Both the position numbers and the translations under genes were made by a program. A stretch of DNA of 64,000 nucleotides from Mobula hypostoma (Eukaryota): positions 77,688,001 through 77,752,000 of the forward strand of contig NC_086108.1 of assembly GCF_963921235.1 (NCBI RefSeq). Reading direction: 5' to 3'. Positions 1-64,000 of the stretch are shown here, piece after piece. Numbering within the stretch: position 1 is the stretch's first letter; each line of letters opens with the position of its first letter. Under the pieces are notes generated by a model. That model was not told the origin of the DNA, searched no databases, and was given only the letters and a program-made list of their open reading frames with translations.

Positions 1-827
1 AAACATGGGGGTTGGCTAATTGGCCACTGAAACTTGGCACTAGTGTACACTTTGAGGGGAATTGATGGGAATCGGAGCAAACATGTAAGAAAGGAAAGGC
101 AGTGTAGCAGCAGGATTGCTCTGTGAACTGAATGGCCTCCTCCTCTGTGGTAAAGAAGTATGCATGATACATACGAATCATAAATTTGACACAGGTTTCT
201 AATGGGGACATACTTGGGATGACTTCTCTGTCATGTTAGGAATTGGCAAGCATACCCAAATTTGCCATTTTCATTCAGAATTTCAGCATTTGTAATGTTT
301 AAAAATTATATGTATTTCTTTTAAACAGCAGTATTTGTAGGGGGAAATCTCTAAATTATGTATAACTTAAGATTATGTTATGTTTTCCCTTGTCTTGCAG
401 TGTTCTATTCTGCTGCAAAAAGCCAGTTTTCATTGCTTGTATACCCTGTATATGTACGCCTATGGCAGCAATAAATTTGAACTTGAACTTGTTTTTCATG
501 CTAAGCATTGGTTTTACGTGTTTTGGTAAGGTTCTTTTGCAATTAAAAGATAGTATGATGCTATAGGGTACACACAATGCTTTCCAAATATTCATCAGAA
601 ATAATATCTGATTTCAAGCACAAAATCATGTGGCTTAACCAAAAGGAAATCCCAACGAGATTCTGGTCTTAAGTTTCTGAACATTAATGTAGCCTTGTTT
701 TTCTTTATTTCAGCAACATCCTCTGAAGTAAAGCATCAATCTTCTCACTGCACAACTCAACTAATATACTGCACGAGTTGAACTTGACCCCAGCTGAATA
801 CTGGAAGTGTTAAGTCGTTCCATTAAG

Positions 828-1532
828 CTCCTAAAACGTCCTGGTCCAAATAGTTCACAAATTACGATTTCAGTCACTTAGCCGCACCTTTACAAAGATC
901 TTTTACTTCCACTCCCATAACAATGTCCTAACCTGTCTCTCCTTCATCTGCTTCTATGACTTTCATCCTGAGCTTTGCTGTCTTTAAACTTGACAATGAA
1001 CATTTTTGGCCTGCCTGTAAGGTCGTGGCAAGGTTGGCATGGAGGTTGCTGCCTTGATGAACAAAGCAAGATCAAGGCAGCTCACAGGATGAGGAAGGAA
1101 GCAGAAAGCATCTCCTACTGGATATGAAGCAGGCAAGGGGAGTTGAGCTGGAAGTTAGGAGCGGATGAGCAGTGACTTGGCCACCACGGCTGACCCACCG
1201 ACTGGAGAGTGTAGTGGTTAAGGGCCAAAATACTCTATGAAGTTTGGGCATTACCTGACAGCATATGCTGCTGGCCAAAGGCTACAGTTACCTCATCCAG
1301 TAACTGCAGAGAGCACCCCGGTGTATGATGCAATCTCCTAAAATATACTGGTCCAAATAGTTCACAAATTACGATTTCAGCCACTTACCTGCACCATTAC
1401 TAAGATCTCTGATTTCCACTCCTGTAACATTGTCCTAACCAGTCTCTCCTTCATCTGCTTCTATGACTTTCATCCTGAGCTTTGGTGTCTTTAAACTTGA
1501 CTATTACAATGCACATTTTTGGCCTACCTGTA
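828..1532 (+). repeat. Pair of ~195-bp imperfect direct repeats (828-1019 and 1335-1532) flanking a 315-bp insert
   Basis: Both copies run ctcctaaaa...ctggtccaaatagttcacaaattacgatttcag...tctctccttcatctgcttctatgactttcatcctgagcttt...catttttggcct(g/a)cctgta, with scattered substitutions and small indels. Confidence 0.95.
1020..1334 (+). mobile_element. 5'-truncated 3' end of an RLE-type (HERO-like) non-LTR retrotransposon
   Basis: Translates as ..DEQSKIKAAHRMRKEAESISYWI*SRQGELSWKLGADEQ*, resembling the AE.AS.WLW.RR....W C-terminus of HERO-clade elements, followed by a ~160-nt 3' UTR. Family assigned from memory of the motif. Confidence 0.6.
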
Positions 1533-1870
1533 TGTTCTCCATTCCTGCCATGTCTTGATTCATATCAAGTGTAGTTTATCCATTACTCCAGAGTTCACTG
1601 AATGTATAGTCGGACTAATGCACGGTTTTTAAAATTCCCATCTTTTCAGGGTCCGTCAAGACCCACTCTTCCCTAACTTTGCAAATTTTTCCAGCTAGAC
1701 AAAGCTCAAAATACCTGTGTTCCTCAGACGCTGGCTTCTAGTTCATCTCCGAATTTAATCACTGCACCATTGTCAGCCTGCCAAACCCTAAAACCTGGAA
1801 TTTCATCATTAAGCCCTTTTAGCTTTCTACTCTGTATCTTTACCTATGAGTCATCTGTAAATGTATCATT
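1380..1870 (+). mobile_element. Ancient L2-like LINE remnant
   Basis: cttgactattacaatgca...ggcctacct resembles the L2 LDYCN.LL.GLP motif; tttaaaattccc (FKI) and a ctggaat (WN) motif follow. Very degenerate. Confidence 0.5.
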
Positions 1871-2700
1871 TTAACCTCATCTTTCATCAGTTCCATTCAA
1901 TTTTGTTATGTGGCCCAGGAATTTATTGTAGAGCTTGTTTTGAGGTTACTTGAAATGTCAGGGAAATTCCTGAATTCATTATTTCATTGTAATTTTTTTT
2001 CCAAAAGCAAAGGGTTCTAAATATATTAATTTCTCTGGGGCAGCTCCTGTTATGCTTCTGAAAGTGATGTCAGGAAATCAAATGCCATTCTAATTTTAAC
2101 TTTCGGCATCAGCATTGAGGATTCGGGTAAAACAGAAGAAACAAATAAAGTAACAATTGTAAGCAATTCCCAGAAGAGGCTTTGAGCCTTGAATCAGAAT
2201 ATCACGAGCTGCACCAGTATGAAATTCTACATTCCCTACATGAGTTATTCTTCTACATTTCATCAAGCTGAAATTGTCAGAAACATAACTAGGTCAGTCT
2301 CATGAAAACAATGGCTGAGAGCAGATTAGAGTCAAGGTATCCTGCTGCTAGTGAATCAAAGCCTTTCCACTGTCTACAACGCACAAGTTAAGAATGTGAT
2401 TCATCTGCCTAATTGAGTATGGCTCCGACAAAAGGAAGAGAGTTTGGCACCATCTAAGATAAAACAGCTTACCTGATCAGAAATAGAATAATTGGCCTAA
2501 ACCTCCATTCCCTCAATCACTGGTGCATCTTGGTTGCAGTGTGTATGACCTACAAAATGAGCTGTGTTATTTAAGTGCAATTCTGGTCACCTATCTACAA
2601 GAAAAATATCAATAAAATTGAAAGAGTGCAGAGAAAATTTACAAGGATGTTGCCAGTACTTGAGGACCTGAGTAATAGGAAAACATCGAGTTATAGGAAA

Positions 2701-3545
2701 ACAATTTTTAATCTATTCAATATACTGAGGGGAGGAGAAGATGGCAGCACGATGCAGTGCACGCGGCCACTCCGAAATGATGTCGTATTTGTAAGTAGGT
2801 ACCGTGCACAATCCTGATTTGATGGAGACAGACGTGAGAAGCACAGAGGAACATCTGGAGAAACTTCTGAAATGCCCGCTTCGCTGCCACTGCTACTGTG
2901 CGATTGAGAATCTCTGGAGGGGAAGGCCTCAAATCCTCGGCTTTGCCTATTGCCTGTTGCCGGGGCCGGGGTTGAAGCACTCAGCAGAGATGGTGCTCGG
3001 TGCTCAGTGTTGGAGGGCTGGTTGGATGCTTGAAGTCTTCGGACGGACTCAAGAGTCAGCTATGGTCGTGTGCTTCCAGGATGCTGCATCGGCAAGTTTG
3101 CATCGCTGGAAGCTCATGGCAGAGAGAGTTTTTCTTCCTTCTACCGTCTACGTGAGTTGATGGGACTTTCGAGAGACTTTGAGACTTTTTTTTACCATGC
3201 CCACGGTCTATTCTTTATCAAATTACAGTACTGCTTTGCACTGTTGTAACTATATGTTATAATTATGTGGTTTTTGTCAGTTTTTCAGTCTTGGTTTGTC
3301 TTGTGTTTCTGTGATATCATTCTGGAGGAACATTGTATCATTTCTTAATGCATGCATTACTAAATGACAATAAAGGAGGACTGTGTGTCCTCATAATCTA
3401 ATACATATACTGTAATTGATTTACTTATTTAATTATTATTACTTTCCCTTCTTCTTCTATATTATGTATTGCATTGAGCTACTACTGCCAAGTTAACAAA
3501 ATTCACAACACATGCCGGTGATAGTAAACCTGATTCTGATTCTGA
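2701..3545 (+). mobile_element. Rex1/Babar-type 3' UTR/tail fragment, itself interrupted by 2728-3403
   Basis: aatctattcaatatac...gtaattgatttact...ttaacaaaattcacaacacatgccggtgatagtaaacctgattctgattctga matches the tail that follows the Rex1 RT at 60060-60222. Confidence 0.8.
2728..3403 (+). mobile_element. Non-coding, non-autonomous retroelement, family A, copy 1
   Basis: Starts ggaggagaagatggcagc and ends aaatgacaataaaggaggactgtgtgtcctcataatcta. Colinear with 15840-16459. Possible TSD atatactg. Confidence 0.85.
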
Positions 3546-3983
3546 ATAGATTAGGACTTTATTCCCGTGAACATAGAAGATTAAGGAGAGATTTGATAGA
3601 CGTACACAAAATTGTGAGGCGCATAGATAGGGTAACTGCCAGCAGGCTTTTTCTACTAAGGTTGGTTGAGACTACAGCTAGAGGTCATGGGTTAAGGGTG
3701 GAAGGGGAAATGATTAAGGAGGAACATGAGGGGGATCTTCTTCATTCAGAGGGTGGTGAGAGCGTGGAAGGAGCTGCCAACAGAAGTGGTGGATGTGGGT
3801 CCGATTTCAACATTGGATAAGAGGGATATTGGATGCCACGATCCTAGTGTAGGTTTTTTGGGACTAGGTGGATTAATGGTTCAGAATCAATGGTTGAAGA
3901 ACCTGTTTCTGTGCTGTAATGTTTATGACTCTATAAGTTTATGATTTCAAATGTATGCAATGAAGGACACCATTTTCAAAAAT

Positions 3984-4797
3984 TCGAAGGTTCAAAGTAC
4001 ATTTATTATAAAAGAATGTATAAATTTATCACCTTGAAATTTGTCTGCTTATAGATAGCCACAAAGCAGAAACATGAATAACACAATTTTAAATAAAGAC
4101 CAAAATAAACAGTGCATGGAGAAACAGACAGAGAAAAAAAACATGGTGCAAATAATAGAAGCAAGCCAACAGCATTAGTACCAGGCTGAGTCCCAGAACA
4201 GCCAAAGTAGGCCCAAGATAAGCCTCAATCCCCAGTTTCCACACCAGAGGGGCAGAAATGCACAGCAGCCAGCTCAGTTCACAGCCTCGGCATTGCGGAG
4301 AAAGGAAAGCACATTCAAGGGAAAGCAAGTGAAATCAGGCCGAACCTTGCTTCTGTACCCGACATTTGGCCTGCCAGTTGATCTGTGCTGGCATTTAAAT
4401 TGTTCAAGAACCAAGTAGTGCCACTTCTGGGACCTGGATCCTGATGCCCCGGTACACCTGGGCCGGTCCGCCCAAAGCCGGCCTTGATCTCACCAAATTG
4501 GCTCTGCACTTGGAGGAATCCAGCCTCACACCCGAGCTAGGTGGAGGGGCATCAAAACTCTTCCGAACCTCCTCCTCTCCAGATCACTCACTCCTTCTCC
4601 AGTAGCGATACAAACTTTGTCTGCGAACCCGGCGGCTCAAACACATTGCACCTCGCATTGCCCCAGCACGCATATCTCCCGAACCAGCCTTGCTTCATGA
4701 AAGATGTTACAAGTAATGTTCTTAGTTGATTCTCTTGCCTTATGATTTACCAGTAAGCTGTTGCACATCTTCAGTAGCGCCATCTTAAACCGGAAGT
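3984..4797 (-). mobile_element. Non-coding, non-autonomous retroelement, family B
   Basis: Minus strand starts acttccggtttaagatggcgct and ends ataataaatgtactttgaaccttcgaa, a Rex1/Babar-like tail. No RT-coding sequence. Confidence 0.7.
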
Positions 4798-5219
4798 ACC
4801 TATACCTACACCTATTGAACTAAATATTGTACATTTAGACTGGTATCTTACCAGCTGCAGACCCATGGAAAAGAAAAGCTAAAGAAACGGGAATGCCATG
4901 GGATAGTGGTGAAAGGGGGAGTGTGTTTGTGCAGCACCCACTATGGTGGTTCCTAAGTTGAATAGCACCAATTAATCTGGCAAGCATATAAAGTGACATC
5001 TGAAAGAGCAGTGGATGATGTCTCATCGTCTTTGTCTATTGGGTGAAGGTCTTCTCTAAACTGAAACATTCTCATATTTATCCTCAGGCAATCAAATTCA
5101 GTAAACTGGACAATGAATTTAATGTTTTTTAGACAGTGCCTTCCAAATGTGTGAAGCCTGCCACCAAACATGACAAGAATACATGACTGATAGGAGAACC
5201 AGTGCCTGCTGGCTCCACT

Positions 5220-5650
5220 CTAAGTCATACACCATATTATGCAGGAAATATAATTCTATTTTCACTGGGAGCATTGTGAAAGTACCTCACCGGACGGACC
5301 CCAGTGGGCCAAGAGGATGGCTCACTAATGCCATTTCAGGGACAAATAAGAGAAGGGCAACAAATGTAGACATCTCCTACGAATTAAAAAAAGAAAATGT
5401 TACATCCCACTAACTGATTTAAAGAGGAGAACGAACATATGGGATTGCATTGAAAATGCCACCTATGCATTGGGAGCACACAAAAAACCTACGCAAATAC
5501 AAGAAGTTGTTCGCCACCTCAAAACGTATTCGCTCACCAGCTCCATTCTACTTCATCTGCCAAAGAGTCTGCGGTTCCTACATTGACGGTATCAGTTGCC
5601 TCAGAAACATCAAAACCAGATGGAACATAAAAGACTGCATAGAAAGATGA
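5220..5650 (+). mobile_element. RTE-clade LINE 3' end remnant
   Basis: C-terminal zinc-finger-like ICQRVCGSYIDGISCLRN (RTE consensus C..C.R.C.SRIGL.SH.R.H). Confidence 0.6.
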
Positions 5651-5658
5651 TACGTTTA

Positions 5659-5788
5659 CAACAAGGGAAGATCTGCCAATGTTGGAAATCCAAACAATAC
5701 ACACAACATGCTAGAGGAACTCAGCAGGCCGGGCAGCATCTATGGAAAAGAGTAAACAGTTAACGTTTCGGACCAAAACCCTTCGGCA
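5659..5788 (-). mobile_element. PLE-derived mini-insertion with a degenerate hammerhead motif
   Basis: Homologous to the 3' terminus of the PLE at 52467-54106. Flanked by agatgatacgttta (5645-5658) and agaagatacattta (5789-5802). Confidence 0.75.
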
Positions 5789-5914
5789 AGAAGATACATT
5801 TATATTTTATCTTTATCATTAGTTGTATTGACATAGAATTATTCTGAAAATATGAATTGTTTATTTGATTGGCTGGAACACCATTGTGTGCTTTTTATAA
5901 TGTGTCCTTTTCAG

Positions 5915-6230
5915 TTACAAATCTACAATCTCATTGCCCACATCAGGGAACAGGAGGAAATTGCAGGAGGTGCTGAAATCATATTATCTTCAAGGAAGGG
6001 AGACAAGTCCAGCTATGGTAACTAGGGAGGGGTCTTCCAGTTTCTGCGAAGGGAAAGAAATCACCAGGACCCATATCAGTCACCTCCACCCATGTGGCTA
6101 AAGTGTTACTCCCTGAATCACAGTGTGGATTCCATCCACCTTGAGGAACTGCTGACATGATCCTAACACAGGGCAGCTCCACAAAGAATGCTGGAGCAAA
6201 ATTCTCTAAATCCACTGAAAGGATAAACCA
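5915..6230 (+). mobile_element. Degenerate RTE RT fragment
   Basis: RKGDKSSYGN*, and cctgaatcacagtgtggattc = PESQCGF, typical of RTE RT N-terminal motifs. Confidence 0.7.
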
Positions 6231-7435
6231 AACTAAAGTTAACATGGTCTCCAGGCCAACATCCACAGCACCAGAGCTCTAGTTAGCTTCAACTGGCGAC
6301 ACTGCTGTACTACTGCATTTGCATTCATGTCATGAGACGCCAGTAACATGGGCTCTGTTCCAAACACTGTCACAGTCAGATTACCAGCCAGATAGAGAAA
6401 AGGATTCAAGGATCTGCTCAAAAACTGCTTGAAGAATTACTCTATAAGTTACTGGAAGGAGGTTGTAAGAGCATCTTTGAACCATATCTTCTATCTATTA
6501 TTTATATTAAATGCACTGAGCGTATTTAATATAAAGGTGAGAACACATGGGATAATTGTTAGCAACACACACAAAATGCTGGAGGAACTCAGCAGACCAG
6601 GCAGCATCAAAAATTGTTGGGCCTTGTACAGTGCTGCAAGGTAAGTCCAAATTAGGTTTATTGTGACTGTCTTATAAGATATGAAATTTGTTGTTCTGTG
6701 GCAACAGTCTTTTGTTGACACTCTGGAAGACTGCTTCAACTTCACCCCTCTGGACAATCAGAATGTGGAAACTGCTCGGTTAACCCTTCGAGAGCTGATC
6801 TATAACACTGCTACAGTGATTCTGGGGCCTGCTATCAGAAAGCAAAAGGACACAGGTTTGATGAAACTGTGTCAGCATCAAACAAATGCCTGATGAGAGA
6901 TATCATCTCCACAAAGCTTTCCTCAGCAACTCTAAGTCCATCTTAAAGGATACCTACGATAACGTATGAAGGAATGTACAACACAAACTGCACCAGATGG
7001 AGGAATCCTGGCTGAGCAATAAAGCTGATGAGATCTAGGTATGATTTAGAGAACACCTACCCTGCACTAAAAGAAATCTGTGGTCTCACATCATCAGATT
7101 CAACCCTTCAGTGCTGATGGGATCATGATGATCATGGACAAAGAGAAAATTCATAATATGTGGGCTAAGCACTTTAAAAGTGTTGTGAATCCTCCTTCAA
7201 CTATAAATGATGAGGCTATCAATTGCCTGCCCTAAGTACCTGTCAATGAAGCATTGGATGCTCCATTGACCTCAGCTGAGGTCAAGGCACAGCTTTCCAG
7301 TGGCAAAGTGCCTGCCTCAGATGCTATACCTGCTGAGGCCTGTGTAGTCCTTACAGAAAAGCTCCATCAGCTAATCCAACTCAACTGGCAGCAAGAGACA
7401 ACTCTACAGGAATTTAACGACGTATCCATCATCCA

Positions 7436-8605
7436 CCAGCATTTGACCAAGTATTGCATCAGGTGCCCCAGCTAAGATGCAGTCAATGGGAATTAGGGGG
7501 AAAATCCTCCACCGTTTGGAATCATACCTGACACAAAGGAAGATGGTTGTGGTGGTTGGAGGTCAGTCATCTCATCCTCAGGACATCACTGCAGGAATTC
7601 CTCAGGAGGTGTCCTAGGACCAACCATCTTCAGCTGCTTCATCAATGACCTTCCTTCCATCATAAGGTCAAAGTGGGGATGTTCGCAGATGACTGCACAA
7701 TGTTCTGCACCATTCGTGACTCCTCAGATAGTGAAGCACTTCATACCCAAATGCAGCAGGACCTGGACAATATCCAGGCTCGGGCTAACAAGAGGCCAGT
7801 AACATTTGAGCCAAGCAAGTGCCGTGCAATGACCATCTCCAACAAGAGAGGCTCTAACCATCGTCCCTTGACATTCAGTGGTATCACCATCACTGAATCC
7901 CCTACTATCAACATCCTGGGGGTTACCATTGACAGGAAACTGAACTGGTCTAGCCATATAAACACTGCAGCTACCAGAGAAGGTCAAAGGCTAGGAATCA
8001 TGCGACGTGTAACTTACCTCCTGACTCCCCAAAGCCTGCCCACCATCTACAAGGCTTAGGTCAGGAGTGCAATGGAATACTCACCACTCACCTGGATGAA
8101 TGCAGCTCCATCAACACTCAAGAAGCTTAACACCATCTAGTACAAGGTAGCCCACTTGATTGGTACCCCTTCCACAAGTATCCAATCCCTCCACCATCAA
8201 TGAACAGTTGCAGCAGTGTGTACTATCTACAAGATGCACTGCAACGACACACCAGAGTTCCTAAGGCAGCACCTTCCAGATCCATGACCACTACCATCTA
8301 GAAGGACGAGAACAGCAGATACCTGGGAACGCCACCGCTTGGAAAACCCCCTCCAAGTCACTCAGCATCCTGACTTGGAAACATATTGCCATTCCTTTAT
8401 TGTTGCTGGGTCAAAATCATGGAATTCCCTTCCTCACAGCACTGTGGGTGTACCTACACTTTAGGGTCTGCGGTGGTTCGGGAAGGCAACTCATCACCAC
8501 CTTCTGAAGGGCAACTTGGGATGGACAATAAATGCTGGCTTAGCTGGCAAGACCTACATCCAGTAAATAAATGAATGAATAGATCAATCAATCAATCAAT
8601 AAGTG
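7436..8605 (+). mobile_element. 5'-truncated CR1/L2-group LINE of a second family, nested in the RTE
   Basis: RT motifs PTIFSCFINDL, MFADDCTMF and LGVTIDRKLNWSSHI; 3' end caataaatgctggc...catcc followed by an (aatg)/(caat)n microsatellite tail. Confidence 0.85.
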
Positions 8606-9055
8606 AAAGGGGAACAGACAGTGCTGCGACAACTATCAGGAAATATCCTTGCTGTCTATCGTAGTAAGATCTTTTCCAGGTTTCTTCTCAACGAACCATC
8701 TCTCATATTTTGACCAGGGGCTCCTACCAGAGAGGCAGTGTGGATTCCGGAAGGAGCATGGGACTGTTGACATGAAATTTGCTGCAAGCCAGCTGAAAAG
8801 AGAAATGTCAGAAGCAAAGCACTGGCCTGATCTCCTGCTATGTCAACGTGACTAAGGTCTTCCACATTGTTAGCAGAGAGGGTTTTGTAAAAGATCATAG
8901 CAAAAAAATGGATGCTCAAGAAAATTCATCAACATGGTGCAGCAATTCCATTATGGCAATTAAACTAGAGTTCAGGACAATGGTGAGATGCCTGACCCCT
9001 TTCTTGTCTCAGATGGGATCTAGAAGACTTGCATCTTGGCACAAATATTATTGAG

Positions 9056-9852
9056 TTCACAGGTTCAAAGGTACAATTTAATGTCAGAGAAATGTATACA
9101 ATATACATCCTGAAATGCTTTTCCTTCGCAACCATCCACAAAAACAGAGACAGCCCCAAGAATGAACGACAGTTAAATGTTAGGACTCCAAAGTTCCCCC
9201 CAGTTCCCCCCTCCCATGTGTAAGCGGCAGCGAGCAACAATCCCCCTCCCCCCATCAGCAAAAATATAGCACACCTGCTACCAGCACTCAAGTGTGAGCA
9301 AAGCGATAGCAAAGACACAGACTTGCAGTTACCCCTAAGACTACATTGTTCACCCGATAATTCGACATGCTGCAGGCTCTCTCTCTCGTAATAAGGGAGA
9401 AAGAGGTGATTCTGTTTTCCAACAAGCGGGAGACATAATGAACAACTCGCTGGTTTACGATGTTAAAAGTCTGTTACATCGCTTTTTCCGAGCTCTGTGC
9501 CTGAAGATCGCAAAGATCCCGGGCTCCCAGGCACACAGCCGAGGTTCCAACTCCTCCAACGACACACAGGTCTCCTGTGGTGACACTGACCCTTGATCCG
9601 CCCGTCTCCAGTTCCTCAAGATCCCAGGCTTCCGAATCCGAGCCGAAATCTTAGGCCAAGCCTTTGGCGTGCCGAATTGCGGCCATTTGTGGAACCCCGA
9701 GAGCAGGTCCCATTCCCGCAAAGAACTGTAGTCAGCGTGTAACTCCAGGTCAGGGTCTTAAAAAGAAACCTGAAAGGGAAAAATAGAGATTAAAGATGGA
9801 AATTGAGCTGTTTTTGAAGATGCAAGCAAAGGGGTCGCCATTGGGTGCCATA
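9056..9852 (-). mobile_element. Non-coding, non-autonomous retroelement, family C, nested in the RTE
   Basis: Interrupts the RTE RT. Minus strand starts atggcacccaatggcgacc and ends ctgacattaaattgtacctttgaacctgtgaac. Confidence 0.75.
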
Positions 9853-10787
9853 AGTCTGGTGTTTTCACCGTGTTGACTGATGCCTTCAGAGACGGTGATG
9901 TAGGCATTGGCATCAGATTCTGCACTCATGGGAAACTGTTCAACCTCAGGACGCTTCAAACGAAAACTAAAGTATGCAGACGTTATGAGAGACTTCCATT
10001 TTGATAATGATTGTGCCCTCAATGCTGGTTCAGAAGGTGATATGCAGCGCTGTGTCGACAGGTTTTCTGATGCGTGTACCAACTTTGGGCTTACCATCAA
10101 CAGTAGGAAGACTGAAGTAATGCATCAGCCAGTTCCAGTGAAATACGTTGATCCAAACATCACGATCAATGGTCAAAGACTCAACCCAGTGAACAGGTTC
10201 ATGTATCTTGGCAGCACAAAGTCCCAGAATATCAACATTGATGAAACACCAGCATTGCCAAAGCAAGTGTACTTATGGCTGACTTTATACCAACATCTGG
10301 AATGGAAGAAGCACAAATCTACAGATGAAGCTGAAGGTGTATAGGGCCACAGTACTTCCCACCTGCTTTAGGCCTGTGAGATATGGACAGTGTGCCAACA
10401 GCATGCCTAGAAAGTCTGCCTCAGAAACCTCCTCAACACTGAGTTGCAAGATGGAATCCCTGACACTGAGGTACTTATCAGGGATAGATACAGCCTGCCA
10501 GTATCTACACATTCCTGATGCAGCCCCAGTTACGCTGGGCAGCTGACGTAGCTCGTATGTCAGACCATCAGCTGCCTAAGAGACTGCTTTATGGCAGACT
10601 ACAGAGAAGAAAGCTTTCCTGTGGAGGTCAAGGGAAACACTCAAAAGACATCCTGAGAATTTCAATAAAAGCGTTTGGATTCAACCCAGACATATGGGAG
10701 CACATTGCCCAGGATTGGTTGAGTGACACTCCTCCCTTCATAAGGGTGCAGTGACACATGAAGCAGAAAGGACAAGATAGCAGAGAT

Positions 10788-11991
10788 CTGTTCCAAGAAG
10801 GCTGATTGATGTCTTTTGAGAAATTAGTAACTAAACACTCTCTCTCGTACTCACATTTCTTGTAATATCTTCAGGTCAGACATTTCTTACAAGAATATTG
10901 AAGTAATTTTCCATATATACAGGATTCTGACCTGTTAGACATTATTTTAAAAATGAATCCTTTAGTGAAAGGTTTTATTGGGAAAATTTATAATTTACTA
11001 TTACAACAGTACAATTATCCTTTACTTAAGATTAAGCAAGATTGGGAAAAAGAGCTTAACATGACCTTGATAACAGAGGATTGGTTGCGAATTTTGAAGT
11101 TGGTTAACTCTTCTTCGATTTGTGCCAGTCACTCATTAATTCAATTTAAAATTGTACATTGTTACCATTTGACAAAGGAAGACTGTCTAAAATATTCCCT
11201 AATGTTGATAGTCAGTGTGATAGATGTAAAATTGAGACAGCTACATTGACACATATGTTTTGGTTGTGTTCTGTATTGAAACAGTTTTGGAAATCTATTT
11301 TCTCTACAATTTCTAAAGCTTTAAAAATTAATTTACAATCTAATAAATTGACAGTTTTGTTCAGTATAATCTCTCAATATATTCATGGTATTTCTATATC
11401 AGACCAACATGTAATTGCATTTGTTACATTATTGGCCAGAAGGGCTATTTTATTGAAATGGAAAGATGCCTCTGCTCCCACTTTGATACAATGGTTCTCT
11501 CAGGTGATATTGGGTCTTAGTTTGGAGAAAATCAGGTCGAACTTTTGATCTTCAATTTGACTTTGAGAAAAGGTGGGGTTCTTTTGCCCGCTACTATCAT
11601 TTGATTTGAGTTAATTAAGATGGTCCCCTTCTGATTCTTGTCTAAATGGATTTGAGTTGGCAGATTGATGTTTTTCTTTTATGGAAGCTTGTATGGCGTA
11701 TAGCTTCGAGGTTGTGCTCCCAATGGGTTTTTTTTTCTTTTTTTCTGTTAGTAGGGTTTTTTTTTTTGTTTTAGTTAGTGGGGGTTCTTTTTTCCTTCTT
11801 TTTTCCAAAAAATGGTTTTAACATTTTATTTTTTCCTTCTTATTATTTGTATATTGTTTAGCTTTGTTAATCAGTGATTTGATAATTTAATTATTATTGT
11901 ACATATTGACATGATGCCTTGATTACTTGAATGTATTTTTTGTTGATTTTCAATAATAATTAATAAAAAGATTTAAAAATGAAAAAAATGA
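10788..11991 (+). mobile_element. L1-clade LINE 3' end (ORF2 C-terminus, T-rich 3' UTR, A-rich tail)
   Basis: ORFs 10953-11249 and 11159-11548 include the CCHC motif CDRCKIETATLTHMFWLC and ARRAILLKWK. AATAAA plus A-rich tail. agagat is repeated at 10782-10787 and 11992-11997. Confidence 0.9.
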
Positions 11992-12851
11992 AGAGATGGC
12001 CAGAAAAATGTAGACTGGCCAGAAAAGCCTGAACCAATGGCCCCAAACCCAGTGTGGATGCCATATTTTGGCAACACTGCCACAGAATCTTCAGAGCATG
12101 GATTGGCCTCTTCAGCCATCTGTGTATCCATCGACCAGTCCAGCCCCTACAAATCGCAGATGATGAGAGTGGTTCTCATCGTTGTACGATGGATGAATGA
12201 ATGAACAAACAGTGCAAAGACATTAAAAATTACTACAAATAGCAAAATAAACAAGTAGTTCAAATAAACGAACAATGAGAGAAATAATTGAGGAATAATG
12301 TCTTTAGAAACACAGCTTTGGAAGTGCAGAGTGTCAAAGTATGGAGATATAAAATTTTAAGAGAGAAGAAAGCTTAAAAAACTCTAAATTGAACCAAATA
12401 TCTTTCAAACCACAGAATGAAAACTCTTTGACCCATGATCCATCTGTGAGTGAATCATAATGGTTTACAGCACAGAAACCAGGCAGTTGTCCTATGGTAT
12501 CAATGCTAACTATTAAAACAATTCAAACTTATTATTCTATTCCTTTCCTATAGATGTCAAGTCTTTAGAAACAAACGTTTCTTCACCAATGGAAGAAGCT
12601 CTGCTTTACACCCTCAAGATGCTTTATACTAAAAGCTCCCTCTAGGAGGCCTTCAGATCTCTTTTTTCTGGTGTTAATTGTAAATTGATCTAATTTACAA
12701 CAAAGTAGATTCTATACTCAGTTTTAATACCATCATTCCTACAGTCTTGATTGAAAAGCTAGAGAACCTAGGCCTTTGTACGTCCCTCTGCAACTAGATC
12801 CTCAACTTCTGAACCAGAAAAACCACAATCTGTGCAGATTGGAAATGACAT

Positions 12852-15800
12852 GAATGAGTGGGCCAGTGAAGGAGTGGAGCTTTGAGGTTTTGACTCGAGA
12901 TATTCTGGCAGTTTTGGCAGTTGGATTGTGCAATCAAGTCAATCAAGATTTGAATACCTCAGACTCAGCAGAAAACAGCTGATTGAGCAATCGAGGTCAG
13001 GTGACCAAGTAGTTTGAAAAGCTCAAACATTGATGGAGTAGTGGGAGACAGAGTAGGAAGGCTTTGGCGAGCAGAGGCTGAGGTCAAGCTTGCTCCCAGT
13101 GAGGTGAGGCTGGGTAAGCTCCTTTAATTAATCTAATTAACTTAGAAGTAGGTAATGAAGGCAGCAGTTAGGGCAGTTGAGTGCTCTGTTTGCAGTATGT
13201 GGGAAGTCAGGGCAAGCACAATTGTCCCTGATGACCACACCTGTAAAAGGTGCATCCAGCTGCAGGTCCTGACAAACTGAGTTAGGGAACTGGAGCTGGA
13301 TGAACTTCAGAAATAGACAGGAGTTTCAGGGAGATGGTCACCCGTAAAAGTCAGGGGTGACTGTTAGGAGAAGGAAGGGGAATGGACAGAATGAGCAGAG
13401 CACCCCTGTGGCTGTTCCCATCAATAATAAGTGTACCATTTTGGATAATGTTGGTGGGGACGACCTACCAGGGACAAGTTGTAGTGGTCGTGTCTCTGGC
13501 ACCAAGACTGGACCCTCAGCTCAGAAGGGAAGGAGGGAAAAGAGGAGAGCAGTAGTGATAGGGGATTCGATAGTTAGGGGGACAGATAAGAGGCTCTGTG
13601 GGAGAGATTGAAAATCCCAGATGGTCTGTTGCCTCCCTGGTGCCAGTGTCCGCGATATCTCGGATCGAGTTTTTAGTATTCTCGAGGGAGGGTGAGCAGT
13701 CAGATGTCATGGTCCATGTAGGGACCAATGACGTGGATAGGAAGAAGGAGGAGGTCCTGCAAAGAGAGTTTAGGGAGTTGGGTGGAAGTTGAAGGACAGG
13801 ACCTCCAGGGTTGCAATCTCAGGATTGCTACCAGTGCCACGTGCTAGTGAGGCTAGAAATAGGAAGATAATGCAGCTAAATACGTGGCTAAAGAGTTAGT
13901 GCAGGAGGGAGGGCTTCATGTTTCTGGACAATTGGGCCTTGTTCCAGGGAAGGTGGGACCTCTTCCAATGGGACGGGCTGCACCTGAACTGGAGGGGGAC
14001 TAACATCCCTGCGGGAAGGTTTGCAAGTGCTGCTCCCGGTAGATTAAACTAGATTTACAGGGGAAGAGGAACCAGAGTGTTAGAGCAGATAGTCAGAGGG
14101 AGGAGGATAAATGTCTTGCGAGAACTGCAAGTATAGTGCATGGAGTAAAGCCAGATCTAACATATAAAGAGGCTTTGTGGAAAGAGAAGCAGAATACAGG
14201 GTGTAAAGGTAGTAAGGTAGAAGGGCTAAAGTGTGTGTACTTCAATGCAAGAAGCATCAGGAACAAAGGCGATGAACTGAGAGCTTGGATACATACATGG
14301 AATTATGATGTAGTGGCCATTACAGCGACTTGGCTGGCACCAGGGCAGGAATGGATTCTCAATATTCCTGGATTTCAGTGCTTTAAAAGGGATAGAGAGG
14401 GGTGGGCAAGGGGAGGAGGGATGGCATTACTGGTCAGGGATACGATTACAGCTACAGAAAGGGTGAGCAATGTAGCAGGATCCTCTTTTGAGTCAATATA
14501 GGTGGAAGTCAGGAACAGGAAGGGAGCAGTTACTCTATTGAGAGAATTCTGTAGGCCCCCTGGTAGCAGCAGAGATACCGAGAAGCAGATTGGGAGGCAG
14601 ATTTTGGAAAGGTGCAAAAATAACAGGGTTGTTATCATGGGTGACTTTAACTTCCCTAATATTGATTGGCACCTGATTAGTTCCAAGGATTTAGAGGGGG
14701 CAGAGTTTGTTAAGTGTGTCCAGGATGGATTCCTGTCACAGTATGTTGACAGGCCAACTAGGGGGAATGCCATACTAGATCTATTATTAGGTAACGAACT
14801 GGGTCAGGTCACAGATCTCTCAGTGGGTGAGCATCTGGGGGACAGTGACCACCGTTCCCTGGCCTTTAGCATTATCATGGAAAAGGATAGAATCAGAGAG
14901 GACAGGAAAATTTTTAATTAGGGAAGGGCAAATTATGAGGCTATAAGGCTAGAACTTGCAAGTGTGAATTGGGATGATATCTTTGCAGGGAAATGTACTA
15001 AGGACAAGTGGTCGATGTTTAGGGATCTCTTGCAGGCAGTTAGCGATAAAATTGTCCCGGTGAGGAAGATAAATAATTGTAGGGTGAAGGAACCATGGGT
15101 TACAAGTGAGGTGGAAAATCTAGACAGGTGGAAGAAGGCAGCATACATGAGGTTTAGGAAGCAAGGATCAGATGGGTCTATTGAGGAATATAGATTAGCA
15201 AGAAAGGAGCTTAAGAAGGGGCTGGGGGAGCAAGAAAGGGGAATGAGAAGGCCTTGGCTAGTAGGGTAAAGGAAAACCCCAAGGCATTCTTCAATTATGT
15301 GAAGAACAAAATGATGACAGGACCGATTAGAGATAAAGGTGAGAAGATGTGCCTGGAGGCTGTGGAAGTGAGCGAGGTCCTCAATGAATACTTCTCTTTG
15401 GTATTCACCAATGAGAGGGAACTTGATGACAGTGAGGACAATATGAGTGAGGTTGATGTTCTGGAGCATGTTGCTATTAAGGGACAGGAGGTGTTAGAGT
15501 TGCTAAAATACATTAGGACGGGTAAGTCCCCGGGGCCTGACGGAATATTCCCCAGGCTGCTCCACGAGGCGAGGGAAGAGATTGCTGAGCCTCTGGCTAG
15601 GATCTTTATGTCCTCAATGTCCACGGGAATGGTACTGGAGGATTGGAGGGAGGTGAATGTTGACCCGTTGTTCAAAAAAGGTAGTAGGGATAGTCTGGGT
15701 AATTATAGACCAGTGAGCCTTACGTCTGTGGTGGGAAAGCTGTTGGAAAAGATTCTTAGAGATAGGATCTCTGGGCATTTAGAGAATCATGGTCTGATTA

Positions 15801-17686
15801 GGGACAGTCAGCATGGCTTTGTGAAGGGCAGATCATGTCGCACCAGAAGAAGGCGGGAGGAGAAGATGGCAGCGCCACGGGCACGTGCAGCTCTCCAGTG
15901 AAAATGATATTGTATCTGTTAAATAGGGGCTGTGGACAATTCTGATTTGATGGAGACAGATGTGAAAGCACAGAGGAACATCTGAAGAAATTTCTGAAAC
16001 GTCGGTTCGCTGCCACTGTTACTGGGCGATCGAGAATCTTCTGGAGGGAAGGCCCCCAAATCCCCGGCTTTGCCTGCTGCTGGCGACCAAGGCTGAGGTC
16101 GAATCGCTCGGTACTTGGTGTCGGAGGGCTGATCGGAGGTTCGAAGTTTTCGGACGACTCAGAGTCAAACTGTGGTTGGGCATGGCAGGGAGAGTTTTCT
16201 TCCTTCTCCCGTCTGCGTGAGATGTGGGACATTCGATAGACTTGAAATTTTTTTACTGTGTCCATGGCCTGTTCTTCAGCAAGTTATGGTATTGTTACAC
16301 TATTGTAACTATATGTTATAATTATGTGGTTTTTGTTCATTTTTCAGTCTTGGTCTGTCCTGTGTTTTTGTGATATCACACTGGAGGAATATTGTATCAT
16401 TTCTTACTGCATGCATTACTAAATGACAATAAAAGAGGACTGCGTGTCCTCATAATCTAATGTCTAACAAGCCTGATAGGGTTCTTTGAGGAGGTGACCA
16501 GGCATATAGATGAGGGTAGTGCAGTGAATGTGATCTATATGGATTTTAGTAAGGCATTTGACAAGGTTCCACATGGTAGGCTTATTCAGAAAGTCAGAAA
16601 GCATGGGATCCAGGGAAGTTTGGCCAGGTGGATTCAGAATTGGCTTGCCTGTAGAAAGCAGAGGGTGGTGGTGGAGGGAGTACATTCAGATTGGAGGATT
16701 GTGACCAGTGGTGTCCCACAAGGATCTGTTCTGGGACCTCTACTTTTCGTGATTTTTATTAATGACCTGGATGTGGGGTAGAAGGGTGGGTTGGCAAGTT
16801 TGCAGATGACACAAAGGTTGGTGGTGTTGTAGATAGTGTAGAGGATTGTCGAAGATTGCGGAGAGACATTGATAAGATGCAGAAGTGGGCTGAGAAGTAG
16901 CAGATGGAGTTCAACCCGGAGAAGTGTGAGGTGGTACACTTTGGAAGGACAAACTCCAAGGCAGAGTACAAAGTAAATGGCAGGATACTTGGTAGTGTGG
17001 AGGAGCAGAGGGATCTGGCGGTACATGTCCACAGATCCCTGAAAGTTGCCTCACAGGTAGATAGGGTAGTTAAGAAAGCTCATGGGGTGTTAGTTTTCAT
17101 AAGTCGAGGAATAGAGTTGAAGACTCACAAGGTAATGATGCAGCTCTATAAAACTCTGGTTAGGCCACACTTGGAGTACAGTGTCCAGTTCTGGTCACCT
17201 CACTATAGGAAGGATGTAGAAGCATTGGAAAGGGTACAGAGATGATTTACTAGTTTGCTGCCTGGGTTAGAGTATGCATTATGATCAGAGATTAAGGGAG
17301 CCAAGGCTTTACTCTTTGGAGAGAAGGAGGATGAGAGGAGACATGATAGAGGTGTACAAGATAATAAGAGGAATAGATAGAGTGGACAGCCAGTGCCTCT
17401 TCCCCAGGGCACCACTGCTCAATACAAGAGGACATGGCTGTAAGGTAATGGGTGGGAAGTTCGAGGGGGATATTAGAGGAAGGTTTTTTACTCAGAGTGG
17501 TCGGTGCGTGCAATGCACTGCCTGAGTCAGTGGTGGAGGCAGATACACTAGTGAAATTTAAGAGACTACTAGACAGGTATATGGAGGAATTTAAGGTGGG
17601 GGGTTATATGGGAGGCAGAGTTTAAGGGTCAGCATAACATTGTGGGCCAAAGGGCCTGTACTGTGCTGTACTATTGTATGTTCTAC
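12852..17686 (+). mobile_element. Near full-length CR1 LINE (ORF1 zinc finger/esterase; ORF2 endonuclease-RT), pseudogenised
   Basis: ORF1 from ATG 13155: CSVC...CKRC, VVIGDSIVRG, VHVGTND. ORF2: [67 protein letters not shown]. Many stops and frameshifts; ctatgtt-type tail. Confidence 0.97.
15840..16459 (+). mobile_element. Non-autonomous retroelement family A, copy 2, inserted in the CR1 RT
   Basis: Splits GFVKGRSC|LTSL. TSD atgtc at 15835-15839 and 16460-16464. Same 5' ggaggagaagatggcagc and 3' gaggactgcgtgtcctcataatcta as 2728-3403. Confidence 0.92.
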
Positions 17687-18267
17687 CTCCACCTTGCTGA
17701 CAATCAACACTGGCGCTCCATAGGGATGTGTGCTTAGCCCACTACTCTACTCTCTCTACACCCATGATGGTGTGGCTAGGCATAGCTCAAATGCCCTCTG
17801 TAAATCTGCTGAGGATACAACCATTCTTGGCAGAATTTCAGATGATGACAAAAGGGCTTAGAGGAGCAAGATATACCAGTTGGTTGAGTGGTGTAGCAAC
17901 AACCTTGCACGCAGGTCAGCAAGACCAAAGAGTTGATTGCGGACCTCAGGAGGTGTAAGACAAGGGAACACAAACCAATCCTCATAGAAAAATTAGAAGT
18001 GAGTATTTTCAAGTTCCTGGGAACCAATATCTCTGAGGACCTAACCTGGATGCAACATATTGATGCAGCTATAAAGAAGGCAAGACAGTGGCTATTTCAT
18101 TTCAAGTTTGAGGAGATTTGGTTTGTCAACTAAATCACTCAAAAGCTTCTACAAATGTACCGTGAAGAGCATTCTGCCTGGCTGCATCACCGTTTGATAT
18201 GGGGTGGCTACCTGCACAAAATCGAAGTAAGTTGCAGAAAGTTGTTATATTAGTATGCTCCATCGTG

Positions 18268-21200
18268 GTTTGTGGGTATTTGTGAACAGTGGGTATGATT
18301 ACAAGGCCCGTTTTCTGCTCTGGGTGTCAGCTGTGGGATAACTGGGAGACTTCCAGCCTCCATGATGGCAGCTCCTTAGGAACCAAGTTAGGGAACTGGA
18401 GTAGCTGCTCAATGACCTTTGGTGACTGTTAGGAGAGGGAAGGGAGAGCATCAGGTAGTGGAGAGCACCCTTACGGTCATCCCCCCCTTAACAATAAGTA
18501 CTCCATTTTGAGAACTGTTGGTGGGGGGCAACCTACCTGGGGGAAGCAACAGTGGCACTGAGTCTGGCCCTGTGGCTCAGAAGGGTAGGGAACAGAAGAG
18601 GATGGCAGCAGTAACAGGGGACTCTATAGTTAGGGGGACAAATAGGTGATGTTGTGGGTATGAAATAGAAATACGGATGTTAGTTTGCTTCCCAGGTGCC
18701 AGAGTTTGTGATGTTTATGAACGCGTCCACAATATCCTGAAATAGGAGGGTAAGCAACCAGAGGTCGGGGTTCATACTGAAACCAAAGACATGAGTAGAA
18801 AAAGAGAGGAGGTCCTGAAAGCAGAATACAGGGAGTTAGGAAGGAAGCTGAGAAGCAAGACCTCAAGGGTAGTAATCTCGGGATTACTGCCTGTGCCACG
18901 TGACAGTGAGTATAAGAATAGAATGAGATGGTGGACAAATACTTGGCTGAAGGATTGGAGCAGGAGGCAGGGATTCAGCTTTCAGGATCATTGGGACCTC
19001 TTCTGGGGCAGGTGTGACCTGTACAAAAAGAACGGGATGCACTTGAATCTGAGGGGGCCCAATATCCTGGTGAGGTGATTTGCAAATGCTATTGGGGAGG
19101 ATTTAAATTAAACTTGCAGGGGGGTGTGGGAACAGAAGTGAAGAGGCAGAGGATGGAGTGGTTGGCACACAAGTAGAGACAGCTTGTAGGGAGATTGTGA
19201 GGAAGGATAGGCAGCTGACAGAGCAAAGATGCACTCAGCCTGATGGTTTGAGATGTGTCTATTTTAATGCAAGGAGTGTCATAAAAAAAGGCAGATGAAC
19301 TTAAAGCATGGATCAATATGTACAACTATGGTATTGTGGCCATTACAGAGACTCGGATATCTCAGGGGCAGGAATAGCTGTTGAGTGTGCCAGACTTAAG
19401 ATGTTTCAAAAAGGACAGGGAGAAGGCAAAAGATGTGGTGGTGTGGCATTGCTAATCAGGGAAAGTATCACGGCTGCGGAAAAGGAGGAAGTCATGGAGG
19501 GATTATCTATTGAGTCAGTGTGGGCGGAAGTCAGAAACAGGAAACGGACAAAAATTCTACTGGGTGTTTATTATAGATCCCCACAATAGTCACAGGAACA
19601 TCAAGGAGCAGAAAGGGAGGCAGATTCTGGAACGGTGCAATAATAATAGGGTCGTTGTGATGGGAGATTTTAACTTTCCTAATATTGACTAGCATCTCCT
19701 TCGAGAAAGGTGTTTAGATGGGGTGGAGTTTGTTAGATGCTTTCAGGAAGGTTTCCTGACGCAATATGTAGATAAGCTAACTAGAGGAGAGGCTGTTCTT
19801 GATCTGGTTTTGGGATATGAACCTGGTCAAGTGTCCGATCTCTCGGTGAGAGAGCATTTTGGAGATAGTTATCACAACTCTATCTCCTTTACCATAGCAC
19901 TGGAGAGGGATAGGAGCAGACAATTTGAGAAAACATTTAACTGGGGTAGAGGGAAATATGATGACATTAGGTAGGAAGTTGGGAGCATAAATTGGGAGCA
20001 GATGTTCTCAGGGAAACACAAGGCAGAAATGTGGCAAATGTTCATGGCATTCTGTATAACTGAGTTCCATTGAGACAGGGAAAGGATGGTAGGGTAAAAG
20101 AACTATGGTGTACAAAGTATGTGGAAAACCTAGTTAAGAAGCAAGGAAAAGCTTATGAAAGGTTCAAAAAATGAGATACTGATAAGAGTTCTAGAAAATT
20201 ACATGGTTGCCAGGAAGGAACTAAAGAATGAAATTAGGAGAGCTAGAAGGGGCCATAAGAAGGCCTTGGCAAGCAGGATTAAGGAAGACCCCAAGGTATT
20301 CTACAAGTACATAAAGAGCAAGAGGATGAGCCGTGTGAGAATAGGACCAAACAGGTGGATAGTGGAAACGTGCCTGGAATCAGAGGAGGTAGCAGGAGTA
20401 CCTAATGAATGATTTGTTTCATTATTCATAAGGGAAAAGGACCTTTTTGCAATTGTGGGGATGACTTACTGCAGACTGAAATGCTTTAGTGTATAGACAT
20501 TAAGAAAGAGGGTGTGCTGGAGCTTTTGAAAAGCATTAAGTTAAATAAGTTGCCAGGACCGGATGAGATATACCTCAGGCTACTGTGGGAAGTAAGGGAG
20601 GAGACTGCTGAGCCTCTGGCGATGACCTTTGCATCATCAATAGGGACGGGAGAAGTGCCGGAGGATTGGGGGGTTGTAGATGTTGTTCCCTTGTTCAAGA
20701 AAGGGAGTCGGGATAACCCAGGAAATTATAGACCAGTGAGTCTTACTTCAGTGGTGTACAATTTGTTGGAGAATATTCTGAGAGGCAGGATTTATGAGCA
20801 TTTGGAAAGACATAAACTGCTAATGAATAGTCAACATGGCTCTGTCGAAGGTGGGTCGTGCCTTATGAGCCTGATTAAATTCTTTGAGGATGTAACAAAA
20901 CACATTGATGAAGGTAGAACAGTGGATATAGTGCATATGGATTTCAGTAAGGCATTTGATAAGGTTCTCCATGGAAGACTCATTCAGAAAGCAAAGAGGC
21001 AAGGGATCCAAGGAGACCTTGCTTTGTGGATCCAGAAATGGCTCGACAACAGAAGGCAAAGGGTGGTTGTAGATGGCTTGTGTTCTGTATGGAGGTGCTC
21101 CACAGGGATCTGTTCCAGGACCCCTCCTCTTTGTGATCTTTATAAATGACCTGGATGAAGAAGTAGAAGGGAGTGTTAGTAAGTTTACTGATGACACCAA

Positions 21201-22100
21201 TTTTGGGGGTGTTGTGGATAGTCTGGAGGGCTGTCAGACATTACATCAGGACATTGATAGGATGCAGAACTGGGATGAGAAGTGGCAGATGGGCTTCAAG
21301 CCAGGTAAGTGTAAAGTGGTTCATTTGGTAGGTCAAATTTGAAGACAGTATATAGTATTAGTGGTAAGACTCTTGGCAGTGTGGAGGATCAGAGTGATCT
21401 TGGGGTCTGTGTCCATAGGACACTCAAAGCTTCTGCACAGGTTGACAGTGTTGTTAATAAGACAATGTTGGCATTCATCAACCGTGGGATTGAGTTCAAG
21501 AGCTGTGAGGTAATATTACAGCTATACAGTATAAGACATTAGTTAGACCCCACTTGGAGTACTGTTCAGTTCTGATCACCTCACAACAGGAAGGATGTGG
21601 ATACTATAGAAAGAGTGCAGAGGAGATTTACAAGGATGTTGCCTGGATTGGAGAGTATGCCTTGTAAGAATAGGTTGAGAGAACTTGGCCGTTTCTCCTT
21701 GGAATGATGGAGGATGACAGGTGATCTGATAGAGGTGTACAAGATGATGAGAGGTATTGATCATGTGGATAGCCAGAGGCTTTTTTTTCCCAGGGCTCAA
21801 ATGGCTAACACGAGGGGCATAGTTTTAAGGTGCTAGAAAGCAGGTACAGAGGGGATGTCTGGCATAAGTTTTAAACACAGAGAGTGGTGGGTGCGTGGAG
21901 TGAACTGCCAGCAACAGTGATGGAGGTGGGTACAACAGGGTCTTTTAAGAGACTCTTAGATGGGTACATGGAGCTTTGAAAAATAGAGGGTTATGTGGTA
22001 GGGCAATTCTAGACAGTCTCTAGAGTAGGTTATATGGTCAACACAATATTGTGGGCCAGAGGTCCTGTAATGTTCTGCAGATTTCTCTGTTCTATGTTCT
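18268..22100 (+). mobile_element. Second long CR1 LINE (partial ORF1, ORF2), pseudogenised
   Basis: RVVISGLLPVPR esterase region, [54 protein letters not shown]; ttctatgttct tail. Confidence 0.95.
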
Positions 22101-22384
22101 GTGGGTACCAGCCTCCATAGTATCCAAGAAGCCTTCAAGGAGTGGTGCCTTAGGAAGGCCAAGTCCATCACTGAGGATCCCCACCACCCAGGGCATGCCC
22201 TCTTCACATTTTTACCATCAGGAAGGGGTAGAGACACCTTAAGGCACACACTCAGCAATACTGGAACCACTTCTTCCCCTCTGCCATCGAATTTCTGAAT
22301 GGACATTGAACCCATGAACACAACGTTACTCCTATTTTATTCCAGTTTTTATGCACTATGTATTTTAACTTAATCTGGTTAATA

Positions 22385-22480
22385 CGGTACCTCTTTAAAA
22401 AGTATCCACCCCCCTTGGAAGCTTTCATGTTTTATGGTTTTACATCATTGAATCTTGCTGGATTTTTTTTGACACTGATC
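22385..22480 (+). mobile_element. Tc1-like transposon terminal fragment
   Basis: TA followed by cggtacc...aaaaagtatccaccccccttggaag, resembling the CAGTGCC..AAAAGTATTCA.CCCC ends of fish Tc1-like elements. Confidence 0.55.
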
Positions 22481-22511
22481 AGAATCAGGTTTATTATCAC
22501 TGCATGTGTCG

Positions 22512-22776
22512 TGAGTTATACAGCTCTCGTCACATGCACGTGCAGTTCAACTCTTTGAGTGATTATGCAGGAAGTTTGAAGTTAATAACTCATCCCCTTC
22601 TACCTTAGGCTACGAACTTATCAATCACCCCTGCTGTGGACCACTTTCTGGAGGTCCAAGACGCCGACTTCTACAAAGAAGGCATCCATATACTCCACGA
22701 CTGCTGGACTAAGTGTGTAAATGTGGGAGGGGATTATGTTGAAAAATAAATGTGCTGACTTATCGATCACCCCTCG
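22512..22776 (+). mobile_element. mariner-derived MITE fragment with transposase C-terminus
   Basis: 22642-22749 encodes HFLEVQDADFYKEGIHILHDCWTKCVNVGGDYVEK* (mariner FY..GI..L..RW.KC....GDYVEK). Ends acttatcgatcacccctcg+TA. An internal copy of this TIR lies at ~22616-22632. Confidence 0.85.
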
Positions 22777-23218
22777 TATATATACTTAATGTAACTCATT
22801 TTTACTATATATTTATTTATCATACATTGCATTGTACAGCTGATGTAAAGTTTACAAATTCCACAACATTTGCCGGTGATATTAAATCTGATTTACCATG
22901 CAGAAGAAATAGATCACTAAATTTATATATAAAAGTGATCTTCTCTTAGCATTCTCTGCTGTTCAGGGAAAAACTGCTGGTAATTACCATCTATCCAATG
23001 AAATATAGTTTACCATTCTAGCATCATCATGATAAATTTTACTATATGCTGTCTGTAACTTAATACATTTTTTCCTAGTGAGCTATTCAATGTATACTGT
23101 CTACAATATAATTAACTGCTTAGTAAAACTGATTTCTAGTGTTACATTCTGCGTCCAAGTTTATAAGGCTCAGAATGGTGTAGATTGATATTTGTGACTT
23201 GATTCAATTTTTTTTCAG

Positions 23219-23317
23219 AACAGGTTTCTTTGAACACAAATATTTTTCCCTCTATAATCAATCAGCTCAATATCACGAGAGGATGTTTTCCAATGAAACA
23301 AAAAGAAAGTGAAATAG
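23219..23317 (+). CDS. Candidate internal coding exon (99 bp, phase 1-1) of an unidentified host gene
   Basis: Strong acceptor (T-run then cag), donor G|gtgaga, length a multiple of 3, and only one open frame: xQVSLNTNIFPSIINQLNITRGCFPMKQKESEIx. Lies in non-repetitive DNA. Confidence 0.55.
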
Positions 23318-24153
23318 GTGAGATTTACTGTCAGCTCAACACATTTAAGAGCAAGATCACCTTGCAACCAGCTAGGACCTTTATCCACAGGGTTGAAAAT
23401 CTACATTATGTTCCTGGCTGTGGTTTTCTGTCCCTTGGTGCTACAAAAGTGTTCCATTTCAAGGTTATTGTCATGGTTTGGAACCTAACCTGACCTGTCT
23501 GCATTTACAAAAATGTTATTGAAACTCATTACTGTGAAGTTTAGAGACTGGGTTGTTAAACTGGATGGATTGGTCTTCGAATCATTTGTCACTTTTAAAA
23601 CCGGGACAATTTTCAGCATGTCTGCAGTTGTCAATTGGAGGAATTAGTTCCTGAAGCATTTCCTCAGGGGCAGTTCTGCATGAGGAGAATTCTTTTCTTG
23701 TGGGAAATCTCTGTTCCCACTGAAAACATGAACTACAAAATGTTTTTCAATATTTTATCTTCCCATTCTAATTTAGTCTGAGGGACGCTGCAGTTTTCCT
23801 TTTGAACACTTATAATTAAAAAAATAAGAACTAGCTGGAAATGCTCACCAAGTTAGGCAGCATTTGTGGAGAGACAAGGTGTGTTAACAGATATGGTCAA
23901 TTATTTTTAAATAGCAAGTTAAAATTGTGGTGCAGTTCTAGTGATCTAATTGCAATTCATGATATATGAGTATGAGAAGATTCACACTTCCAAGCTCATT
24001 CTCAGTAGGGCAGTTCCCCCTTCCTCCCAGATTTCCCCAATGGCAGTAGTTAAAATCTCCTCCCATCATTATAACAGTAGCTTTACAACTCATTTAGTAT
24101 GGGACTACTACTGTTTTATGAGGGCACTGATTCCACAAACTGTGGACTCACTT

Positions 24154-24373
24154 AAATACAAGAGATTCAGCAGATGGTGAAAATCCAGAGCAACACACTG
24201 TTGGTGGAACTCAGCAGGCCATGGAGCATCTAAGGAAATGAATAAATAGCTGACGTTTTGAGCCAAGACCCAGACCTGATGAAGGATCTCGGCCTGGAAC
24301 TTTGACTGTATATTCATTTCCATAACGCTGCCTGACCTGCTGAGTTCTTCCAGCATTTTGTGTGTGTTGATAG
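24154..24373. mobile_element. PLE-derived mini-element made of two inverted terminal copies (hairpin)
   Basis: 24182-24270 is the approximate reverse complement of 24271-24369. CTGATGA at 24276-24282. TSD ggactcactt at 24144-24153 and 24374-24383, inside a Rex1-type 3' UTR. Confidence 0.85.
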
Positions 24374-24779
24374 GGACTCACTTTCAAGGATTCTACAATT
24401 CATGTTCTCATTGTCAGTTGATTACTTAATTCTTTATTTTTCTTTCATATTTGAGTAGTTTGTCTTATTTTGCACTTTGGTTCTATATCTTTGTGTGTAG
24501 CTTTTCATTGGTTCTATTGACTGCATTTATTCTACTGTGAATGCCTGCAAGAAAACAAATCTCAAATGATTATATGGTGACATAAACGTACTTTGATAAG
24601 AAATCTACTTTGAACTTTGGTTGCTTTCATATTTACGGATATTGCTTTATTTGATTTGGCATTAGATATCAATTTTTGAATGATTTCCTAGAGACTGAGA
24701 TAGGCTTCAGGTTCCTGTAACTCCTTCCCAATTGTACTAACAAGAAGGGGTAGGTCCTGGGTGGTAAATTAGTAAATCT

Positions 24780-26515
24780 GTAAATTGATCTATTAATGTC
24801 ATGAGTACAGAGACAGAGTGAAAATCTTTATGTTATATTCCATCCATACAATTCACTTCATTATAATAGTGTATTGATGTAGTAGAAAGGAAAACAATAA
24901 CAGAATGCAGAATAAAGTTACTATTACAGAGAAAGTGAACTACAGGCAGACAATAAGGTGCAAAGCCATAATGAGATAGATTATATGGTCAAGAGCCCAT
25001 CTTATTGTACTAAGGGATCTTTCAATAGTCTTATAACAGTGGGATAGAAGCGATCAATAAGCCTGTCAGTACATGCTTTCAAGCTTTTTCATCCTCTGCC
25101 TGATGGGAACAGGGGAGCAGAGAATGTCTGCAGTTGGTGGGGTTTTGATTATGTTGTCTACTTTACAGAGACAGTGAAATGTGCAGACAGTCTATGGAGT
25201 GAAGCTTTGTGATGTTCTGAGCTGAGTTCACAACCCCCTGCAGTTTCCTGCAGTTTCAGGCAGAGCAGTTGTCGTAGCAAATCGTGATGCATCCAGGTAG
25301 GCTGCTTTCAATGGTACATCATAAAAGTTGATGAGGGTCAAAGGGGACTTGCCAAATTTCTTTTGCCTCCTGTGGAAGTAGAGGTGGTGGTATGATTTCT
25401 TGGCTGAGGTTAAATCAGGACAGACTGCTGTTGATGTCCAAGGAGCTTGAAGCTTTCAATCATCTTGACCTTCAGCACTTTTGATGTAAACAGGAGCGTG
25501 TGCACTACCCCCAATCCCTAAAGTCAATGACCAGCTCCTTTGATTTTGCTGACATTGAGAGAAAAATTGTATCTTTACACCATGCCACTAGACTCACGAT
25601 CTTCTCCTTGTACTGCATCTCATTGTTATTTGAGATGGGGCCCACTACATCTATAAATGTAGATGGAGTAAGAGCTGAATCTGGCCATACAATCGGATGT
25701 ATAGGGAATAGAATAAGAAATGGAGGACGCAGCCTTGTGGGTCTCCAGTGTTGAGGACAATCGTGGTGGAGGGTGCTGCTTATTCTTAATGATGGCGGTC
25801 TGTAGGTCAGCAAGTTAAGGATCCAGTTACAAAAGCTCCTCCATCGTGGAGACCACCTTTTTGAGGCACCACCTCGTGAAGATCGCCTTCTTTCTAACAG
25901 TAGGAAACATTGTGTCCGTGATGAAGCTAAAGAGAGTCTACAACCGTCTTGTGATCCTGTACTCTGGAGCCTCCATACTAAGCTGTGATGCAATGAATCA
26001 GAAATCCCTACACCATACACCTCAGACATTTGTAAGAGTCTCTGGTGACATACCAAATCTTCTCAAGCTCCTCATGAAATAGAACTGCTGTGGCGCCTTC
26101 ATTGCGGTTGAAGCGATGAGTTGGGCCCAGGATAAGTCTTCAAAGATGTTGATTCCCACAAACTTAAGGCTGCTCACCCTTTCCACCACTGAACCCTTCA
26201 TGAATACTGGTGTGTGTTCTCACAGTTCCCCCTTGCTGAAATCTACAATTAATTATTTGGTCATGCTGATGTTGAGTACAAGATTGTTGTTATGACATCA
26301 CTCAACCAGTGATCTATCTCACTCCTCTACACCTCCGCATCGCCATCTGATATTCTACCAACAACAGTTATTTCATCAGCGAACGTATTGCTATCGGAGA
26401 ATGTATTGGTGGAGTTCGAACTGTGCTTAGCTGCACACTCATTAGTGTGGAAGAGTAGAACAATGGGCTAAGCACCCCTCCTTGAGGTGCACCTATGCTG
26501 ATTGTCAGTCAGTAT
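24780..26515 (-). mobile_element. Two adjacent Rex1/Babar RT fragments
   Basis: Minus-strand FCNWILNLLTYRP, SLVAWCKD...KSKELVIDFR, plus a second copy with tcatcagcgaa (FADE) near 26380. Confidence 0.8.
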
Positions 26516-26559
26516 AATGTAGATTCACGCTACTGGTTCCGCAGGTGCTTGACGCCATA

Positions 26560-26990
26560 GGAGGAGACATTGAGTAAACCAAGCCTGTTTCCTTTGGCGT
26601 TTCAAAGAATATGAGGATATTTTATTGAAACTTACGCAATTTTTACAGGGCTCGTCAAGTATGATGGAGAAAGGTTGTCCGTCCTGTTTGTGGAGTCTAG
26701 GACCAGGAAGCATAGTCTCAGAATTTAGGGGTAAGCAATTTAGAACTGAAAGAAATTTCTTCATATGATGTAAGATTAATCTTTCAAATCCTCTGTGCTA
26801 GTGGGTTGTGGAAATCAGCCATTAAGTTTACCAGAAGAACAGTAACTAGAAATCTAGATATTAAGCGAATTAAAAGATATGGGGCTAGTTCAGGTAAGTG
26901 GTGCTGAGGTGGAATATTAGCCATGATCTTAATAAAAACAAGTAACACCAACATCTTAATGGCCTAGACATGTTCTGATTCCTAATGTTC
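26560..26990 (+). mobile_element. Old CR1 3' end
   Basis: Degenerate LGLFPL...DLIE...ggagtctaggaccagg...aatttcttc and a CR1-type tail. Confidence 0.7.
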
Positions 26991-27144
26991 TTGCGTTAAT
27001 ATATGAGTATGGATAGAAGAGTGACTAATTATGAAAAATCTGTGAGCAATGATTAAGGGGTCATTTCTGTATTGATAATCAGCAGCTAGTGCAGGATGCT
27101 TCAGCAATCAGTGTTGGGGCTTCAGTTCCTAATCTAAGTTGATT

Positions 27145-28390
27145 AAACCGATTCAAAAGGGCAACAATTATACCAGTGCCCAAGAAGAGCAGGGTGAGCT
27201 GCCTTAATGATTTTTGTCCATTAGCACTAACACCTACAATGATGAGGTTGGTTATGGCTAGAATTATCTCCTGTCTCAGCATAGACCTGTATCCACTGCA
27301 ACTTGTCTATTGCCACAATAGGGCTACAATGGATGCAATGTCATTGGCTCTTCTTGCGGCCTTGGATCACCTGGATAATACAAATATGAATGTCAGGATG
27401 CTGTTCATTGACAACAGCTCAGCATTTATACAATGATTCCTACAGTTCTGATCAAAAAGCTTCAGAACCTGGGCCTCCATAGCTCCCTTTGCAAGGATCC
27501 TTGATTTCCCAGCTGGAAGACCACAATCTGTGCAGATCGGAAATAATATCTCCACCTCGCTGACTATCAACACTGGCGCACCTCAAGGATGTGTGCTTAG
27601 CCCTCTGCTCTACTGTCTCTACACCCATGACTATGTGGCTAGGCACAGCTCAAATGGCATCTATAGATTTGCTGATGATACTGTTTACAAAATTTCATAC
27701 AGTGACGAGGGCATACAGGAGTGAGATATATCACCTAGTTGAGTGGTGTCAAAGCAACAACCTTGCACTCAATATCAGTGAGAACAAAGAACTGATTGTG
27801 GACTTCAGAAAGGGTAAGAGGAGGGAACACACACAGTCCTCATCGCGGGATCAGAAGTGGAAAGAGTGAGCAATTTCCAAGTTTCTGGATTTCAACCTCT
27901 CTAAGGATCTGTCCTGGATGCAATATATCAATGCAGCTGCAAAGAAGAAGCACTCTGGCTATGTTTCAGAGGGAGTCTGAGGAGATTTTATATGCCACCA
28001 AAAACATTTGCAAATTTCTACAGATGCACCTTGGAGAGCATTCTAACTGGCTACATCACCATTTGGTATGGGTGGAGTCTACTGCACAGGATCAAAACAA
28101 GCTGCAGACAGTTGTAAACTTAGTCAGCTCCATCATGAGCACTAGCATTCATAGTATCCAGGACATCTTCAATGAGCGATGCCTCAAAAAGTACCCTCAT
28201 CATCTCCATCGGGAAAGAGGTACAGAATCCTGAAGGCACACACTCAATGATTCAGGAACAGCTTCTTCCCCTCTGCCATTCAACTTCTGAATGGACATTC
28301 AACCCATAATCACTACCTCACTACCTCATTACCTTTTTTATTTCTATTTTGATTTTGCACTACTTATTTAATTTAACAATTCAATATATA
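27145..28390 (+). mobile_element. Rex1/Babar LINE RT and 3' region
   Basis: [78 protein letters not shown]. Confidence 0.92.
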
Positions 28391-28391
28391 G

Positions 28392-29108
28392 ACAGAATAA
28401 GAGAAGGGCAAAGAAATGGCAGATGGAATACAGTATCAAGAAGTGTATGGTCATGCACTTTGGTAGAAGAAATGAAAGGGTTGAATATTTTCGAAATGGA
28501 GAGAAAATACAAAAAGCTGATTGCAAAGAAACTTGGGAGTCCTTGTGCGGGATTCCCTAAAGTTAATTTGCAGGTTGAGTCTATGGTGAGGAAGACAAAT
28601 GCAATGTTAGCATTAATTTCAAGATATCAAGAATGTAACGTAGAGACTTTATAAAGCACTGGTAAGGCCTCACTTGGAGTAATGTGAGCACATCATAGAA
28701 AAGATGTGCTGAAACTGGAGAGGTTCCAAGGGAGGTTCACGAAAATGATTCCAGGATCAAATGGCTTGTCATGTGAAGAGCATTTCATGGCTCTGGGCTT
28801 GGATTCACTAGAGTTCAGAAGAATGAGGGATGACCTTATTGAAACCTATCAAATGGTGAAAGGCCTTGATAGCATGCGCGTAGAGAGGATGTTTCTTATG
28901 ATGGGAGAGTCTGAGACCAGAGGAAACAGCCTCAGCCTCAGAATAGAGGGGGATCCTTTTAGAACGGAGAAGAGGAGAAATTTCTTTAGCCAGGGAGCAG
29001 TGAATCTGTGGAATTATCTGCCACAGGCAGCTGTGGAGGCCAAGTCTTTATGGATATTTAAGGCAGAGGTTGATAGATTCTTGACTGGTCAGAGCATAAA
29101 GGGATATG
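28392..29108 (+). mobile_element. CR1 ORF2 C-terminal fragment
   Basis: LERFQGRFTKMIPG...LEFRRMRDDLIETY...RRNFFSQGAVNLWNYLP. Confidence 0.9.
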
Positions 29109-29109
29109 T

Positions 29110-32100
29110 CACAGAGACCATGTTCCTGCACTGAGCATGGGTCCTGGTGCAGAAGGTAAAGAGGGAGAACAGGGGAGCGGTAATGATAGGGGACTCAATC
29201 AGAGGAACAGACACAAGATTCTGTCGATGTGAACGGTATGTGAGCAGTACCAGCCGAATAGTATGTTGCCTCCCAGGTGCCAGGGTCGGTGGTGTCTCAG
29301 ATCGCGTCCACAGCATTTTGGAGAGGGAGAGAGAGCAGCCAGATGCCTTGTATTTTGTGGTACCAATGATATAGGAAGGAAAAGCAATGAGATCCTGAAG
29401 AGAACATTCAGACTGCTAGGCAGAAAGCTGAGATGCAGGACCTCCAGGATAGTAACTTCTGGATTGCTACCTGTGCCACGTGCTAGTGAGGGCAGAAACA
29501 GGATGATATGGCAGGTTACTGCGAGGCTGAGAAAGTGGTGCCGGGGGCAAGACCTCAGGTTCTTGGATCATTGGATCTCTTCTGGGGGAGGTCTGACCTG
29601 TACAAAAGTGATGGGTTGCACCTGAACCCAAGGGTGGGGGGGGGGGACTAATATTCTTGCAGACAAGTTTGTTAGAGCTGTTGGGAGGATTTAAAATAAT
29701 TTGGCAGGGGTGTGGGAACCAGACTGAAAGGAGTAGGGTGGGACAGATGGTTTTAAAAAAAGCAAATAAGGCATGCGGTCAGACTGTCAGGAAGGGCAGG
29801 CAAGTGACAGGAGAAAATTGCAGCTAGCAGGGTGAGATTCAGTGCATTAGGGATGCAAAATCAAAAAGGGTAGCAAATACAGCACTCAAAGCGTTATATC
29901 TCAATGCACACAGAGTTTATGGTGGATGATCTTGTTGCACTTTTACAGATTGTCAGTTATGATGTAGCCATCACTGAATTGTGGCTGAAGGATGGTTGTA
30001 GTTGGAAAGCTGAACGTCCACGGTTACACATTGTATCATAGTGATACGAAGGCAGGCAGAAGGGGTGATGTGGCTCTGCTGGTAGAGAAAGCCATCAAAT
30101 CAGGAGGAAGATGTGACATAGGATCGGAAGATGTTGAATTCTTGTGGGTCAAGTTTAGAGGCTGCAAGGGTAAAAGGACCCTGATGGCAATTATATACAG
30201 GCCTCACAACAATAGTTGGGATGTGTACAGAGATTACAACAGGAAACTGAAAAGGCATGTCAAAAAAGCAGTGTTATGGTTGTCACGGGAGATTTTAACA
30301 TGCAGGTCAAATGGGAAAATCAGGTTGGTAATGGATCTCAAGAGAGTGAGTTTGTTGAATGCCTATGAGATAGCTTTTTAGAGTAGTTTATTATTGAGCC
30401 TACTTGGGGATCAGCTGTACTGGATTGGGTTTTATGTAATGAACTGGAGGTGAGGAAACCCTTAGGAGGCAGTGAATCAAATATGATTGACTTCAAATTG
30501 AAATTTGATAGGGAAATAGTGTGATGTAGCAGTATTTCAGTGGAGTAAGGGAAATTACAGGTCTGTGAGAGATGAGTTAGCCAAAGTAAATTGGAAGGAG
30601 TTGCTGGCAGGGATGACAGCAAAGCAGCAATGGCGTAAGTTATTGGGCAAAATGAGGAAGGTGCAGGACAGATGTATTCCAAAATCAAAGAAATATTCAA
30701 ATGGCAAAATAGTACAACTGTGACTGATAAGAGAAGTCAAAACTAATGTAAAAACAAAAGAGACTACATGCAATGAAGCAAAAATTGGCAGGAAAATAGA
30801 GGATCGGGAAGCTTTTGAAACCAACTGAGAGCAACCATAAGAATCATTAGAAGGGAAAAGATGAAATATGAAGACAACCTAGCAATTAATATCAAAGTGG
30901 ATAGTAAGAACTTTTTCAAGTATGTAAAAAACAAGAGATGAGCGTGGATATAGGAATGAGGCTGGAGAAATAATAAAGGGTGACAAGGAGATGGCAGATG
31001 AACTAACTGAGTATTTTGCATTAGTCTTCATTGCAGAAGGCACTAGCAGTGTGCCAGATGTTGTAGGGTGTGAAGGAAGAGAAGTGAGTGCAGTTGCTAT
31101 TACAACAGAGAAGGTGCTCAAAAAGCTGAATGACCGAAGGAAGTACAAGTCACCCAGACCAGATGAACTGCACCCCAGTGTTCTGAAAGAGGTCATGGTG
31201 GAGATTGTGGAGGAATCAGTAATGATATTCCAAAAATCATTGGACTCTGGCATGGTGCCAGAGGAGTAGAAAATTGCAAATGTCACTCCACTCTTTAAGA
31301 AAGGAGGAAAGCAACAGAAAGGAAATTATAGACAATTTAGCCTGCTATCAGTGGTTGGGAAGACCTTAGAGTCAATTGTTAAGTCTGAGGTTATGGAGTA
31401 CTTGGTGACACAGGACAAGATAGGACAAAGTCAACATGGTTTCCTTAAGGGAAAATCTTGCCTGACGAACCTGGTGGAATTCTTTGAGGAGATTACAAGT
31501 AGGATAGATAAAGAGGATGCAGTGGGTGTTATATATTTGGACTTTCAGAAGGTCTTTCACAAGGTGCCACACATGAGGCTGCTTACCAAGTTGAGAGCCC
31601 ATGGTATTACAGGAAAGTTACTAACATGGATAGAGCATTGGCTGATTGGCAGGAGGCAGCGAGTGGAAATAAAAGGATCCTTGTCTGGCTGGCTGCCAGT
31701 GACTAGTGGTGTTCTGCAGGGGTCAGTGTTGGGACCACTTCTTTTTATGCTGTATATCAAGGATTTAGATGATGGAATCAATGCTTCTTAACAAGCATGT
31801 AGATCATATGAAGATTGGGGGAGGGGTAGGTAGTGTTGAGGATACAGGTAGGCTGCAGAAGGACTTGGACAGATTAGGAGAAAGGGCGAGAAAGAGGCGA
31901 ATGAAATACAATGTTGGAAAATGCATGGTTAAGCACTTTGGTAATAGAAATAAATGTGCAAACTATTTTCTAAAAGGGGAGAAAATCCAAAAATTTGAGT
32001 TGCAAAGGGACTTGGGCGTCCTTGTGCAGAACACCCTAAAGATTAGCTTGTAGGTTGAATCAGTGGTGAGGAAGGCAAATGCAATGTTAGCATTTATTTC

Positions 32101-32721
32101 AAGAGGTCTTGAACACAAGAGCAGAGTTGTGATGCTGAGTCTTTATAAAGGCACCAGTGAGGCCTCACCTTGAGTATTGTGAACAGTTTTGGGCTCCACA
32201 TCTAAAAATAGATGTGCTGGCATTGGAGACGTCCAAAGACAGTTCACAAGGATGATTCCGAGAATGAAAAGTTTATCATATGAGAAACGTTTGGTGGCTC
32301 TGGGTCTGTACTCACTGGGATTTCGAAGGATGAGGGGGTATCTCACTGAAACCGTTTGAATGTTGAAAGGCCTAGACAGAGTAGATGTGGAAAGGATGTT
32401 TCCCATGGTTGGGGAATCTAGGACAAAAGGCCACAGTCTCAGGATAGAATGTCATTCATTTAAAATAGAGATGCAGGGAAATTTCTTCAGCCAGAGGGTG
32501 GTACATTTGTGGAATTTGTTACTACAGGCAGCTGTGAAGTGGAACGTACAGGTCATTGGGTGTATTTAAGGCAGAGCTTGATATGCTCTTGACTCGACAC
32601 AACATCAAAGGTTATGGGGAGAAGGCAGGGGAATGGTGTTGAAGAGGGGGAAAAATGGATCAGCCATGATTGAATTCAGAGCAGCCTCGATGGGCCAAAT
32701 AGCTTAATTCTGCTCCTATAT
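29110..32721 (+). mobile_element. Third long CR1 LINE (different subfamily; esterase through RT), pseudogenised
   Basis: [71 protein letters not shown]; tail gggccaaatagcttaattctgctcctata. Confidence 0.95.
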
Positions 32722-32910
32722 TTTTTCTGATAAAATAGATGAAGAGAGTAAATGCACTGTAGCCAAGCTTGCTGACGTTACAGAAATTGATTGGTTAAGA
32801 AGTAGCTAAAATGTTGCAGCTAACAAGTTGAGGGGGGGTACTAGTTGAAGGAAAAATCAGAGAAGCATAGGTTCATAGTAAGGTTAACTGGAAAAAGTGA
32901 AGATGCTGCA

Positions 32911-32998
32911 CACACAAAATACTGGAAGAACTCAGCAGGTCAGACAGCATCTATGGAAATGAATAAACAGATGTTTCGGGCTGAGAGCCTTCCTCAGG
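32911..32998 (-). mobile_element. 88-bp PLE-derived mini-insertion with a hammerhead motif and 18-bp TSD
   Basis: aaaagtgaagatgctgca at 32893-32910 and 32999-33016. Minus strand reads cCTGAGGAaggctctcagcccGAAAcatc. Confidence 0.9.
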
Positions 32999-34214
32999 AA
33001 AAGTGAAGATGCTGCAAGACAAAGAGAGAGATAATGGGACATTAAGTAACACAATGGATGTTCAGGAGAGACATATTCCGTAGATCCTGGAAACCTTGAG
33101 CAACTCACAAAAAAATGCTGTAGGAATTCAGCAGGTCAGACAGTGTTTCAGCCTGAGATCTCTAATCTATTTCCTTCCACAGAGTTCCTCCAGCAGCTCT
33201 TTTTTTTCCTCCACATTCAAACATCTGCAGTCTCATATGCTGTCATTTTACCAATACACAGTCCCTTGAGCCCATTCAATAGGGCCACAGCACATCTGAT
33301 TATAACTTCATAAACACAAGACATTCTGCAGATGCTAGAATTCCAGAGTAACACATACAAGATGCTCAAGGATATCAGCAGATCAGATAGCATCCAAGGA
33401 TAGGATAAAGAGTCGACAAAGACCCTTTTTCAGGTCTGGGACTGCTAGTCCTGATGCTCCCTAACCTTTTGAGATCCTCCAACATTTTGTATGTGATTGT
33501 AATTTCAGCTCTGCATTTCCACCTAATCCAAATAACCTTTACCCCTTTGCCTATCATTTCCCCACCTGGCTCCACCCACCTACCACCCACAAACATATCC
33601 AATGAGATTTTACAGCAGTTTGTTCTCCATATTCCAGCATCTACAATCCCTTGTGTCTTCTTATCAAGAATCTTAAAAATACTCAAAAGGTGTTTTTTTC
33701 CATTTCCCTTGGAGGAAGAAAGCTCCAAAGACACACAACCATCTTAGAGAAGATATTTCACCTATCTCTGTCCAAAGGATGACCCTTTATTTTTAAACAT
33801 TAACTTCTGTTTCTGATTTCTTTCACAGGAGGTAACATCCTCTCTACGTCCATTCTGCCAAGATTCTTTTCAAATATTTCAAACAGGTTACAAGTCACTC
33901 CAGCACATGAGAGCCTAGCCTGTCTAACTTTCTTTCATAAAGCAACCTGCATATTTGATTTTTACAAGAAATTATTAAATCAGACCACGGATCATTTCTC
34001 CCCTTCCTGGCAACAAATTTCATTTACTGACAGATGTTGTGACAGTACAGACAGAATTCTGTCAAAGTTGTTCTGTGAAATTTAGTATGTAGAGAGCAAA
34101 ACTTTTTTTTAAGAAATGTTCACTCCAGTTTAGCTTTATCCCGAAGTTTACTTCTCAACTGAACCAAACATTATTGTAGTAGTGCATTCGCTTGAGTCGT
34201 GCATGATGTTCTTT

Positions 34215-34716
34215 TAACAGGTGGTCTATTGGTGGGTCTTCAGATGGCTGTAGAGTTTCCATGTTCTGCAGGGTTTCCAGACCTCACAATCCTACCTCCT
34301 TTGCCACTTGCTGATCACTACAGGACTTAATCCGGGATGTTAGGGTGGATTCTCTGAATGGAGAATTGCTGTGCATGACTTTGTTTAACATGGGTAGGCT
34401 GATGCACTGACAGCCACCACAAGGTCCTTGACAGATCTGGTCAGGTCCAGTGGTATGGAATGGAAGGTGACTGGGGACTCTTCACTCCTGCAGTCTTTCT
34501 CAGCCTCCACTGCCATTGTGATGTGTCATCATTTAGGCAGCTCCACTATTGAGGTCTTGTTTCAATGTCTGGAACCTCCCCTTTGACCTTACCACCATGG
34601 GTGACCCCACCAGGAAATAACTGCCAGATGGCTAAACTCAAAATGTCATCATTTTCAGATTCTCTGGAATTCAGAAGCCCTTCACCACAACAATGTAATG
34701 ATCCTCGGAGAAGGTA
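34215..34716 (-). mobile_element. RTE/BovB-like 5' UTR remnant
   Basis: Minus strand gatcattacattgttgtggtgaagggctt resembles the atcaccgccttgtcgtggtgaaggggctt 5' end of RTE/BovB elements. Confidence 0.55.
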
Positions 34717-34799
34717 CAATGGTAATCTTCAGCCATCAAACATATGGGCCAAAAAGCCTCCTCTGCACCAATGATTCTGCCGATCTTCTGGTGGAAAAA

Positions 34800-35040
34800 C
34801 TAGCAGTTTTTCTGACAGCAATTGCTTATTGTTGATAATTGTTCCAAATTTTACCACCTTCTATGAGATGAAGCATTTACTCCATTTCCCTTCAAAAAGA
34901 GATAGTTCTAGCTTTTTTCTAATTCCCTTGGACATAGTTCCCCAGATTGCAGAAATAACTTCTTTCTGATTGATTCCTTTAAATATTTTGAAAAATTTCC
35001 ATTTCTCATCTTTGAGAAGGTAAAGCATGAGAAGAACTTC
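34800..35040 (-). mobile_element. Very old CR1 3' fragment
   Basis: Minus strand FKIFKGI...WGTMSKG followed by CFIS / RVV.IWN-like sequence. Confidence 0.5.
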
Positions 35041-35989
35041 CATCCCATAAACTGAAACCAGTGGTGGCTTTCACATTGTTAATTAGATTTTCCTGTATTT
35101 AGGTAGTTTCTTGAAGCAGTTGGATAACTTCTCAGTTCTTCCAGTTGAAGGAAACAAGTTAAAGTCAGCTGTGAAACCTAGAGCAAAACTCTGAGGTTCG
35201 GCAATAGATAATTTAGGGGATTAAGTAGCTACATGACATTAGTTATGATTTAATTAATTTGTGTAAATTTCTGGAGAAAAGTATTTACATGGAGACATAG
35301 AAAATACAAGAAAGGGCAGGAAGATCAAGCAAGGCTGTAGAAGATAAAGCTCCGATAAATTAGAATAGTTTTAATAGAAGTAATCTCTTCACTGTCTGGG
35401 CTTCACATCAAAAACAGCTCTGTGTTTCTGAAACAGAGATTATTACTTAGATGACGTCTTCTCTTTGGATCATCACCTTGCAGTGGAGAGGCTTGTGGAT
35501 TCCTGAGATCCTAAGAGGGATGCTGACTGGAGTCCAGCCATCTGAATCCACCCCCACCCCACCCCACCCCCAGACCCCGACCCCGACATCCAGTTATGTG
35601 GATTGATCTCTGCAGCTACCTGAGGACCCATCAATAGGTAACCCTTTGGAGGAACATCATACTCGACTTGAGTGATCACACTGCTGCCTTCACATCACCT
35701 TATTCAGTGCTAATGGCCTGATGCAAGATAAACTTCATAATGAAATACAGAATGACAAGAGTCAGCTTAATTGTAAGGCATAAATTGTTTAAGGACTTGA
35801 AAAAGCAAATGAATTTTGCAGAATTGCCAAATCATTCTGTTCTCACTAGCGGTGGAAGTTAAAGTTAAAAGAATTGTGCATAAATACCCACTCTACACTA
35901 GAAGACAGAAATCACTGGAACAGGTCTCTCTTATTTGTGAAATGTTTGTTTGATGATGAACTTAATTAAAAATAAATTACAAAAAAAAA

Positions 35990-36935
35990 AGAAAATATGA
36001 ATCAGTAATTCTATGAAGCATAAATTACAGAATAAATAGTGGAATAAAGGAACAATGGGGTAATATTCATAGGTTCATAGAATGTACGGACATCTGATAG
36101 TGGAGGGGAAGAAGCTGTTCCTGAATCACTGAGCATGGGTCTTCATGCTCCTGTAGTGTTTCCCAGATGTAAATAATGAGAAGAGGACATGTCCAAGATC
36201 ATGACAGCCATAGATATTGATGTGGCCTTCTTGAGGCATTGCCTCTTGGAGATGTCCTCAATGGTGGATTGGATTCTGCTTACGATGGAGCTGGTTAAGT
36301 CTATAACCTGCTGCAGCCGTTTGTGATCTGTGCATTAGAGCTTCCATATCAGGCTGTGATGCAACCAGTCAGAATGCTCTCCATCATACAGAAATAGACA
36401 TTATTAAGAGTCTTTAGTGACATACCAGTCTCTCAGATTCGTCATGAAGTAGAGCTGCTGGCATATCTTTCTCAGGATTGTACCAATGTGCTGGGCCCAG
36501 GACAGATCCTCTGATATGAAGACACTCTGAAGCTTGAAGCTGCTCACTCTTTTCAACACTGGCCCCTTAATGAGGACTGGTGTGTGTTCGCCTGACCTCC
36601 CCCATGCTGAAGTCCACAATCAATTCCGCAGTCTTGCCAACATTGAATATGAGGTTGTTGCTTCAACACCACTCAACCAGCCAATTTATCTCATTCTTGC
36701 ATGCCTCCTCAATGCCATCTGAGATTTTAATAGCAACAGCGGTGTCATCGACGAATTGACAGATAGTGTTTGAGGTGTACTTAGTCACCCAGATTTGAGT
36801 GCAGGAAGAGTAGAGCAGTGGGCTAATTATACATTCTTGAGGTATACCTGTGTTAATTGTCAGTCAGGAGGAGATGTAATAACCAATGTGTACTGATTGT
36901 GATCTCTTGATAAGGGAATCCAGTTGCAGAGGGAG
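35990..36935 (-). mobile_element. Rex1/Babar RT and 3' fragment
   Basis: VSSFKLQSVFISEDLSWAQHI; gtgtcatcgacgaa = FVDDT on the minus strand. Confidence 0.85.
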
Positions 36936-38892
36936 GCTTGCTTTCCTACAAAAAAATGTATTTATGTACTAAAGTACCAATGGCATTTTTATCACTGCCC
37001 ACATATTATTCTATCTAGAGAAAAGAAATTCTATAGCAGGAAAATAGAGGGAGGAAATACCTCAATTTCCTCAAGAGAGATCTGAGAGGAAGATTCAACA
37101 GTGTATTTCAGATCGTCAAAAATAATTCCAGTTTTGTTTCCTTCCTACCTCCCCCTTTGTTAAACCTAGAACTTTTTTCACTTCCAATAGAAGATCTAAA
37201 GCAGTAATTTTGTTCCCTTTCCATAGATGCTGTCTGACCTTTTGAATACTTCCAGTAACTTTTTGTTTGTATTTCAAACTTAATAGTTATTTTAAAGCCT
37301 TTATTGCCTGATCTCCATCTTTTACAAAAGTGAATTGTTTTACATTATTCAGTTGCTGAAAACCTTCACCATTCCTCACCGCCACACCAGAATGTGAGTG
37401 ACATGTGGCCCAAGAATTTGAACACAAAATCACTCTGTGGGAAACCTATAATCTAAACCACTATGCTGCTGGGTTACAGAAGAATTTTGCTTCTCCAGAT
37501 GAATAGTGTTGCAGGGTGGTAAACAAAAGTCATTGCAATTATCTTGAAGAATAAGTATGCCAATTATTGGTATGATTAATCTTGTTGCTCCATAGCCGGG
37601 CCCCAAAGCAAATGAATAATGTTGGATAATGTGAATTTACTCTATAGAAATATCTTCATAAAATTAAATAAGAAGGACCTATTCCAGTGATTTCTCTGGG
37701 TATTTTAAGCATAATTCCTTCAATTTCCACCAATAGTGAGAACAGACCGCTTTGGCAATTCCGCAAAATGCATTCGCTATTCCAAGTTCCTAAACAATTT
37801 ATGCCTTACAAGTAGGCTGACAACTATTGTCATTCTGTGTTTCCTTCTGAAGTTTATCTTGATCCAGGCCATTAGCACTGAACAAGGTGATATGAAGGCA
37901 CTTAACCTATCAGCAGCTAATTACATAGAATTCCTAAAGGGTCCAAATGCCCATGTGATGGTCTAGTTCACTTATAAAGAGGAAGCTGAAAGAATTAGCA
38001 GTAACAAGAAGAAAATAGTTTGGGACATTCAAATATTTACTCCATTCATTTACTAAAGGCCAATTCATAACTCTCCAAAATGTCAGGAGACTGAGACAGG
38101 GTGTTTAATGAGCCATATCTGTTCATGCACTTAAGCCACTGAGAGATGAGCTTGTTTTTTTAAGCCAAATGCTGAAAAATGTCACTGCTTGTATAATATC
38201 TGTTAGCTGAGACCTCAGAGAAGAATTATGCTTGTTTATGACAGAGAAGGTCTTGTTGCAAATTGTCTTCTCCAATGTTTTCCTTTGAACTCTTGTTTAA
38301 GTAAAATAGCTTGTTATTTTCTTAGTAATGAATTGAAACGGCTATCTTTCTTACCCTTCAACCATCGGACTCCTGATGCAGCGTTCACCACAGAAAACGC
38401 TGAGCACAGCCTGTGGATTCAGTTTCAGGGACTCTATCACTCATGCTATCAGTATTATTTATTTACGGATTGATTGATTATATTTGACAGTTTGACTTCT
38501 TTTGCACAATGGTTTCTTGTCAGTTTGTGTGTAGTTTTTCATTGATTCTATTGCACTTCTTTATTCTACTATGAATGCCAGCAAGAAAATGAATCTCAAG
38601 GTAGTACATGTTAACATATGCATACTTTGATAATGAATTTACTTTAAACTTTGAATTTTGATATTTGCCAATCATACCTGCATGCAAGGCCTTTGTATTG
38701 AAAGAATGGTGCACTCAGTAAATCCCAGCTTTCAAATATCTTTTAAGTGTATCAAGGGCTGTAAAATAATGGTCAGACTGGATCACAAATCAACGATCTC
38801 ACTGAATCATTCCTAAACAATTTCCAATTCTCTGATGCTAATCAGATCATCTTTATCATGGGTATCTAATCACTTAGACCTACATCCCTTAT

Positions 38893-39872
38893 CAAAGTTC
38901 GAAGTAAATTTATTATCAAAGTAAATATATGTCACCATATACAATCCTGGGTTCCCTTTTCTTGTGGCCATACTTAATAAATCCATTATACAATAATAAC
39001 CATAATAGAATCAATGAAAGGGCACACCAACTTGGTGAGCAAAAAGCAACAAACTATGCAAACACAGAAAGAAAGAAATAAAAAGCAATAAATATCGAGA
39101 ATATGTGAAAAAGTATCCTTGAAAGTGAGTCCATATGTTGTTGGGACAATTGAAGTTGAGTGAAGTTATCTCTTTTGGTTCAAGAGCCTGATGGTTGAGG
39201 GGTAATAATTGTTTCTGAAGCTGGTAGTGCAAGTCCTGAGGCTCCTATATGTTCTTCCTGATGACAGCAGTAGGTAGAGAGCATGACCTGGATGGTGGGG
39301 GTCCCTGACTATGGATGCTACTTTCCTGTGACAATGTGCTCATTTAAGGGGAGGGCTTTACCTGTGATGGTTTTGGCTGTATTCACTATGTTTTATAGGA
39401 TTTTCTGTTTAAGGGCATTGGTGTTTCCGTACCAGGCTGTGATGAAGCCATCAATATACTCTCCACTACACATCTATAGAAGTTTGTCAAAGTTTGAGAT
39501 GCCATGTAGAATCATTGCGAACTCCTAAAGAAGTAGAAGTGCTGCTTTACCTTCTTCATAATTGTACTTATGTGCTGGGCCCAGGACAGGTCCTCTGAAA
39601 TAATAACATGAAGAATTTAATGATGCTAACCCTCTCTACCTCTGATCCTCTGATGAGGACAGGCTTATGGACCTCTGGTTTCCTCCTCCTGGTCAATAAT
39701 CAGCTATCAGCTCCTTGTTCTTGAGTAAGAGGTTGTTGTTAAGGCATCGCTCAGTCAAATTTTCAATTTCCCTCCTATATGCTGATTTATCTCCATCTTT
39801 GATTCAGCCAAGACAGTGGTGTCATCAGCAAACTTAAAAATGGCATTAGAGCTGTACTTAGCCTCACAATCA
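38893..39872 (-). mobile_element. Rex1/Babar 3' half with tail
   Basis: Minus strand KFADDT at ~39820-39835 and a 3' tail tttgataataaatttacttcgaactttga. Confidence 0.85.
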
Positions 39873-40454
39873 TGTTAAATTATCCCACAGCAATCCTTAG
39901 CTTGCCATATCAGAAATATTTCCTTCCTGCCCCCATCCTCCCCTTCCCCACCCCCACCCTGCCCTCCCACCAGCATCGCCACCCTTTCTGCAACTTAAAC
40001 CACTTGTTCTTCTCTTTCCCTGTTCTGACAAAATACACTTGACCTGAAATATTAACTCTGTTTCTCATTTCACAGATGCTGACAGGTCTGAGTATTCACC
40101 ATCTCATTTTGTTTTCATTTCAGATTTTCAGCATCGGCATTTTGGGATTTTGATTTGTGTCTTGTCAGAGATAGGTGTTGTATGGGACTTCTGTGACAAA
40201 AATTGGGCACTTTTTAGGCCATGCCTCAACGTTGTCTCGATCTCATTGAATGGAAGCATGGGCTGCTTCATTTGCTGAAGAATTTTGAATGGAATGGAGT
40301 TGAGCATTATGAATTAATAAACAAAAGTTCCCACTTCTAACCTTAGGATGGACGCAAGGTCATTCCTCCATGTAACTGAAAATAATTGAGCCTATGAATT
40401 TGTGGTAGAGTACTATTGTAGTGATGTTCCAGTGCTGGGATGTTTGGTCTCCAG

Positions 40455-41120
40455 CAACTATCACTGTTCCAAGAACATAGAATTTTGGTTGCATATAAAC
40501 CAACAGGAACACTGAGGAGAGGTTTCTCCAAACCTAAAGAACAAACCAAGCTTTTGGACAAGACCGATGTGGTCTACAAAATCCAATGCAGGGACTGCAG
40601 CAAATGTTATGTCAGCCAAACTGGGGGGAAACTATCCAAAAGCATCCATGAATATCAACTGGCTGTGAAGTGGTCTGGCCAGCTCTCTCCAGTCTCCACC
40701 CGTGAAGATTGCAAGTGGCACAAGTTCAGCTGGGCATCGGTGAAAGTCACGGTGCAAGCAAACGCATGGCATGTAAGAGAGATCCTAGAAGTGTGGTTTT
40801 CCACAAGCAATTATATAAACAGACATGTAGACCCCGATCCCATTTATAATCTAATGTGGGCAAAATTCCAGACACGCACAGAGTTTGCCACGCTACCAAT
40901 CAATAATGAGACACCGCTCCCCCTCCCGAAGTCACAATTGAGTTTCCGTAATGATGACCAATCAGCTGATTGATAAATATATAAAAGCCAAGCGTTTGGA
41001 GGCCACACCATAAGTGAACAGCGCACTGATGATGTCTCTTCGTATGGTGACGAAACATTTGCAAATGGATTGCCAAGATTGGAGAACAACTCAACCCAAC
41101 TATTAACCACCCAAGCTATA
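40455..41120 (+). mobile_element. Penelope-like element 3' part: GIY-YIG endonuclease remnant and hammerhead motif
   Basis: ORF 40440-40973 has VAYKPTGTLR, VVYKIQCRDCSKCYVSQTG, IHEY, REILEVWFS, INRH. Downstream CTGATGA (41026-41032), stem, GAAA (41052-41055). Confidence 0.9.
41021..41063 (+). ncRNA. Minimal type I hammerhead ribozyme motif (PLE-associated)
   Basis: gca-CTGATGA-t-gtctc-ttcgtatg-gtgac-GAAA-ca-tt-tgc: core nucleotides intact, stem II gtc/gac, short stem I gca/tgc, minimal stem III. Activity unknown. Confidence 0.6.
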
Positions 41121-42364
41121 CATTTTCCAAGTTATTTCCATAACTAACCTTCTCTAGGTAATGTATGGTTCTGATGTATGTTTTCCCTTTGATACCCATT
41201 GCCCTTAATTTACCAGGGTATGTTGATGCCACATGAATCCCAAGAGCTGTCACTCCTTGAATACAGACAATCTGAGAAAATTTCTTATGGCTAATGGTAT
41301 GCACATGGGTATTTTCGTGGTCGTTTTCTGCTGCAGCTGTCCACTTTCACTCATTATTTGGCATGGATGGCTGGAAAGGTTATCCCCTGCTTCCTTGGCT
41401 TCTGCCTCTCTACATGGTCCAATAAGGGTAGCTGCGTGCCACTGTAAGGGAAGTCACAGCACCAATATGAGCCAGTGGAGCCCTCAAGATGTGATTTTGG
41501 TACCTATGCTGCTTTGATGAGGCCCTATGTTACATTTCATTGAAAGTTGGGTAGCTCATCAGCATCTCTTCCATCCTCCTTAACTTGTCTGTAGCCCTCG
41601 ACAAAGAGAAAATGTTCCTAGGGAATGAGAATCAAGAACAGACAAAGCAGATAGCACTTGAGGTGAGTGATAGCAGCTGGCAATGAAAACAACCATGAAA
41701 ATACTCATGTGCCTTCTCTGGATATGCTATTCGAGCCAATATTGCCTGCAATGTCTCTTGAGGACCCAACTCATGGGACCTATATCCAGGCAAGGAGTCC
41801 ACAATGGGAAATGATAACTGTCTTTACTTGGTCTGAATTCATTTGCTACAAAGCCCATGTCAAGATTACTCAACATGAATAGGAACAAGGCACAAACACT
41901 GCATGACAGTATACGGTAGAATAGTGCAATACTCCTGTTAGTGGATAAATATTTAGTAGCAAAACTTTCAAAGATATTTTCCAGGTTATAAAACATTTGT
42001 AACTTACCTATAAGAGGCGATATCAGGACAACTGAACAAAGACTTCCTCAATGAATTAGATAAAAGGGGACAACTTAAAGGAAGGAATTGGTGACAAGGT
42101 CAGAGGAAGGAATTTGAGAACTCAGGGATTTGACAGCAGAAGGTTCAGCTATCAATAACAGAGATATTATAACTGGCAATACTCAGTATGTAGAACTTGG
42201 CTATCTCAAAGAATTGAAGAGAAAATCTAATGAGGAAAATGTGTAGAGATAGTTGAGAGCAAGAAAACAGTTAAAGAAAACCTCAAAGGTTTTTGACCAC
42301 AGTGACCTAAAGGCCATCAGGATAGCCTGCTGTTAAGCCTTGAAAGCCAATGGCTGAGGCCTGG

Positions 42365-42630
42365 AGAAGTGTGTGAAATTCTGGTCACCTACCTACAGGA
42401 ACGATATCAATAAGCTTGAAAGAGTGCAGAGAAAACTTACAAGTTTGTTGGTGGGACTTAACAAGTTGATTTATAGAGAAAAGTTGAAAAGGTTTGGACT
42501 TCATTCCCTGGAGTGTAGGAGAATGAAGGGAGATCTTTTGAGTTGGACAAAATGAGAGGTATAGATGGGGCAATTACTTGCAAGGTTTTCCCCTTGAGGT
42601 TGTGTGAGACTAGAACTTGAGGTTATAGGT
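42365..42630 (+). mobile_element. CR1 3' fragment
   Basis: FWSPTYRNDINKLERVQRKLT...LECRRMKGDL. Confidence 0.85.
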
Positions 42631-45040
42631 AAAATACTCCAAGTGTAGATGATTGGCGGAGGAATTAGACATGTGGCAGGTGTAAGTGAGCATATCTGAG
42701 AAAATATGTTACAAAGAAATAAGTGGGGAATAGGATTGTAAGATTTCTCTGAGTGCAACAATGAACTGTTTTTTGTCTCTGTCTTGCACTAGTGTTATGC
42801 TTATTCTGTTGCTTACTTTGCACGTGTAAGTTAAATATAATTTACATTAATTTAAATTGAAAGTAACTAATGTTTGTATCTTGTGCCATGCTGCTGTTGC
42901 AAAAAGCTGATTTTCATGTTCTGCATTTATGCCAATGACAACAATAAACTAGAACTTGAACTTGAGATGCATGGAGCTAAAGGTTGCAAGGAAATCTGAA
43001 ATAAATATGCAGGAATTTTAAACCCAGGCTGCAGGACATGTAATTTACTAACCACAGGTATAATGGAAAATCAAACTTCATACAAGTTAGGACACAAGCA
43101 GCAGGAGTTTATTTGCCCGTAAGTTTATGGCAGGTACAGTACCGAGCGTGCTTGATCTGGCTTGCTCCCTGCAATCACCCTACACAGAATTCCTGCAGCA
43201 ATATTTAATTTTGGTGTCTCAAAAAGTTCAATACCCCTTAAGGTTTTTGAAAGTCTTCAAAGTCTACAATGATCAGTAAGACAAAAGTAAATTGTCGTTA
43301 CAGATACAGTATGTATTTTCCTTTTCAATCGAGGTTAATGACGCTGTTCAAATGAATGGCATTGTGCTACCTATATTAACAATTTATGAAGCTGAAGGGG
43401 CTGGTGTAGAGCAGGCAGCCCCCTCCACAACTCCATATGATTGTGCTGCCCACTTAGAATTAGCGCTAAGTGGTGGAATAGGAGATCAAATGTACTGGTG
43501 TCTGATTTCCAGCCCATTCTTACCTACTGCCTTGTAAAGCACAGATGTGGAAATTGAGAATAAATTACTTCATGCTTTCCAATTAGCCTATCAGTTCTCC
43601 ACAGAACTACAAGATAAAATTAATCAACAAAATCCAGCCCAATGAGCCTCTGAAGAAGAAAACATTTCATCAAAACTAAGAAAGTGCATGCACCTAACGT
43701 GATAATTTACTAACTGTAGACACTTGTGCAGCAAGATGCCTTCTAATACTTTAACCTAACTGATATATCAGTCCAGACAGGAAATTGCCAAACTTTACTG
43801 CAAACACAGATATAAACCGTTAATGAATGAGAAACAACCGAGCCCCTCCTGGGCTCTGCAACGTCTGATAACATTTCCATTTATCATTAGCAATGCGATC
43901 CTATGCACAATTGGTCAGTAACAAAATCAAAAAATATTTCAGAGTAATAGTTAGGCTAGTTTTAATTGAATTCACTTAGGTTTTCCTCAGCAAAATGTTC
44001 TGAGTGGTTCTTTATTCTCTGAACTTCAGGCTTCACAATAGCAAAAAAAACTTCTCTACACTCTTCACACATACTATAATCTTTGAATTATTCAGCTGCA
44101 TTCCTCTGACAAGCAAGAGGCTTTATGACAAAATCACCTATCCTTGTCAAATTGGAATGTGCAAGAATAATAAAATAATTGACTTTTTATCTGAATAATA
44201 CTGTATTCCAAGTGATGATCTGTGTTTCACAGGTAGGCTACTTGACCTACTGATAGGCTATTGGTAGGTGATTGATACTTCTCAGTTTCCTGCATCTATT
44301 ACATAGGTGTCAGTAATTTGCATATTGTTTTACATTGTAGAGTACTGACTCCCAAGAGCATGAACAGTGATTTTCCTGGGCACACAGCAAATAAGAAATA
44401 CAATGCCAGATAATGTTCCATGTCAACATTAACTCAAAGATAATATTTCAAGTCATCATGTCATCAAAGCAAACATGAAAGGAAATATTTATAGATCGAT
44501 TACAGGAACAGTCTTCTTTTTGGATCTCATGTGTTGTGAGTTAAAGCAAACACCAAATGCCAAAATACCGGGCTAACAACATTGTCACATTGGTCCATTG
44601 CATTCAAAGAAATGAGCGGCTAATTGGCTGGACAATTGGGTGGCATATTTTTCTTCAATTTCTCTTCCCAACATCATTTTGCTTTGAGTTAACTGACAGA
44701 AGAAATTTGTAAAAAAAACACTTGATAGGTTATAGAATGACAGAGTCATACAGCACGGAAGCAGGCGCTTTGGCCCAACTGGTCTATGCCGACCAAGGTG
44801 CCCCATGCAAGCTAGTCCCACTGGCCAGTGTTTGGCCCATAAGCTTCTATATCTTTTTAAGCAGTACCGAGTTGCTGATTATTTTACACATACCATTCTG
44901 CTTTACGCCAGCCATTTTAATCGGCTTGAATGAAAAGGCAAGTGCTGGTAAATATCCTTTTTCATCTAGTAGGTCTTAACACTTCAATTAATTTCTATAA
45001 CTCAAAATAGCTTTAAGTGAATATGTTATATTCATACTCT

Positions 45041-45339
45041 TTTTTTTGGTGTGTGCCTGCATGCATGCGAGTCTGTGCGTGTGTGTCTGCTCCCATGATG
45101 ATGTCTTTTTCATGGCTTTTTACAAGGCACGGAGCGAGAGAGAGAGACTGTGATACGCCACTCCTCACACAGACATATTTGGAGTGATTTTCCCTTTATT
45201 TTACGAGGTCGAGTTGCGATCTCGACACGCAACCCGACACGGATGGAAAGCGTACTCGGGAGTGGACCCAACTGGTTTCGAACCCGGGAACCTCCGCTCC
45301 TGGGTCCGGCGCCGATGTCACTGCGCCACCATCCGGCCC
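45041..45339 (-). mobile_element. tRNA-derived SINE with poly(A) tail
   Basis: Minus strand gggccggatggTGGCGCAGTG (A box)...GGTTCGAAACC (B box), A-tail. Imperfect TSD tatattcatactct (45027-45040) / tatatcaatactct (45340-45353). Confidence 0.85.
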
Positions 45340-45589
45340 TATATCAATACTCTAAATATTTAAAAGTTTTAAGTTACTGATAGCTGTCTCTGTTTATCAA
45401 TTAGCTTTGACTACAGTGCACTGTCAAAAGGGCCATCAAGGGATACCAGGACAGGTCTCATGATCCACTTGCTGAGACCTACATACTGTTTTCTAAGTGC
45501 TCAACTCCATGTGAGCTACACCACTGAGAACTGGTGAAAACAAGCATACACCTGGTCTTGTGTAGAGCATCCATGCTCTGTTAGTAAGG

Positions 45590-45970
45590 CCACCTCGAGC
45601 TCCTGGATGCCATTTTAACTGTCCTTCCTGCTCTCAGAACAACCTGCCTGCTCTTGGACTTCTCCGTTCCTGCAGAGAAGTAAAGCACAAAACTGAAAGA
45701 ACCTATTAGGGCAGCTTACAACCCAAAGGAATGAATTCTGAATTTTCTATTTTCAAGTAACCCCACCCCTGGTGCTCTCCTCCATACATTCACCTGTTTA
45801 CCTAGTTTTCTTCTCCCTTTGTTCATCTCTCCCATTTCCCACTTCCACCTGGTTCCATCTACCTACCAACCCCTACCCATATGGTTCCACCTGTTACCTA
45901 CCACCTATCAGCCTTTTTCTCTCTTCTCTTTATACTGCTATATACTGGCAATTGTTCCTGTTCCATCTCA
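45590..45970 (+). mobile_element. Degenerate PLE C-terminus and pyrimidine-rich 3' UTR
   Basis: ggcagcttacaacccaaaggaatgaattctgaattttct = GSLQPKGMNSEFS; compare GSLQPDGMNMDLSNF at ~53680-53725. Confidence 0.65.
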
Positions 45971-46146
45971 GTCCTGTTTAGTAAGTGTGTTTAGTAAGTT
46001 TGTAAATGCCACTGAAATGGATGATAATGGACAATGAAAAAGGTTATCAAAAATTACAGGGGGAATCTTGATCAGCTGAGTTAAAGGGTCAGGAATGGTT
46101 GATGCAGATAAGTATGGGGTGTTCCATTTTGGAAACTCAAATCCAG

Positions 46147-46928
46147 AAGACCATAAGATATAGGAGCAGAATTAGGCTATTCTGCCCTCCTATTCAATTA
46201 TGATTTATTATCCCTCTCAACCCCATTCTCCTGCTTTTCCCCTTAATCTTTGACACCCTTTCTAATCAAGAACCTATCAACATCCATTTAAATATACCCA
46301 ATGGTGTGGCCTCCACAGCCATCTATGGCTGTAAATTCCACAGGTTCACCACCATTTGACTAAGAAATTTCTCCTCATCTCTGTTCTGTTCTAAAGGGAC
46401 GTCCTTCTACTCTGAGGTATACCCTCTGGTTCTAGGCTGCCCTACTGGAAGCAACATCCTCTCCATGTCCACTCTATCTAGGCTTTTCAATATTTGATCA
46501 GTTTCAATGAAATCACAACCCCCCAACCCCCCCACCAATTCTTCTAAACTCTAACGAGAGAAGCCCAGGGCCATCAAATGTCCCTCTCATTCCTGGGATC
46601 ATTCTTGTGAAACTCCTCTGGACCCTTTCCAATGCAATTACCTCCACTCTTAGATAAAGGGTACAACATTTTTCACAATACTCCAAGCAAGTCTGATCAG
46701 TGCCTTAGAGAGCCTCAGCATTACATCCTTGTTTTAATATTTCACTCCTCTCAAACTGAATGCTTACATGGTGTTTGCATTCCTTGCCACTGACTCAATC
46801 TGCAAGTTAACCTGAAAGGAAAGCAACACACATCGAAGTTGCTGGTGAACGCAGCAGGCCAGGCAGCATCTATAGGAAGAGGTACGTTCGATGTTTCAGG
46901 CCGAGAACCTTCGTGTTAACCTGAAAGG
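46147..46928 (-). mobile_element. Antisense CR1 3' fragment
   Basis: Reverse complement of a CR1 3' end (ataagatataggagcagaattagg tail). TSD aatccag at 46140-46146 and 46929-46935. Confidence 0.85.
46822..46914 (-). mobile_element. 93-bp PLE-derived mini-insertion with 16-bp TSD
   Basis: gttaacctgaaaggaa at 46806-46821 and 46915-46930. The insert is the reverse complement of the PLE terminus at ~57934-58027. Confidence 0.9.
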
Positions 46929-47859
46929 AATCCAGGTTGAACTTTCACAGTGAAAGGCAGGGCTGTGGGGGTGCTGTAGAACAGAGGGATCTCGGAGTAA
47001 ACGTACATGGTTCCCTGAAAGTGGAATTGTAGGTAAACAGGATGGTGAAGAAGGCTTTGGCATGCTGACTTTCATAAGTCAGTGCCTTGAATATAAATGT
47101 TGGAAAGTAATTGTGCAGTTATACAAGACACTGGTCAGGAATGGTTGATGCAGATAAGTATGAGGTGTTCCATTTTGGAAACTCAGATCCAGAAGACAAT
47201 AAGATATAGGAGTATTGTGTTCAGTTTTGGTCACCCTGCTACAGAAAGGATGTTATTAAACTAGAAAGAGTGCAGAAAGGATTTATAAGGATGTTGCTAG
47301 GACTTGAGCAACTGAGTTATAGGGAGTGGTTGTTCAGACCAGAACTTTATTCATTAGTGTATAGAGGACTGAAAGGTGGTTTTATAGAGGTGTATAAAAT
47401 CATGAGAGGTATAGATAGGGTGAATGGACTCAGTCCTTTTCCCAGAGATGGATAATCAAGAACTAGAAGGGGGCAGAGGTTTAAGATAAAAGGGGCAAGA
47501 TTCAATGGAAACTTGATGGAATTTCTGTGCACGAAGAGTGGTATCTCTATGGAATCAGCTACCTGGGGAAGTGACTGAGGCAGCTAGAATGACAACTTCT
47601 AAAAGACATTTGGGTAGGTATGTGGATTGGAAAGCTGTAGAAGCTCATGGACCAAATGATGGCAAACGGGAACTGCTTGGATGTGGCATCTTGATCAGCA
47701 TGGACTAGATGGGCAGAAGGGCTCGTTTCTGAACTGTATATTAGAGTCATGGAGTGATACTGATAAAATGTTTTCAGATTCTCCTTGTCCTCGTTGATAT
47801 TTCATGTACCTCTCTGTCCTCCTAATGTCTTTCTTAAGTGCCTTGGTATACCTTATGTA

Positions 47860-48910
47860 CTCTGAATCTGAATCAGGTTTAACGTCATTGGTATATATTG
47901 TGAAATTCGTTGTTTTTTGATCCTGTGCAGTTGCACCATACCAGACGGTGATGAAACCAATTGGAATACTCCCCATGGTATATCTGTAGAAAATTTGCAA
48001 GAGTCCTTAGTGAAATACCATGTCTCCTCAAACTCCTAATGAAGTATAGACACTGTCGTGTCTTCTTTGTAAGTGCATCAATATTCTGGGTCCATGAAAA
48101 TTTTTCAGTGTTTTGACACCTGGGACCTTGAAACTGCACCCCCTTTCCACTGCTGATCCGTCGATGAGAATTGCTGTGTGTTCCTTTGACCTTTCTTCCT
48201 CAAGTCTACAACCAATTCCTTGGACTCATTGACATTGAGTGCAAGGTTGATGGATCAACCAGCTGATCTATCTCAATCTTGTACGCCTCCTCGTCACCAT
48301 CTGGAAATCTGCCAACAACAGTTGCACCATCAGCAGATTTATAGCTGGCGTTCGATCTGTGCCTAGGCACACAGTCATGGGTGTAGTGAGGGTAGAGCGG
48401 TGGGCTAAACTCCCATCCTTGAAATGTGCTGCTGTTAATTGTCAGTTAGAAGGAGATGCTATTTCCAATCTGCACTGATTGTGGCCTCCTGATGAGGAAG
48501 TCAAGATATCGACAGAGGCAAATTGCAATGTGTCCAGGTCCACGCTTAGGCAGAAGTTGATTCTAGCCATGACCAATCTTTCAAAGCACTTCATCACAAT
48601 AGATGTGGGTGCAACTGGCTGATAGTTGTTGAGGCTGCTCACCCTACTCTTCTTGGGCACTGGTATGAATGCCATCATTCTGAAGTAGATGGGAACCTCT
48701 GATGGCAGCAGTAAGAGATTGAAGATGTCCTTGAATACTTCCGCCAGTTGGGTGACACAGGTTTTCAGAGCCCTCCCAGGTACACCATCAGGGCCTGCCA
48801 CCTCCAAGGGTTCACCCTCTTGAAAAATGTTCTGATGTCAGCATCCAAGACAAAGATCAGCAGCTGTTGCAAGGATTTACAAAGTTATTGTTTAATTCTC
48901 CATTTCAAAG
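47860..48910 (-). mobile_element. Rex1/Babar RT fragment with tail
   Basis: AGPDGVPGRALKTC...[34 protein letters not shown]-like RQCLYFIRSLRR; (gattca)n tail at ~47860. Confidence 0.9.
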
Positions 48911-48911
48911 C

Positions 48912-51890
48912 ATGAAAGGTGTAATAATAACAGAGTTGTCGTGATGGGAGATTTTAATTTCCCAAATATCGATTAGCATCTCCCTAGAGCAAGGGGTTTA
49001 GATGGGGTGGAGTTTGTTAGGTGTGTTCAGGAAGGTTTCTTGACACAATATGTAGATAAGCCGACAAGAGGAGAGGCTGTACTTGATTTGGTATTGGGAA
49101 ATGAGCCTGGTCAGGTGTCAGATCTCTCAGTAGGAGAGCATTTTGGAGATAGTGATCATAATTCTATCTCCTTTACAATAGCATTGGAGGGAGATAGGAA
49201 CAGACAAGTTAGAAAAGCGTTTAATTGGAGTAAGGAGAATTATGAGGCTACCAGGCTGGAAATTGGAGGCTTAAATTGGAAACGGAAGTTCTCAGGGAAA
49301 AGTATGGAAGAAACGTGGCAAATATTCAGGGGATATTTATGTGGAGTTCTGCATAGGTACGTTCCAATGAGACAGGGAAGTTATGGTAGGGTACAGGAAC
49401 CATGGTGTACAAAGACTGTAATAAATCTAGTCAAGAAGAAAAGGAAAGCTTACAAAAGGTTCAGAGAGCTAGGTAATGTTAGAGATCTAGAAGATTATAA
49501 GGCTAATAGGAAGGAGCTTAAGAATGAAATTAGAGAGCCAGAAGGGGCCGTGAGAAGACCTTGGCGGGCAGGATTAAGGAAAACCCCAAGGCATTCAACA
49601 AATATGTGAAGAGCAAGAGGATAAGACATGAAAGAATAGGACCTATAAAATGTGACAGTGGGTGTGTACAGAACCGAGGAAATAGCAGAGGTACCTAATG
49701 AATACCTTATTTCAGTATTCACTATGGAAAAGGATCTTGGTGATTGTAGTGATCACTTGCAGCAGACTGAAAAGCTTGAGCATGTAGATATTAAGAAAGA
49801 GGATGTGCTGGAGCTTTTAGAAAGCATCAAGTTGAATAAGTTGCCAGGACCGGATGAGATGTACCCCAGGCTACTGCGGGAGGCGAGGGAGGAGATTGCT
49901 GAGCCTTTGGCGATGATCTTTGCATCAGCAATGAGGACGCAAGAGGTTCCGGGGGATTGGAGGGTTGCGGATGTTGTTCCTTTATTCAAGAAAGGGAGTA
50001 GAGGTAGCCCAGGAAATTATAGACCAGTGAGTCTTACCTCAGTAAGTTGATGGAGAAGATCCTGGGAGGCAGGATTTATGAACATTTGGAGAGGTATAAT
50101 ATGATTAGGAATAGTCAGCATGGCTTTATCAAGGGCAGGTCAGGCCTTACAAGCCTGATTGAATTTTTTGAGGGTGTGACTAAACACATTGATGAAGGAA
50201 GAGCAGTAGATATAGTGTATATGGATTTCAGCAAGGCATTTGATAAAGTACCCCATGCAAGGCTTATTGAGAAAGTAAGGAAGCATGGAATCCAAGGGGA
50301 CATTGCTTTGTGGATCCAGAACTGGCTTGCCCACAGAAGGCAAAGAGCGGTTGTAGAGGGGTCATATTCTACATGGTCACCAGTGTAGTGCCTCAGGGAT
50401 CTGTTCTAGGACACTTACTCTTCATGATTTTTATAAATGACCTGGATGAGGAAGTGGAGGGATGGGTTAGTAAGTTTGCTGATGACAGAAAGGTTGGAAG
50501 TGTTGTGGATAGTGTGGAGGGCTGTCAGAGGTTACAGCGGGACATTGATAGGATGCAAAACTGGGCGGAGAAGTAGCAGATGGAGTTCAACCCAGGTAAG
50601 TGTGAAGTGGTTCATTTTGGTCGGTCAAAATGATGGCAGAATATAGTATTAGTGGTAAGACTCTTGGCAGTGTGGAGGATCAGAGGGATCTTGGGGTCTG
50701 AGTCCATAGGACACTCAAAGCAGCTGTGCAGGTTGACTCTGTGGTTAAGAAGGTATACGGTGTATTGGCCTTCATCAATCGTGGAATTGAATTCAGGAGC
50801 CGAGAGGTAATGTTGCAGCTATATAGGACCCTGGTCAGACCACACTTGGAGTTCTGTGCTCAGTTCTGGTCGCTCACTACAGGAAGGATGTGGAAGCCAT
50901 AGAAAGGGTGCAGAAGAGATTTACAAGGAGGTTGCCTGGATTAGGGAGCATGCTGTTGTAGTGTGGTTGAAATGACCGGAGAGACAGAGTCACTGGTAGA
51001 CACAAATCAGCTTCTTTATTCGACACAACAAGCTCAATGTGGGCTCAATATTTATATGCACAAAGGCAATTGCTACTTAAAAAGTTATAGACAATGCATA
51101 GACAATGCTTCCTATTGATGCTACATACAAAATATCACACCATCCTTTCCTTCTGACGACAACCTGTCTGGGTTGGTATCCATAGCCTTTAGGAATGCAA
51201 GTTAAGTCTACGATACATTTATTTGGCATTTCACGTGCTAACACAGAAGACAATTAATATTTATAATGTATAGATAATACTGTCTTCGAAACTACAGCAT
51301 CTGCTCAAACTATGGCGCTAGAAGCATCTGGTATTCACACCCTTTTAGGAAGCGAATTGTTGTGGAGTCAATCCACAGTACTTTGTCAAATGGAAGTCTG
51401 GTGGCCAAAGTCATTTAAGTGTAAACAAATCATCTACCCAAAAAAACTCACTCTAACATATGCCTTATGAAAACAGGTTGAGTGAACTCGGCCTTCTCTC
51501 CTTGGAGCGGTGGAGGATGAGAGGTGACCTGATAGAGGTGTATAAGATGATGAGAGGCATTGATCATGTGGATAGTCAGAAGCTTTTTCCCAGGGCTGAA
51601 ATGGTTGCCACAAGAGGACACAGGTTTAAGGTGCTGGGGAGTAGGTACAGAGGAGATGTCAGGGGTAAGTTTTTTACTCAGAGAGTGGTGAGTGTGTGGA
51701 ATGGGTTGCCGGCAACGGTGGTGGAGGCGGATATGACCGGGTCTTTTAAGAAACTTTTGGATAAGTAAATGGAGCTTAGTAAAATAGAGGATTGTAGGTA
51801 AGCCTAGTAATTTCTGAGGTAGAGACATGTTCGGCACAACTCTGTGGGCCGAAGGCCCTGTACTGTACTGTAGGTTTTCTATGTTTCTAT
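48912..51890 (+). mobile_element. Fourth long CR1 (5'-truncated in the endonuclease), interrupted by a solo LTR
   Basis: [60 protein letters not shown]; ttctatg tail. atgaaagg is repeated at both ends. Confidence 0.96.
50954..51458 (-). mobile_element. Solo LTR (505 bp)
   Basis: TGTT...AACA termini, 5-bp flanks catgc/tatgc, and it splits the CR1 sequence GLGSM|PYENRL. Minus-strand TATAAATA (~51048-51055) lies upstream of AATAAA (~51015-51020). Confidence 0.85.
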
Positions 51891-52466
51891 GAAAGGCCAT
51901 CACGGTTTTCAGTTCTTTATACCTGCTAAATGCTTCTTGGGGGCATCAGGCAGTGGGAGCAGAAGGTATGTTTCTAGTGAAATGTGCCTCAGAATGGTAA
52001 GTGGGGAGAAACATAAATGGCTGGGAATGATAGTTTGGTAACCAAAGGCAAGGGTGCAATCTTGCAAAGTTCTCCGGTGCAAAACATAGTCTTACAGCTG
52101 GGATACATTTAGATACATAATGATTTTTAAATTGTTTCAGGGAGTAGTTGCAGAAATATGATGAATTGAAAAATAATCTAACACCTCCCTCTGAAAAGTT
52201 CACTTATAAAAGAAGAAAATAAAGTCCATATCCGCCAAAAAAAGGAAAGCTTGAAAAGAAACATGGAAATTTATGACTCATTGAGCTATATTAGCTGAAT
52301 GTTCCAGTCTTTCAATGGAAATTAGGAAATACTAATGATTCTCCAATGAATTTCATTGGAAATTGTTGCTGTCACTTTTATTTTAATAAATAAATGCAGT
52401 TGCATGCCACATCCACCCTGCAACTTTTCTAATGCAGCCCCATGGATAATAGATTCTATTTAACAT

Positions 52467-54106
52467 AATAATGGGTCCTGGACACCAGCCCAACCAGTTC
52501 CCTTCCACCACCACTCTCCTCCACCTAGCGGAACTTGTCCTCAATCTCAATAATTTCTCCTTTGGCTCCTCCCATTTCCTTCAAACAAAAGGGGCAGCCA
52601 TGGGCACTCGTATGGGTCTCAGCTATGCCCGCCTGTTTGTCAACTATATGGAACAGTCTATGTTCCAACTGGCGACCGTCCTGCACTTTTCCTACGCTAC
52701 ATCAGCGACTGCATTGGTGTTGCTTGCTGCACCCATGCCCAGCTCGTCAATTTCATCAACTTTACCTCCAATTTCCACCGTGCCCTCAAATCCACCTGGT
52801 CAATTTCCGACATCTCCCTTCCCTTTCTCAAACTCACTGTCTCTATCTTTGGAGACTGCCTATCCACTGACGTCTATTACAAAGCCACGGACTCTCACAG
52901 CTATCTAGACTACACTTTGTCCCACCCTGCTTCTTGTAAAAAAGCCATCCCCTTTTCTCAGTTCCTCCACCTCCACCGCAACTGCTCTCAGAATGAGGTT
53001 TTTCATTCTGGGACGAAGGAGGTGTCTTCCTTTTTCAAAGAAAGGGGCTTCCCTTCCTCCACCATCAACACTGCACTCAACCGCATCTCTCCATTCCATG
53101 CATGTCTGCTCTTATCCTATCCTCCTGCCACCCTACCAGGGATAGGGTTCCTCTGGTCCTCACGTGCCACCCCTCCAGCCTCCATGCCCAGCACATAATT
53201 CTCTGAAACCTCCGCCACTTCCAACGGGATCCCACCACCAAGCACATCCTTCCCTCCCCCCGACTTTCTGCTTTCTGCAGGGATTGCTCCCTACATGACT
53301 CCGTTGCCGATTCATCCCTCCCCGCTAATCTCCCTCCTGGCACTTATCCTTGCAAACAGAACAAGTGCTACATCTGCCCTTACACTTCCTCCCTCGCTAC
53401 TATCCAGGGCCCTAAACAGTCCTTCCAGGTGAGGCGACATTTCACCCATGAATTTGTTGGGGTTATTCACTGTGTCCGGTGCTCCTGGTGTGGGCTCCTG
53501 TACATCAGTGAGACCCGATGTAGGTTGGAGCATCAACTCTCTGTCTGCCAGAACAAGCAGGATCTCCCAGTGCCCACCCATTTTAATTCCACTTCCCATT
53601 CCCATTCCGAATGGCCTCCTCCATCGTCGTGATGAGGCCACACTTAGGTTCGAGGAACAACACCCTATATTCCGTTTGGGGAGTCTCCAACCTGATGGCA
53701 TGAACATGGATCTCTCAAACTTCTGGTAATGTCCCCCAACCCCCCCCCCACCCACCTCCTTCTCCATTTCCCATCCCCTTTTCCCTCTCTCACCTCATCC
53801 CCTTGCTCTGGTGTTCCTTCCTGCTTTTTCTTTTTTCCATGGCCTTCTGTCTCTTTCTCCAATCAACCCCAGCTCTTTACTTCATCACTCCCCCTCCAGG
53901 TTTCACCTATCACATAGTGGTTCTCTCTTCCCTCACCCCGCCTTTTAAATCTATTCCTCAGCCTCTTTTCTCCAGTCCTGCCAAAAGGTTTCGGCCCAAA
54001 ACATTGACTGTACTTTTTTCCATAGATCCTGCCTGGCACGCTGAGTTCCTCTGGCATTTTGTTTGTGTCACTCGGATTTCCAGCAATTGCAGATTTTCTC
54101 TTGTTG
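52467..54106 (+). mobile_element. Penelope-like element (RT C-half, GIY-YIG, 3' terminus), pseudogenised
   Basis: LAELVLNLNNFSF...QTKGAAMGTRMG.SYA.LF, SHPASCKKAIPFSQF, VIHCVRCSWCGLLYISET, EEQHPIFRLGSLQPDGMN. Degenerate hammerhead at ~53972-54010. TSD ctatttaacat at 52456-52466 and 54107-54117. Confidence 0.95.
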
Positions 54107-54814
54107 CTATTTAACATTGGTGGTTTGCCACATCCTGAGGTATTTTCTCATGCTCACTTGAGTGAAATTGCAAATTCTCCATCTGTGAGTAGGTGAATAA
54201 ACTGCAGATGAAGGATGCAATGTTTTTTTCAGATTTTATTTAAGTGCCATCTGTCAAAAGACTAGCCAGATGCATCTTCACCAAAACACACTGTAAGTTG
54301 TGACTTGTTAAGTTCCTTGCCCTTGACAAGGTTTTGTCCACTTTATAGGACACCTCTATTTGGATTACAATCATTGCTGTGAGATTCCTATAATCTGTCA
54401 TTTAATTTTCTACTTCACTCTCACTCTGCTATCTGTTTCTTTTCCCTCCTCCACTGATTAGTGATGTTCAACATAAGCTTGAGCATCTCATCTTTTGAGC
54501 AGACGCATTACAATCTTTGAAACTCAACTGTTAGATATAATGTTTCAGCTCTTCCATTCATGCCTCCTCTAGGCACATCTTTTGTCCCATCACCACCGCT
54601 TTCATCTTACATCACCATCCCTTTGATGTTCAACCTCTCTTCCTTTCCCATTGTTCTCTGTTTTTTCTTACATTTTCCCCTAGTGTTAAATCTTGTTTGG
54701 TTTCCAGTTCTGAGGAAAATCCATTGATCCTAATGTTCCCTGACCTGCAGAGGTTTTCCAGAACTTTTTGTTCTCATTATGGACTATGCCTGATGATTTA
54801 TGAGATACGAGTCA

Positions 54815-55470
54815 AAGAATCATAGAATAATTAAATCATACAGCACAAACACAGCCCCTTTCGACCCATTTCATTTGTGCTAACTGTGATGCCTATTGAA
54901 GCTGTTCCAAGTTGCTTGCATTATGCTCATATTCCTCTCAATCTTTCCTATCTACGAACTTGTCCTTAAAAAGGTTGTAATTGCGTCCTCCTCTACCACC
55001 AGATCATTCCAGAGAGCCACCGCCATCTATGTGAAAAACTTACCTCGCAGATCTCCTTTAAATTTCTCTCCTCACGCCTTAAAGCTGTATCCTCTAGTTC
55101 TCGGTTCACTTCCTTGGAAAACAGGCCCTGACTGTCTCTTCTATCTGTGCCCCTCATTATTTTATAAACAGCTATGAGTACATCCTTCTGCGCCTTATAT
55201 TCTAATGAGAATAAACATCAACCTATACAATCCCTTAGAACCACAGCTATTTCAGGCAACATCCAGGCCAGCTTTTTATGCACTCTCTCTATTGTTACTG
55301 CACCCTTCCTGTAGCGTTACCGGATGTACTTGACCTACTCCATATATGGTCTAATCAATATTTTGTACAAATGCAACAGTTCTCCATCCTCTGGAAGCAA
55401 GCCTGCGAAGTGTCGCCTTCACCATGCCATCCATCTGTATCACCATTTCTGTGAGCTATGTACTTATATT
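54815..55470 (-). mobile_element. Old CR1 3' fragment
   Basis: Reverse complement of a CR1 tail (catacagcacaaacacagcccctttcg) and of the GDLRGKFFT region. Confidence 0.75.
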
Positions 55471-55499
55471 TCACTCTCATACTGTATTGATTTCATCTA

Positions 55500-56730
55500 A
55501 CAAACAAACGTTGATTGGGAGAGGTTAGCAGGTAAAATTTGAGCAAGAGGGAGGTTTTTAGATCACGAAATATGGAGAGTTCAGGGTCAATATGTTTCTG
55601 TTAGAGTGAAGGGTAAGGCTGGCAAGTTCAGGGAACCCTGGCTCACTGGGGATATTCTGGCTCTGATCAGGAAAAAGAAGAGAAATATATCAGTAATAGG
55701 CAGTTAATTTCAAGCAAATCCCTTGAGGAGTATTAGAGATGTAAACCTCAGAAGGAAGCCAAGAGACTGAAAAGAGGATGTGAAATATCCTTTGCAAATA
55801 AAGTAAAGGAGAATCTTAAGAGATTCTATAAGTATGTCCATCATGAAAGATCCTCACCACCCAAGCCATGCTCTTTTTCTTGCTACTGCTGTCAAGTAGA
55901 GAGTACAAGTGCCTCAGGACTGCACCAACAGGTTCAAGAACAGTTACTACCCCTCAACCAGCACACTCTTGAACAAAAGGAGATAGCTACACTCATTCTA
56001 CTTCTGGTGTTACCACAACCAATGCTCTCAATTTATTGACTCTTTATCTTGTTATTTTATGCATGTTGTTTAGTTCTTTTTATTTGCACAGTTCATTGTC
56101 CATTGATCCTGTTTATAGTTACTGTTCTATAGATTTGCTAAGTATGCCCGCAGAAAAAGAATCGCAGGATCATATGTGATGACATGTATGTACACGTACA
56201 TGTATAAATTTTACTTTGAACTTTGAGTATGTTAAGAGCAAAAGGTAACTTGGGAAGGAATTGTTCCCCTTAAGCTTCAGTTTGGTTGTCTTTGTGTGGA
56301 ACCACAGGAGATGGACGAGCTCTAAAATAAATACAATTCATCTGCAAGTTTTTCTGATAAGGTCATGGAACCCAAGGAATTCAGGAAAGAGAACAAGGAT
56401 GTCTTAAACATATCAAAATTATGAAAGATAAGTTGCTGGCAGTGTAGATGCGCAAAATGAGCATTAATCCCTGGGGTTTGACCAAGTGTATCCTTGGATG
56501 TAGTGGGAAGCAAGAGAAGAAAATGCAGGTGTGCTGGCAGAGACTTGTATTATCTTCCTTAGCAATGGCTAAGGTACTGGAAGACTGGAAGGTGGCTATA
56601 TATGTGTCTTTATTTAAGAAGGACTGCAAGGGCAAGACAGGGAACTACAGGCCTGTGAGTCTAACATCAGTGGTTAGAAAATTACTGGAGGGGAGACAGG
56701 ATCCATCTATAATTGGAAAAGTAAAGTAAA
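55500..56730 (+). mobile_element. CR1 ORF2 internal fragment with a nested Rex1-type 3' end (55838-56225)
   Basis: KVKENLKRFYKYV|KSK, EDWKVA...GNYRPVSLTSVV. The nested insert has TSD agtatgt at 55831-55837 and 56226-56232 and a tttgaactttg tail. Confidence 0.85.
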
Positions 56731-57370
56731 GGGATATATAGGAAGACTGCATTTTGAGATTAGTGTTAACTATTTTTCATCTCTAAAAGTTTTTTAAACA
56801 GCAATAGGGAGTTAACTAATATTATTTTAGTACAAGGGGAACAGCACTAATGAATTTTTAGACTTTTATATTATATAATATTTGATTTTCATTATTTTAG
56901 CTTCTATTTTAGTCTACAGTATAATTGCTCAGTCTTTATTTCACGCACAATAAAATTTTAGTTAAAACAAGTATTATTTTACTGATTATGATTGAATGTT
57001 TGGTCTGTTTGGCATTGTCAATAATTCTAAATGCCAGTACTGGTCCCTAAAGTAAATACTTCACAGCAACTAACATCAAGTTGCTGGACTCCATGCCATG
57101 ACAATCACAATTTGCTTTGAGGAGATGCCATTGGTGTATTCTTACTCCCAAATCAAAAGATTACAGAATCATCCCACTCCAGACAGCTACGCACAAAAGC
57201 TCCAGGCTGATGTTTTAGAGGGATTGCTGCATTTTCGAAAGAACCATCTTTTGAATGAAATACAGAATCAAGGCTCTGCTTGCCTCTTGAGAATATAGTG
57301 TTTTCGGTGCTGACTTGAATATTGTTTATCCATTATTGAATACTACGGAAAAAAAAATAACAGATTATCT

Positions 57371-58027
57371 GCGCAAACAACAGGAATTCTTCAGATGCTG
57401 GAAATTCAAGCAATACACATCAAAGTGTGGCTTCATCTTTACAGTAGAGGAGGCCATGGATAGACATGTCAGAATGGGAATGGGATGTGGAATTAAAATG
57501 TGTGGCCACTGGAAGATCCTGCTTTCTCTGGCGGACAGAGACACACTCAGGTTGGAGGAACAATACCTTATATTCCGTCTGGGTAACCTCCAACCTGATG
57601 GCATGAACATCGACTTCTCTAACTTCCGCTAATGCCCCACTCCCCCTCGTACCCCATCTGTTACTTATTTTTATACACACATTCTTTCTCTCACTCTCCT
57701 TTTTCTCCCTCTGTCCCTCTGAATATACCCCTTGCCCATCCTCTGGGTTCCCCCCCACCCCCGTCTTTCTTCCCAGACCTCCTGTCCCATGATCCTCTCA
57801 TATCCCTTTTGCCAATCACCTGTCCAGCTCTTGACTCCATCCCTCCCCCTCCTGTCTTCTCCTATCATTTTGGATCTCCTCCTCCCCCTCCCACTTTCAA
57901 ATCTCTTACTCACTCTTCCTTCAGTTAGTCCTGACAAAGGGTCTCGGCCTGAAACGTCGACTGCACCTCTTCCTAGAGATGCTGCCTGGCCTGCTGCGTT
58001 CACCAGCAACTTTGATGTGTGTTGCTT
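57371..58027 (+). mobile_element. Short PLE insertion with inverted 5' segment
   Basis: 57371-57540 is antisense PLE sequence, then RLEEQYLIFRLGNLQPDGMNIDFSNFR*, a pyrimidine-rich UTR and agtcCTGACAAagggtctcggcctGAAAcgtcgact. TSD taacagattatct at 57358-57370 and 58028-58040. Confidence 0.92.
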
Positions 58028-58564
58028 TAACAGATTATCTAGTCATTATCATGAGAGTTTGTTCTGTGGAATTTGACTGCTGGGTTTTCCTGCGAGGTCT
58101 GCAGTTTAAAAATACATCATTTACAGTAAAATACTTTGGGGTGGCATTCAAAATCCTATTTAGGTTCATATTCTTGTAGGTTTCTCTGCAGTTACACAAT
58201 GTTTAGGTCCTTGGCCTTGCTCCATGCCTGATACTATCTACTCTTTTGCTGTAAAATCTGTCATGCAAGGAAAAGACTGCTCTTGTTCAGTCTTAATAAT
58301 TTTATTTTTGAGTCCTCTAGCTAATAAGAGTAAAATAGAATCTCCATATTAGAAAATAAATTGGTGATGGGTATTCCTGTTGGTGTTTCAATGATTTTTC
58401 CAGTGAATTGTTTCCTTACCATATGCTCAATTGTTAAATGTTGTGAGACGCATGACAAAACTCATTACACTTTTTATTTGGAAGATAACAACAGCAGGGA
58501 GATGAATTCATATGGCACTTTTACAAAATTAAAACTGCTAGATATGTGGGCAAAAAAATATATT

Positions 58565-60860
58565 CTTTTTCGTAAACAGCCCCTTGGGATTGAGGATGAC
58601 TTGCTTCCACTTTAGTTCTAAAGGTTTTGAGGTGACTGATGAGGTGGACCTATACATTTTGCTACAGGTGTGTCAGGAATATGAGCAGGTAGTTTAGGAG
58701 GTGATGGACTCTTTCTCCAATTTGCTCTGGGTTTCTGATGCATGGATTCAAAGATCTCATTGCCATCCTGAAAAACTTCCTCTCCACATTGAATCATCTT
58801 GGGACAGAGAGACCACAAGGAAGAGCTGGTTACACTTTTACAAGGAGACTAATGAGAATATCCTTGAATTGTTTCCTCAGTACAACTGGTAAACTCTTGA
58901 TCTGTGGGAGTGTTTTGAGACTCTGTCGTCAGACATGCAAATGACATGGCCTGCCCATCAATGCCGACTAAATATAATTTGTCTTCAACACTGGTGACTT
59001 TGGATTGAGAGGGAACACGAATGTTAATTTCTGATCTTACCAATGGATCTGGAGATTTTGTATAAACACTATCACCTACGTCAGGATGCTGTTCATCGAC
59101 TATAGCTCAGCATTTAATACCATTATTCCCACAATCCTGATTGAGAAGTTGCCGAACCTGAGCCTCTGTACCTCCCTTTGCAATCGGATCCTCAACTTCC
59201 TAACCAGCAGACCACAATCTGTGCGGATATCCTCCTCGCTGACGATCGACACTGGGGTGTGTGCTTAGCCCACTGCTCTACTCTCTATACATACATGACT
59301 GTGTGGCTAGGTGTAGCTCGAATACCATCTATAACGTTGGTAGAATCTCTGCTGGTGATGAAAGGGCATACAGGAGTGAGATATGCCAACTAGTGGAATA
59401 GTGCCGCAGCAAAAACCTGGCACTCAACGTCAGTAAGAAGAAAGAGCAGGCTGTGGACTTCAGGAAGGGTAAGACAAAGGAAGACATAACAATCCTCATA
59501 GAGGGATCAGAAGTGGAGAGAGTGAGTAGTTTCAAGTTCCTGGGTGTCAAGATCTCTGCGGATCTAACCTGGTCCCAACGTATCAATGTAGTTATAAAGA
59601 AGGCAAGACAGCGGCTATACTTTATTAGGAGTTTGAAGAGATTTGGCATGTCAACAAGTACACTCAAAAACTTCTATAGTTGTACTGTGGAGAGCATTCT
59701 GACAGGCTGCATCATTGTCTTTTAGGTAGGGGCTACTTCACAGGACTGAAAGAAGCTGTAGAAGGTTGTAAATCTAGTCAGCTCCATCTTGGGTACTAGC
59801 CTACAAAGTACCCAGGACATCGTTAGGGAGTGGTGGCTCAGAAAGGCAGCATCCATTATTAAGGACCTCCAGCACTCAGGGCATGCTCTTTTCTCACTAT
59901 TGCCATCGGGTAGGAGGTGCAGAAGCCTGAAGGCACACACTCAGCAATTCAGGAACAGCTTCTTCCCCTCTGCCATCCGATTCCTAAATGGACATTGAAT
60001 CTTTGGACACTACCTCACTTTTTTTTAATATACAGTATTTCTGTTTTTGCACGTTTTTTAAAATCTATTCAACATATGTAATTGATTTCCTTGTTTATTT
60101 ATTATTATTTTTAAAAAAACAGATTTCTCTCTGCTAGATTATGTGTTGCAATGAAGTGCTGCTGTTAGGTTAACAAATTTCACGTTACATGCCAGTGATA
60201 ATAAACCTGATTCTGATTCTGATTATAGTATGTCACTAATACATTGACACGCCTGGTGTCAAAAGCAAACACAATGGGTAGGGATCACTGTTTCCCAGTA
60301 CACCATGAGCATTGTGCAAGGTTTCATAAACTCTTTCTTTCAGAAAGCCAAAGTCTGTGCTGGTGAACTGAAGGGGATAGTCAATTTCATCATTAATGTC
60401 TTTCTTCAATGAAAAGTGGCTCCCGAGATATCGGCAGATTTTACCAGGTCCCTTTGTCGGAGGGCAATATTGTTTAGCAGAGACAGGTTGGTAGAAAACA
60501 TTCATTGTGTTAAATTCTCTCATATGTCTCAGTGATTGAGTTGTTGATCTGGTCTTCCAAACATGCGCTTAAGCAAGCATCTCCTGTATACTGTAGCATA
60601 TTGAGATTAGAGTGATCTTGGCTGTACAGAGGAAGCTATGTAGGTTGAACAGCTTATTTGTCACATAGATTAGCTCTCCTGAATGAAACCTCTTGGAGAT
60701 GAGGCAAGGAAAATTGAGAGAAGCACTGTGGAAATGACACAGCTTTGCGTGGCACCAATCTGCACTGAGGATGTAGAGATGTTGGATAAGATCAGGACTG
60801 TATGCCTTCATGAAGCAGACAAGTGCTTGCACTTTTATAGCAGTTTGCTACCCTTGATAT
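58565..60860 (-). mobile_element. Decayed RTE LINE interrupted by Rex1 (59070-60222)
   Basis: Minus strand YLGSHFSLKKDINDEI...FGFLKERVY and SADWCH (CADD-like); RTE-like 3' end at ~58570-58650. Confidence 0.65.
59070..60222 (+). mobile_element. Rex1/Babar RT 3' half with (gattct)n tail
   Basis: [82 protein letters not shown]. Confidence 0.93.
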
Positions 60861-60898
60861 CCTAAAACAATTTACAGTGTATGTTGTTCTTTTTGAAG

Positions 60899-61057
60899 TA
60901 TTTTAATGCAGCAAGAAGGTCTGCCAGTTTATGTGAAAAAAAGGCATTCCATTGGAGAAATTATTTTTCAATTGGTAGCACAATATGGAAAATATCAAAA
61001 GATGCCATTTGTACTCTAGTTCAGAATTGCAGTGTCAGAGATCCTCCAGGCAATACA
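60899..61057 (+). CDS. Candidate internal coding exon (159 bp, phase 0-0) of an unidentified host gene
   Basis: Acceptor tgttgttctttttgaag, consensus donor ACA|gtaagt, 53 open codons: YFNAARRSASLCEKKAFHWRNYFSIGSTIWKISKDAICTLVQNCSVRDPPGNT. No retroelement motif. Confidence 0.45.
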
Positions 61058-61849
61058 GTAAGTGTACAGCAGGAGTATATTAAACACAATAGGACGAGAA
61101 TACTCATATATTAGTTGAGCTGCCGTACTATAATACATCAACTACAGCAAGAGTTCAGTCAGAATTAGACTACAGCAAGATTACACTAAAACAAATGAAA
61201 TTTGCAAAATTATTGAAGCTAATTTACACAACTGCATCTGACAGCCAGACTACATGTCTGTAAATGGAAACAGTTTTTATTTTTGAAAAGAACTTAATGT
61301 TCTTGAGAAGCAATTAAAAGGTAAAGCAATTCTCAATCAAGCAAAAATGACTAAATATTTTAATGAGAAGAAGCAATAAAGTAAAATTCTTGCAACATCT
61401 TTGAAGCTTTTTAATGTGCCATGTATTATCCTTTGCATTAACCAAGTATTTCCTTTATGGATAGAGTTGGTTTTCTTTATTACACTAGATGCTCAAGATA
61501 GTGCACTAAGCACAACTGATAAAATTTAATTCTCTGTAGAAATAATTACTTAAGATTTGTTGATTAGAATTTTCATCATTCATTCTCTTATATGAAATGT
61601 AATAATAGTCTTATAGGTTAATAACTTTAGTATGGCTACTTATAGCTAACTTCTCAAAATACAGATATCTGAGGAATGGCAAAGAACAGAAATAAAATGC
61701 TGCCTATAAAGTACAGAAACCCTTACCGTACTCAGAGTAAGAGATAATGTAGGTGTATCCATACAAACTGCTGATAACCTGAACCATCTGCTTAATGTTT
61801 ACATTCTTATTGTGTGACTTGTTCAATCTAGGAAGCAGACTTCCCTTTG

Positions 61850-63800
61850 ATATTCCCAGGGATGTGGGCATCGAGAGGCCAGCATTGATACTCCATCATT
61901 CACTGCTGTTGTGAGGTGGTAGTCATGAGCCTTCTTGAACTTGACATTCCAAGTGGTGAAAGCATATCCATAATGTTGATTGGTGCATAACTTGAAGCGG
62001 AAGCCAGAATCCATGATCTTCATTCTTCCATCTTTCTGCTTACAGAATTCTTTTGGTAGTGATAAAATAGAAGTGGTGAAGGGGAGAGTGACAGTGAAAG
62101 TGCTATGGCCTGGGGAGTCCTGTCAAATATACCTCGACAAGTTGTTTCAGTGCACCCTGTAGCTGGGACATGTAAGATTTGAGGAGAAGGTAGATACGTA
62201 AGCAAATGGATGAGTGTTAATCAAACTTTCTTTTGGATAATGTCCAACATTTTGAGTATTATTAAGGCCTTCATCCATCAAAGCAATTAGAAAGTGTTTT
62301 CTTTGCCTCATGGGACCTGGACATCATGACAAGATCACGGTGCCCTTGGGAATGTAGATGTAGTTTGCTTTCCAGCACCCCCACAGCCCATGTGGTAAAG
62401 GTGCTCATGTGGGGCTGTTGGACAGGTAGTTCTAGGAATTAGCCTCATGACAATGTATGAGTAGAGAGGTACTTTAAAGGCAAACGGCATGAAATATTGT
62501 ACAATCATAGAATCTTCTGTTAAGATAGCACCAAGCTGAGATGTCCATCAAGGTTGTGGTTCAGACATACAAAAGTTAGGGGCAAGTGATTGGAGTCTAG
62601 CTTAGAGCACTGTATAATCAAAGGTTAGTAATACCCATGAACGGATGTTGGGCTGGCAGGCACTGAAGAAAAAGATCAGTAAGCCCTGTGGTCAATGGCC
62701 AAGGTTGATGGCCCCATGGATGAGGCTAATGACCACCCCATAAGTTGGCAAGTCTTAGGGTTGAAGCCCATGTTTATCTGGAGGCTGAGATCCAGAGATC
62801 AAAGTCATTTGATTGGCGAGTCATGGGGTTGATACCCAAAAGTCACTGGTTGAACTCCAGGGATTGGTGAGTCTGGAGGTTGAATCCTGACGGTCAAAAA
62901 CCAAAGTTGGGATATGTTGAGGTTGATGCCCAAAAGTCAAAGCTCCTGGTCAGTATGTCCAAAGATTGGATGTCTGCGAGTCTGGACCAGGGACTGGAAG
63001 TTGGAGGCCCCATGTCCGTTCGATACACCCTCATTAGGTTAATGGCAATAGTAGATGTTTAAGGTGGTATGTTGGATCCTAATCAAGCAGTTGCTTCATC
63101 CTGAATGGAACTGGGCCTCTCAACATCAGCTGAAGCAGCACTCATTAAGGGAAGTAGAAAATATTCCATCATACCCTCAATCCATGTGCTGTAGATGACA
63201 GGAGACTGAGATGTAAGGAAGTATATCACTTTCTACAGAATGCCCAGCAGCTTATCTGCAATTATAGCTAGGATGTTGATGATCAAAGAAGCTAGTGATC
63301 CAATGCCACTAAATATTAAGGGATATGGTTATATTCTTTTCTTGCCGATCATGAGCATTGCTTAGTAGTTGTGCAGTATGAACATAGCTTGTCATTTATC
63401 AGCTTAAGCCAAAATGTTCTCCATTTGCTAAACGCAAGCACTGTTTTGTTATCTGAAGGAGTTGTACTTGCAAATGAATTCTGTGCTATTGTGAGCAAAG
63501 GCATGACGTCATTTCTGGCTGAAGATAAGCCTAGGACATTGCACTGTTATCAATACACTGGTGGTAGGGATTCAACATTAATGTTAAAGATTTCAGCAAC
63601 TAATACCCATCTTTATATCACCTCCATCGTGCTGATATGTCAGGTGGATGTTGCTGAAATATTTAGGAATATTAGCAGGTACCTGCATGGCCATGTCAGG
63701 TTGTTGCTCAGCAACCCCTTGTGAAAACTTTCCCAGCCAGTCCTCGAACAAAATAACTTAGTAGGTACAACTAGCTGCAGGAACATCGGTTGAGTTCTAA
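61850..63800 (-). mobile_element. Old fragments of the CR1/L2-group family seen at 7436-8605
   Basis: gggatgtgggcatcgagaggccagcatt is the reverse complement of that family's 3' end; further degenerate matches at ~62200-62480 and ~63100-63500. Confidence 0.6.
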
Positions 63801-64000
63801 CTTAATGTTTAGATGAAAACGATGATCTATCTAACTTTTTCTGGCTCTATTTATTGCTGTTAAAAAATGACTAGTGGCTTATGTGTAGGTTTGGAAAGCA
63901 GATAACAGTCAGCTCAGAGATAAGAGAGGATAGGAGTCAGAGAGAGGTCAAATTGGGGATAGAATGCAGGTTTCCTTCCTTGAAGAGTGTAAGTGAACCA

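Follow-up and report, generated by a model that had tools for sequence, protein, structure and literature searches.

Comparison of the window (the whole 64-kb stretch of DNA analysed in this study) with itself revealed a pair of direct repeats that are 87.6% identical over 201 alignment columns (E 6e-67) and that abut both ends of a short insert. The features of this locus are listed in Table 1. On global alignment the two copies, 195 and 201 nt long, differ by 19 substitutions at 195 aligned positions and by one 6-nt indel; with the limits set earlier (828-1019 and 1335-1532) the count was 18 substitutions at 192 positions (K2P 0.10). Outside the repeats identity is at chance level (5 of 30 positions before and 7 of 30 after), and the pair, checked as a tandem array, proved not to be one. 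The insert measures about 312 nt (1020-1331), or 1020-1333 if both shared A's are counted as element. The first-pass annotation had placed an insert exactly between two copies of a host segment of about 195 bp, with sharp junctions at both ends. The repeats and the sharp 3' junction, defined to 2-3 nt, were confirmed; the coordinates were off by 3 nt, and the 5' junction is fixed only to about 10 nt, similarity to the family beginning at about 1032. A related organism (organism C, see below) has G at 1334, which sets the start of the right copy at 1332, matching the left copy from 825. A deletion of 6 nt in the window's left copy appears to be absent from the left copy of organism C (joint 1512->1000 in organism C, against 1491->985 in organism A), so that the deletion in the window would be the later change. 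The duplicated segment and the right flank resemble the 3' part of an old L2 LINE in translation motifs and may derive from one; no L2 match for the host segment was found with Pfam, with blastn/tblastn or with tblastx against the comparison sequences.

Table 1. Features of the duplicated segment, the insert and the right flank, with positions in the window.
Feature	Position	Strand	Basis
Host segment, left copy (195 nt)	825-1019	+	Self-comparison, global alignment
Zone of the 5' junction, made up of diverged element sequence or of some extra nucleotides	1020-1031	+	Match to the family majority starts at about 1032
Degraded end (last ~50 codons) of a single ORF, C-terminus past the RLE core	1032-1175	+	Match to P0003; 44% over 55 aa to P0012
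Element 3' UTR, intact to the 3' terminus	1176-1331	+	DNA match to L003/L004/L007; loose ends pile up behind 1333 in 4 of 4 runs
Two A's common to the short A tail of the element and the start of the target; likely priming microhomology	1332-1333	+	A run opens the loose-end majority past the 3' end; G at 1334 in organism C; 825-826 is AA
Host segment, right copy (201 nt), running on into the right flank	1332-1532	+	Self-comparison, global alignment, organism C contig 1442-2570
Right flank; looks like the remainder of an old L2 LINE 3' part	1533-1900	+	Resemblance of translation motifs

Near 1050 the ORF end in the insert shows a gap of some 11 nt; an internal stop lies at 1125-1127, and the natural stop at 1173-1175. 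Its last 40 codons, with X at the internal stop, were used as the query. An exhaustive HMMER search among 1.84 billion proteins gave two matches, and a word-indexed protein search with this 40-aa ORF end gave none. P0002, a kinase with a low-complexity repeat, was ruled out as a relative; P0003 (E 1.3e-4, 62% to the insert ORF end) is related and led to P0004, P0005 and P0012. The C-termini of these relatives are collinear with the insert ORF down to the stop codon. At the DNA level, the insert is 73-75% identical to the elements at three loci from other hosts (L003, L004 and L007) over about 1060-1296 and has the same terminal motif as L003; the insert is thus best described as a 5'-truncated 3' end with an intact terminus. 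Analysis of the relatives revealed a non-LTR RT in P0005 (Pfam RVT_1, E 3e-21), a test for which the insert itself is too short, and P0012 matches the RT structures of R2 and L1 (E 5e-17). P0004 has a CX2CX7HX4C knuckle, with a zf-RVT match (E 0.0014) below the Pfam cut-off; downstream of the knuckle a C-terminal PD...E endonuclease region was recognised by eye, so the RLE label is given by motif. No APE domain was found in the relatives with Pfam. A CCHC knuckle (CX2-3CX7-8HX4C) followed by a C-terminal restriction-like endonuclease (RLE) is the order found in RLE LINEs (PMC5678591).

Judged by these matches, the insert represents the terminal 3' part of a non-LTR element that encodes an RLE, and the earlier description of it as the end of a HERO-like RLE element is supported by its likeness to complete elements with RT, CCHC knuckle and RLE. 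The clade is probably Hero, judging by the order of domains, the dispersal to non-specific sites, the range of hosts and general resemblance. The host range and character of the Hero clade are described in PMC3636483, PMC4640811 and PMC9004415, and its members HEROTn, HEROFr and HERODr are mostly not target-specific (PMC3636483, PMC4640811). With the relatives of the insert they share a single ORF that encodes an RT, a CX2CX7HX4C knuckle and, at its C-terminus, a PD...E endonuclease region, as well as dispersed, non-specific sites and occurrence in fish. Among viral contigs no relatives of the element were found. Prokaryote genome contigs gave two related loci (L001 and L002), in two bacterial genome records; L001 also carries tRNA-like repeats, and both loci are therefore probably contamination from an animal host.

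The family and the locus were examined in related organisms by a search for sequencing runs, which returned 15; the organisms share the words of the window to the extent of 0.97 (organism A, which may be the window's own organism), about 0.5 (organism B) and 0.05 (organism C). Four runs (X1, X5, X9 and X11), representing three samples since X9 and X11 come from one, were aligned to 985-2570; runs X13-X15, with next to none of the window's words, were left out. Almost all of the aligned contigs (429 in X1, 321 in X5, 430 in X9 and 419 in X11) fall on the insert; those that depart from the reference stretch behind 1333 number 53, 36, 48 and 50, respectively. The flanks that follow agree only to about 0.4 (0.40 in X1), and their majority letters open with a short A run. 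The departure of many contigs behind this one position into differing flanks shows a dispersed family with a defined 3' end. The flank agreement of 0.40 among the 53 X1 contigs, together with the unrelated flanks in relatives, reveals no target-sequence specificity. The 64-kb window holds one Hero-type copy.

In organism C, a single 538-nt contig connects the end of the left copy, by way of the insert, with the right copy, and another covers 1442-2570; organism B has contigs across both junctions. The presence of the insert and both repeats in organisms B and C means that the insert and the duplication are both older than the split of A and C. The two were never found apart in the three samples examined: among organisms A, B and C neither an empty orthologous site nor an orthologue with the duplication and without the insert was seen, and the 15 runs returned by the search included no more distant carrier of the locus.

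The divergence between the repeats is 9.7% (19/195; 95% CI 6.0-14.8). Organisms A and C differ by 8.2% in the right flank (93/1129), which is similar to the repeat divergence (Fisher P 0.49), and by 11.7% in the insert-containing contig (54/463; P 0.036 against the flank). The repeat divergence thus fits an A-C split that the duplication predates. The first-pass annotation had named three findings that would speak against a target-site duplication (TSD), among them a repeat divergence inconsistent with the divergence of the insert from its consensus; none of the three turned up outright. A mild tension with a single event comes from the six other-copy contigs listed for X1, whose divergence from the insert averages 18.5% (16.5-19.9%), roughly double that between the repeats (Fisher P 0.002). 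These six are a biased sample, the listing being confined to the longest contigs with a likeness of 80% or more. The insert may thus be older than the repeats look; the selection of long, old contigs and faster change in the GC-rich insert soften this tension without removing it.

Our reading of the locus is that one old retrotransposition made both the insert and the duplication, and that the long duplication is an outlier and not the rule in the family (probability roughly 0.6). That the insert and the duplication are products of one event is very probable, a judgement that adds to this sporadic distal nick the probabilities of a family trait and of capture at an existing break, both considered below. 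A single event is favoured because the repeat boundaries coincide with the element ends, with identity at chance level beyond them; because the orientation is that of TPRT, the intact 3' end abutting the right copy with AA shared; because the insert and the duplication are never apart in the three samples; and because the repeat divergence is compatible with the A-C flank distance. The segment-element-segment arrangement, which had been suggested as a possible giant TSD, is therefore upheld in its geometry: repeats of 195 bp abut both ends of the insert, and the 3' end of the element adjoins the start of the second copy, as TPRT with a TSD predicts. As all three organisms hold the filled site, simultaneity is something that we infer.

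Following the general model of TPRT (PMC3636483), the element endonuclease would have nicked the bottom strand just before 825, at a TT/AA step, and the exposed TT would have primed reverse transcription on the short A tail of the RNA. Synthesis would have ended after about 310 nt, leaving a 5'-truncated copy. The top strand would have been opened 195 nt further on (after 1019), not at 5-25 nt, at a distant nick, made perhaps by the element itself, perhaps by the host or during repair, or at the end of a replication fork. The 195 bp between the nicks would then have been unwound and the cDNA end joined to the far end, and fill-in would have produced the order segment-element-segment.

Long TSDs of this kind have precedents in the literature. 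In human L1, up to 10% of the insertions made in HeLa cells, and most of those in NER-deficient cells, have TSDs longer than 100 bp, for which a distal unrelated nick has been invoked (PMC5223499); extreme TSDs of L1 go with 5' truncation (PMC2912911). A sporadic long TSD is plausible on this precedent, especially for a 5'-truncated copy (PMC5223499, PMC2912911). The long-TSD L1 insertions share with the window the order segment-element-segment, a length of hundreds of bases, 5' truncation and the status of a minority outcome; however, L1 uses APE and its cases come from cultured cells, whereas the window holds an old, fixed insertion of an RLE element common to three related organisms. The R9 element of Adineta vaga has a 126-bp TSD (Gladyshev and Arkhipova 2009, as cited in PMC9977147 and PMC3636483). 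Both R9 and the element in the window are RLE elements with a TSD longer than 100 bp, but R9 is specific for a site in the rDNA and its fixed 126-bp TSD is a family trait, whereas the window element is dispersed and provides one case of 195 bp. For Dualen-4b_cRei of Chlamydomonas reinhardtii, TSD-like duplications longer than 50 bp are described in over half of the insertions, with a median of 900 bp (PMC9977147). Dualen-4b_cRei resembles the window element as a dispersed LINE with an RLE and long flanking duplications; it differs in also encoding an APE, a domain that Pfam did not find in the relatives of the window element, and in showing the trait across many de novo insertions. The first-pass annotation, which cited R9, understated the precedent, as long TSDs of human L1 and TSD-like duplications of Dualen are already published (PMC9977147, PMC5223499). 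No statement on the TSD length of Hero was found in searches of open-access literature or in PMC7650587, PMC13580325 and PMC10294476.

The strongest alternative is that the Hero family of rays routinely cuts the second strand 100-300 bp or more away, as R9 and Dualen do, and so duplicates host DNA often. We consider this unlikely. The one copy in the window does have a long duplication, and its presence there, on a type of element that is rare in the window (1 in 64 kb), and not on the abundant LINEs, hints at enrichment and weighs against an outlier. An RLE is encoded by R9 (126 bp) as well as by Dualen (median 900 bp), the two cases published at the level of a family (PMC9977147). TSD length also varies among families of one RLE clade, Utopia having no TSD in arthropods and one of 20 bp in reptiles (PMC4640811), so that negative results from other hosts are not binding. 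Against this stand the relatives from other hosts, described below, and the fact that a single length says nothing on nucleosome spacing, the published long TSDs of L1 ranging from about 240 bp to several kb. The nucleosome-scale cutting distance that had been proposed is therefore unsupported, as one length cannot show periodicity.

Related elements in other hosts were surveyed in metagenome and genome contigs, and 33 distinct loci were all screened for direct repeats across the element. Twenty-two were left out of the targeted test (no intact 3' end, 5' junction or flank; tandem-joined; or a duplicate of another locus), in which the first 60 nt past the 3' end were sought up to 1.5 kb upstream at the 11 loci with an intact 3' end and both flanks. 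The window's own locus scored 46 in this test, against a shuffled maximum of 15. Nothing was found at nine of the 11 loci, including L008, where 4 of 100 shuffles scored as high and the match did not extend. A weak, AT-rich match of 44 nt at L022 did not extend and lay within the shuffled scores, and was ruled out as a long duplication. At L003, a direct repeat of 1910 bp (99%) was rejected as a TSD: its second copy starts about 195 nt past the 3' end, a 60-bp tandem array contains the junctions, and the 3' junction recurs at L004 without the arrangement of L003. This young duplication (4175-6084 and 8587-10496 of L003) brackets the related element in the tandem array, and the DNA duplicated there reads, by motif, like a piece of a piggyBac-type transposase.

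Overall, a long TSD was present in 0 of 10 clean relatives from other hosts (95% upper bound 26%), six of which come from one family in one data set and one of which (L004) shares its 3' junction with L003; the eleventh testable locus, L003, is a rearranged tandem array and uninterpretable, and short-read assembly may under-represent copies with long, near-identical TSDs. The claim that the family cuts its second strand about 200 bp away thus found no counterpart in these relatives. The lack of a long duplication at 10 of the 11 testable loci is the ground on which the duplication in the window is regarded as an outlier, which would be rare in the ray family as well. Two loci, L006 and L007, group with the window element with 98/99 support and are both outside the 11-locus test. 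Short TSDs were likewise not evident in the related copies with intact 3' ends (L004, L014, L018, L019, L022, L026, L028 and L033), which suggests that the usual outcome in these related families is blunt or deleting insertion. Terminal repeats of 84-92 nt at L006 and L018 were ruled out as host duplication, being sequence of the element's 3' end placed before its 5' end. Head-to-tail elements, or a 3'-end piece directly before the 5' end, occur at L005 (85-7320), L006 (1-92), L012 (2769-2997) and L018 (325-408); the partial-tandem form is reportedly also present in the pufferfish element Zebulon.

A very unlikely alternative is break repair, in which a staggered break already present, or a collapsed fork, would have captured the cDNA with no part played by the element endonuclease, and repair synthesis would have duplicated the segment. 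This would yield the same anatomy, and the roughly 10 unassigned nucleotides at the 5' junction are in keeping with it. Local copying of a template appears to occur in this genome, as in the window an 80-bp copy lies about 1 kb from its source (46087-46166 and 47133-47212). However, the 3' end of the insert is intact and its A's are shared with the target, as in ordinary TPRT, whereas endonuclease-independent L1 inserts have usually lost the 3' end and deleted target DNA.

The 80-bp copy is 96% identical to its source. The source spans the junction of a nested LINE insertion; the copy lies farther along in that host LINE, whose sequence it breaks, and each of its ends shows a short match. Its appearance is that of a templated insertion produced by template switching, not that of a TSD. 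Two other repeats were observed in the window. A short repeat of about 95 bp, found at 46807-46929 and also at 57934-58028, is nested at the former position in a minus-strand LINE, with flanking direct repeats of about 14 bp by eye. An inverted pair of about 250 bp (35685-35936 and 37666-37900; 78% identity, about 1.7 kb apart) is possibly formed by the termini of an old transposon, or by two copies of one repeat in opposite orientation.

Two separate events, in which the element hit the seam of a tandem duplication or the segment was duplicated later beside a TSD-less element, perhaps with gene conversion, have equally little probability: such a history agrees with the lack of an empty site in the three organisms, with the apparently greater age of the insert relative to its family and with letters at 1378, 1379 and 1388 shared by both copies of organism C against the right copy of organism A (a weak hint of conversion, two of the three being explained by decay of one CpG). 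Against it, the break or insertion would have had to fall precisely on the seam, at few positions of about 400, and both boundaries match the element ends. Identical stretches shared by the two copies reach 43 nt at most, no more than random placement gives (P 0.13).

The best reading is that the locus contains a real, well-preserved duplication of 195 bp at a truncated RLE LINE, made by a single long-TSD insertion of a kind already known. Routine giant TSDs in a vertebrate Hero family are currently less likely than a single outlier. The second-strand cut of non-LTR elements is poorly understood, and TSD length is its fossil record. It is improbable that a vertebrate Hero family with a single RLE and no site specificity makes giant TSDs routinely, with cuts perhaps set by chromatin and many short duplications left in ray genomes. 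If true, a family-wide giant TSD would provide a new natural model in a dispersed, single-RLE vertebrate element, would mean that giant TSDs need neither site-specificity (as in R9) nor a second endonuclease (as in Dualen), and would generate small duplications overlooked by annotation pipelines that set short TSD limits. Taken as one event, the insertion is a natural germ-line example of an outcome described mostly in cell culture, in an alga and in a rotifer.
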